From Amoebophrya sp. A120 (lineage: Eukaryota; Protista; Dinoflagellata): 64,000 nt of DNA. A program made the translations under genes and the position numbers. Of the stretch, positions 1 to 64,000 are shown piece by piece. The notes beneath the pieces were generated by a model that was not told the origin of the DNA, did no database searches, and worked only from the letters and a program-made list of their open reading frames with translations. The stretch covers positions 1,364,001 to 1,428,000 of the forward strand of contig CAJINV010000008.1 of the NCBI GenBank assembly GCA_905178155.1, written 5' to 3'. Positions within the stretch are counted from its first letter, which is position 1. The number at the start of each line of letters is the position of its first letter.

Positions 1-1
1 T

Positions 2-469
2 ACTTGCTACAAAGAAGATACGCCCGACGACATGGCCCTGGGCATGTGGTTTATGCCCCGCCGCGAAGCTGACGAAGATGAAGCATTGGTAGATATAAAG
101 CGAGTGGACGAGGACGCGGGCGACTTTCGTCCAAACGTGCCCGCGACCCACAACGCAGGCTTTCATCAGCGCGGACCTCGGGACTATCCGCCGGAGTACC
201 TTGCCCGGTCCAGCCCGCAGATTAGCTTCCACAAAGTCTTCCAACAGCATTCCATTACCAACCCGAGGAGGGAGGTTCTATGGGAACATCTTGTCAGCCC
301 AGACCTGAAGTCCGTACTCTTTTCCCGGTGGAGCCGCCTGTTGAACGAAAACGATGCCTCCGCGATACAAGAATTTGAAGCTGAGTTGGCACAAACAGCG
401 GTTGGAAAAGAAGCACTCATGCACAAAGATGAGATGAGGGATGGATCATGCCTCCAGCAGGAGTTATAA
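2..469 (+). CDS. 3' part of Fringe-like (GT31) beta-1,3-glucosyltransferase, B3GLCT-like; 5' end outside window
   Basis: Frame is open from base 2: TCYKEDTPDDMALGMW ... FHQRGPRDYPPEYL ... ISFHK. This resembles the B3GLCT C-terminal motifs (PDDMVLGM, FHQARPVDYPKDYL, ISFHK) as I recall them. Confidence 0.7.
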   Translation, partial: TCYKEDTPDDMALGMWFMPRREADEDEALVDIKRVDEDAGDFRPNVPATHNAGFHQRGPRDYPPEYLARSSPQISFHKVFQQHSITNPRREVLWEHLVSPDLKSVLFSRWSRLLNENDASAIQEFEAELAQTAVGKEALMHKDEMRDGSCLQQEL

Positions 470-1245
470 GCGTCTGAAGCCTCGCACATATGTAGGAGTA
501 GATGCGCATACTTGTACGTAGAAATAAGGTGTGTAGTAGTAAGCAGGAGGACCACGACCAAACCAGAAACACCCTGAACTTGTCCCGGCGTGGTGTTCAG
601 GGCCACGTACCACGAAGAACAATCACGCGCAGGCCCGCTGAGCGACAGAAGCTGCCCTGCTAGAAATCACTTTTTCTTTGCTCCTGCATTGTTCAACCCG
701 TTTTGCTGTTTTCGTTATACAACTCTTTGCTACTTTTGGGTTTCGTTTTTTTTTTTCAAATCTTGACAAAAAAGAACAAGAAGTCAGTGGCAACAGAGCA
801 ACGCAATATCAAAGTACTGTTGAGCCGAAGGTCGTGAGCGGAACGACATACCACGACGAGCGAGTAAGGCAAAGTCAAAAGGTTTTGTAAACGAAAGCCA
901 TTCCGGAACAACACGAATAAAATGTAAAAACGTATAATTAATAAACTTGTGACCAGGTCTCTCCTGTTTGCCCAAACACGGTACTAACAGTGACTTCTCG
1001 TTGTATCATCTGTAAGTCTTGTGTCTGTGGAGGGACACGACCACGCGAAAGAACTGCTTGATCGTCACAGTCACAAACGAAAGTAGTTGTCCTCGGCACC
1101 ACAAACAAATAAACCCAAGAAGGTATTTGCGTGCATATAACTCAACAGGAGTACAACAAACTCCATGAAGACGAAGTGTCACACAGGCACAGAAAAATCA
1201 GGCCCTGGGAGAGAACTAGCACGTCGAGACGGAGGCGGAGCCAAG

Positions 1246-4200
1246 ATGTCCAGAAAACGAAACATGTCCCACCGTGTCGCAACGGCGAGCGGGCTCATTG
1301 CGTTTCTAGGTGCCGAGGTTGGACACGCTCAGCTGATAGTGGACTACCAGAATCTCGCGGAGCAGAATGTGACCCGGTACGGCGAGACCCTCGCAAAGTC
1401 CGGCACGGATCTGTTCAAAGCCTCCTCATCCTCCTCGAAGCCCGCCGTTGTCCACGAAACAATTCTCAAAAGTGGCATCAAAGAATGTGATCCGACGGTG
1501 ACGCAGCACAGCGGGTATATTGCACTTGCTTCAACATCTAGATGTTGAAGGTGATCTTTTCACTTCATGGTGCTACATAAAACTAAAGCATAAACATTCA
1601 CGCCCGCTCGAAGGGCATGGGGAGAAACGAACTCAGTGCGACGTTTGATAGAAGCTGAAGCAAGCGCACCGATGATTTCAATACCCGCGAAAACTTCCTT
1701 TGTAGGTACATTGCGTTTCCGGGACACCAAGGAACCCAGAAGTCGTATTTCTTTTGGATGTTCGAGGCGAAGAAGGTTGATCCGAAGACAGCTCCGCTGG
1801 TGCTGTGGCTGACCGGCGGCCCCGGCTGCTCCAGTATCATGGCATTGCTTTCGGAGAACGGGCCGTGCGGCGTGGATTCGGACGGAAAAACGCTGAAGCC
1901 GAATCCCTACAGCTGGAACACCAATGCCAACGTCATCTGGGTCGATCAGCCAGCGGGAACGGGATTTTCCGAAGGTACTTGGTATGTTGAGTCCCACTGT
2001 ACTACACACAGTTACAGTATGGCAATGGCTTTTTTCAGGTGCCCCCTCCGAGGATGACTTGGTAGCCACTTGTTCTATGTGCCGAATGTTGAGCGAGGAT
2101 CATTATCATGTTGTTTGGAAATGCTCATGATTGATGTGCCACCAGGTGACTATGACCACGACACCAAGGAGGGAGTTTCGGCCGACATGTACGGTTTCCT
2201 GACCGGGTTTTTCGAACAATTTCCGCAGTACGCGGCCTCTGAGTTTTACATCACGGGTGAGTCTTACGCCGGACACTACATCCCTGCGATCGGGCACTAC
2301 ATTTTCGAGGAGAACAAGAAAGCCAGCAAGAAGATCAACCTGAAAGGTCTGGCAATCGGGAACGGGCTGACCGATCCGCAGGAGCAGTACAAGTGGTACC
2401 CGGAGATGGCCTACGACGGCGGCAAGTCGCGGGGCGGCTCCTTGGAAAAGGGGGTGATCACGAACCCCATCACGCAGGCCATCATGAAGGGCGGCGTCAC
2501 CCCCTGCGTGCAGGCCATCCAGTCCTGCAACATATGAAAGCCTCAGGTTGGAAATCCTCAAAGTGAAAATAATTTGTAATGCAAAAAAACGACTCCAGTT
2601 GGAGCACCATTTCTAGTCGGCGCATGACAAATTTCCCGGGCACTCAAAACGTGTCTGTCATGCTAGTTAGGCAAAGGGGTGCCCTTCTCTCATGCTAATC
2701 AGCAGCCCAATTCTGAACCCGTAGAAGTACTATAGTCGGCCTCCATTGCGCTCTCTGCAATACAGTGTTTTTGGTGTCGCATTTCATGCATCACAAATCA
2801 TTTCCACTTTGAGGATTTCCATTCTGAGGGTGTCATACAACAGCGGCAGCACCGCGGGCTGCATGGGAGCGTTATCAAATGTAGAAATGTGTGGGTCTGG
2901 ATTTTTGCATGACACAGAAGGTCTGGCATGGAGGCTCTAGCATTACAGGTTTCGAAAGGCCCCCGCAATGCCGAACCCGCATGACAAATCCCCCACTTTG
3001 GTGACAGAAAGCGGGCAGCTTTTGCTACCCATGAATGAGAAATATTTCTGTGTTCTGAAATGCGCATCACAAGGGAGGTTGAAAAATATATAAGTGCCCG
3101 GGGATGAAGAAATACTCGCGATGTTTTCGCGGTTCTGACCCTATGCCGCTCCAGCGCCTGCGGAGGCTTGCTTCCCGAGTGATAATGGACAATGGCAATG
3201 TCGGTGCGGTTGTTTTAGCATCACAAGTTTGCATTCTTCCAGACCCAGACACTTTTGCACAGGATAAGCGTTTCTGGTGTGCAACTACGCGGAAACCGTG
3301 CCCTATCAGTTCACCGGAATGAACGTGTACGATATGCGCATCAAATGTGAGGTGCCACCCCTCTGCTACGACTTCTCGCAGGTCACCACCTTCTTGAACG
3401 ACAAGGACGTCCAGGAGAAGCTCGGTATATACATATACTTAATGTATGACTCGCCCTGCTGCTGCTCGCTGCCGTGGCAGGAAACCCGATAGAGGCAAAG
3501 TCTTTCGCCGCTTCTCTAAACTCAATTTCGCAATGGGGTTAGTCAATCCGCTGACCGTTGTATGCCATCAGAATAGCTAGTAGAAGGAGATGACCACGCT
3601 AGTACATTTGCAAAAAAGAATCATCAAAAAAGTACAACCACAAGAGGGACCACAGACACGCGCATGCAAGAATGAGTAAGTAAATTGAGCACTTTACTAT
3701 CAGGTGCCAAAGGCAAGTGGGCTTCGTGCAATATGATGGTGAACGCACTTTTTCGTGCTGACTACATGGTCAATTTCCAAGAGCTCATTCCCGAGATGCT
3801 TGCCGGTGGAATCAAAGTCCTCGTTTACGCGGGAGACGTATACAAAATCAAATTTGTTGCTCTTGCTGTTTTTGTTCTTTTACTTTTCGCAATAGGACCG
3901 CGACGTGCTTCTTTTTCGTGATGTGACGCGACGTCGAACAAAGAGAACAAACTACGAGTGCATGCACAACCATGAGAATCAGGGGGCGCGAAAATGTTGA
4001 TTCACAAATCTCATCAGGTGGACTACATCTGCAACTGGTTGGGTAACAAGGCGTGGACACTGAAGCTGGATTGGCCCGGTAAAGAACAGTTCAACGCCGC
4101 GGCGGACGCCGATTACGTCGTAGAGGGAAAGGCGGCGGGGAGACTGCGCAGCTACCAAAACTTCAGCTTCCTGCAGGTTTACCAAGCCGGACACATGGTG

Positions 4201-4395
4201 CCCATGGATCAACCAACCGCCGCGCTGCAAATGTTGGACGACTTTATTTCCGGCAAGTTTCGGCGGACATCCACTGGCACGGCTGCGGTGGAAGAGCCAG
4301 CCAGCACATCTAGCAGTTCTTTCAAGAAACTCTTAAAGCGATCTGCAACGGGAGCGAAGACCGAACAGCAAGAGGTGCAGGAACTGTACAACTAA
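1246..4395 (+). CDS. Serine carboxypeptidase (peptidase S10), 7 exons
   Basis: Motifs WLTGGPGCSS, VDQPAGTGFS, TGESYAGHYIP (Ser), GLAIGNG, YAGDVDYICN (Asp), AGHMVP (His). Exons ~1246-1514, 1706-1974, 2146-2532, 2843-2872, 3272-3424, 3704-3837, 4018-4395; four GT-AG introns plus two TIR inserts. Start could be 1165, 1246 or 1264. Confidence 0.93.
2533..2837. mobile_element. Introner-like TIR element (non-canonical intron) in the carboxypeptidase
   Basis: ~50-bp imperfect TIR TATGA..CCTCAG..TGGAAATCCTCAAAGTG; TSD CAACA at 2528-2532 and 2838-2842. Removal gives SCNSGSTAGC. Confidence 0.92.
2873..3266. mobile_element. Introner-like TIR element (GGGTCTGG family) with a nested 144-bp insert
   Basis: TIR TATC...TG(T/C)A(G/A)AA(T/-)GT(G/C)TGGGTCTGG; TSD AGCGT at 2868-2872 and 3267-3271. 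Removal gives MGAFLVCNY. Interior is the reverse complement of 59904-60153. Confidence 0.92.
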
Positions 4396-5613
4396 AGCGG
4401 TCCGCCTGCGTGGTGATATGGTCTCTGCGGGCAAGCTGCTCTTGGCTTTCTCTCATACTAAAGAAAGCTGCTTTATATTTCCGTTGCTAAAATAAGAAAA
4501 AACTGTCTTTTTGCCTTAAGTGGTCTACAGATTGATGTGTTTGATTTTTCCCATGTATTTTGCATTTGTGTTTTTTTTTGGGTGATGCAAATTTCGCTTC
4601 TACTTTTGAATTCGAACGCAGTCCCTGACGCGAGGACTTTCATCCTTCTTGCAGTAACGACTTCTGCGTCGACATTCTCTGGTCGTATTAGACAGAGAAA
4701 CGTGCATTTTGCTGTGCTGAGTCACATAGTTTTAGTGAGTTGATGCCCGTCGTGAAAGAAACTGCAAACCAAGGCTCATCCTTCTTGAATGCTGTTTGGA
4801 GAAAGTATCAGTGTAAACAAAAGTTCAACTTGTGGAAGAGAAAAGCAAAACGAGAAAAAAAAAAACAAAAAGCTTAAAGCCAAAGTAGAAAACAGACAGA
4901 GGTCTCATCCTCAGCTTGTGGTTTGAAACCAAGTGCCGGAAACATTGGCACAGCGAAGATTTGCGGTTATTAGAATAGTATCTTCGCTGCACGACAGACG
5001 TTGAAGATCAGAAGAGCTTTCGATAAATATGCCGTTCCTGTCCAAGATAGCTTTCCGATCCCGATGCAAAGAGAGAGAAAGATAAAAAAGCGGTTCCCTC
5101 GATCGCAATAGCAAAAAAAAGGATCACGACCAAGGAAAAGGATCTCCAGAAAGAATAGAGTTGTGATCACAAGGGATCTCCACCAGATAAATATCTCCAC
5201 GACACCAGATGGAATTGACCGGCAGTTTTTTTGCAAATCTCGTTTTGATCCTGTTTAGTTTTTTACAGGTTCGTTAGCGAGCTCCTGGCACCGCGGACTA
5301 CGACAATTTTCATTGGAGTCAAGATCCCATTCTCAAGCTTTTGTTCTTCATTTCGCCATGCGCAGGGTGAGGACATGTCTTTGAATTTTCTACGCAGTAA
5401 GGCATTATCACATGGTATAACAAGCCGATGCCACCTCTTCTTTTTCTGCTGGGATTGAGGTTGGCGCTGACATTCGTGCACGCATCAATTCGCTAGACGA
5501 GAAACAATCAGTGCTGTGACCGGAGTAGAAGAAGTGCTTTCACGAGTTGTAAATCTATTTCTCCTGCTTGCTTCAACATAATATATATTTAAGTTGAAAA
5601 CTTTTACAGCACA

Positions 5614-6774
5614 ATGAAGGTCGACCGGCAGAAAAAGGTGTCGAAGGACTTGCGACGGTACAAGATGACCTTCGGGTTCCACGAGCCGTACCGAGTCCTT
5701 TTCGATCCGACTTTTATCCACGTGGCGCTCGAGTCCAAAATCCACATTAAGGAGCAGCTGTGCAAAATTTTGGGCACGCACAAGGTGACTCCGATGGTCA
5801 CCTCGTGCGGGCTCCAGGAACTGAAGCACCTGATCGAAACGCGAGGCAAGGAGTTCAGTGGCGCACTGAAAATCGCCGAGGGGTTCTACCAGATCAAGTG
5901 CGGTTGTGGTGAAAAGGACAGGACGACAGCAGCGAAAGCCGCTGCCAGCGTGGCGAACCCTGGTGCAGCGCCGGAAGTAGTAGAGCAGGACTCCTCTGCG
6001 AAGAACAACAGTGTCGGCGCTGCGCATGCGGCAGGTGGAGCTTCCAAGAAACACAAATCAAAGTCAATCTCTGCGGAGTGCATCTGCCGGATTTTCCAAA
6101 CGTGTCCCAAGAACGCCGATGGAGCGGCACTGCAATCCGTCGCGGAGCAGATCGTTTCTTCGGATGCCACCGCCCCAAAGCGCGCTGGTTCCCCATCTTC
6201 CACCTCAGCCGCTAGCGCAGCTTCGTCGTCGGTGGACGCATCGACAGCAGGAACAGACGAGCAGAAACAGAAGGACAACCCCGCGAAGCTCAGGCGGGAG
6301 GATGTGCAGGAACGTGGTAAGAAGAACTACCGCTGCTGGTTTGTAGCCACACAGGACGAAAAAGTGAAGCAAGTACTGCGACAAATACCCGGAACCCCAA
6401 TTTTCACACTAAACGGCCAAGTGCCGCGGCTGGAACCGTTCTCAAAAGCTTCTAACTCCTTTCTTTCCGCGAGAAACGAATCGCGCATCGACGGGCTCTC
6501 TGAGTGGGAAATCAACAAGTTGCCGGTGTTGCAAAACGAACTTCGGCAGCAGCAGCTTGCATTGGAAGCCCGGAAGGGAAAGAAGAAAAAAATGCGGGGT
6601 CACCGACCTAACCCGTTGAGCTGCATGAAGAAGAAAAAGAAACCGGCTCAACAGCCTGCTGTACAAAAAAAGGACGACAAGGACGATGGTGAGAAAAAGA
6701 AGAGGACGCGGAACCGAAAACGAAAAAATCGGGGTGGCGCAGGTGCCGCACCCGATCAAGGCCAAGCAGGGTGA
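5614..6774 (+). CDS. UTP23: rRNA-processing PIN-domain protein UTP23
   Basis: N-terminus MKVDRQKK..FGFHEPYRVLFDPTF, FVATQD..LRQIPGTP, and C-terminal PNPLSCMKKKKK, all typical of UTP23. Single exon. Confidence 0.88.
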   Translation: MKVDRQKKVSKDLRRYKMTFGFHEPYRVLFDPTFIHVALESKIHIKEQLCKILGTHKVTPMVTSCGLQELKHLIETRGKEFSGALKIAEGFYQIKCGCGEKDRTTAAKAAASVANPGAAPEVVEQDSSAKNNSVGAAHAAGGASKKHKSKSISAECICRIFQTCPKNADGAALQSVAEQIVSSDATAPKRAGSPSSTSAASAASSSVDASTAGTDEQKQKDNPAKLRREDVQERGKKNYRCWFVATQDEKVKQVLRQIPGTPIFTLNGQVPRLEPFSKASNSFLSARNESRIDGLSEWEINKLPVLQNELRQQQLALEARKGKKKKMRGHRPNPLSCMKKKKKPAQQPAVQKKDDKDDGEKKKRTRNRKRKNRGGAGAAPDQGQAG

Positions 6775-8144
6775 GCAAGCATGAATTATGACCGGAGTCG
6801 CTTGCAAGCTGCCTTTGCAGATGTTGATCAGGACAATAAGATATTCATGGTATGAAATGGATCTAGTGCATTGCTTTCTATGTTCAAAATTTCTACAAAA
6901 TCAGAAGCTAGCTGACAGATGTCAACAGACATTACAACTGAACGATCTCGGGGCTTGGACGAGATTCCACTTCATTTTCGTGTTGATATTTCAGAGACAG
7001 TCGTTGCTCCAGCGATCTATGAGGGATACGTGATATGTTGTGAGCCAATAGTTGCATCACTACGAACAAGATGAACTTCTACAAGGAGCGAGAGCTGAGC
7101 TGATTCAGTATGCGTGGCCGTTGTGAAGGGCCCGATATCGAGCGATCGCGATAGGAGGGAACTTACTTTTGAGCTTTAGCTTCGCAGAAGAATTGGTCGA
7201 AGAGAGAAAAGTTTCGTCGTCCACTTTGTGAAGAGACTTGCGAAAAAAGATGCGAGAGGACGCTTAAGAGGCTTAATATCCGAATTCTATCGACAAATGA
7301 CAAAAACTGCAGGACCTCATTCATCATCGACTTCCTCACTTTCGTTTTCGTGTCGACCGAGTAGATTTTCGATTTTCTATGCAGAACATGTCACCCTCGT
7401 CTGTTGACTTAAGATATTAGTGAAGTGCATACACCTGCTGCCCCCTCGAATTCATAATCCCTTGAAATTTTCTTTAGGGCTTACTAGGCTGAGCAAGCAC
7501 GGACGAGTTGTTCGTTGATATTTTTACTATTGATTTTTGATAAGTGCCTCTCTTGAACCCTTTTGTATGTGTTTTTTGTAAATTTGAAAACAAGAAATTC
7601 AAATAAGCTGTCAAGTGCACGAACATCGAAGCCTCGCCCTGAAACTGCATGATCACGAGGCGCCTGTAGTCGCAGCCGCACCGAATTCGTTGTCTGCCGC
7701 GTTTAACGTTCGTCTCCCGCAGCTCAGTGTACCAGTGGACCACAGCGACAGCGAGTCTTTCTCTCCGCGACAAGGAGCGTTCTTGTAGCTGCCCGAGCCC
7801 GACGCCGACGCACATCCAATTCCAAATTTTCGGACCCTGAAGACCATACCCAAACTCGTTGAATCGGACAGCTGTCCTTAAAACGTTCGCAACGTCAGCT
7901 CTTCTTCCATCTTCGTCTGTGGTGCTCACTGCACGATGATACGGAAAAGAACCCGGAGGCGGTGACGACGCCCCGCACCTTGCCGAAAGGAAAACCTAGG
8001 GGTCCCCCGCCGACAGCTGCACCTGTTGCAGCGCACAGGAACGGGAGAAGTTGACAGTATTTTGCTCGTCTCCACCCAGCGAGGAAAGTTTCGACCCTGT
8101 TGAGTTGAAGGACCTTCTTCTATCTCCCAAGAACCTTCACAACA

Positions 8145-11100
8145 ATGGGCGCCGCGTGTACGAAGTTTCTCATCTATGAGGTGGTTGCGGTCGCTGCAGA
8201 GTTTGAGGCCGCGCACCTCCAGCAGCAACCAGAGATACGGACGTACCCATATGACGAACGGGTTCACGGCACATCAAAAAAATCGTCGTCGTCATCTTCG
8301 AGTAGCTCATCGTCGAAGTATCGAAAAGAGGACGATGTTCACGTTACGGAGATAATTCTCCCTCCACCACCGAGCCAGTCCCCAGTAGGTGCAAAAAGTG
8401 GTGGCGCGCCGTCAACGTCGTCGTCCTCCTCCTCCTCATCCTCAAGCACCGCTGGCAGGACGAAAAATACCAGAAATTTGATAGAAACGAACAAATCGCC
8501 ATCGTCCTCTTCAGCAAGCGGGACCGGCACGATACACACGTATGAAGACTCGGCAACCGCAGCCGGTGCCGAAATGGTACTAGAAAAAAGCGCAGAGGAG
8601 TACATCCGAAACCTCGAAAATCCATTCAAGGCGGGCAGCAACAAAAACAAGCGAAAAATGCAAACCGACGCCGATGAGCAGGCGTTGCTTATCCAGGAAA
8701 AAACACCCATCCACATCCAATTTGTCATGCAAAACATACATAAAGTTCTGTGTTTGTCATGCAAAAAATGGATATGGATGGGTTTTTTTTCTGTGGATAC
8801 TGCTGGATCTGACCACATGCCGCGCGCCGGAATCGTGGCGGGGCTGCCAGCCAATGTCCCAGTGGCTAGTGCACAACTCCGACCCCCTGATCAATGGGTG
8901 GCGCGTCCTCGAGGTGCAGTTTTTCAGCGACCGGAAGTGTGAAAACAAACTCAAGTGGAACACGCCACTGTCAGCGCGGTTCCTCTCTTGCGGCCAGCAA
9001 GGACAAGGGTAATATTTGTTTAGTGGTTCTTTCACGCATGCTATCTATGTTTTCAAAACCCGCCCATCAACATGCTGACTCCGAAGCAATGTAGTATGCC
9101 ACTGGCCGCGGGCCATGCCGATTGAGAAAAAATGACGTTAGTAGAGCTACTTGGTTTATACTGCCACCCACGCTCGGCGAGCATCAGTAGTGATCTTGTG
9201 ATACAAACATCATCAACGTTTTGCAGGTTTGCCCCCGTGAATGGCATGGATAACAAGCCTCAGACGCAATGGATCAGCGAGTGCGGTACGGAATCTTTGG
9301 ACTGCGACGGTATACCCAATGCACCATCAGACCCCAATCGGGACATGTGCAGATCGTTCGACGATCGCTACAACGGGCAGACGCCGTCCGAGGCCAACTA
9401 TAAGGGTACGTACATAGGTGCGACCTTCGCAAGCCCACAGGCCGTCCAATGTGTGCGACTCCTGCAGGCCGGAGCTCCCTACCGCTCTGACCGAGTATCT
9501 ACTTTTGATTTCGGTGGCTCTTGTTTCGGCACTGTCGGTGTTGCATTCCGAGCGACTACATATTCGACTGACTTTCATTTTCCATAGCTGCAGCGCTGTC
9601 TGTCATGGAATATCACAAGAATGGGTGCGATGAATGAAATTGAATCTCATCGACAAAGAAAATAAAAACTTCAGCTAACTGTGACGTCACACAATCAAAA
9701 CGATTGCTACATATGCGCCCATGGAGCCATGCCACTAGCGGACACGTTTCAGGATGGATTCGACACCTACATCGGCACACCAGGGCTCAAACTCGAGCTT
9801 TACACAAATGTACGGAAAGTTTCTTTATGACATTGATGGCCGCTAGTATGTATCATGTTGCTCATGTCTAGTACGAATAGCCTACTGGTACTGATGCATA
9901 GATTGACAAGTCAGATCATCATGGTAGCTGCACCAGTGTTGCTTATTTCTATTTGAAGCTGATGTTGAAATAACAAAAACAAAACAGCTGCGAACATGGG
10001 ACAACACGCATATGCCCCAAAATTGGCCAACAACCTGGGAAGGTGTAGTTAGGACGGACAACCTCAATGTGACCACGAACTCCTCCGACATTAACTATCC
10101 GCGGTCGCCGGACCCATGGCGTATTTTTTTTCTGCCTGTTTGATTGATGAGGCTAAGCCAAACAAAGGCACTTCTTCTGTTCTGCAATCAGAATGATCAA
10201 ACGATTTCATAAATGCATGAAGTCAACACCAAACTACAAAACAGGACCTGGATGGCCTCACCCGAAGCAGGAGTACATAGCGAGGTGGCAGGGCTTGTTG
10301 CGAATCATGACTACGGGACCATACCAGTTTCTGTTGCAGTGTGACACAGAAGCCCGCATGTACTTCGGATCCGGGGAAGACAGGCAGCTCGTCTTGCAGA
10401 ATAATGGCTCGGCATCACAGTTGGTCGGCTTATACTATGAGGCAGAGCTTTCGATGCCGGTAATTTTTTGTATTTTTATTATGAATTTAATATCTGGTGT
10501 GCTTCCTCACCCTACTGGTACTGGGGGTCTGAGTCAAGGAAAATATACGATCTCCAATCACGCAGCTTCTCCCGAGCTCGAGCACCTGCGGGTGCATCGA
10601 GCCAGTTTATTTTGCTTTCAAAGCAAGCTATTTTTTAAATATTCTGACTCATGATCACCGACGGCAGGTATTGGAGGCCGGTGTGCGCTACTTCGAGGTT
10701 CAATACAAGCACCTGACAACATCTCCGGGCGGTATGGTAAATGACCAGAATGGTATCATTATTTCCTACAAAGGCCCAGATACGATACCCACGGAAACCA
10801 CGACAACCACTATGGGTATGCCAGTAAAAACCAAGAATGACGGCAGGCCGCCTACCACACTCCCGCCGCCAAGCGTCATGGACATCGCACTGTGGAAGGT
10901 AAGCAGGAAGCTGTCGTTGTAGCTGCTAGTTTTACATAGCAATATCCGTAATGACGTTGCTCTCAATACAGTAGTTTTGGATGCCGGCCTCCAGTGTGGA
11001 TATTTATTTTGAACCGGGAAAAGTAGAAACGTCACAGGTTCTTCCCCCCGAGTCCATGATGCGCGGCATTACAGACGACGATGCGGTGTCGAACTCCGTG

Positions 11101-12147
11101 TACATCCTCGAACCGAAAAAGCACTGCCACAGCATCCGATACAGAATTTTCGGGGACCGACCCGCAGCACAAGCAGCATGCGATGCTGACCCCACTTGTG
11201 GAGGCATATACGGTATGAGGATTTATAGATTCATCTCTACAAACTCAAACAGAAGCTTCTATTTCTCGTAAGGATGGTGTGCCTCTTCCGTGGAGAGGAT
11301 TCGCTTGGTATGGAATTGGAAATTTTGATTTGTATTAGCCTGTGAGGGCTGGGCGTGGTCGCGCTAGCTCCTGCCTTGAACTAACGGACAAAAGCGAACC
11401 ACACGACAATTCGGTAGTTGCATGGAGGTTCCTTCGTAAAAAAAGAGTAAAGGAATGATGAAGTAAAAGTCGGCCGATATTTCTACCGGCACGACCAACT
11501 CACCCCTTCATCGATCAGGTCGCGACTGCAACATAGCAGAGGACACGTATCAAGGGCTCTACCTCTGCAAGCTACCTGTTGGACAGTCCCGTCTTGTCCT
11601 CGGAAATCGCACCGAATTCATCTCGACGGAGAACAGTTGTGTTTATGTGAAGTATGACGCTTCAGAAACGACAACATTCCCACCAATCACTGCCGGACCG
11701 TTGGGTAGCGCGAATCGCAAGACCGACACGGGTATGCAGTGCAAATATTTCTCGCTCAGGGTGAATGTGGAGGCTTGCATGATGTCTCTTCGCGATCAAC
11801 TTCGAGAAGTATCGGTCATTTTTCTGGCAGAGGAGGCATTCGAGCATTTGCGTACTGTTGAATGAAAATACGCAAGAACTCCGAATCAATTTTTCAGCTT
11901 CTCGAGTTCTGCATGAAGAGTTCTAATCATTTGTGTTGTGCTCCTCACGGGCACATTCAAATTCAATGCAGCCATGCACAGCAAATATGGGGATGGCGAT
12001 AATAAAAAGACAGACAGACCAGGCCACTTCCATTCCCAAAGACGTGCTGCATTTATTCCCCTGACCAGGACATGTTTTCATTGCATAGCGGCTTTTGCGG
12101 CCATGCTGTTGACTGCGGCCGGGACTGTGGCCGGATACCTCTTGTAA
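8145..12147 (+). CDS. Multi-exon secreted/surface protein with a PA14-like domain and a hydrophobic (possibly GPI) C-terminus
   Basis: GT-AG exons encode GLKLELYTN, INYP..W, EYIARWQGLLRIMTTGPYQF..ARMYF, LEAGVRYFEVQY..IIISYKGPDT (PA14-like pattern) and a Cys-rich segment. Last exon 12023-12147 ends IAAFAAMLLTAAGTVAGYLL. One small exon near 9.6 kb is unresolved. Confidence 0.65.
8690..8799. mobile_element. 110-bp introner-like TIR element
   Basis: TIR TATCCA..AAAAA.CCCATCCA.ATCCA; TSD TTGCT/CTGCT (4/5). Removal joins ORF 8145 to the frame of ORF 8674 (QALLDLTTC). Same family as 40295 and 60202, opposite orientation. Confidence 0.9.
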
Positions 12148-14188
12148 TGTCAAATGGTTCTCAGCCTGCTTCAACGTACAACAAGACAAACGAAGCAAAC
12201 TAACCCGACTGTAACAATCTCAATCACCACTGCACTGACTCGACCTTGAGCTTTTTTACTCTATGTTGTATGCTTCTTAAATTCCAAACTGAATTTAATA
12301 GTGTAGCTGTAGTTTACTCAAAAAACAATAAAAGCAAATTATATGCGTACTTTCCTGAAACAAGTTTGCACAAGACTGTCTGCGAAGCTGTCTTTCTCTG
12401 TTAATCTGTGTATGCGTGCCTGTCTTTCGACTTCGCTAATCTGTTTATTCTTGTCCGAAAACCAGACTGAAACAACTTTTTTAGAGTTTGCTGACCAAAA
12501 GTCCGCACGGCGGATGTCCTCGCATGGCGAGGGAATACGGAAGTGAAGCCAAAGAGAGCTTTTGCAACTCACTAGTTGCAGTTATTTTACAGTATATTAT
12601 CTGAAAGCAAAAACGCCAAATGCTTGGAAAATGATTTCCCCCGAGCGTGCTGCATCAGAGGCGAGAAACGGAGACACAGGTGCCGACGTTGTCTACATCT
12701 ACTCTACTTGTACTTCCCTCACCTGTACTTGTACATTACTTCGACAACGGTCGACACAACACAGTTGCATTAGCGGCCCGAGGACTTGGTCGGCGGAGGG
12801 TATTTAAAGATACCACAAAGTCCGCCTGACCAGCTCAACTGGACACAAAAAAAAAGCTAGCGCCGTCCAACGAATGCAAGAAGTGTCGTGGTGACGATCT
12901 AGATTTCTCCAGGTGGTCGAGCAGTCACTGATGCTGATTCGCTTCTTGTACCATGCGCATCAAGCGCCAGCACCTAAATTCGAACGGAATTTTTCTGCTA
13001 TGAGCTTCTTTTACTTCCTTCACTATTGACGACTGATGCTTCGAAGTACTTCCTGTTCCTGACGATAAAATCTAAGACTGAGACTGCTGCTTTGAGTTTT
13101 ATTTACTGCGATTTCCCTTTAGCTTTAGAATTAGTTCTTGGCCGTTGTCTTCCGCCAGTGGTAGTGGTGTGTCGTTGTCGACGCTAGATGCAATATCAAT
13201 AAATCCAAGTTGTTGGCGACACCGATGACATAGCGCTCGTTCGACGAAAACAGCGACACACTTCACTCTGTGCCGGCCACTAACCCTGATGAAGAAGTGC
13301 CCGACGCGGAATCGCATTTGCACCGATAGTTGTACAAACTGTAGAAACAAAAGACTCTCTGATGAGGAAGCAGAACAAAACCAACGCAGTGTCAGGGCAA
13401 CAGAACCCGGACGTTCCTGTTAAGTAATGGCGACGAGAAGATGTGTTTTCTCGGTCTTCATTGTCTTGATGAGTACGCACGCTGTAGTACTTACTAGAGA
13501 CCAGCGGCCGCTGCATTTGATCTCATTGTAGTTTAGGCTCTTCGGCGTTCTTGTCAACAACAACAGCCAGCTTTTCATCTTGTAATACTTAATTTTTAGA
13601 ATGAAATACGAACTATGTATAAGGAGTTTTCGTTTTGTGTATCCAACAAGAATGCAATCCCATTCGTATCGCCGTCGGAAACGCTTTTACCGCTCTCCTC
13701 GTGTATGAAGACAAAATGAATTTTCTCGCAGAAATTGAAGCCAGAGGCCGCAAAAAGCGGGAGGAGCAGCAGGGTGAGGCTAGCTTTTCGCCACCAGGCC
13801 GACGCAGTACCACGACAAGCAAGAAGTCTGAGTACGCAACGTGACGTCGCAGCTGAGGGCGATAGTGCGACAAGTAAAGGCTGCAGAGGTCACTTCCGAA
13901 AGAGCTAGCATTTTCGCATAGGAATCTTCCAATGAAGATGAGGATGATGATCATCTGACTCGCCGATTGCTTCTGCCTGCGGGAGCACGGTTTGCATCGA
14001 CTGCGTGGCATTTTTAGACCAGATTTTTGCATTGCTTCAGAGCCATAACTGGTGCTGCCGCTAGAGTTTTTCTATCAACAACGAGACCACAAAGGATACT
14101 GATTGTAACAATGTAGTTCGTGAAATCATTTTATCAAAGGGGCTACATAGATGCCACTGACTCGCCCGGCTGCTCTTTTTCGTTTGAA

Positions 14189-16863
14189 ATGCGTTCCTCT
14201 CCCCCCGGTTCTGGCGCTCCACATCCAGATGGTGCACAGCGCTCGAGCCGTCAAGCCTCGGGGAGCACTGGCGGCGCCGCGCCACCGTCGGCGGCCGCGC
14301 CCCGGAGCTCTGCGGGTGTCAAAGGCAAAAGCGGCGGTCCGGCTCCCGCCGGCGCCCCAGTGCTGAAAGGTGGCGGCGGCGGAAAGCCGGCAGCCGCGCC
14401 GCCCGCACCGGGGAAGGGCACCACCGGCTCAGTTTCCAGTAAATCCGCGCAACAACCAAGAGATACGAGCGCGGTGCCCAGTTTTGAGTATGACGAAGGT
14501 ACCGACTGCTTCACATTTGCGACGCCGACTGCCAAAACGAATGCGCACACCGTGGCCCAGGAGGGCGACACCACCGTAGTTCCGCTTGCGCCCTGTGTCT
14601 ACCGCCTTTGCGACTACACGCTGGCGAAGGGCGAACCCATCCAGCGCCACCGCGCCGTCCTCAAACTCGGCGTCTTGCGCGCCTTCCAACGCGAGTGCCA
14701 GAACTTCAACAAGGCCCGGAAAAACATCGAAGAGGAGGAAACCAAGCCGCACCGCTTTGCCGAGTTTCTGACCAGCTGCGGCCTGAAAGTCACCTCCCGG
14801 CCCGTGCAGGTCCGGGATCTGGCCGCCTTCCTCGTGAGGGTCGAAAACGCGACGCCCAGCATCCCGGAACAAGTCACGGAAATTCGCGCAAGCCAGACCT
14901 GCAACTTCTTTCCGGGCATGCAGGAGGTGTTCCGCCCCGGCACGAAGGTCGTGACTTACCCCGAGAACCTGCAGGGTGCGGCTCTGGGCGCGACGGTGGT
15001 GCAATCCTCCTACACCGAGGAGATTTCGCGGGCCAGCGGCAAGACGCGCCGAACCTTCGTGCTGATGCTCGAATTCATCGTGTCCGTGGGAGACACGCTC
15101 GCGTTCGTGGGCATCAGCGAGCCCTACTCCGAGTTCGAGGGGAGTCAGCCGCTGAAGGCCTTCCGCCACCGCCCCCTCGCAACGTCGGCGCAGCCAAATG
15201 TGGAAGAGGCGCGGATGCTCCAGGCATTGATTGTCCGCGGCATGCTGTACGCGGAGATCGCGACGGGTTACCATTACCTGCAGTACGGACCCGACACGTT
15301 CTTTCCGGTGCCCGTCACCATGAGCAGCAGTGCGGGGAGCGGTGGTCGCGCTACCCGCCCACTGCAGGCCACGGGGAGGATCATGGTGGACAACACGCGA
15401 GCCGGGCTCGAGGGGCACAATCCGACGCGCGGAGCGGACGGTGCCAGCGTCTCGGTCCGTGAAGCCCTGCGCGTGTACGAGCAGGCCAAGCGCACGGGCG
15501 GCGCGCTGCCCGTAACGACTTTCACCATCAACGACGAAGATTTTCACCACGACCAGCTGTTCGCCTGCTGGCCCATGGTGCTGGGGTTTTCGTTTTCGGC
15601 ACGATGCTGGGGGAAGCTGGTGCTGGTACTGGAGAACACCCGCCCGATCAAGTTTCAGAAGCACGCGTTCGAGCAGCTGGTGCTCCCGGCGGAAAAGAAG
15701 GAGCTGATTCGTGCCTGTGCACGCTACGCGGGAAAGGCGGACGAAGACGGTGAAGTCGACGTGATCGCGAACAAAGGGGGAGCCAGCATTTTCCTCCTCT
15801 ACGGGCCACCGGGCTGTGGAAAGACCCTGACCGCGGAGGCCATTGCCGAAATGCTGAGTAAGCCACTCTACACGGTCACAGCTGGAGACCTCGGCATCAC
15901 CGCCGCGGAAGTCGAGAAGACACTATCACAGGTGCCCCTGTAGCTAGACTTCTGTGCGTAGTAAACTGCGTCCGTTACGACCTACTATACCGGTAGCTCA
16001 CTCTGGTCACGTCTTCAATGCGCCGTACAATACATAGTCTGCTAGAAATGAACATCAAGGTGGTGAAGTTCAAATTCTAGTACTTGTGATGATTTATCCT
16101 ACGGGGGCGCCTTGTTGTTGGTTTTTATTGGCATCGACGTCCACCTAGTCCTAGAGGAGCGTCGCGCGATCTACCTCCTGGATGATCGAGATGAAGAGGA
16201 TGTACGTACTAGCCGAAATGTGATTTTCCTGTATTACGACACGAATCGTGCCATCACGTACAGGTTCTGCAGATGTGCGCCGAGTGGAATGCCTTGGTGC
16301 TGATTGACGAGGCAGATATTTTCATCGAGGCCCGAACCAGCCAGGAATTGCAGCGAAACGCGATCGTGTGTGTCATGTTGCGTCTCCTGGAGTACTACAG
16401 TGGGGGGTTGTTCCTGACCACCAATCGAGTCGGAAACATCGATCCCGCGGTTTCTTCGCGCATCACCGTGATGCTTGGCTACGAGGCACTAGACTTCGAC
16501 GGGCGGGCGAAGGTGTGGCGAAACCTGTTGCTCAACTCTAAATCGAAGCACGTGCAAAAAATCTTGAAGACGGAAGATTTGTTGTCGCAGCTGGCAAATT
16601 ACGTGCTCAACGGGCGGCAGATCAAGAATTCGATTCTTCTGGCACGGGCGCTCGCGAAGGAGCGGGGCGAAGAGCTGTCCATGCAACTGCTGGAGAGAGC
16701 AGTGCTGGCTGTGGCGGGCGAGCGATCCGCGGCAGAACAGCGCCACCGTCTTTCGTCCATATCTTCTGATCACCCGCACAATTTCAGCCCGACCCCCTCC
16801 GGTGCTGCATTCCGGGGATCGGTGCTTGCCTCGCCGGTTGATCGCAGCTTTGTCCCGCATTGA
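14189..16863 (+). CDS. AAA+ ATPase, 2 exons
   Basis: Walker A LYGPPGCGKTLTAE, Walker B LIDEAD, LRLLEYYSGGLFLTTNR, LNGRQIKN. GT-AG intron 15932-16263. Confidence 0.9.
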
Positions 16864-17182
16864 AAAAGAAAAGAACGCATTCGAAGAAGTGATGCAGAGG
16901 CAGCTACCGTGAATCACGCACGACGTAGATCATAACAGCACGAGATCGAGAACTACTGGAAATAGTAGACCCTGGCACGACAGGCAGTACCAAGAATCTT
17001 CACTGCTGCATAACTGCCAACACGATCACGCAGTTGCAGAACATGCTCGATAGATTAGATTGAGAATTTGACTTCAACTCTTTCTGCCCGTCTGTGTGTT
17101 GTGTCTGAACCTGTGGTCGTACCACAATGAATTTCGCAGGTCGGGCGGCAGTGGCACTCAAGTGGGAGTGTTGAGGTTCGTA

Positions 17183-17674
17183 GAATCGTTTTGTACGGCT
17201 GTAGTTGTTGAGGTTCCTAGATGAAGCAAGTTCGTAACATCGCAAATGTCATCGAGCCTGGCAGGGGCAGCCAGGAGATGAGGAACTTCGCGAGGAGCGC
17301 GAGTCGTCATAATATCATCATGAAAAGTACAACCGTGACCGTCTACACATCATCCAGCACCGGAGCATGTTGATGTAGGAGCATCATTTTGCTCATTTGT
17401 CGAGAACCACTTAGAGTTGCGCGCTGGATGCTTCACAACACCCGGCGCTGCGGTGCGTATTCATCGCATCGGAGTTGGACGAACAATTGATGTCCTAGGA
17501 CTGTGATCCACAGAACTAAAGCGCTGCGAAGTAAGTATAGTGTTTTGTTTCGAGTGTGGAACAAGATGACGATGTTGACGATACAACATGGGGTCCTCTC
17601 GTCTAGCTGCGTAGTGCTTCTCGCTGCACTCCGGCTACTGATTTTCGAGTCTGCCGTCTATTTCCAGTTCGCAT
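17183..17674 (+). repeat. Direct repeat copy A: orphan upstream region plus first ~36 codons of the 20186 gene
   Basis: Aligns with 19811-20294 at high identity (roughly 85-90% by eye) with small indels; includes ATG ACG ATG TTG ACG ATA ... TTC CAG TTC GCA. Confidence 0.93.
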
Positions 17675-18364
17675 GGAGAAGCCAAAAAAAACTACACCGG
17701 AGAAGCCTCCTACTCAGTTGTTACCATATCGATAAGTTGGACCAAGGCGCTGCCGACGAAGGTGGGCGTATGGTTCTTGATCTCTCAGTAAGTTTTTCCG
17801 ACACTATTTAAAGATTGAACGTGTGTAGTTTGTGCAAATAAATTGTGAACGAAATACTTCAGCAGATTTAGAAGCTTTCAGATCCTTCAGCGCGCTGCGT
17901 TTAGGCTTCACCTTCCCGATCTAGTAACTCTTGGGATCCTCCAAACGTTCAGGCTGACGAGCTTGTTCGGGAGGTCGGGAGCTCGCACTGCAGGGCCCGC
18001 TTACGGTGCAAGCCCTGGGGCCCCCAAGATCGTAGTTTTTTGGCTTGAAGGATCTAAAAATGTAGACACCAAACGAGCAGCTTCGCATTGCACCCCAAAA
18101 TAGTCCAGCGGCACAACGACGAAAATGTGAGAAAAACGCACTGAGGAATATTTTAACTCAGATCCATTTATTCATGGTCTCTCTCGTATTCAGTACCAAC
18201 TAATTTGCATTTGTTGTTTGTGTGAACGTGCAGACATATTTTGTTGGTTTCTTTGCGACTAGGATTGTAGGTCCAATCGAAGACGTTGTAGCTTTAGATT
18301 TTCGTCTCGTCTAGAATCTCATCGATCATTGCAATCGAACAAAGCAATATAAGAACACATCAAG

Positions 18365-19243
18365 ATGCCGAAGTCCGGTGCGGAACGGAAAAAAAGGTGG
18401 ATCAAGAACAAACGGGCGCAAGGGTTGACGAATTCCATGATTGTCGGTCCGAGCTCAGGCGGCCATTCGTCGCATGCCACGAGTGGAGGCGGTCAACATG
18501 GCGGAAATACGGCACGAGTTCTGAAAGAAGACGCATTTCTTTGGACGCATTGGATTGCATTCTCGCAGAAAACGGCGAAACTGAGGTTCAGCGACGGAAC
18601 GCACATGTTCCAGCGCATGATCGAGATTGTCTGCAGCGATGGTCATGCACATCCGGAGTCTTTCATCTTGTATTTAGGAAATATTCCGCGAATTCGGGTT
18701 GCCCGCCATCCCGACACTAGTCAGTACCACACCGCGGACAATCGCCGCCTATTGATGTTCAGGGCCCTTGGCTTTAGGCACGTACGCGTCGACGTGACGG
18801 AATGGACCGAGGAGTATGACAACAAGCTGGCGCAGAGAGATTTCAGTGCTCGCGATCCTCTCGACCACTTCGCCAACATTGAGAACGTGGAGCGAGTGAA
18901 AACGGATTCTGTTTCTGTCAAGCGTCTCCGAGCAGCTTTTTTCAAGACCTTGCAGAGTCCATACTCCCCGTTTCCCTTGTCGGGCCGGACTGTTCTTGTC
19001 GCCCTTCCATACGACTATTGCTATACACGTGAAGACGATGCATTGCGTCGACACGTTGCGGCGCGGCTTGACAAGCTGCGCTGTACGCGGGACGGGTTCG
19101 CTGAAGCCACAATCTTCTCTGCTTTTCGAAAAAGAGTCGCGATGCTGCGAGTCGACGTCGAAAATGTTCATGACCTAGACGAGGTTGGAGTAAAAGTCAG
19201 CAGGTCGTTCGGACCGGCTCTCGCAAAGCAACTCAATGTGTAA
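18365..19243 (+). CDS. ParB/Srx-like domain protein (FSQ..FSDG..PxIxV..DNRRL)
   Basis: Intronless 292-aa ORF with IAFSQKTAKLRFSDG, IPRIRVA, YHTADNRRLLMFRALG, a motif set I associate with ParB-like nuclease domains. CAAG-ATG start context as in several other genes here. Confidence 0.55.
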   Translation: MPKSGAERKKRWIKNKRAQGLTNSMIVGPSSGGHSSHATSGGGQHGGNTARVLKEDAFLWTHWIAFSQKTAKLRFSDGTHMFQRMIEIVCSDGHAHPESFILYLGNIPRIRVARHPDTSQYHTADNRRLLMFRALGFRHVRVDVTEWTEEYDNKLAQRDFSARDPLDHFANIENVERVKTDSVSVKRLRAAFFKTLQSPYSPFPLSGRTVLVALPYDYCYTREDDALRRHVAARLDKLRCTRDGFAEATIFSAFRKRVAMLRVDVENVHDLDEVGVKVSRSFGPALAKQLNV

Positions 19244-19304
19244 GTAATTGGCAGCGTGAAGTATTTAGACCTGTTGTGGCGTTGCGGCGACGCCCAAGCA
19301 CCTG

Positions 19305-19832
19305 TTGAAAGTTTGCTCCGTAAATGCAAGTGCGGAATGGCGAGGAGAGGAGTTCTCCGCTAAAAAACTGTATGAGCAAGCAAAAGGAGTGGTTGACTCT
19401 GCCGCGGAGAACCTTGCGCCCTTGTTTTTGGCGCGTCTGCGTGAAGCGGCGAGCGATGGCAAATTCGAGACCCGAATAACTGCGGATGAAACGAATATGC
19501 GCTCCTCCGGTTTCAACTTCAAGAACCGGATGCGTGCGGTCGATTGGATGCCGTATTTTGCCTCAGAGGCGGCCTTTTGGTATTTTTGTAGGAATACGAT
19601 GGAGACCGCCTTGTCGAAAGCTGGTTATACTTGTAGTTTCAATCTCGCGAAGGGAGAAACCACGTCCGTGAACGACGGGCCGCAAGAACAGGGCCGGGCC
19701 GTTGTGAAGTCGCGCGGCTCGCGTAATTGCAAACCTGCGCAAAGCGCAAAGGCGCAGCTCATAGGGATCAATGTTGTCACCCAAATTAAATTTTCGGGTT
19801 CGTCAGCTTTGAGTCGTCTTGTACGGCTGTAG
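19305..19832 (+). CDS. Hypothetical ORF or gene remnant inside the repeat-flanked cassette
   Basis: 175-codon protein-like frame starting at TTG; runs into repeat copy B; no recognisable family. Confidence 0.3.
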   Translation: MKVCSVNASAEWRGEEFSAKKLYEQAKGVVDSAAENLAPLFLARLREAASDGKFETRITADETNMRSSGFNFKNRMRAVDWMPYFASEAAFWYFCRNTMETALSKAGYTCSFNLAKGETTSVNDGPQEQGRAVVKSRGSRNCKPAQSAKAQLIGINVVTQIKFSGSSALSRLVRL

Positions 19833-20294
19833 TTGTTGGGGTCGTTCCTAGATGAAGCAAGTTCGTAACATCGCAAATGTCATCGAGCCTGGCAGGGGCA
19901 CCCAGGAGATAAGGAACTTCGCGAGGAGCACGAGTTGTCATAATATCATCATGAAAAGTACCGTCTACTACACATCGACATCATCCAGCACCGGAGCATG
20001 TTGATGTAGGACGAGCATCATTTTGCTCATCTGTCGAGAACCACTTAGAGTTGCATGCTGGATGCTTCGAAACACCCGGCGGCTCTGCGGTGCGTATTCG
20101 CATCGGACGAACAATTGATGCTCTAGGATTGTGATCCACAGAACTAAAGCGCTGCTACAGTATTTTGTGTGGAGTGTTGAACAAGATGACGATGTTGACG
20201 ATACACCATGGGGTCCTCTCGTCTAGCTGCGTAGTGATTCTCGCACTCCCGCTACTGATTTATTTCAAGTCTGCCGTCTATTTCCAGTTCGCAT
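19811..20294 (+). repeat. Direct repeat copy B: upstream region and 5' end of the intact gene
   Basis: Partner of 17183-17674. Confidence 0.93.
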
Positions 20295-23200
20295 TGCAAG
20301 GAACCGTGCTGGCACACGCGCATACAGTGGCAAAATCACCCGGAAACAAGCCTGGCCACCTCGCTCCGCCACCCACCTCGGACGGGCAGGAACCGCGCCT
20401 CTGGATCGACGTCGAGCATGAAGGTGAAGAGGAGGACTACAAACACGCGATCCACATCGAGGACGTCAAGGCGACGAGGCTCAATTCGACAATCACGCTG
20501 CGATGGAACTACTTCGTGCGGAGTGAGGAGTACAATCGAGGATACGCCTGGGGCCAGGTATTGCATCCATCGCCTTACGAAGATCCTAGCGGTTCGAGCT
20601 ACACTTCCAGCGCAATCGCCTTGACAGGGAACACAGCCAACACCGGGTCCTTCAACTGGACTGTGCCTTGCGAAGCCGTCTCGGGCCAGCGGTACCGCTT
20701 CCGGCTGTGCTCTGGCGACCCTCCTCGCAAAAGTAAATTCGCATGTCATGAAAGTAAAGGTGCGATTTTTGTCCTGAACGACACGAGGTCAACAGGCTGT
20801 CCAAACGTTGCCGTGCAACAGAAGAGTGGTCCGCTGGCTCATGCAACTTCTCCTGGTGGCTCCGCGTCACGCAGTAACACACGACCCGCCACACATTCGA
20901 ACCTGAGCAAGTTCCAAAGCCACGAGCAGAATCCCGCCAAGAATCTGAAAGCGAGGCCCATTGAGGTTCTCGGGCCATTAGATGTAACGGATCGTGGTAT
21001 GAAATGGCTCCCACAAGAAGTTGGAGAAGGCCGCGGAATAGACGCAGGGACACTAGCGGCGTCGTCGAATTCGGGAAGCAACAAAACGAGAACGCGAGGC
21101 GATGAAACTACAAATAACGCGCTGACGCATCACGAAGGGACCGAGACGAACTCCCAAGAATGCCTCAAGAACAGCACGAACAACGAGCAGTACCCGAAAT
21201 ACTCACATCGAAAGGAGCAGGATTTGAAACCAGGTGGAAGTTGTAGTCAACCAGGAACGGTCCCCAGCACTTACAGACGCAGTGTGCCGTCATCGCGCCC
21301 TCGAAATTATGCGTCTGATGCAGCTGCTGATCATGAAGATGTTGCGGCAGCTCTTCAGTGGGACGACCACCCAGAGATCATGCGTGTTGTTGGTGATTCC
21401 GCTTGCCAGAAGAACGATGAAGATTGTGTCGACGTCGATATCGGAGTATGCGAAATCGATGAAACGGCGACCAGCACACCAAACCTCCATGCTGAGCCGG
21501 AGTCCGAGGGTCCTTCGTACGTCACACCGGAGCCCAGGCGGCCCGACGAGACGGCGGCAGGAAAAACCGCACAGCCCCTGCGCCGGATGGCTCCACAAGA
21601 TCAGGATCGCGGAATAAAGGACAGCAAGCGCAAGCCTCTGGCCATCGTGGCGTATTGGATTGGCCCGCTGCCAGACTACGTGATGGCGTTTGTCGCAACC
21701 GCCAGGATGGTGAAGGGCGTCGACTTTTTCGTGTTTCACAGTCGCCCGGTGGACGATGATGACCAGGCCGAGATATTCGCCCAGATTCGCGATGCGGCCG
21801 CACCAAACGTGTTTTTTCGCCACTGTCCCCAGGACAAGAGCTGCCTCGCCAAGCGTTTGTGGGAGAACGTGCCCGGCGTGGCGGGCGGCGGTGGTCGTCG
21901 CGGCGAAGTAAAGAGCTTGGAGGCATTTAGTGTCGATGTAGTAGAAGAATCTTTTGCCGATGATAACGCCCCAAAGGGCTATGACCTCAAGGCTCTGTTT
22001 GGGGCGCTGTTCGCGACGGAGTTGGAGCCCTACTCGCACTGGGCATGGACCGATTTGGACGTGTTGTGGTCGCCAAATCTCCTGCAGTTGCTCACTACCG
22101 AAGCGCAGTCAACCTCTCGTCCGCACGCAATGGATCTACTTCAGTCCTACGATGTCGTTACCTGCTTGGACGGAGGACGTTCAGCATTGTACCTCTCCGG
22201 CCAGTTTACGGCTTTCAAAAATATACCCAAATTTGGAAAGCAAAGCGTGCCCGAGCGAAGCGGCGCTCCTGGTCGTACAACGGGGGTCGTGCCCGAGCTG
22301 GAAGATCATAAGCAGTCGCTTTATTTCCTTTCGGGGTGTCTGACAAGAAACGTGGACTTCGTGGCGAACAATGATGGCACCGCCGCAGTCCCGACCCCAA
22401 GGGGTTCCAAGTTCTGTGCCTTGGACTGGATCCTGAGCACGGCACACAGCATGTTCGACGAGAAACATGCGGTTTTTTACGCAGCGGAAAACGCGAACGC
22501 AAAAATCTACTTCGACTTCTCGCTTGGCTTTTCCTCGCAGCGTTGGTCGCAGCTTTTGCACAGAGGGCCGCAATTTGGGCTGTTCTATCCGCTGCCGGAG
22601 GCGGACCGAAGCGCCGGCGACGAACTTGTGTTCGACCGGAAATTTGGGCTTTTCATTGAAGGCAGCAGCTTCGTTTCATCTTCTCTCGCAGCAACTAACA
22701 CAACCGGTGTGGTTAAACAAGAGGGACGGGGGTCGCAGCGATCAAAGCCAGAGAATGAAGTAGGAGGTGACGCCAAACATCAACCGGTGCCGGCTCATCA
22801 TCTTCACACGCCCTTGGTGACGGATTTGGAGCGTATCAACATGCACCTTCACGACCTCCGTAGCAAAACAGACTGCTTTTCGGAACTCGGCGACCGCTGG
22901 AGCTACGTTTGTGTGCCGCAAACGCCCGCGCTGGGAGCGCTTCCCAGCAGCGAGTTCATTTTCGGTGCCGCCTACGAGCTCAGACCAGTGTTCCAGTTGG
23001 CTGTGAGCGGAAGAGACGAAACGCAAGCCGCTGACGAAAATATAAATAGCGGTCGACATAAGGGCGGTGGGCCCCCCCGCGATCGCGTAGACGAGGTCTT
23101 TGTCGCCCGTACTAGAGAAGTTCTGGTGATTCCTTCGGCCTTCGTCCACCGGACGTACGAGTTGTATCCAGAACCGCTACAACAGCAGACATCACCAAAT

Positions 23201-23602
23201 GCCACACCATCAAGAGTCGAGCTGAGTGAAAACAAGGTAGAAAATCAACGTGGTCCTGTCAAAGATAATGGCGCAGCTGCCACTCAATCTGAAGTTCTGT
23301 CAACATCAGAAGAACGTGAACGCCCCACACAAAATATGAAACGCCGCTCTACTCTGGAATTTGCGTTTTTTCATCTCCATCAGCGAAAGGCAAAGTTCAC
23401 TTTTCATGCAGCTAATAATCGCGGTGACCGGCAGCTAGTCAAAGATGACCGGGCACGAAACGACGACGAGCATCGCATCGCGGCTGGGAGCACTGTTTGG
23501 TGTGTTGACCGCAAAGGAGCAGGAAGAGAACTTAAATGCCGCGAAGAATTAGACGCGGGATGGTGTACAGGGTGCCGCGTGGTGGCGTCGCATGATCATT
23601 GA
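20186..23602 (+). CDS. Large membrane-anchored protein with an Ig-like (Kre9/KNH-type) segment and a DUF6625-like putative glycosyltransferase domain
   Basis: Hydrophobic N-terminus; TITLRWN..NTGSFNWTVP..YRFRL; IVAYWIGPLPDY..VDFFVF..YDLKALFGALF..YSHWAWTDLDVLW..YDVV..SGQFTAFKN with a DxD motif. Single long ORF. Confidence 0.7.
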   Translation: MTMLTIHHGVLSSSCVVILALPLLIYFKSAVYFQFALQGTVLAHAHTVAKSPGNKPGHLAPPPTSDGQEPRLWIDVEHEGEEEDYKHAIHIEDVKATRLNSTITLRWNYFVRSEEYNRGYAWGQVLHPSPYEDPSGSSYTSSAIALTGNTANTGSFNWTVPCEAVSGQRYRFRLCSGDPPRKSKFACHESKGAIFVLNDTRSTGCPNVAVQQKSGPLAHATSPGGSASRSNTRPATHSNLSKFQSHEQNPAKNLKARPIEVLGPLDVTDRGMKWLPQEVGEGRGIDAGTLAASSNSGSNKTRTRGDETTNNALTHHEGTETNSQECLKNSTNNEQYPKYSHRKEQDLKPGGSCSQPGTVPSTYRRSVPSSRPRNYASDAAADHEDVAAALQWDDHPEIMRVVGDSACQKNDEDCVDVDIGVCEIDETATSTPNLHAEPESEGPSYVTPEPRRPDETAAGKTAQPLRRMAPQDQDRGIKDSKRKPLAIVAYWIGPLPDYVMAFVATARMVKGVDFFVFHSRPVDDDDQAEIFAQIRDAAAPNVFFRHCPQDKSCLAKRLWENVPGVAGGGGRRGEVKSLEAFSVDVVEESFADDNAPKGYDLKALFGALFATELEPYSHWAWTDLDVLWSPNLLQLLTTEAQSTSRPHAMDLLQSYDVVTCLDGGRSALYLSGQFTAFKNIPKFGKQSVPERSGAPGRTTGVVPELEDHKQSLYFLSGCLTRNVDFVANNDGTAAVPTPRGSKFCALDWILSTAHSMFDEKHAVFYAAENANAKIYFDFSLGFSSQRWSQLLHRGPQFGLFYPLPEADRSAGDELVFDRKFGLFIEGSSFVSSSLAATNTTGVVKQEGRGSQRSKPENEVGGDAKHQPVPAHHLHTPLVTDLERINMHLHDLRSKTDCFSELGDRWSYVCVPQTPALGALPSSEFIFGAAYELRPVFQLAVSGRDETQAADENINSGRHKGGGPPRDRVDEVFVARTREVLVIPSAFVHRTYELYPEPLQQQTSPNATPSRVELSENKVENQRGPVKDNGAAATQSEVLSTSEERERPTQNMKRRSTLEFAFFHLHQRKAKFTFHAANNRGDRQLVKDDRARNDDEHRIAAGSTVWCVDRKGAGRELKCREELDAGWCTGCRVVASHDH

Positions 23603-24095
23603 GCGGGCTCTTTTTACTTGGTGTTGCAGCTACCTTCTAGTATCTGATGGTGAAAATTCATCCGATTGCGTCGTGTATGATCGAAATCCCCGAAATAGTA
23701 CTGTTTCGATGAAAGATAAATGTTGCTCTTCTGTTGAGCCCAGTGCAGTTTTGAAATGGAGTAAATGACGAGCAGGCAATACCAATCGGTCGAAAATATT
23801 GAGCTCTACCAGTCGATGTTCGGGCTTCTTGAGTACTGAAGATGAAAAAAGCAACTCCCGCGTCGGTACAGCATGTACCTACCACGTAGAGCAAAAAGAA
23901 AAACAGCACTCGCCAATTGGAGAGGCATTACATTTTTCTACTTACACTAGATACGCATACGCCGGGGTCGCGACCACCTCCAGATTTTCGCACTTAGAAA
24001 AACGAAGAGGAGAACAGTGTCGATTGCTTCAAAAGAAGATCAACAACGTGCCACTACCAGGAGGCTGGCATGTAGATGCACTCACATTATAACGA

Positions 24096-25484
24096 TAATG
24101 TCAATTTCACTTGTTAAATTTTGGTTAATTTCCTAGTCGGCGAGATCGATCGTGGTAAGGCAAACGCCGCCACGAAATGCGCCCCGCTGAATAGCGGGCG
24201 AGAAATCTGCAAATACGCAGAGCAAGACTTGAGGCGCTGGCGCTCGATGAGCGTCCGCGTCTTTGCTCGACCACACCCTCCCGCCCCCGTCTCGCGTGGA
24301 CTGACATGTGCGCAGATTCTTGCTGCCGGACACATGACGCGTGGCAACTTGCCGACGCATGCGCCGCTGCTGCGCGCCGCTGTCTTGGTCGTGCCCGGGT
24401 GCGCCACTGGATGCGGCTGGTGCCCGTCTCACCTCAGCCCCTTGTGCGGTACTGGCTGCGACCCCTCCTGCAGGGAAAGAAATGAATCAACACCCGCTCC
24501 TCGCGGACCTTACTCACACGCGCGCGTAGCATCCGCGGCTCGCGGAGCTCGCGCGCACGTGCGTGCAAAGCGTTGCACGAAATCGATGGCATGGGATGCA
24601 GCCTGCTGTTGCAGGTGCTTGCCCATGATCTGCCCTGCGGGGGGACTCGTGGCCTGTGTCGTCACGCCCCCATGTGCATACTGGCTTGAGGTGTCGCGGA
24701 CGCCGAGCACATAACAAAGGGGCGCCTAGTTGTGGCTAGCGCGCGGCCCTTCTCAACAACTTTATCGAGCCTCGTCGACGCTGGAAATTAATGTCAATTT
24801 CACTTGTTAAATTTTGGTTAATTTCCTAGTCGGCGAGATCGATCGTGGTAAGGCAAACGCCGCCACGAAATGCGCCCCGCTGAATAGCGGGCGAGAAATC
24901 TGCAAATACGCAGAGCAAGACTTGAGGCGCTGGCGCTCGATGAGCGTCCGCGTCTTTGCTCGACCACACCCTCCCGCCCCCGTCTCGCGTGGACTGACAT
25001 GTGCGCAGATTCTTGCTGCCGGACACATGACGCGTGGCAACTTGCCGACGCATGCGCCGCTGCTGCGCGCCGCTGTCTTGGTCGTGCCCGGGTGCGCCAC
25101 TGGATGCGGCTGGTGCCCGTCTCACCTCAGCCCCTTGTGCGGTACTGGCTGCGACCCCTCCTGCAGGGAAAGAAATGAATCAACACCCGCTCCTCGCGGA
25201 CCTTACTCACACGCGCGCGTAGCATCCGCGGCTCGCGGAGCTCGCGCGCACGTGCGTGCAAAGCGTTGCACGAAATCGATGGCATGGGATGCAGCCTGCT
25301 GTTGCAGGTGCTTGCCCATGATCTGCCCTGCGGGGGGACTCGTGGCCTGTGTCGTCACGCCCCCATGTGCATACTGGCTTGAGGTGTCGCGGACGCCGAG
25401 CACATAACAAAGGGGCGCCTAGTTGTGGCTAGCGCGCGGCCCTTCTCAACAACTTTATCGAGCCTCGTCGACGCTGGAAATTAA
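24096..25484. repeat. Apparently exact tandem dimer of a 693-bp GC-rich unit; putative non-autonomous element
   Basis: Units 24096-24788 and 24789-25481 give identical ORF translations in the track; TAA at all three junctions; inverted repeat GGTTAATTTCC (24123) / GGAAATTAACC (25476). Confidence 0.9.
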
Positions 25485-25879
25485 CCTGATGTTTTTGAAA
25501 AAACAGGTCCATTGGCGAAGAAGACTTATTTAAGTCGTTCCCTCGTCGCGACATACGCAAGAACCTGGTCGACGTCGTTGGACGCCAGCTGTGCGCCCAT
25601 ATTCATTTTCGCTGCAGCTACCCCTAGCAGCTCGTGAAAATTACCGCACGTTCTTGTTTAGGCGAGCTGCTTTAATAAGGGAGCTACAATTCTTTTGAGT
25701 AGGTGTTTATTTTGCTTGTCATCGCAGACGCAGGAGGTGGTATGCGCGCGATCACACCTGCAACTGCACGACTGACACTGAATCAAGGTTGAAGCAGCGC
25801 GTCCCCTGTTCATCCCAGAAACCAAAACCGCGCGCCACGACTAAGCCTAATCTGATCCAATCGACCAGACCGGTTGGAC

Positions 25880-28864
25880 ATGTCTTTGTCGGCGATGCCG
25901 CGCACTTCGCGCGCAGGCAAGGAGGAGAGGCGCAATCCCGGAATCAATCGGGCTCCGGAGCTGCCGCTAAAGAAGGTGACGCTGTACAAGAACAACCTGG
26001 CCCTCCACGAGCGCGAGGTTTTTACACCGGCGCACGACGAGAGTGCTAGCTTTACCCTCCGCATCCCCGCCAACCGCGCACCGTTGGTAAGTGACACACT
26101 TTCGTGCCGCTTCCAGCAAGGTCAAGAAACGAATCCCACAAGCGGCGTAGTGTCGGAATCTGGTACAACCTCCGCGAAGAACTCGGCGGTTTCTATCCGG
26201 CAGCGCAAGAGCGTGCAGAGCAATGCGTCCTCTTTTCAGCCGATTTCGCGACGCCGCGCGACAATCTCCGTGAGTGACCGCCTCGGGGATTTTTTGGAAT
26301 CCTGTCGCGGCGCAGAGGTGCGGGTGAAGCTAACCTCGTCGAGCACGAGCGCCACGGGTGGTCCTGGTGGACCGGCGAATGCAAGGAACTTGGGGACAAG
26401 TCCAGCCAACCCCCGCGGGGATGGGCTCGCGGAGGACCGCGAGGGCGCGATCATGATGATCGAAAAAGAAAAAGTGGTGCTTTATCCCCTGCAAAAGTAT
26501 CGTACTCGTACTAATTGCATTTATGCATTTTACAAATCCAGTACCTAAGGCAAATCCGCATTACAAATTCAATTGTAATGCTCAGCCAATTTGTATTGCA
26601 ATTTATACTAGTACGATGCTTTTGCATTTCATATGCACGGAGCCGGCACAACTGACCTCGTGACGGAAATGCGTCCGAAGACACTCGTGCTGTTTGAATC
26701 CGGCACTATCAGTCGAATTCCCTTGGAGCACGTGGAGTCGGTGTTTTTCGCGGAGGCCCGGCTGCGGGACGCTTTGTCGGCCATGCTATTCGATTGCGTT
26801 TCTCGGCACGATCTGGTTCTGGACGAAGACAAGCGGACCTGTTTTGACATTGAGGTTGCACCGGGGAACGCGTCGACTGCATCTGGTCCTCGCCTGGCGG
26901 AACAGACCCCGACCCCGACGAGTACTAGCAAGGAACAAGAAAACGAACCAGTGTCACTACTGCAGGTCACATACATTGACAGCGCCAAGGAGTGGAAGTG
27001 TAACTACCAACTGCGGCTCGACAGTCAAGCAACTGCAGGCACGAACAGTGCCATGGACCTCGAGATGTTCGCCCAGGTGATCAACAACAGCGAGGAAGAT
27101 TGGCGAGACGTCCAACTTTGTCTCATTGCCAATGAGCTGGAGCTATTGGTCGGCGGAAACAAGAGAGGCGTCGAGCAAGCTAGTGCATCGACATCTTCCG
27201 CCGAAAGCAATAAAGCGGTCATCGCCGCAAGTAGCTACTGCATCTTCATCAAAACTTTGACGGGAAAAACGTTTTCACTATTTACCGGAAGCTCGGATAC
27301 CATACAAATGGTAAAGGAGATGATCCAAGACAAGGAGGGCATCCCACCAGACCAGCAGCGCTTGATTTTCGCAGGTAAGCAATTGGAGGACCAGCGCACG
27401 CTAGGTGATTACAACATCCAGAAGGAGAGCAGCTTGCATCTAGTTTTGCGCCTGCGTGGCGGACCAGATGTTGAGGATGACGGCCCGGTGGATCCTCAGA
27501 GTACAACTTCCAGGCCCGTCGCTGCAAAAAAAGCAAAATCTTCCGATGATCATGAATACGAATCGCTGGACGCGCTGCAGACCAGTGAGTTGACCGAAAC
27601 AGTCGCCTACCAGCTGCCGCACTCCGTTTCCATCAACAGTGGCGAAACTGCGAGCGTGAAAGTGAACACGATCAAGCTGACCGGCGCGAAAGCTTTGGTG
27701 TATGATTTCAACGAGAATCCCTTGAACGCAGCCAAGGGAGTACACTTGTTCAACAAAGCTGAGGAACGAGACAGCGCGAACGCTGAGCAGGAACATCAAG
27801 GCGCTGTGGTCCTTGCGCCCGGACTGTTGACCATCATCGACAACGGCGTCTACTGCAACCAATCGCAGTTTGCGCCGATGACGCCGGACGACGACCAGAT
27901 CATAAAATACGGCTTCGATACGACGAACGCGATCGACCGGACGCTTACTGAGGAGAATACAGAAATTGTCCGCATTGACGAGCGTTCGGCCGGGGGCGAG
28001 AAGATGTTCGTGTTGGTTCACAAGAAAGTGAAAGTGTTCCGGTACTCGGTCAGTAACAATTCGAAAAAGCCAGTCCCCTGCCTCTACATCGACCACACGG
28101 CTAGTGCGCGGGACAACGGGTACTGCATTGGAAAAGTGGTCGAGGAGGACTTGGCAAGCAAAAACGTCGCAGTCGCAAAGCGCACGACCAACTTCGTTCG
28201 TTTCTGCGTCGCACTGGAGCCGCAACAGTCCGTGGAATTCACCGTCGCCGAGGTTGCGGGTGTCGAAGAGCGGCTGCAGCGTCCGCCGCAAGTGTCCGAC
28301 TTCTTGAAGGCGGCAGCGCGGCGGGAGGCGCTGGTGCAGAAAAAGGTGCTGACTGCGAGTATGGTGAAGGGCATGGAGCAGTTCGTGTTTCTGTCAAGAA
28401 AGCACAACTTGTTGGCGGAGAACTTGCAGTTTGGGATTGTCACCGACGCAGCCCTGCTGCGCGCCATCGAGAAGAACGAGGCGGAGTACGAGTTTTTGCC
28501 GACCCCCATCTACAACCTCTGCAAAGCGATCCGAGGAAGAGAGGTGGAAGCAGCGGGGATCCAGCGCGGAATTGAGGCCGATAATGAGTTCATTACGAAG
28601 CTGTTCACAGACCAGGAGCGGTTGCGCCAAAACATCGTCGCGCTCGAGAAAATGACAGCGAGCGAGTCCAAGGAGAAACTTGTTGCGCGCTACATGAACG
28701 ATCTGAATTCAATGGAAGACGCAGTGCGAACCAGGAGGGGTAACATCGCAGAGTTGGAGGCGAAGATGCAAAAGGTGAACGACACAAAGGCGTCGGTGAA
28801 GCTAGAGCTGAAACAAGCGGCTCTGGCAGAAAAGCAAAAAGTCGAATTGGAAAAGAAGCAGTGA
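25880..28864 (+). CDS. DUF4139/DUF4140-like protein with an internal ubiquitin domain and C-terminal coiled coil
   Basis: [46 protein letters not shown] (DUF4139-like); ubiquitin at 27236-27463 ending LRLRGG. Two ORFs are joined across the TIR insert 26483-26633. Confidence 0.75.
26483..26633. mobile_element. Introner-like TIR element (GCAAAAGTATCGTACT family)
   Basis: TATCCCCTGCAAAAGTATCGTACT ... AGTACGATGCTTTTGCATTTCATA; degenerate TSD TGCTT/TGCAC; contains an in-frame stop; closely similar to 36616-36765. Confidence 0.88.
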
Positions 28865-28938
28865 TTTTCACTGCGTACGTTGTACTTCGGTTTTTTTCGA
28901 ATCATGGCTGACCGCCATCATGGCTTCTGAGGACAACC

Positions 28939-29178
28939 TATGGTAGCGTCAGGATCGAAATCGACAAAATCGAAAAAAAATTATGGCAGTCCTTGGCGGG
29001 GGCCTTCAGGGCACCCCCTCCGGGACCCCTTTCGATTCTGACACACTCAAGCATACCGTCGCGGCTAGCTCGAAAAGGTCCGAGTGTGTCAGAATCGAAA
29101 TGCGAAATCCCGGCACCCCTCCAGGGGGCACTTGGATTTTTTTTCGATTTTGCGAATTTCGATCCTGACGCCTCCATA
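28939..29178. mobile_element. MITE of the TATGG-AGCGTCAGGA TIR family in a 3' UTR/intergenic position
   Basis: TIR TATGG(T/A)(A/G)GCGTCAGGATCGAAAT; perfect TSD CAACC; internal palindrome TTCGATTCTGACACACTC...GAGTGTGTCAGAATCGAA; TIR related to 58708-59017. Confidence 0.92.
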
Positions 29179-29847
29179 CAACCCGTAGACGTAGTAGAGC
29201 CTCTACTGCTCCATCTCTGCAACGACGGGAAAGAACTCCACGAGGCTGCCCGAGAAACGGCCCCGCACTATCGATGACTTAGACTTTTTTAAATGTTCGC
29301 TCCTAGCGTACTAGCGCATTTTTTTTCACGGTTCTAAAACGGACGTCGATTTCCACTTCAACTCACTGGAGTTGCTCTGTACGTGTACGAAACTTAAATA
29401 ATCGAACTACCCGCATCCATGACTCTGAAGATTCCATGTATGATCACAAAGGAGTCCGAGTCTCTCTTCGTGGTTTCAAATTCAAAGTGATGACGTTGAC
29501 CGAAAAGCAAAAGTAATGCGATAAAAAAGCCGGGCTCTTCCTGCTCGTGTCGAATCAAAACAAATGAGCAGTAGCGATCGCATTTGCGACAGGAGCTCGT
29601 GGAGTGTTCACCAGTTGGTCCGACGAGATGCAGGAGCTCCTCATGTTGTAGTCGGCCGGCCGGGATTGACACGACAAAGTATCAAGCTGTAGAGAATATG
29701 ATCTGCACAGGCTCGTAGCTTCTGAGACGATCATCGTGGCGAGTTGATACATGAAATTGTCCTACCTTCGCGCTGCACACGCGAAACTCATGATGCAGCA
29801 ACTTGAGCTTCTTTACGTCGTAGGAGTACGAGTAGGATCAGACAGAA

Positions 29848-31260
29848 ATGTCACCTCACACGCGGCGGCGCGGCGCCGAAGCAGATGAGGATGACGATGA
29901 TCGGAAAAGTCTTAGGAGACGCACGACCATGGTGGGTGGTCACACAAAACTTGACCTCCTTCTGGAGGCAGCTTGGAAAGATAAACGACCGTCACTTAGA
30001 ACCGTCGCGGAGTGTGCGCGCAGCGTGGCTGGAGAATGCATCAAGAATACGAATGACGACGAGGCAGCGACAGAAAATGCGAAAAATCCTCTGAAAAAGC
30101 TTTTCGAAGAGGACGAAGACGATCGGCTTTTTCTGAAGCAGTGTGGAGCCAAGCACGTGGCGCACTTCAGCCCGCAGCGAACGGCAAAACGCGTCATGGG
30201 TGTCGAAATTTCGGATGTCTTTATTCCGACTTCCCCTGCCGCGTGGAACTTCTCCAAGATTAAGCAGTTAGAGACAGAGGCTCTTCTTGTGGGCAAATCA
30301 GTAGAAGAAGACCTTCAGGAACCGGAATTCAAAGGGAAGGATAGGAAACTGGCCCCTTTGATGGAGTGGAACGACAATAGAGTTTACGTTCTTGCAAACC
30401 TCCACCCCATCGCGGCGCTGCACATTCTGTTGATACCGCAAGGCGTCGGAGAACAATTTCTCACCGCGGACGGTCTTTTGACAGCGCTGCAATTTGCGAG
30501 AAGAACGGCGCGCCTTCGGCTGACGTTTAACGGGATGGGGGCTGGGGCAAGCGTCAACCATTTGCACTGGCAGGGAGTTGCCTGGCCGCAGAAATGTGGC
30601 ATAGATTCGTTTCCCAGGAAGCCGGTGGTAAGAATATCAGACGGTAGTGGTGAAGGATCATCGGTTGTGGAAATATGCAGGATTCCTGGATGGCACTTAC
30701 ATTCCATGTGCGAGGTGCGACAGACTGTGGCTTCTAAATCTAAATCTGGGAAAGGATGCGGCCTTGAGATGTTGAACAAGACATCCTCAGCAGCGGATCG
30801 CCTACTCCACGCAGTCGTGATGCGGATTGTGACGAATATGCAACAGCGAAACGTGACGCACAATGTAACAGTTTATCCGGGAGGCCTTGCTGAGGAAAGC
30901 AACACACTGGAAGACATCAGCATCGACAGCCACGATGAACAAGTCGACAAAGCACTACGTCCGCAGGCGCAACTCCCGGCTTTACGTGTGATGGTAGCTG
31001 CGCGCGATTTTTTCTGCCCTCAGAGCAAAAACCCAGGAGCCATGGCCCTCGCGTCTTTGGAATCTTTGGGCCACTGGATCATCCCGAGCAGAGAGAACTT
31101 TGAGAGCGCAACTGAGCAGTCTTTAGATTCATTGATGGAGTCACTCAGCATTCCGGAAGAGGTTTTCAAGCATCAGATTCTAAATTTTGACGCTGACCAC
31201 GAAAATTTTCTTGTAGAGACGGTAGAAGAAGAAGGAGAAGCGCAAGGGAAAACAATGTGA
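29848..31260 (+). CDS. GDP-hexose phosphorylase (GDPGP1/VTC2 family, HIT-like)
   Basis: ANLHPIAALHILLIP, QFLTADGL, LTFNGMGAGASVNHLHWQG match the family signature (FNSLGA.ASVNHLHx[H/Q]). Confidence 0.8.
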   Translation: MSPHTRRRGAEADEDDDDRKSLRRRTTMVGGHTKLDLLLEAAWKDKRPSLRTVAECARSVAGECIKNTNDDEAATENAKNPLKKLFEEDEDDRLFLKQCGAKHVAHFSPQRTAKRVMGVEISDVFIPTSPAAWNFSKIKQLETEALLVGKSVEEDLQEPEFKGKDRKLAPLMEWNDNRVYVLANLHPIAALHILLIPQGVGEQFLTADGLLTALQFARRTARLRLTFNGMGAGASVNHLHWQGVAWPQKCGIDSFPRKPVVRISDGSGEGSSVVEICRIPGWHLHSMCEVRQTVASKSKSGKGCGLEMLNKTSSAADRLLHAVVMRIVTNMQQRNVTHNVTVYPGGLAEESNTLEDISIDSHDEQVDKALRPQAQLPALRVMVAARDFFCPQSKNPGAMALASLESLGHWIIPSRENFESATEQSLDSLMESLSIPEEVFKHQILNFDADHENFLVETVEEEGEAQGKTM

Positions 31261-31463
31261 GATATGCCACCGCCAGTACAGACCAATAAAATGTTACGCG
31301 AACTCCGACTGGTGTATCGGTTTTGAGTCCGCGAATCGAGCTGAAATCCGTTTTGCGCCACTCTTGTGTTTTATTCGCAGTCTGTAGTCGTGCTTCGCTA
31401 CTTCAAGAGCATGTTTACTCGTGAATTCTAATTCGTATTCGGGAATCTAAAACTAAATCTCGA

Positions 31464-31920
31464 GGATCTCCTCCCTGCAGAAGCCACATATTGAAGGATC
31501 AAAATACAAGCGTAAGACCCGAAGATCTATTGGCTCTCGAGATCACAAATCGCATCTGTTTTGGTCGTGGAAGTGGCGTCCTCGTCTTAATCGTTGTCGC
31601 ATTCGGTGCCTCGCTCTTTCCACGCGTGAGAACAAAGAGATCGAAGACTGGCCTGTAGATACATCTCCTCACTAACCGGAGATGCAAAATAAGATCAAAA
31701 GATGTTAGACAAGGCATTTCAGAAATTTAGCCTGACTGATCCGAGCCATCGCGATCTAAACGTAAACAAATGATTTTTGTGGTTCTTTCCGTGTAAATAC
31801 CAGAGCCGCATCCAGCTCCGCACCAAGAAGATCTTTTGTGTAAAATGCAAATTTAAGGATCCTGCACGTGACGCCAATGTCCGTGAAAATCTGGATCTTG
31901 AAATTTAAAGAAATTGATCT
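31464..31920 (+). promoter_or_regulatory. GATC-rich upstream region of RPL7
   Basis: About 12 GATC in ~460 bp versus ~2 expected at uniform base composition; similar clusters upstream of RPL13A and UTP23. Confidence 0.4.
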
Positions 31921-32055
31921 GATAGTCTAGTGCATGTCGAAGGTACCTTAGGGTTCAATTTGATTTTACGCACCGTACACAACCAACAGGGACCCTTGAA
32001 GGTAATCAAGGTATTTAGATTCGTCTACATCACACATAGGACCAAATCACTCAAA

Positions 32056-33206
32056 ATGGCCGAACGATTCTTGATCGGAGAGACCACCGCCCCGAAGGGC
32101 GTCGCGGTCCCGGAGAACCTGACCAAGAAGGTTGAGCGCAACGCCGCCCTGCTGAAGCAGAAGACTGCTGCCTTGGCTGAAATGAAGAAGGCCAACAAGG
32201 TCAAGCGCCACGACATGAAGATGCGCGCTTCCAAGTACGAAAAACAGTACCGCACGGACAAGGCCCAGCTGATCGCCCAGCGTCGTCTGGCCAAGGCCAC
32301 TGGTACATTTCTGTCTGAGAGGAGATCAACTTAGACATCATTTTGAAATTTCGGGTTGTAAAACACAACTAGTATCTCTGCTGCTTTTCGGACGCCCGAA
32401 AAATGCGATGAGACATGAATTTAAAATCAAAAAAACAGGTAACTTCTTCGTCGAGCCGGAGCCGAAAATGATGATGATTATCCGTATTACCGGTATCAAC
32501 AAGATGGCCCCGAAGCCCCGTAAGATCTTCAAGCTTCTGCGTCTGGACCAGCTGCACAAGGTGAGTCACTACTTTTTTGCTTTTTTAGAATGTCGATTTT
32601 TAGTTGTGTTGTCGTTTGGGACTGTAATACACTCAGCGAAAATAGGCAAACTCAGAGAGCTGCGAGTGAGAAGCATGACTGTCTGGTGCGTATCGGTCGG
32701 ACCAGTATTGTGTACAAGTGAATACGATTACGAAGTGGATAGAAAAAAAAACCGAGCGAATTATGTCCTCTGCATACCAACCGCAATCCTCTGACTCAAC
32801 CTAACTACAGGCCGTCTTCGTGAAGTGCACGAAGCCGATGATGAACATGCTGAAGTGCATCATGCCGTACGTGATCTGCGGTTACCCGAACTTGAAGACC
32901 GTGAAGGAGCTGGTCCTCAAGAAGGGGTTCGCCCGCGTCAACAAGGAACGCATCCCGTTGCAGGACAACGAAGTGATCTCCACCGCGCTCGGCAAGTACG
33001 GCATCCACGGTGTCGATGACCTGATCCACGAGATCTTCACGGTTGGCCCGAACTTCAAGCAGGCTAACTCCTTCCTGTGGGCTTTCAAGCTGTCCTCCCC
33101 GAACGGTGGCTTCGTCCTGAAGAAGCACGGCTTCCAGGAGCCGAAGGGCGGAGACTGGGGCAACCGTGAGGAGATGATCAACGAGTTGGTCCGCCGCATG
33201 ATGTAA
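32056..33206 (+). CDS. RPL7: 60S ribosomal protein L7 (uL30), 3 exons
   Basis: VPENLTKK, GNFFVEPEPK..IRITGIN, GYPNLKTVKELVLKKG, DLIHEIFTVGPNFKQANSFLWAFKL, GGDWGNREE. Exons 32056-32302, 32439-32560, 32811-33206. Confidence 0.96.
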
Positions 33207-34415
33207 GACAAGAAGCTCGAAGTTGCGACTTTAAAGTTCGTCTTTGGTCGAACTGTAACACGTGTTTGCCAGCTACAGTGGGTTGTGTTGTACACGGGAT
33301 AAAAACTACATCAATTCAGAGTATTTACAACGAAACCACACAAGAGCCGGACAGAGAGTGAACCATGATGTGTGAATCGAAGTGATGAATCTAAATCTTG
33401 AAATGAAAGCTACGAGCTCGCGCTCCACGTTTTGCCTGAGGTACTGGATGCCTCAGGCGTACTTGGTGTTTCTGCACGGCCATGATGTCGCGCGCTGTCG
33501 TGTTCTATTTTCATTCGTGTTATCGACGAGCGACAGCGAGACGTGTTGGAGAGTGAAAGGCAAATATGCATTTCTCCCCTCAGTATGGAGAGAGACTGAC
33601 TCGAGTTTCAACTCGTTCCACGCTTCTATGTGTTGTTCTTGAGAGGGTTTGTTTATGGTGGGAGGGACGATGCACGAGGAGCCGGGTCGTCATCACCGTC
33701 TTTTCCCTGCTGCACGAGTATATCAACATCCCTGATGCTAGAGCCTAGAGGCGACAGGAGCTCGCGTGTGTGCTCCTAGCACACTGGTAATATTTCAATG
33801 TATCCGTCGTCAATTCTGTGGTCGACATGTTACTGCTCTTCCTCATACTGCACTGGTGCCGGAAGCGGGTACTGGTTGCGTTTGAATGCTGCGGTGATCA
33901 TGTGCGTCGAGATGTCGGACGGTCACGGTGTCCGTATTGATAATGTCTTCTCGCCATCGGAGAATTCGTCCCTCGTCAACGGCTAGAATGTGAACCAGAG
34001 AGAACTAAAATTAAAAATTTGACCTAGAAACCCATGAGCATCGTAGTCGCTATCGCCCCCGCCATCATAGAAATATTTGTCGGGTCACGGGGATCGTATT
34101 CTATTGATTGTGAAATCACGACGTAATCCCTCGGGTTCTTCAACAGCCCTCTTTCCAACCTACATCCAAAATCTTCAAACTTGGCTATCGCAAGGAGAAG
34201 TTCGTAGAGGAAAATTGAAATTGAGTGAGTCCTGGTGGTTTTCTCCATAATCAAAGAGCCAGAGCAGAAAAACACATGCTGTTCGTATTGTTGTATTAGG
34301 TCGTATATGTGACAAACTCATATTCCCAGCCCGAAACATTTATGAAGTACAAGTTTGAAGAGAAAGTATGCGTATTTAGATAGTAACCTACTTAGACACT
34401 TGTAGCACATTGAAA

Positions 34416-36847
34416 ATGCCCAACGCGAAAAAGACTCCGCGCGAGACTGCAGCGGCCGTGCCTGCCGCGAAGAACAAGCCGATCCCGAAGACAAAGGAAG
34501 TGATGAAGTCAGCGGCGAAGAAAGCAGAGCCCGCTGCAGTCGTCGCAGACAACAAATCCATGAAGATTGTCCCGCCCATGAAAAAATTGGAGCAAAAGCC
34601 GGTGGAAAAGCCGAAGGAAGACAAAAAGCCGGCGAAGGGACAAGCACAACAAAAAGCCGTAATCAAAAACGCAGCGAATGCAAAAAAGCCGCCGACTGCT
34701 AGCAGCAAAAATCTTCAGAAACCTAATAAGGATAAGAAAGAAGATAAGCCAAAGGACAACGTAAAACCTCCGATGAAAATGGCCAAGGCTGCGAAAGGAA
34801 AAGTAGAAAAGGGCCAACAGCTCCCAGCCCCCGGGGAAGATGCCGACGACGACAAAAAGCCTGCAACGGAAGATGATGAGGATCCCCGCGACGACAAGGC
34901 GCATGGTCACGAGATCGAGGACGATAGACAGCCAGAGCCGGATGAAAAGGTAGAGCAGCAAGTAGAAGACAAAACTGCGGCTCAACAAGACCAAGACGAC
35001 AGTGATGACATGAAAATCGTCGATGTCGCACCGTCGAAGCGCGCGGAGCACAACGATAAACCACCGGCTACCACAAACACAAAGCCGACCGGTATCAGCA
35101 CCCGACCGGAACCATCTAGCGTCTTGCACGAAGCAGCAACGTCGAAGAAGGCGACCCTACTGCCGCCGGTCGCGCCTGTCAGCAGCACCGACGTTGGAAC
35201 GGGGGCCTCGTCGGGATCGGAACAACAGAAGCAGTGCGATCTAAAGACAAAACTGAAGTTGCGCACAATGGACGAGCCTGTCTTCCCACCAGCAGAGCGG
35301 CTATTGCCGCTGCACAGCGGACCAGACGACGTTCCCATGTGTGACGCGGTAAGTGTATAGTTTACTCTTTTGAAGAGCGAAAGCTTAAACTGCTATCCCT
35401 ACCTTACTACATCTTTGATTCATCCTTCTCGGGTACTTATCTTTGTACTAGCGCTGACCGAAAGTTGATCTCGCTGCAGATGCAGTGTTATGAGTGCCTC
35501 ACTGTCAGTGGGGCGATCCCGGCGTCATACTGCCTTAACTGCGTGGTCACTACGTCCACTGACTATATTGACCTCACCGCTGAAGTCGGCGCGAGGGTGA
35601 GAACACGTCGAATCTTATTTGGTTCCCTGCACATTTTACAGGACAAGCACGACAAAAAGGCGGAGACGGAAGAGGCACGAAGGATCAACGGTTGGTCCAC
35701 ACACCGAACCCGTCAGCTGGCGCAGGATAATAAAAAGTCCGAGATAATTTCCGATCTTCTGGCCCGCTGGTGGTTTGTGTTTCCGCAGTGGCCTCCGGAG
35801 AACTACGATTACAAGACTGCACTGAAAAAGAAAGGTAATGTTAGCCCTGCGCGTGCGCAGCTTTTCACAGCATTTATTTTCGCACAGCGCTGCTTTTCAT
35901 GAGCGTTTCAATTTAGCTAGAACTTTCAGTCATCTCGAACCGGATAGACCAACTCGGCGGGTGTTGCTGTTGCTTAGGTTTCGCTCCTGACATGATCATC
36001 GACACTTTCTCTCACGACCCTTAGGTTACCGCGAGGTCCCTGTGGCTAGCTGGCTGCAGGAAAAGCCGGTGGATGTGACCACCGGACTGGCAAAGGTGTA
36101 CCAATTGGAAAGTTTTCCGGGTTGTTTTCGCAACGGAACTGACCACGGTATCATCGACCTGCGACCGGCGAAGAGCTGTCCGTGCTTTCTCAATCTCCAA
36201 AAACTCTCCGTGCAAAAATTGATCTTCTACCTCAAGCGCGCGTACGAGAATCAGATGTTGGTTTTGCGGCAATATCAAATGTAAAAATGTCTGGGTCTGG
36301 AAGAATGCAAGATTTGTGATGCAGGTTGTGCATGGCCCATGAGGTCTGGAATGCGAGACCCAGCATTACAGATTTTTTGAGGTCTCTATCATGCCTTTCC
36401 TGCATGAGAAACTCCCTCTCAACTGAGTCAAAAGCGGACAGCTTTTGGCACTCACGCAACACAGATTTTTGCATCATTCGGATTTAGCATGACAAGTTCT
36501 AACCTTCCAGACCCAGACACTTTTGCACTTGATAGGCAAGTGGGCGGGGACGCGAACGAAAAACTCATCAAGGAGATTGCGAAAGATTTGCGCGACCTGG
36601 TGACGGCAAACGCTATATCCTGTGCAAAAGTATCGTACTCGTACTAATTGCAATCATGCATGACAAATCCTGTTTCTTAGCGAAATCAGCATTACAAATT
36701 TCATTTTTCCTTCTGGAAAAATTTGCAATGCAATTTATACTAGTACGATACTTTTGCAGTTCATACGCTACGAAGTACGACAATTCCGTCAGCGCCCCAT
36801 ACAAGAAGCAGATTGCGACCCACTTGAAGAAATTGTACGAAGACTGA
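34416..36847 (+). CDS. Hypothetical protein: Lys/Glu-rich N-terminus and a globular C-terminal domain (LLARWWFVFPQWPP..DLRP..CPC)
   Basis: Exons 34416-35348, 35642-35834, 36025-36272, 36540-36615, 36771-36847 give a continuous frame across two GT-AG introns and two TIR inserts. Confidence 0.75.
36273..36534. mobile_element. Introner-like TIR element (GGGTCTGG family)
   Basis: TIR TATCAA(A/G)TG(T/C)AAAA(A/G)TGTCTGGGTCTGGAAG; TSD GGCAA; interior is the reverse complement of 44363-44626. Confidence 0.93.
36616..36765. mobile_element. Introner-like TIR element (GCAAAAGTATCGTACT family)
   Basis: TIR core TGCAAAAGTATCGTACT; TSD CGCTA; removal gives TANATKYDN. Confidence 0.93.
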
Positions 36848-38173
36848 TGAGCGAAGTTTCTGGTCGTCGGTTTCTCTGATGGTGCCTCGAGTCTACTTCA
36901 CGTTCACCGCCCGTCTGATTCGGCGTTCAGCATTTTTTTAGGTGCTCTTCTTGCGACAGTAGCTGCCGACTCCCGCTTCCCTCCCGTACGGTATACTTTT
37001 TCAATTTACAAGGGCGACAAATAAACCGAAGATGACAAGAATTCGGGACATCCTCCGATGGCGTAAGTGAAGCGATCCTACCTTTTTCGTTTTCTTGAGT
37101 GTCGCACTATGTATCGTTTTCCTTTTCATTTGACAGCGACGCGTCACAAGATTATATTAAGATGCAAAAATATTACACGCTGGTGCCCCCAGAAGCAGAA
37201 GCACAGACGCTCACACTGTAAATGTTTCGATCGGACAATCTAGTAAGACAAAATGAATCAGGAGAAGGAGCACGCATTTCGAAAATCTGAATAATCTTCA
37301 TCAAGTATCAAGCTTGGTCTTGAAGTCACTACAACGCACTTTTTCAAAATGGCTGTCAATCGAACCAACCGACACGGTAAACCTTTGTACTCTGAGAGCT
37401 ACCCGCAGCAGCTTCTAATTTGTTTTTGATTTTCATGGTTGATCTTGATGTTCCTGCTCCGCGTTCTTCTATGTCGTTGCTTGAATACAAGCAAAACTGC
37501 CGAAAAGATCGCGAACACGATAAGAAATGAAAAGTAAATTCCTGTCCGTGATCGCTTCGATCAACGAACAACCCTAAGTGTGATGCCCCTCTTGTAGCTA
37601 GAGGAGCAGCTGCACCTGCACAAGAACGGACTCAAATTACTAAATTTCTTCGCGACTCCTAGAAAATTATGAAATGTCGAAATCAGCAATGCGCGGGGCT
37701 TACGCGTGAGGTCTTGAGTGGCAGGATCAGGTTCGTCGACGAAGCGCCGGGTATAACGCTTTCAAGAACAACAAATGAATCGGGAAAAATTATGAAATTA
37801 GAAATACTTCGTTATGGCCACGGTGAGATCGCTTTTCATGGAAGTCAACGTCAAGCAATTCACTATATCAAGAACGTGCAGTGGTATGATAATGATTGTG
37901 AGCGTGGTTGTGGAGCAGTAGGTGGTAGTACTAGTAGAAATTGAAATCTCGCGGCTACTCTGTAGGAGTACTAGCAATCTCGCTACTCCCTCCTATGAAG
38001 GTTAACGTTCATGCAAGAAGCGTATGCATGTGGTCCTCATCCTCTTGATGGCGCAAATATGATTGTGATCTTCGGAGGAAGTATTTGCGAGCCCCCAGAC
38101 CACAAGGAAAGCTACCCCGAGGCGTTACGGGACGTCAACTTTAGGGTGTAGAGTTCACTGATAGTTTCGTCCG

Positions 38174-38623
38174 ATGTTGCAGCGCGTTCGCGGGCATGAG
38201 GAGGATCTCATCCACGGTCCCGAAGCAGAGGGACTCCGGGAAGCACGAACCAACCGCTTGATCGCGCTCAATATTTGCGACGAAAACGCCACGTGGAGCG
38301 ACCTAAAGGATTTTATCACGTTAACAACCCAGGCGGCGCCGACGTACGTGAACATATACCAGGGATACGACAAGAAATGGGCCGTGCTGGAGTTCCAGAC
38401 GCTGGATCACGCGCGGCTCGCAATCAAACTCGTGAACGGACAACTGTTTCGGGGGCACACCCTCTACCTGCGCCAGGACCGAGAAGACCGAGCACTCGAG
38501 GCCTGTTGCAACCGGTGCTGTGCGCCACGAAACAACGCCGTCGTCGGGGAGTGGTGGGGTTCAAACTGGTTTTGCAGCAGCTGCACAAGTACTACAACTA
38601 CTACTACTTTTCTGCTTTTGTAA
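38174..38623 (+). CDS. Small RRM-domain protein (GBP2/hnRNP-M-like RRM)
   Basis: TWSDLKDF..WAVLEFQTLDHARLAIKLVNGQLFRGHTLYLRQDRED. Gene boundaries uncertain. Confidence 0.6.
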   Translation: MLQRVRGHEEDLIHGPEAEGLREARTNRLIALNICDENATWSDLKDFITLTTQAAPTYVNIYQGYDKKWAVLEFQTLDHARLAIKLVNGQLFRGHTLYLRQDREDRALEACCNRCCAPRNNAVVGEWWGSNWFCSSCTSTTTTTTFLLL

Positions 38624-38777
38624 AATTTCGATGGCTGTGGCTTGTTTTGCGCTTCTTCTTGCGCCCTAGCGCTAGCTTGAAATTTACTCATGGGAGCCAT
38701 CTGGTGCTCCTGTTTTTTTGTGGTAATTCTTCTTGTAGATAGTACGCTACGGAACGGCGACGATCGCAAATGATCGA

Positions 38778-40569
38778 ATGTTGAAGTGCAACAGTGACAA
38801 GACGACCCGAGAAAAGTTTATTCCTAAGCACCCACAACACCCATTTTCATTCACAGTTCCGGACGATCTGCATGACCTTCCCCTGATCGACACGCACGCG
38901 CATGTGGAGTTCATTTTGGATGGCCGACGAGGCTGCGACGTGCCGGATGATGAATTGCGCGAGTCCCTGTTTGGCCTTGCTTTGCGTGGCCCCTTCGCGG
39001 TGATCACGTCCTGCTGCGACGCAGCGGCCATTGAGGACACGGTGCGCCTCGTGAAGCTGGGAGCTGGCCACATCTACTGCACCTTCGGCGCACATCCCAA
39101 GCGGGCTCTTTGGGAATGGGACGCGGATTTGGTGACCCTGTTTCAGGACGCGATGCGGCGGTGCGGCAGCCAGGTAGTCGCTTGGGGGGAGTGCGGTCTG
39201 GACTACTCCGGTTACGGACCACTCGACGAGCCGTCTGGGAGAATGGGCGAAGAATTCGAACTAGAACGGCAGCGACAGCAACAGATTCTCAAGGAAAATA
39301 TCGAGATTGCAGTCGGCATGGGGCTTCCCATTCAGTTTCATTCGCGCGACTGCGAGGCTGATTTTGTAGAGTGCTTGCTCAAGTGGCTACCGCGAGCACA
39401 TCCTTTCCACTGGCACAGTGCCATAGCTTCTCACACGGTAGTGGAAATGATCCTCGAAGAGTTTCCGAACGCGTACTACGGAGTCAGTGGCTACATCGCG
39501 TTTCCGTACGCCGAGGATTGGGAGCTGTTGAATCAGATGTCGGAAACGGAAGGGGCAAAGGCGCGCACCGGGCCTTGTCTGCCGGAGGTGGGGCGTTTCA
39601 GGACTGGACCGCCGATGAAAAATAAGGTCAACTTGGTCGACATGGTCAAGCGGATTCCGCTTGATCGCATTTTGCTGGAAACCGACGCACCTCATTTCAC
39701 AGTGAACACGGGTGGGCCGGCCGACGTGCTAGAAATCGCCAGCAGCGTGGCAGTTGTCAAGGACCTCACACCGGAAGAGGTGCTTCGTGCGAACGAGAGA
39801 AATGCGAAGCGCCTTTATGGCATAGAAGCGACAAAAATTCCGGCTGGCCTTGTTCGGGAGACGGCAGTGCAGAAGCAGGAACGGCAGCCTGATGCGATTT
39901 TTCGCGGGATCAGGACGTGGCAGCAGCGCCGCAATTGCAAACCCTCACCGCCAATGGAAAGCGGTTCTTTGTTGTCGCCGGGTACAAAGGAACAAACGCG
40001 ATTCCAAAGCGCCCTGCCTGCGCAGACCCAGGGGGAGGTGGACGCTCCAAACAAGCCCATGAATGATGCAACCAAAAGTCTGCTCTCGAGGCCTGGCGCC
40101 GGCACCAACACACAAGCGCACTGCAATTTTCCTTCCTCGACTGGAGGTGATGGTAGTGCCGGAGTTTTTGATCTGGGCGAGTGCTCTATTATTCCTGAAC
40201 CGGTCCTAGCTGGTCCCCGCACTGCATCTTCAGTTGGCTCGCCGGCTTCTCCTGTAGCAGCAAGCGAATGCCCTCCTATGTCGGAGAGGACCTGTATTCC
40301 CTGAAAATTAACCATCCCCATCCACTTTTTGCATGACAAACACATGATTTTTATGTATGTTTTGCATGACAAATTGGATGGGGATGGTTAATTTTCAGGG
40401 AATAACCTGCAGCGAGAACCTCTTCAGTTTTCTCACCGAAGCAGCAAAAGTCGAGAGAAAGGAGAGACTCAGGGGAAATCGGGCGAAAAAGTGGGGCACG
40501 GGACTCCAGCACGACGAGACGGTGTCCTTGTTGCCTGCTAGTACCACGACAAGCGTGATTCAAGTGTAA
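38778..40569 (+). CDS. TatD-family deoxyribonuclease
   Basis: LIDTHAHV, FGAHP, VAWGECGLDY, LPIQFHSR, HWHS, IPLDRILLETDAP. Low-complexity tail continues across the 40295-40404 insert to the stop at 40569. Confidence 0.9.
40295..40404. mobile_element. 110-bp introner-like TIR element
   Basis: ~31-bp perfect TIR TATTCCCTGAAAATTAACCATCCCCATCCA; TSD ACCTG; removal gives ERTCSENLF. Confidence 0.93.
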
Positions 40570-41783
40570 GTGTCACAAGAAACCGCATGCCTGTAGGCTC
40601 TTTCGATTTCGTACCCGCTGCGCAAGTCGCGACCAAGAAGCCCAACCTTCGGTGATTTCGAAACCCGAGGTGGGCAGCAGCACATGTATTCACCGTTGAT
40701 GTGCCGCAGATTGTAACCTTTATTTATTTGAAAATCGATCCACCACAAAACGTGTTTGTATCTCGACATTCCGTGCGCTCACCACCAGTAGCAGCGTTTT
40801 ATCCCGACGCCGTTTTCATACTTGATTAAGGAAGCAGCACTCGACGGATTGCTTGAAGGAATTCTTCACTACTAAATGCCCCAGCACACGACTATCTGGC
40901 TAAGGATCTAAACAAGGCAAGCACTCTTTGCTGTAACTGTACTAAACCGACAAGATTTGTTCAATTGCTCTCTGCGTCGCAATTATCGCGGCGCGCCTTC
41001 ATTTATCATCCACTCTGTGACCGTGTTCTCTTCGGACCTTCGAGTCCTGTGTCGTCCGCGGGTCACGTGTATTGCACCTCAATTGCAGATTCGTCTTTGC
41101 GTGAGACGTCTGTGTCCAGCTAGTGCAACTTCTCAGGTTAGACGTGAACCAAAACGCAAAGCGCTCGAGTAAACGAAAATAAAAGCGAAGTGGCAGGTCG
41201 TGCGAAGGAAATTTCAGTTGCATTTTTGTGCGTGCTTCGATGAAATAAATTAAAGCAAGCTTTGCCTTTGTACGAGCAACTTCCGTCTTCTGCTTCTGGT
41301 AGTGCCGTCTCGCGAGAGAGTCTGGTGAAAGCTGCTGTGAAGTCCACAGGACCTAAGAAGACTGCAAGTCTAAGTCAAAAGGTTGTCGTCACGAAGAGGA
41401 ACGAATGAGAAGGACGGTGCTTCATCTACTGGTGTGACTTGAAAATGGTGCGGCAAAAAGTACGAACGACATAGACAAGTGCTAAATGCAAAAAATAAAT
41501 TTTATTTTTTTAGCTAGGAGGAGACTACCCTGACCGAGACCTGCGTTTACATTTCGAAATTCACATTCGACTCGAGTCACACGACGATACACTTGTTGGT
41601 ATAGAAGTCAGCGTCCACCGAGGAGCATAGATTATGCCATCAAAAAAATGAAGTGAGATACATCAACCTACGAGTGCTGCACAAAAGCGAGCGGAAACCA
41701 GTTTTTCGTTTTCGTGTGCAGCCTGCACAGCAGTAGCTACGAAAAGCCCTCCTGCTGGGAACGCCGAGAGCGTCCGGAACAAA

Positions 41784-46346
<4,563 letters not shown>

Positions 46347-47819
46347 GTGCGGCAGAGAGAAGATTAGTGCGGTAAAAAAGACCGTGATGGAAGTTTGAAT
46401 GCGAACTCGTTTTTCTTCTACAACGTTTTACTTTCAGCATCATCATCAATTCGAAAATATAGTAAACTGCTTTTTTACGGAAAAATATTCAAATGAACTT
46501 CCTCGTCAACAACTCGAACTCCGGGTTGTAGAAGTGGGGTCGGAGGCCGCACGTTTGTAATTGTTGGAGAATGAGCAAAGCGCGTATAGTTTTTATTTTA
46601 GTAGTACTTCTCGTTCTCAGATAACCAGCGGAGACTTGCGCTAGGCCCAAAGTGGCTTGCTGTGCTGGTCTAGCAACCGACTCCCTTCGCATCTGAATTG
46701 TAAAGTTCGATATTCCTCTATACTGTTCTCATGCAAAGCTTCTATGCATGATGAAGCTTCAAACTTGATTTACATTTATCTACAGGGCACCATAAGTGTG
46801 TCATCTGATTTCTGGTTTATGGATTGTTAGCTGGGGGATCACTCGCGTTTGCGAAAGCAATGAGAATGACAATGAGAAAAGAAAAACGGGAAAACAAAAA
46901 ATCGAGGACATCTTCACGCTGAAGGAGAAGCATGATGTGGCGTCATCGCTTGGGAAGTGGCAGCCTGCGGCTCTCCAAGGAGGTATTGTCGAGCTGTGAA
47001 ATTTCGCAATGACAACATGTAGCCACTGGTGGCGGTCTTCCTGCTATACCTGTTCGGGTGTGGCTCGTGTTGTCCACATCAATAACGCGGCCGGATGGAA
47101 ATGCTATGCCTATGACTCTACTATCACGGTAATGCCAGTGCAACATCGTTCTTATGCCACCTACACTCTGCGCAGTCCCGCTGTGACTCCCACTCTCTTT
47201 CTGCAGCGTGCTGTGCTTCTGCTTACTAAACGTTTTTCAAACTGTATTATTTTTTTGTTTACTTTTCGAGGAAAATTATGCGTCCTCTCGCGAACAACTT
47301 CAGTAGACCCGCATTTGCTCATTTGATATTTGCTCGCTAAAGGCTTGCGCCCTCGATTCATGTTTTTTGGCTCCCAAGAAAAATTTGAACAAAATGATAT
47401 TACGCAGAGAATGAGGCAGGACCAAGAGTCGCTCGTTTATCCGTGTACCTTCGCAAGAGACACGGTTAGGGACATAGCCAGTGACGAGGCGGGCGCGGAA
47501 GGTGGGATCATTTCGAGTGTGTAACCGACCGATTACAAGTCTTGCAGAGCACGTGCCTTCGCTTGTTCGCATCGTCAACCTATTTCTTTTGCCACAACAA
47601 CGTTCTTGCAGACAAGCAGCCCAGGCACTGTAGCTGCAAGCGCAAGCCGCGCGTTTCTGATACTTGGCCCTCCGCAACCGCACGGCTTTCATCCTCTCTA
47701 CAAAGTAAGTTGTCCCTGGCGCCTGCTTTGAGACGAGACGAGGAGGATCAGGACAAGCTTTTCTTCGTCCCTACTTGTGGGCGGTGAACGCAGCAGCCAC
47801 CGCAGGTTGTCGCGCTTGC

Positions 47820-50124
47820 ATGCCAGAAGCGAAAATACAGAGCCCGAGCACCGGCCCTGCAATAGCGACAGACGCCGGATCGGTTCGTGCTCATCTCACG
47901 ACCGGCAAGATGTCGAGCATCGGCGGGTTGGGAAACATGACAGCAGGAGGCTCGAGTTCTTCCACGGCCAAGCAGCCACCGAGCAGCAACGACAGCTACG
48001 CCCCCATGACCAACGGCGTCAACCTCAACATCATCGGAGCTGCTAGTGCGCAAGCGGAGCCGCCGTTTCCGTCAGGTAGCGGACCGCCCAACTTGCTGAA
48101 TCAGATCCGCACGGCAAAGAATATCGGAGAAAGCTTTATCCGCATCGCGCTCAGTTCCGAGAACGACCACAAAGTCACGCCCGCAGTGACGGCGGTGGTC
48201 GCAACCCTAACCGTGCTGGTTGCCGTCTTTGGCGTTTCGGATTTGGAGTTTTGTTTCGGACTCGCGCCCTCCGCGACGGTGCTGCCGCCCGTGAGCGACA
48301 GCACACTTCCGATACCGTTTTTCTGGAACCTGCTCACGTGGCACTTCCTCGATACGAGCGTGCGAAAGGCGTTGATCGCAACGCCGGCAATATACTACAT
48401 GCTGAGGGGTAATAAAAGCAGGCCATCTAGTTCGTGCGCGTTGATGATGATCCTGGAAGCTACAGAAGCCATCCGATTTTTTGTTTTTCTATCCAAAAAT
48501 GTTGTTTTTCGTGTTGCCGATCGCCCGGTGACTGCAGCAGCTTGAGCTTGACCTACTTCTTCTGCGCGTTTTGCATGATTTGTTGTGTTTGTTTTTCTAC
48601 ACAAAGAGGAAACAGAACGAATAAAAACTGAAACAGATCTTGAGCCTCTATTTGGCGCCTCCAGTTTGCTTCTCCACCTCGCACTGAACCTGCTGGCTGT
48701 CAGCGCTGTTGCGTTTGTCTTCCGATTGCTTTCGGGAGATCTCGTGGAGCCGCTTTGTGGTACATGCCTACTCGGACCCCTATATTGTTATATTTGCCTG
48801 TAGATGTAGTTGTGTGCTGCCTCACCGGCTTCACACTGTGACTGTCAAGAAGCAATGCACTTCTTGCCCTAGCTCCTGTTTGTCAAGGCGCTGCCTTCTC
48901 GTACCGTATGTGCAATCAACAAGAAGTTCGGCAGGACAAACTTGTAGAAGTGCTTCCAGTAGTTAGTGCTCAACTTAAAGATAGTACGGCATCCATCCCT
49001 TCACCCCAACCTCTTGCCCAGGTACCGGTTGCCTGTGCGTAGCACTGTCAGTGTTTCTCGCGTCACGCTTCCCCACGAGGCAGATACCGCTTGTTCGCGG
49101 AAAATTCGTACCATTGAAAAAACTTCCGTCACTGGTACTGGCCGTCGCAACTTTTCTCGGCATTTTCACGTCCCTAGCACCGGAGTGGTTTTTCTGCTTC
49201 GCCCAGCTACTACTGTCCTGGACCTACCTGCGCTTTTTCGCGCTCTATCCCTCCGGCAGGCAAGGAGATCGCAACTTCAAACTCGCCGACCTATTCCCTG
49301 CGCCATGTAGACCCGGTATACTTACAGCAGATCGTGGATGTATATTTTTTTTACAAGAGAAAAGTTTCGTTATTTCTCTGTGTGCACGTGCTATTAAACC
49401 AATAGAACCAATCCTTCATGCAGGCCTTGACGTAATAGCGGCGTTTGTATACCTCGGGCTCGTTCGCGCCGGCTTTAACGTGACGAATGTCGGTGGAGAC
49501 GATCGCGATGATGATCTCGAGTACGGCGCGGACCATTTTGTCGTTGGGGGCGCCGAATTAGATCCGCTGGCTTCCACAAACGTATCTGGTAATGTAGCGC
49601 CGATAGGTAGTCCAATCGGGAGCTCTTACCCTGCAAGCGGCGGCGCCGGTGGGGGCAGCAGTAGAAGTAACTCGTCCTCGTCGGCAGCTGCCCTGGGGTA
49701 TCCTTATCCGAGCGCAATAAACCCTGTTGGTGCGGCAGGAGCAGATGCCTACCAGCAGCGAAAAATGATGAATCTGCAAGCAGGTCGAGGCGGCCAAGAG
49801 CGACAGCTACAGTATTCGCTAAGCAATCCTGCTGCTCCGGTAGCTTCGTCGTCGAATGCTGTCGTGGGAGTGGCAGGAGTGTCGAATAGCAATGTGAACG
49901 CGAATAATTCGAGCCGGCCTATTTTCGTACACCAACAGAATCAGAATCCTACAAGCAAACAAGTGAGCGTAGCTTCAACGCTGCTGGATGAAGAGGCCGC
50001 GAGCGGCTTTGATTTCAATGCGGGAGCAGAGGGCGGGGATGAAAAAAGCAGAGCTAATATGATGGACCCTGCGGAGTACGAGAAACGAAGACAAAAAGCA
50101 CTACAGCTACTCGACAGCCTTTAG
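47820..50124 (+). CDS. TMEM115-like rhomboid-family Golgi membrane protein
   Basis: PFFWNLLTWHF, LEPLFGA, SWTYLRFF..GDRNFKLADLFP, C-terminal EKRRQKALQLL. GT-AG introns 48409-48636 and 48760-49021, probably another near 49.3 kb. Start 47820 or 47910. Confidence 0.78.
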
Positions 50125-50783
50125 CAGTGGTCACTTATGAAAGTAAAGCAGGACGCGTTATTGCTAAGGAGCTCGAGCTCATTCCCCGATGCAGCTTTGG
50201 CTGCGTTGGTACTAGCTGCCTCACCAGTTTCGTACTTCAGCAGCACCAGTTGCGTCGTCCTAAGATCCGTCTGAGGTTGATGGTGAGGTCTGTTTCAGCG
50301 GATGCAGCACGAGCACTGTTCCACCGCGCTGCAGATGCAACTTTCCTCGTGGTGGACCATTAGGCGGAGTAACTTGTGATTGTTGTGGTCGATGTTCATA
50401 CTGTTTGTCTGACTGACAAGGCATTGACGAATGATCGCGACCGCGAATGCTCTCGAAAACCTGAAGATGACGATCTAAAGTTCCCTTTCGATTTTTCTTT
50501 AGATTACGATACTCTATCAGAATCAGAAAGGTCTTCCTTGTGCTTGAAGAAATGAACCGCCAGATTAAACTAGCTCTGTTCCGGAACAACTCGCGAAATT
50601 TTCATTGGCGATTACTCGAAAACACTATCGATACTGAGCCATCTCTCAAATCTGCAGCCCCACTGCTCTTTTCCATTTTTAAATTTCAGGGACGACAACA
50701 ACATTGGAATATTTAGATTTTTTTGTTGCTTCACCCGTCTCCCCAAAAAGTTTTTAGTTTTCTAAAAACCTAAATCATCCAAG

Positions 50784-51793
50784 ATGGCCGAAGAGACGAA
50801 CGAAGCGATCCTGGAAGCCCGCAGAAAGTTGCAGGCCAAATTTGACTCCCGGATCGGAGGAAAGGGAACGCAGAGACGAAAAGTTAAGGCCAAGCCGTCC
50901 ACGGCGTCCACAGTCAAGTACTCTATGTTTTGCCTTTGTAGGCATCGAAGCAGAGCACATACGATTTAAAGAAGGAGTGTAGTTCTTGGGCACAACGGTA
51001 TACTCTGCGTCAGCATGCAACAAGGACTACTTGAAAATTGATTTATGAAATTTTCCCAAAACAGTGACGACAAAAAGTTGGTGACGCAATTTAAGAAGAT
51101 GGGTCTCAATCAAATTCCCGGAATCGAGGAGGTCAACATGTTTACGGACAAAAATGAAGTCATTCATTTCAAGGACCCAAAGGTAAGACCTTAATTAGTT
51201 TAGAAACTGGAGGAAGCGCTGACGCTGAGCTAAAGACTCTAGCAGCAGCTGCATGAGGACCCTCGCATATTTTTGACAGGAGGACGAGGATAGTATGTGA
51301 AGTTAAAAATTCTGACGCATGCGGCCACCGCCATGCAGCGAGAGCCTCACGATCCCAGCGCGGTTTAAGTATTAGTATTTCAAATTGAAATATCTACGAA
51401 CAGGTCCATGCCAGCCTGCAGGCGAACACCTACGCCGTCGCGGGAAACCCGGAGACCAAGTCGCTGCAGGAAATGCTCCCCAAAGTCATCAATCAGCTCG
51501 GTAAGCAGAGAAATCGCGAACCTATTCTTGTTTTTGCATTTAGAAATGTAGCGCATTTCGTATCGTTGGGCTTTCTCCTTGCTTGTCCTGAAGTCCTCTC
51601 GCGTAAGTAGTTAGCAAAATCAATCCTTGATAGAAAAAAAAAAACAGGCTCCGAGAATTTGATGTCTTTGCGGTCCGCATTGGAGGCGTCCGGCACTATG
51701 CCCGGCGCCGGCGCCAAGCCGGACGAAATCCCGGACTTGGGCGACGCAACTTTTGAAGATGCAGCGAAGGTCGAGGATGTCGAAGTGGACTAA
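50784..51793 (+). CDS. BTF3: Nascent polypeptide-associated complex subunit beta (BTF3), 4 exons
   Basis: [60 protein letters not shown]. Exons 50784-50917, 51065-51182, 51404-51500, 51648-51793. Confidence 0.93.
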
Positions 51794-52688
51794 AACCGGA
51801 ACGAGACGTGTGTCGCTTTTTTCACGAGGCAGAAGTAAACGACGACTTTTTTGAGAAGAGACATCCATTTTAGAAAATCTTCATCCTTCCACCTGGTTCT
51901 GGCCCTGCTACGAATTCCAGCTATCGAGGAGGCAGACGCGGCGAAAGGAAGAGGAAGAGGTGCTACCCACTCGAGCTCGAGAAATAGGAGGACTAGTATG
52001 CCAAGGATCACTAACACTCTGTTGTGAATCCTAACCTGGCTGGCGCGGAGTGCGGAACCACGATTTGCAAGACGACGTGCCTGTTGAGCATTTTCTCGGT
52101 ACTGGGGATTTTAGCCCACAGTCAGAACCAGTGAGAGAGATGAAGCAAAATCACAATCAGCAACTTGTATCACATTTGACACGCAACAAGAGCTTTTCGG
52201 TTTTTAGATAGTACTGAATTTCTAAAACATCACTTTCTGTTGAGTCTAGCGAAGCAGAAGAACTATACGCAGACGAGGACGCCGAAATTTAATTTTAGAG
52301 GGGACCCCTCTGTCACACCCTGTTCAGAAGCGCCGCCGCTACCACAGAAACAGTGCTGTATGTATTGCCAATATATGTAAGTACTTTGATGATTTCACTT
52401 TTCGAGTATTGAAACTGAAAATCATTTTATCGACAAGTCGAGTCGTCCCCCGTAATATTCGCCTGAAGTTCTAAATCAGCTGCTCCGGCCGCTGGATTGA
52501 AAAGGGTCCACCAGCGCTGCGTCACAAAGGCAGACGGCAGTAAACGCAAATGGAATGTTCGCAAAGCCTTGCGTGCCTTCGTGATATTGCTGCGGAACTT
52601 GATTTCAACGGACTTTGAAATCAATGTCAACACGTCGGTTGCGGACAAGTACTTACATCTATTTTCACCAGAGCATCTGCGCTATCTC

Positions 52689-53125
52689 GATCGGCGACAT
52701 GATTTAGATCCTCACTATGTAAAAGCAAACTAACACAATCTAGATCTTCGTCAGTTCTTTTCCTCTTGCCTTGCACTATTGGAAAGCGATGTGAGCCAAC
52801 TGCCGCAAAAAGGTTGTGTGCAATCGTGTCTAACAAGGTCGAAATCGAACGTGATCAGGATGAAGATCAAGATCAGAATAAAACAAAGAATGGTAGCCGC
52901 TACTTCAACCATCCCGAAATGATCACAACTCAACCTCAAGGAAGCGTAAGCGAATGCTCGAGCGATAAAAAGTTTTAGATCTGGTACGTTCCGGAGATCA
53001 GGCCGCGTGGTGCTGAAGAAAATTTAAAGATTTAGAAGGTCAAGCATACAGAATTTGGAGAAGATCAAGAATTTAAAAACTGAAGAATTGTGTTGCTGAG
53101 ATCATGGCCATGCCGTCGATCCGTT
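52689..53125 (+). promoter_or_regulatory. GATC-rich upstream region of RPL13A
   Basis: About 12 GATC in ~435 bp. Confidence 0.4.
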
Positions 53126-53272
53126 TTGAACGCACGTCGCGCTACGTCTGCAAAATATCAAATCTCGCAAATTGATTATCTCAACAGGGACACTCTGGGA
53201 ATTCTCGTTCGAGGATTTGGAGTTTAGTTGTAGTCGCATAGGCACATCACACCACACACAAAATCACAAAAA

Positions 53273-54291
53273 ATGTCCTTCCAGAAAGAAGTGATCATTG
53301 ATGGCCGCGGCCACTTGAAGGGGCGCTTGGCTTCCATCGTTGCCAAGGAACTGCTGAACGGGCAGAAGGTCACCGTCGTCCGTTGCGAGGAGATCAACAT
53401 TTCCAACACTCTGTACCGCCAGCAGCTCAAGTACCAGGCCTTCAAGCGCCTGACCAACAACGTCAACCCGAAGCACGGACCCTTCCACCAGCGTGCCCCG
53501 TCCAAGATGTTCTGGCGCGTGGTTCGCGGTATGGTCCCGCACAAGACCGCCCGCGGCGCCGCTGCCCTGGACCGCCTGAAAGTCTTCGATGGTACTAGAA
53601 ATCAAAATAAAGCATCGGACTTTCAAATTAGTGGCTGTAATCCAATGACTCTTGAAGATCATCCGTGTACTTTTACTTTCGTGTCTGGTTGCGAGGCATG
53701 AAGAAATTCCAGATAGTGGTTGGTGTTTGCATTCACGAGACGAGCGCACTGTGTCTATTGCTGAAACTGGAAGAGAGCGAGAGCAACGTGATAACTACGC
53801 CTTTCAAATTCAATCTAAATGCAACTTCAGGTATGCCGCACCCGTACGACATGAAGAAGAAGCAGGTGTGCCCGCAGGCCTTGAAGGTCCTCCGCATCAA
53901 GCCGTACCGCAAGAGCTGCCGTCTGGGCGACCTGTCCAAGCGCTTCGGTTGGAAGTGCACCGACCTCATCAAGAAGTTGGAAGATCAGCGCCGCACCCGC
54001 GCTGCCTCCTTCTTCTCCAAGAAGCTGAAGGTCATCAAGAGCAAGAAGACTGGTACAACCTGTTTTTTTGTATTGAATTCGTATTTTTAGGGGCGAGCGG
54101 AATGCTTTGTCGCAGATGTTGAGATTTGTTCCTTTCTCGGGGGAGTGAGGAAGAGTGTGATTGCGCTTGCTCAAAAATGTCTGATTTAACACAATGAATC
54201 AACTTTAATCACAACAGCCATCAAGGCCGCCAAGGGAAAGACGCTGAAGGATGCCGCCCAGAAGGCTCTGTACGAGAAGTGCGTCGCCTAA
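53273..54291 (+). CDS. RPL13A: 60S ribosomal protein L13a (uL13), 3 exons
   Basis: [73 protein letters not shown]; two GT-AG introns. Confidence 0.96.
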
Positions 54292-54843
54292 ACGGACACT
54301 ATTTCCGGGATGATATGCAGGAGGTTTAGACGAAGTCGGAACAAAAAATCCGCTCCTTGCTACACCGTACTCTCGTTAGATCGGAAGGAAGACAACTACT
54401 ACGAGTGAGAGTGACATTGAAAACGTGGACCATGTGATGTTTGTGCGATGAAAACTAAATTTTTAGAACCTCGGAGTGTGACGGGCCGTTTCCCAGCTCA
54501 TTCTTGCTACCCCAATGGGAGGCGTTTGTTCGAATATGGGTCTTGCGTGCAACCCGGTTGTTTTTGCGGTCTCCTGAGTCGAGATATTTCTGCATGCGAA
54601 TTCTTTCACGTTTTGCTTTCGTCTGCCAACCACCTGGATCATCTGCCCAACCGAAAGACTTTATTTCGGCTACCAAGCTACACCTAGCCCTAGGCCTAGC
54701 CATCATACTTCTGGAAATAAACGGTTGCGGCTATGTTTTCGTGGCTCAACAGGAATTGACTATGGGGTCCTCTTTGTTTCTTTGGAATTAAGTGCATGGC
54801 TTCAAAATATCATCAATTCCTGGGCCATACTAGCGCTCTCCAA

Positions 54844-54948
54844 CGCCATGATGATGAGACACTATCCAGTTGTTACACACTCGTCGATGCGAGGGGCTCT
54901 GTCGCTCGCAGCTGACGTAAACCTTTAGCGGATTTCTCTGATTTGGTG
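54844..54948 (+). ncRNA. Box C/D snoRNA, double guide for LSU rRNA (copy 1)
   Basis: Box C ATGATGA and box D CTGA (54938-54941); guides GTTGTTACACACTC and TTAGCGGATTTC are antisense to conserved LSU rRNA GAAATCCGCTAAGGAGTGTGTAACAAC. Confidence 0.85.
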
Positions 54949-55019
54949 ACCGAGAGCGCTAGTGCTTACGCCTGATGCCGAAGGATGACTACTGAGGATC
55001 ATCTTTGCCCTCACATCAA

Positions 55020-55148
55020 AGCTATGATGAGATAAATTTTGTTGTTACACACTCGAAGACGCGTGTCGATGCCTTTGCAAGTATTTCGATACGAGTGGAG
55101 CATCGACCGCGCGTGACGCAAACCCGATTTAGCGGATTTCTCTGAGCT
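55020..55148 (+). ncRNA. Box C/D snoRNA, paralogue (copy 2)
   Basis: Short terminal stem, box C 55024-55030, box D 55142-55145, same two guides, diverged central hairpin. Confidence 0.85.
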
Positions 55149-55658
55149 GCTTCAGCTTCAAAGCAGTCACGCAGTAGCGATCTAGATCTACCACACTAAA
55201 ATAGACACCGCTACCACTAGGCAGCATTTGCTGGCCGTGGTTGGAAAGAGCGGGCGCAGGATCATCTACTTCGTTAAACTCGTTGTTGCCGAATTTGATT
55301 TTCGTTTGGCTTTTTCTTTTCAGATAGCGCTAGCTGCGTCGTAAAACTAAAAAAACACTTCTACGTATACATCCGAGCGCAACGTCGTCTCTGCGCTATC
55401 CGATGGGCAATGGATGAGACTCAGCACGAGCAGGCAGCCGCACCGAAACACTCGTCGTCTTCCTCGTTTGCTTCGTCTTGCGGCGGCGTTCCGCGGAGCA
55501 GATGGCGCACGCCGTGCATGGGGTTCTCATGTACTTCGCCAGTCTTCAGCATCATTCGTGTAGAGTTTGACAAAAATGCTGGATAAGGCTCCGGATGTGG
55601 TGCAAAGACACACAACTTCGCACAAGAACCTCGTCACAGAAGAATATTTATCCGTCTC

Positions 55659-58600
55659 TTGTTTGTTCGCAGCAATCGAGGAGCAGGCTGTGGAAGAGCG
55701 CGCGAATTTTCTTCACGACGTCTTGCTGTGCGTATAGAGTGCAGTCTGCTGCTGGCTTGGTGCGTCGAAATGGCATTTCGTCCGATCCTCCCGTTCAGAT
55801 TCGTGACGCTCTGCGCTACCAGCTCCGACTTGGTGATTCGTGTCCTCTGCTTAGCAGTTGATGAGTATCAATCTATCCCCCGTTCATCGGAGATCACGAA
55901 GCACCAGCAAGCCACTGGCGTCGACCCGCTTTCGCAAGTAGCAAGGAAAGAGCAGCAGCTACCGGCAAATACGTTGCTGGAGATTGCGAACCACTGGGAA
56001 AGCCGGAAGGAGCAAGCGCGCAGCAGTAAATCCGACCTTGCGGACTTCGGGTATCGCAATGCCATTCGCCGCGCGCTTACAGACAACGCCACGCTTCTAC
56101 ACACCTTCAAGGAACAAGAGAAATATCGCGCCGTAATCGGCGGAGCGGAGCTCGACAGTGGCTATGCCTATCTTCGCTACATGCGCGACTTGTACATGAT
56201 GCTTAGTGTCCGGGGCCAAGCCGTGACGGATTCGAAGAAGGGCGATGCCTGTTTATGCTACCGTCTCCACGGAAGCAGAGCGCAGGCGCACGCAGCGCCG
56301 GCGCAGCAAGCGGTGGAAAATATGCACCACTCGGAGTCGAGCTCGACAAGCGCAACGGGAGATGACTCCTCGTCGCAGACCAGTGCGGATCTGGCACAGG
56401 GGAACGCAAACGCGCAAGCTCCGGTGTCCATTTCGGAGAAGATTCTCTACCCAAAAATCGAGGGCCTTCACCAAAACGAGGACGAGCATAATTTTCACCG
56501 GATTCGCACCGCAGATTTCGGTCGCGACAGCTGGCTTCGGACGCACCAGCACGTGTTCGCGCGCAATTTTTGTGAAGGCCTGGATTTGTCACTCCTATTT
56601 GCAAATGAGACTGACCATGCGCGGGTTCGTCGGGTGATTTTCGAAGAAAAGGGGCTGGGTTCGCACTATCAGTATCAGCAGTCTAGCACAGGAGGTCACA
56701 GAAAGGGGGGAGCAGAGGCAGCCACGACAGCACAGCGAGATGAGTACAAGTGGAGAGCAGAGCTGGATGCGGGGCGTGGCAACCTCGCGTCCGCAACACC
56801 TGGAGGTTTGGCTGCGTTTGACGATGAAGAGAGTCCCTCAAGCGCCCTTAAAGGAGCTCGCAAGCACGTCAGGGCCGAGACGAACTCGAGTCCGGGCATT
56901 CCCACTGCAAACGAGGTAAAATCAAGCCGGTGCTGCGAATCCACGGATGAAGTACTCGGGCCCTCAGAGCAAGGTGCAGACAGGTGGATACAACATCACA
57001 ACGAGATCGAAGGCACGCGCCGGTACTTCGCACACCTACGAGAGATGGATAGGCACTGCAAAAGTATGTATCGTACAGCATTGCAAAACAAGAAGTATGA
57101 ACTTACATGAATGTGTCGCACTAGTACAAATTGCAATTGGATGAATTGCATACCTACGCAAGTCTTTTCAGAAGGAAAAAGATATACATCGTTTATCTGG
57201 TGCAACTGCAAGTGGTACGGCTATGCTGAATAAGAATACGTAATTAATAGTAGCCAGGTGGCCGCGGCCGTCAAATGAAATGTGTTCCAAGTAGAACGAG
57301 CGCGATACTACAACTTTTGCAGAGGATTGCGGATAAGGTCGGCCAACGAGCCTCACCTCATGGCGGGAATGCTGGTAGCACAGCGACGCAGCCCCCGGCT
57401 GCTGATGCAGCCCCTGCGCTTTCCGGGTCCTCGAAAGCAGGTTCTGGGAATGCGTTTGACTGGGGCGATCCGGTTGGAGCTGTGTCCGCCACGATGCTTG
57501 GTTATGCAAAACAAGTTTTGGAGATGGAAACCCTGTTTGGATCCCTGCAGAACTTCCGCATTGCAGAGATCGGCGTAGGATTTGGTGGGCTATGCCATGC
57601 GCTCTTCGCGCGCTACAAAATGAAGATAGCGAGCTATACCCTCATTGACTTGCCGGAAGCGGAGCAGCTTGCGCTACGGACGTTGCAAAGAAGCTTGGTG
57701 GCTGTGCAGGCGAGTCTTGACAGCGGGAGCACCGAAAATGTCGAACATAATGCGGCAGCGACGACGGGTCCTCGTGATGCAGACAAATTCTCCGGAGGAC
57801 GTGCAGGTGTCTTGTTGGAAATGAAACTGCGTACCTACAATAGCAGGGCAGAGCAAACTCTGCGTCGGAGCCTTCGGCGCGAAAGGAAGAAGGCAAAAGC
57901 TATGAAGAACACCAACGGCAAGATGGACGCTGCAACCGCGCTGCTGCGTGGTATCTATCGTTCGACGTTGCAGTATGTGGCAGGCGACGGAGCGGCTGGG
58001 CAAAAGATCCAGCCTGATGCAAAAGACGTCTTCGTCGAAGAGCACTACAACTCGGATGCCGACGAGTCCACGCCAGACTACGATGATGATCAGGAGGAAA
58101 GATCGAAACGTCACCGACAAGAGTCCTTGATTCCCAATCCAGCGGTGCCGCTTGCTGCCAGCGGACCATGGCTGCAAGAGCTGGTAAACGCGACCAAGAC
58201 GCACAGGCACTTCTCCAAAAGCACCGCCGGCGTATACTTTAGCTACGATCTCTGCATCTCCAATTACGCATTCAACGAGCTTGTCGACGAGCGGGTGGCG
58301 GGGCAGTACGTCCGCGACATTCTGCGAAAATGCAAACGGGTTTTTATCACCTGGGGACTGGCTGCTGCGGACACGGGTGCCGCCTTCGGTGGGCTGCAAA
58401 CCTCGAAGTGGCAAGTAAAGATTTTGAATTCCATGTGGGAATTCAGCAGTGAGGCACCAGAAAAGTGGAAAAAAGGCGTAGAAGACACTGCAAAAGATCA
58501 CTCTGCAAAACGGGAAACCGAAAATCCAGCTTCACTTGACGAGGAGACCGCGACGACGGAAGAACGAACGGACGACGAGAGGCTAAAAATAAACTTCGAG

Positions 58601-59293
58601 ACACTGCAGAGTAAGTTCGACGCACTCCACCACGCGCTCGTACCGTTTTTTATTTCTGTCCACGATGTGCCGGTAATGGGAGGTTCCATTTGGGCGGAGG
58701 CCACCAATATGGGAGTGTCAGGTTTGAAATCGACAAAGTTGAAATAACTTGTAATGCATAAAATCGATACCAGTTGGAAGCCCAATTTTCAAGCGGTGCA
58801 TGACAAATGTCGGCCGCGTCTAAATCCAGTTTGTCATGCTGTTTTGGGACAGAAGGCGTCTTTTGTCATGCTACTGCAGCAGCTCTACCGCAGACCCCAA
58901 ACAGGCTGACAGTCGGCCTCACTACTTGCGGTCCCTGCAAGAGAGGGACTTCATGCCTTGCAATTTATGCATGAGAAATTATTTCAACTTGACGATTTCA
59001 TTCCTGACGCTTCCATAACCAATCGTTTGCTGGTATATATGAATCCGGTCGTATCGGTCCTGGAGCCCGGCAGCATGGTATATAATTGGCAAATATGACT
59101 TGCAAAAGTAACGTACTCGTATAAATGCATTACAAATTTCCTCAGCATGAGAAATGTAATGCAGGTTTGCCTTAAGAACAAGATTTGTAATGCAAGACTT
59201 GCATTTATACGATTACGATACTTTTGCACAGGATAGCAAAATCCGTGGGACTGGGAAACAGGGTTCGGCCGCAGGTATTTCAAATACGTATAA
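55659..59293 (+). CDS. Class I SAM-dependent methyltransferase (putative sugar O-methyltransferase type); 5' end uncertain
   Basis: IAEIGVGFGG, YTLIDLPE, YDLCISNYAFNEL. ORFs 55659 and 57275 and the last coding block join after removing inserts 57050-57328, 58708-59017 and 59094-59235; ends GRRYFKYV*. Confidence 0.75.
57050..57328. mobile_element. Degenerate introner-like element
   Basis: Eroded ends TAGGCACTGCAAAAGT ... ACTTTTGCAGAGGATT resemble the 36616 family; TSD ATGGA/GCGGA; removal of element plus 5 nt joins two different frames (REMDKVGQ). Confidence 0.7.
58708..59017. mobile_element. Introner-like TIR element (TATGG family)
   Basis: TIR TATGG(G/A)AG(T/C)GTCAGG..TGAAATCG; TSD ACCAA; empty site visible in the copy at 61211-61408. 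Confidence 0.94.
59094..59235. mobile_element. Introner-like TIR element (GCAAAAGTATCGTA family, reverse orientation)
   Basis: TSD GCAAA; empty site TGGCAAAATCCG present in copies 2 and 3. Confidence 0.94.
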
Positions 59294-59438
59294 GTTATAT
59301 GTATTAGTATTTCATTCGTTGCAGCATGCTGTCGCGTTTAACAATATAGAAGAAGAAAAGTTTTCCATATCTTCCGCAACAAATATTGATCATCTTTTTT
59401 TTTCCACGGTGGTATACTGCAAAGAGATACAAGAAGGC

Positions 59439-59837
59439 TATACTTTGGTGTGGGGGGGTCCCTTGTCCCTTGACCCTTTTTTTGGCCCGAAAAAGGGACA
59501 AGGGAAAAGGGACCGCTTTGAAGCGACGAAAGCGGCGAAAACGTCCCTTGTCCCTCCTCGCGAAGGGACGAAGGGACAAGCAAAAGGGACACGCTGTAGG
59601 TCCCCGCGGGGCCGGGAGGCGACCCAGGTTCTGACCGGGAAGGGAGAAAGGGACAGGCGAAAGGGACAAAGGGAGGGGGAGACAAATGAGGGGGCGGGCC
59701 ACAGGGGCAGGGGGGAGCGCGGGAGACGGGTCCGAGGGGCAAAGCGAAGGGACCAGGCGACGGGAGAAAGAGAAAGAGAGGAAAAAGGGGACGGCGGAAA
59801 AGAGAAAGAGAGAAAAAAAGAGAAAGAGAGGAAAAAG
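59439..59837. mobile_element. One-ended repeat-array element X
   Basis: Starts TATACTTTGGTGTGGGGGGG; about 8 AGGGAC and 4 GTCCCT motifs, ~25-bp hairpin at ~59457-59514, purine-rich tail; no matching right TIR. Confidence 0.55.
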
Positions 59838-59903
59838 CCGTTTTTTATTTCTGTCCACGATGTGCCGGTAATGGGAGGTTCCATTTGGGCGGAGGCCACC
59901 AAT

Positions 59904-60153
59904 TATCAAGTGCAAAAATGTCTGGGTCTGGAAGATTGGAACTTGTGATGCGCATTTCAGAACACACAAAAATCTCTGATGCATAGGCAACAAGGCTGCT
60001 CACTTTCTGTCACCAAAATGGCGGATTTGTCATGCGGATTCGGCATTGCGGAGGCTCCTCGAAACGTGTGATGCTAGAGCTTCCATGCCAGACCTTCTGT
60101 GTCATGCAGAAACAGCATGACTCTTCCAGACCCAGACATTTTTACATTTGATA
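59904..60153. mobile_element. Introner-like TIR element (GGGTCTGG family)
   Basis: TIR TATCAA(G/A)TG(C/T)AAAAATGTCTGGGTCTGGAAGA; TSD CCAAT. Confidence 0.94.
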
Positions 60154-60201
60154 CCAATCGTTTGCTGGTATATGTGAATCCGGTCGTGTCGGTCCTGGAG
60201 C

Positions 60202-60310
60202 TATCCAGGAAAAAACACCCATCCCCATCCATTTTTTGCATGACAAATAGTGGACTTTATACATGTTTTGCACGACAAATTGGATGGGGATGGGTGTTTT
60301 TTCCTGGATA
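60202..60310. mobile_element. 109-bp introner-like TIR element
   Basis: ~30-bp perfect TIR TATCCAGGAAAAAACACCCATCCCCATCCA; TSD GGAGC; empty site in copies 1 and 3. Confidence 0.94.
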
Positions 60311-60531
60311 GGAGCCCGGCAGCATGGTCTATAATTGGCAAAATCCGTGGGACTGGGAAACTGGATTCGGCCGAAGGTATTTCAAATAGTGTAAGTTAGT
60401 AAACGCGACAGGTACACAATAAATAAAAAATTTCTCAAGATTGTGGCATATGGAATCTGCATCGAAATCTTCCCGAACAAATATTCATAATTTTTTTTTT
60501 TCACGCGGTGGTATTCCCGAATGTCATAGGG

Positions 60532-61210
60532 TATACCTGGGTGTGAGGGGGAAAAAAACGGGTTAATCCGGGTTTTGTCGAAATCGCGGAATTTTTTGTC
60601 GATTAGCCCGGTTTTTGTCGAAGCCGCGAAGTAACCGCGGTTATTGTCGAAATTTTTGTCGAAATCCGGGTTAAATAACCGCGGGCGACACTGTCTGTCG
60701 ATTTTCTTGTCGAAATTTTTGTCGAAATCCGGGGTTTTCTAACTTTAACCGCCGCCGTCGGCGGGATCCGCGGTGGTCGGGTCCGCGGTTTCGCCGGGTT
60801 GGTCGATTTTGTCGAAATCCGGGTTAATCCCGGTTTCGACACAGATTTCGACAAAACCGGGAATAACCTGGATTTCGACAAAATTGAGAACAACCCGGAT
60901 TTCGACAAAATCGCGGATACCCCGGATTTCGACAAAATTCCGTTTGCGGGAAGGTGGCGGCCGCTGTCCTCGGGCGGGTGACCCCGTTCCCTTGTGCGGG
61001 GGCTCCCTTGGTTTCCTTCGTCTTTTTTTCGCAAAGAAAGTTTGCCTCTGGCGAGAATCGACCTCTACGGTAGTTTCTTTCCGAAATAAAAGGCGCGGAT
61101 CGACGACGGAGTTCGCGCTCCCCGGAATCCGACCGGGTCACCCGGCCCTCCCCTTTGCCTCTTTTTCAGGGACCGCGCCAGTGCGGGTGCGGCGGGGCTG
61201 CGTCTGGGTA
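60532..61210. mobile_element. One-ended repeat-array element Y
   Basis: Starts TATACCTGGGTGTGAGGGGG (like X); about 8 TTGTCGA followed by 4 TCGACAA motifs; GC-rich remainder; no right TIR. Confidence 0.55.
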
Positions 61211-61408
61211 TTATTTATTTCTGTCCACGATGTGCCGGTAATGGGAGGTTCCATTTGGGCCGAGGCCACCAATCGTTTGCTGGTATATATGAATCCTGTC
61301 GTATCTGTCCTGGAGCCCGGCAGCATGGTGTATAATTGGCAAAATCCGTGGGACTGGGAAACAGGGTTCGGCCGAAGGTATTTCAAATTGTATAAGTATT
61401 ATACCTGA
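61211..61408 (+). repeat. Copy 3 of the last coding block, free of introners
   Basis: FISVHDVPVMGGSIWAEATNRLLVYMNPVVSVLEPGSMVYNWQNPWDWETGFGRRYFK uninterrupted, followed by a diverged homologous 3' UTR. Confidence 0.93.
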
Positions 61409-62707
61409 TTCATCCGTTGCCGCATGCTGTCGCGTTCGAACACTAAATCAAAAATTTTTCAAGATTGCGGTGCATGGCATCTGCGTCGAATATCTTCCCG
61501 AACAAATTTTCATGATCTTCTTTGTTACGCAGTGGCACGCTCGAGAGTGATACGAAAAACGTGCAGCTTGTACAACAGTCACGCAAAATCGTTTTTTTTG
61601 CATTAAAGAAATCATTATTTAAGCCGAAACCAGCTCGCGTAGAGGCGAATATGCATGATGAAAAATTCATACAGAAGATGAGTCTAATAGACCGCTGCAG
61701 CTCGCGTGAACACTAAACGTACAAATGTACAAAGTTACTGCAGGAAAAAAAAAGATAATGAAGGATCCGCGAGAGCACTGATATCGTAAGAGTTGTACTT
61801 AACTTGTTCATCGAGCTAATTACGAATCTTATCAACACCAGGTTGAGTTTGTGGTATTCTGCGAGACAGCGCGCATATGGTGGGCAAGTGCGATATCTGG
61901 CTTGGAAGTCGAAGCTGGACGGTAGGCCGCTGTTGGGATGGTTATATTAACGAGCAGTGTGATGTGCCTCCTATCCTCTTCCTCATCCGATTGTAGATAT
62001 AGTTTTCAATGTGTTATCACGTGTCGCGGCTACGGTTGCGATCTCTGCGCTGCCAGGGACCAGGGTATGTCACAGTCACTGCGGCGGGTGTGTTTCGTTG
62101 TCTCTCTCTGTCATCATCGACGACATTCTACTTCTTGTTTTCGTCACGAAGCCATGGCATTTAGAGGGCCCGGTAGCCCTGCGTGTCTGGTGCTGCTGCT
62201 GCAGGCGAATTTCAATTTCTTATACGCCTTGTCTCCATTCGAAGCGAAAAAAAAATTGAAAAGGGTACTTAGCGTGTCGACAACCACACGACTTCTACTG
62301 CTTCATGTTCATCATCATCATCATGTGTGATGTTGATTCAGATCCATGACTGCTTCGTATTGCCGGCGATGTTCGGAAACAATTTTTTGTGGTTCAACGA
62401 AAATGTTGACAGCGTCTCGTTCCTGGTTCTTGTCCTCACAGTCGCGTTTTTATTTGGTACGTGAGTACTACCCGATCTTGATGACCCTGGAAGTGGAGAA
62501 ACGAAAATTATCAAACACAATCAAGAAGCAGCGACATACAGTAGGTTCGCTTCTTCGAGATTTTCTGTTGTCTGCTGAAAGGTAAACATCCGGGCTCTAC
62601 CAAGACAAATTTGTTTTGTCCACCTCCTCCGCCGCTGCATTGGTCGTCGTCGATTGCTTTTCTTATTTTGCGTGTTTCCTTAAAAGTCGTGAATAATTGA
62701 AAAGAAG

Positions 62708-64000
62708 ATGACGTCCAGTGGCTGTAAAAACATCAAGAAGTTTTCTCGTGTGCACGTGGTCCCACCTTCGGAGGTCCTCGCAATGTTATTGTGCTTATGT
62801 GTTGCGTGCCTGTCATTGGTGCATGCGGCCGTTCCACTGCAGCCGTCTGTTGCTAACATCCGGCATGAGGCGCTTGTTCAGGAGTTGCCGCTGCCGAAGG
62901 TTGCTAGTTTCTATCCAAAGTCAGCCAGCAAGTTGCCGCCTTCGTTAGGCGTCGATCTGCCGCAAGTGGCAGCTCGCCCGCGGACACTCTTGGAGCACCA
63001 ACACTTCTTGCACAAAAACGGCGAGTCGTTACGCGTTCCAACGGTCGGTGGCGTGGCTGGTGCAGGGGACCTTTCTACGGCGCTCCTTTCTCCGAGTCAA
63101 AAAAGTAGCACTGTGACGTTCTACACCGGAGTGCCCATCGACAATGTTCCATCATCTGCTGGCAATTACAAAAAGAAGACAACTACACCTCCGTCAAAAA
63201 ATCACGGGGAGCTTTTCCTCAACACCTTTGGAAAGGAACCTGACGTCCACCACGATTTGACGGATGAGCACCATGATGCTGTTAAATATGACCAAGGCAG
63301 CACAACACCGGACGAGAAGAAAGATGTTGCAGCAAAAATTGTGGGCATCGCTCCTGCGAATAAAGTGGACCACGCGAGTCCGAGCGCCAGTGGCACTGTC
63401 GGGAAGTCGTTCGATTCTTCGCTTGACAATTCTGTCTCATCGACTCGCGACATCGAAGATGACGAAAACGATCTTCCTCAGAAGATGGATGTGGACGTCG
63501 AGCAGAAGGGTTCACCAGCTGTGGCTAAAGCGCGACCCACGATTGACAGCTCGAGCATGTCGTCTACGTCTACTGTCATGGATGCGACGAGGGAAGAGCA
63601 CGACGATGACGATGACGAACAAGCGCACTCTACTATCCTGAGTAAAAACGTCCCCACCCCAGAGTTGTAATGCAGATTTGCAAAGACAGGAAGACTTGTA
63701 ATGCGCATCCCGATGAGAGCCATTTCCAATCGTGTTTTGGAATTTGTGATGCTGTGAACAGGATGAGCAGATGAATCTGTGACGCGGCTGCACTTGCTAA
63801 CCTGCCCTACACTGCGGAGTGCAACTTGTCATGCGTGACTCACAAAACTCCTAGGTTTGTGTTGCAAAATCCCCATCCTGACTCTGGTGTGGGGACGTTT
63901 TTACTCAGGATATGTACCAGCATGGTGTTTGAGAGCGAGGAGCAGGAGCAGCTGCCCGAGGCGCCCCCGAAAAGTTCCATTCCGCAGATGCAGATCAAGA
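62708..64000 (+). CDS. Secreted low-complexity protein, 3' end outside window
   Basis: Signal-like LAMLLCLCVACLSLVHAAVP; frame continues (HSTSMVFESEEQEQLPE..) after removing 63634-63912 plus one TSD. Confidence 0.65.
63634..63912. mobile_element. Introner-like TIR element (separate TIR family)
   Basis: TIR TATCCTGAGTAAAAACGTCCCCAC(C/A)CCAGAGT, 31/32 match; TSD TCTAC/TGTAC. Confidence 0.93.

Follow-up and report, generated by a model that had tools for sequence, protein, structure and literature searches.

How a gene can come to carry three tandem versions of one coding segment, all apparently constrained, when only the first is continuous with the exon upstream, is the question raised by a locus in Amoebophrya sp. 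A120. The locus lies in a window of 64,000 nucleotides, the whole stretch of DNA that was analysed (contig CAJINV010000008.1, positions 1,364,001 to 1,428,000), and its product is the public A120 protein CAD7957587.1, a NanM-like methyltransferase with a match to TIGR04371. A preliminary description made from the sequence alone had taken the copies for versions of the gene's 3' end and had proposed a system that replaces gene ends. The three direct copies were found as described, starting at 58643, 59838 and about 61211, and no further copy of the segment occurs in the rest of the 115.5-Mb genome; what is copied, and how the copies came together, proved to be different matters.

Anatomy of the Locus

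The repeated unit begins within an internal exon and extends through that exon's 5' splice site into the following intron, and does not include a stop codon and 3' UTR. The last 170 nt of the exon, the 5' splice site (AG|GTATTTCAAAT) and approximately 160-180 nt of the next intron are present three times. The 5' splice site, ...CG(C/A)AG|GT, is intact in all three copies (59274|59275, 60376|60377 and 61377|61378), coding stops there, and the first 11 nt of the intron are identical in every copy. The unit of 58 codons, stop and 3' UTR seen in the preliminary description thus dissolves, as coding ends at the conserved splice site and the gene itself ends with the exon at 61842-61950; the residues RYFK, the stop and the UTR that had been read there are intron sequence according to splice-site mapping and an RNA contig.

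A spliced RNA contig and CAD7957587.1 both join copy 1 at 59274 to the last exon. The contig departs from the window sequence at 59276 and resumes with the letters of 61844-61873, and the C-terminus of the annotated protein, ...GFGRR followed by LSLWY...GWLY, matches the end of copy 1 and the last exon. In A25 and AT5.2 the gene model goes no further than ...GFGRR. Only copy 1 follows the upstream exon without a break, its donor being spliced to the acceptor at 61841, and the elements between the copies (X and Y) as well as copies 2 and 3 all lie within a single 2.57-kb GT-AG intron and are removed with it (Table 1). For database searches the query was the single exon 57332-58702, and exon pieces were joined for codon counting only.

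Table 1. Features of the methyltransferase locus, in window coordinates
Feature	Position	Strand	Evidence or detail
Large exon body, methyltransferase gene	57332..58702	+	RNA contig on 57331-58702, zero mismatch; 100% identical to P0001 residues 427-883; unbroken into copy 1
Copy 1 (c1), expressed	58643..59274	+	Coding pieces 58643-58702, 59018-59088, 59236-59274; RNA contig with c1-specific bases
Introner in c1	58708-59017		Target repeat ACCAA
Introner in c1	59094-59235		Target repeat GCAAA
Canonical GT-AG intron holding i1, X, c2, i2, Y, c3, i3	59275..61841	+	RNA contig, mapped donor and acceptor, annotated protein
i1, intron start of copy 1	59275..59438	+	Sequence comparison of copies
X, TIR transposon fragment	59439..59837	+	Inverted right end; match to C15 element
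Copy 2 (c2), silent	59838..60376	+	Coding pieces 59838-59903, 60154-60201, 60316-60376; no c2-specific RNA contig
Introner in c2	59904-60153		Target repeat CCAAT
Introner in c2	60202-60310		Target repeat GGAGC
i2, intron start of copy 2	60377..60531	+	Sequence comparison of copies
Y, TIR transposon fragment, 679 nt	60532..61210	+	Inverted right end; matches to C3 and C13 full copies
Copy 3 (c3), silent, uninterrupted, without introners	61211..61377	+	RNA contig depth 0; DNA contig depth 45
i3 and unduplicated intron remainder	61378..61841	+	Empty X/Y insertion site near 61545-61556; acceptor AG 61840-61841
True last coding exon, 35 codons and TAA (61948-61950)	61842..61950	+	RNA contig, annotated protein, splice-site mapping

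Each of the four introners in copies 1 and 2 is bounded by inverted ends (TAT...ATA) and a direct repeat of 5 bp. The RNA contig omits 58703-59017, which corresponds to precise removal of the introner at 58708-59017, the one of the four for which removal is seen at the RNA level. As stated earlier, the copies differ in their introners: those of copies 1 and 2 are different, and copy 3 carries none.

Integrity of the Tandem Array

DNA contigs specific to individual copies have depths of 42.4, 44.8, 32.9 and 45.1, versus 42.6 and 40.8 in the flanks, and each copy is therefore present at full single-copy depth and not at a fraction of it. Contigs span the i1|X and X|c2 joints, and across i2|Y they extend 26 nt into Y. 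Because of the single-copy depth and the contig across the X|copy 2 joint, the array is not a mixture of haplotypes, the artefact against which the preliminary description had cautioned. It is scarcely credible that long-read scaffolding strung together alleles from a mixed culture: the A120 assembly does consist of Illumina scaffolds ordered on a Nanopore draft (PMC7789003), and the whole 2.9-kb structure is too long for short contigs to span, but the depths and joint-crossing contigs speak against it, as does the one RNA contig that ties the upstream exon to copy 1 and the last exon.

Expression of the Copies

In one RNA sample, contig depth was 21 on the exons and 0 over copy 3 and the parts specific to copy 2, and the run yielded no contig specific to either copy. 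The spliced contig carries copy 1 bases throughout, so that at the contig level, in this one sample, copy 1 is the only version in mature RNA; the evidence consists of assembled contigs, and assembly drops rare isoforms. Two raw RNA runs had zero coverage of this gene. The word content that the locus shares with four RNA-like runs is only 0.40-0.44, a value that fits the exons plus i1 and X alone. The proposal that all three copies are in use as alternative ends is not supported by these results, as copy 1 is the one spliced to the last exon, while copies 2 and 3 lack RNA contigs and lie in an intron that is removed.

Divergence and Selection

The bias toward synonymous change noted earlier was upheld. 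Codons 2-55 are free of indels and hold at least nine synonymous changes and only one that alters an amino acid, a conservative replacement of Met by Val in copy 2; the probability that at least 9 of 10 changes would be synonymous under neutrality is 1e-5. Bases diagnostic for the copies lie at codons 17, 27, 29, 31, 32, 40, 51, 52 and 55. By the NG86 method, dS between copies is 0.15-0.22 and dN is 0-0.008 (dN/dS about 0-0.05), with 0-1 non-synonymous differences per pair versus the 19-27 expected if all divergence were neutral. Silent as they are, copies 2 and 3 still look selected for protein coding when judged by their codons. Dead duplicates formed in situ are ruled out by the dN/dS ratios. 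Hypermutability of CpG was also considered as a source of the third-position changes, and because silent positions make up only about 10 of the 24 in CpG, it cannot yield 9 of 10.

The intron part of the copies differs by 24-33% and contains many indels. The strong divergence that had been ascribed to UTRs is thus real, and the region in which it occurs is an intron. Two metagenome scans for a second allele or strain, or for the A25 and AT5.2 loci, gave nothing.

X and Y Are Halves of Transposons

The elements that separate the copies had been regarded as repeat arrays of no known kind, and they turn out to be large non-autonomous TIR transposons truncated to a single end, with full copies on three other contigs. 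The terminus of X (GGC|TATACTTTGG...) adjoins i1 and its broken inner side adjoins copy 2; X is approximately 91-92% identical (K2P 0.079) to the end of a 5-kb element at C15:367224-372285. Y is half of an element of 2.8-3.1 kb, with its terminus (GGG|TATACCTGGG...) next to i2 and its broken inner side next to copy 3, and its K2P distance to the full copies at C3:7506333-7509107 and C13:229222-232362 is 0.038-0.043. The private differences of Y and these relatives form a clean star (13/11/13), evenly spread without patches, which places Y at about 0.02 from the family ancestor.

Both of the joints between copies hold a transposon half, and the third, unjoined intron site is empty. The intact termini of X and Y occupy an ordinary insertion site in the intron, and their broken sides are fused to the exon at the point equivalent to 58643, within 3-6 nt of each other. 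The exon-side end of Y, CTGGGTAT, resembles a terminus (7/9 match), and the corresponding end of X shows no such resemblance. No clear case of target duplication or microhomology was found at the joints, nor were there matching 8-mers.

Full-length copies of the X/Y type have 120-nt TIRs and ordinary 7-8 bp target duplications, and none of the three elsewhere in the genome is accompanied by duplicated gene pieces, contrary to the association with duplications that the preliminary description had envisaged. X, Y and the full C15 element have ORFs that are products of iterated motifs and gave no match to any Pfam domain; no recombinase or transposase is recognisable among them. The long ORFs running through X into copy 2 and through Y into copy 3 were dismissed as genes, since they reflect stop-poor iterated motifs and contain no domains; long ORFs also occur in other frames and on the other strand of this region. 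Three further candidates were rejected: Y as a mini-element with its own target duplication (the flanking 8-mers mismatch), a macrotransposon or transduction of the combined exon and intron segment (the element termini have the wrong orientation), and a 670-nt flanking direct repeat at the C13 element (it does not adjoin the element).

Origin of the Array

Copies 2 and 3, which are joined by Y, differ by a dS of 0.22 and by 24% in the intron part, versus a pairwise distance of only 0.038-0.043 between Y and its relatives; X is 0.079 from its relative, versus 0.15-0.33 between copies 1 and 2. The divergence of the silent copies exceeds that of the transposon halves at their joints by a factor of 4-6. 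Y is only about 2% from its ancestor, whereas neutral sites of the copies on either side of it have diverged by 0.22-0.24, and the joints are therefore younger than the copies, with P = 1e-3 and 1e-14 for the c2-c3 difference counts if the split was no earlier than the insertion of Y, provided that neutral rates are equal and that the transposon halves have not undergone ectopic conversion. Copies born identical in the X or Y event are excluded by this clock under equal rates.

The reading tentatively favoured, at somewhat less than even confidence, is that the alleles diverged first, while still functional, and were stacked afterwards by unequal exchange associated with transposons. Each joint would be the product of an aberrant event involving an intronic transposon, either alternative or one-ended transposition, or a break in a foldback-rich element followed by end joining or template switching, in which a chromosome broken inside the transposon would be joined to a homologous chromosome broken at a T-rich exon site. 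The partner would have been a homologue of different sequence, from another allele or lineage encountered during a sexual or hybrid stage, rather than the sister chromatid, so that each event would add a diverged allele, shaped by purifying selection and bearing its own introners. Copies 2 and 3 may then be recent silent passengers, still undecayed. Of the preliminary description, the stacking of diverged functional alleles may thus survive as the best fit to the constraint on silent copies and to copies older than their joints, although we would stop short of calling it probable; the replacement of a gene end does not. Against such stacking, silent-site divergence of 15-20% is very high for alleles of one species, two independent exon breaks within 3-6 nt of each other lack an explanation, and the joints are without clear target duplication or microhomology.

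The constraint on all three copies and their intact donors would also be accounted for if the copies were old tandem duplicates formed in situ that are, or recently were, translated and selected as alternative ends of the exon (used at particular stages, rarely or through non-canonical splicing), with the transposon halves arriving later at hot-spot joints. The length of the unit, 170 nt, is not divisible by 3, a property shared with mutually exclusive exons; an AG coincides exactly with the X|c2 border, a GT occurs in phase 3 nt before the repeat start in copy 1, different elements do insert at the same spots, and many introns of the Amoebophrya genome are removed without GT-AG (PMC7789003). 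However, use of that GT as a donor would cost a Val conserved in the orthologues from both A25 and AT5.2, copy 3 has no acceptor-like site, and the RNA contig data show copy 1 bases all along and nothing specific to the other copies. Moreover, peptides identical except for one Met/Val difference offer no object for selection of alternatives, and this origin is considered unlikely.

Gene conversion might maintain silent copies in another way, and would not require a second genome. In a very large population, unexpressed duplicates formed in situ could be kept clean by occasional conversion, since a harmful change in copy 2 or 3 would meet selection when transferred to copy 1, with X and Y looking young through conversion by members of their families, and the identity of copies 1 and 2 over the first 66 nt, followed by 6 differences in the next 104 nt (P about 0.05), is consistent with this. 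However, variants private to one copy alternate with those of the others, conversion tracts are absent, and there is no mosaic of shared variants of the kind that gene conversion would leave, and silent divergence in the exon (0.15-0.22) is near that of the intron part, giving no sign of homogenisation. The differences in Y are even and star-like, and the selection coefficient available, the conversion rate times s, is tiny. Maintenance by conversion is regarded as quite unlikely.

A recurrent route guided by homology or hot spots, in which half transposons import or trap foreign alleles of the gene segment beside them that are then stacked as cassettes at the same two breakpoints, is very unlikely. 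If it were true, a working exon segment would be exchangeable between lineages, and the locus would be the counterpart, in a eukaryote and driven by transposons, of cassette or att-site capture.

It is highly improbable that a dedicated system exists in which circles, composed of the exon end, the intron start and a transposon piece, integrate site-specifically or homologously and put a new version of the segment in place of the old one, as att islands do. Stacked copies that are diverged and constrained, with near-identical boundaries in two events, would suit such a system, and reversed-ends transposition can release the segment between transposons as a circle (PMC3744419). However, X, Y and their full-length relatives contain no recombinase or other recognisable gene, the full elements have ordinary target repeats and carry no gene pieces, and no circle or pop-out joint appears among the DNA joints listed. 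As the segment is internal to the gene and its peptide is unchanged, replacement would bring no gain; nothing has been replaced, and the gene ends at 61950, beyond the array.

Implications

If diverged alleles were stacked, this locus records two unequal, transposon-mediated exchanges between diverged chromosomes and would provide indirect evidence of outcrossing or hybridisation between well-separated Amoebophrya lineages. To our knowledge, the sexual cycle and population structure of this parasite are nearly unknown. It would follow that transposons can assemble exon duplicates from different alleles instead of one. A signature of purifying selection on a silent duplicate need not imply its use, and the corrected anatomy means that the duplicated segment should not be treated as a gene end.

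Comparison with Known Systems

In bacteria, integrative islands bring along a duplicate of the 3' end of the gene they target, with att sites in tRNA genes. What the present locus shares with them is a tandem series of gene-segment copies, displaced and diverged, left by successive arrivals behind the one in use. It differs in having no integrase and no identical core bounded by element ends, in that the segment is not a gene end, and in its setting within a eukaryotic intron.

Mutually exclusive exon clusters of the Dscam type arise by tandem exon duplication. Tandem exon segments that are not a multiple of 3, retention of the 5' splice site and an open frame, and purifying selection are features in common. 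In contrast to Dscam-type exons, the copies here begin inside an exon, encode the same peptide and are represented by no RNA contig containing copy 2 or 3. As for 3' splice sites, copy 2 has only an AG after a purine-rich tract and copy 3 has none.

The introner elements of Amoebophrya are MITE-like non-canonical introns (PMC7789003), which the small elements within copies 1 and 2 resemble in their inverted ends, short direct repeats and, for the one at 58708-59017, precise removal from RNA. X and Y, unlike introners, are large (2.8-5 kb when complete, although here only halves are present); they consist of iterated motifs, have TIRs of 120 nt and target repeats of 7-8 bp, and leave the transcript together with the GT-AG intron around them, not by themselves.

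A further parallel is with maize, in which alternative transposition of Ac/Ds, involving reversed ends or sister chromatids, produces tandem direct duplications whose junction holds either Ac or a fractured Ac (PMC3744419; PMC4270019). In both cases a cut-and-paste TIR element, fractured here, lies exactly at the joint of a tandem duplication and next to the original insertion site, the event is local, and the duplicated gene piece is harmless because of its intronic position. Whereas the maize copies are born identical from sister chromatids, the copies described here are far older than the junction element (0.15-0.33, versus 0.04 for Y and 0.08 for X), and whereas the maize junction has a true terminus and an 8-bp target duplication, the exon-side joint here is a broken interior without target duplication. 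Furthermore, two different families are found here at two joints, at nearly the same two points.

Structure and splicing of the locus

The preliminary description had read the repeated unit as the 3' end of a gene, with its stop codon and 3' UTR, an anatomy that RNA evidence revises. Four sequencing runs were placed on window positions 57300-61700; the spliced contig of run X3 shows that this run consists of RNA. This 3.6-kb contig covers 57331-58702, then 59018-59088, then up to 59276, and its continuation matches the sequence of 61844-61873. The 310-nt introner of c1 is absent from the mRNA represented by the contig (c1, c2 and c3 are the tandem copies of the last 170 nt of an exon, each with its donor and intron start, i1-i3; introners are small, MITE-like non-canonical introns of Amoebophrya). 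The downstream exon translates as (R)LSLWY...GWLY, with which the public protein ends, residue for residue. In view of the splice mapping and this match, 'RYFK', stop and 3' UTR are therefore the start of a GT-AG intron of 2,567 nt, which encloses c2, c3 and the single-end TIR transposon fragments X (between i1 and c2) and Y (between i2 and c3). The mRNA splices the c1 donor to the last exon, so the repeated unit is not a gene end.

The large exon encodes residues 427-883 (100% identity) of the unnamed 955-aa protein CAD7957587.1 from Amoebophrya sp. A120, whose core is by profile match a NanM-like putative sugar O-methyltransferase (TIGR04371) and whose orthologues are CAD7955912.1 (strain A25) and g7244.t1 (AT5.2). 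The peptide of the repeated segment is among its best conserved stretches. Two metagenome scans yielded no relatives. The AT5.2 gene model stops exactly at ...GFGRR, where the repeated exon segment ends; the last exon was missed in that model, perhaps owing to an equally complex intron. A further intron of the A120 gene without GT-AG ends is spliced out in the RNA contig and also absent from the annotated protein.

Positions of features in the window and of related elements on other contigs of the assembly (C3, C13, C15)
Feature	Position	Remark
Further non-GT-AG intron	57047-57330	direct repeat GGATA at borders
Large exon	57332-58702	
c1	58643 (start)	
Introner site, c1	58703-58710	ACCAA
Donor used	59274|59275	...CGCAG|GTATTT
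c2	59838 (start)	
Introner site, c2	59899-59906	CCAAT
Truncated end of Y	61199-61210	on CTGGGTAT
c3	~61211 (start)	
Acceptor used	61841|61842	...CACCAG|GTTGAG
Stop codon	61948-61950	end of last exon
Full relatives of Y	C3:7506333-7509107; C13:229222-232362	
Full relative of X	C15:367224-372285	5-kb element
Stacked elements	C13:227341-232362; C15:365736-372285	
Direct duplicate, 507 nt	17183-17674; 19811-20294	86.6% identity, 2.6 kb apart
1145-aa ORF	20165-23602	
Tandem duplication, 693 bp	24096-24788; 24789-25481	100% identical

Two other duplications lie in the window. The perfect 693-bp tandem reflects either a very young duplication or the assembly itself. In the 507-nt duplicate, the 1145-aa ORF begins within the downstream copy, and the upstream copy contains an ORF of 102 aa whose N-terminus is identical in kind; the 5' end of that gene is thus duplicated upstream, with other ORFs between.

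Constraint on the three copies

The repeated segment occurs three times in direct orientation and nowhere else in the 115.5-Mb assembly, in which the window is C8:1364001-1428000 and all of which was searched. With small inserted elements removed, the copies differ at only nine codons within codons 2-55, with no indels and a single non-synonymous change, Met/Val in c2; c3 has none except Phe/Leu beside its joint. At least nine of ten changes being synonymous has P = 1e-5 under neutrality, with the observed transition/transversion mix taken as given, and changes private to c2 and c3 give P = 6e-5. Among the copies, NG86 estimates are 0.15-0.22 for dS and 0-0.008 for dN; at the observed dS, unconstrained copies should show 19-27 non-synonymous differences per pair. 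In the adjoining non-coding part, 24-33% of ungapped columns differ and indels are numerous, and the donor with the next 11 intron bases is kept in all three copies. Copies c1 and c2 contain four small inserted elements, all of them introners of the TAT...ATA type with 5-bp repeats; at one homologous site, introners of two families lie 1 nt apart in these copies, and c3 shows the site empty. The triplication and synonymous bias first described are confirmed and statistically strong.

Transposon fragments at the joints

The shared 19-mer recurs at only two other loci, both times in two inverted copies with 2.8-3.1 kb between them. Over its whole length of 679 nt, Y aligns with one end of each of two full elements, and X with one end of a third. 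Full elements have 120-nt TIRs (94-100% complementary), interiors of iterated motifs in both orientations, and 7-8 bp target repeats set off by CAA and CCC (TGGTCGC, TTTTCCC, TTGCGAC); no recognisable domain was found in ORFs of X/Y-type elements. Both X and Y are an inverted right end (GGC/GGG|TATAC...), whose intact terminus lies against the intron part of the copy before it, whereas its truncated interior is fused to the first bases of the copy after it. Their insertion points, measured against the empty site in i3, are 5 nt apart and their exon-side joints 3-6 nt apart. Because a transposon half stands at both joints, while the third, unjoined insertion site is empty, the making of the joints is tied to transposons. 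The truncated end of Y matches the true terminus CCAGGTATA at 7/9 positions, and CTGGGTAT may be a pseudo-end cut by transposase.

The expectation that similar elements elsewhere would accompany duplicated gene pieces failed: full X/Y-type elements have neither gene pieces nor long flanking duplications. In the C13 and C15 stacks, whose flanks are paralogous to each other, a AACGAACG-motif TIR element adjoins a Y- or X-type element in one target, and three copies of the 7-8 bp target repeat are found there (TTTTCCC; TTTGCGAC). One spot is therefore indeed hit by different families of this group.

Relative ages of copies and joints

A transposon's residence at its site cannot exceed the time since its split from its nearest relative, which sets an upper age bound, and since each joint is the transposon's broken interior, the duplication is no older than the insertion. 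Y and its two full relatives show pairwise K2P distances of 0.037-0.043 and 13, 11 and 13 private changes, evenly spread and with no conversion patches among the three, a clean star of ~0.02 per lineage; X differs from its relative by 0.079. Had Y's event made c3 from c2, a difference of at most ~0.04 would be expected. Against this expectation, the 7 silent differences between c2 and c3 give a dS of 0.22 (P = 1.3e-3), and their intron parts are 24% different (P = 1e-14). Copies c1 and c2 are likewise more diverged than the age of X permits.

Under one clock, these distances suggest that divergence of the copies preceded their joining. As the A120 genome holds no other copy, they would then have diverged in different genomes and, on the same clock, would be alleles or sister-lineage versions of one working exon. 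Such prior divergence would explain the synonymous-only pattern, intact donors and different introners even if the copies are not used today. For the time since joining (at most 0.02-0.04), ~2-5 non-synonymous changes are expected per silent copy; c2 has one.

Expression and alternative explanations

RNA contigs reach a depth of 21 on exons; beyond the c1 donor, across i1 and into X, the depth is 4-7 (59257-59642, ending near 59642). The depth is 0 over 59652-61415, all of c3 included; the bin 60240-60386, which holds the last c2 piece, has 0.44, and ~2-4 is reached at 61482-61639, just upstream of the acceptor. This evidence is contig-level and from one sample, two raw RNA runs (2026) being uninformative, with no coverage of the gene. 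Four RNA-like runs contain just 0.40-0.44 of sampled words, a share that exons together with i1/X would account for by themselves. The coverage at 59257-59642 and 61482-61639 could come from RNA with a retained intron or from transcripts that end prematurely; those reading through the c1 donor would encode ...GFGRRYFKYV*.

Alternative use of all three copies in situ, as initially proposed, would account for their constraint, but RNA support is absent, c3 lacks an acceptor, and selection would have no protein difference to act on. Conversion-coupled selection might keep silent copies clean; however, silent sites are not homogenised, and the conversion it requires has left no visible tracts. A dedicated circle-integration system is not supported, as it lacks an enzyme and a parallel among full elements and the segment is not a gene end. 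An assembly mix of haplotypes is contradicted by copy-specific DNA contig depths (i1-X 42.4, X-c2 44.8, i2-Y 32.9, c3 45.1) that, set against the unique flanks (42.6 and 40.8), place each copy once per genome.

Of the readings considered, the stacking of already-diverged alleles that were functional fits best, though it is tentative and somewhat short of probable; the gene-end replacement system with which it was originally coupled is not supported by full elements or any enzyme.

Proposed mechanism and relation to known systems

Stacking of diverged alleles could begin with a transposon that does no harm in the intron and then breaks or is cut; these elements are rich in long inverted repeats, and the break of Y lies on the terminus-like CTGGGTAT. 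The broken chromosome would then be fused to a homologous one with its own break in the T-rich tract where the segment begins, and the outcome would be a tandem duplication with two copies from two parents. The locus would then represent a form of tandem duplication mediated by transposons, and this mechanism does not account for the reuse of nearly identical breakpoints by two families. In maize, alternative transposition of Ac/fAc makes tandem direct duplications (PMC3744419, PMC4270019), and the present locus resembles that system in having a tandem direct duplication tied to a transposon. It differs in that the partner chromosome would be a homologue, that the target duplication is missing at the new joint, and that two element families reuse nearly the same two breakpoints.
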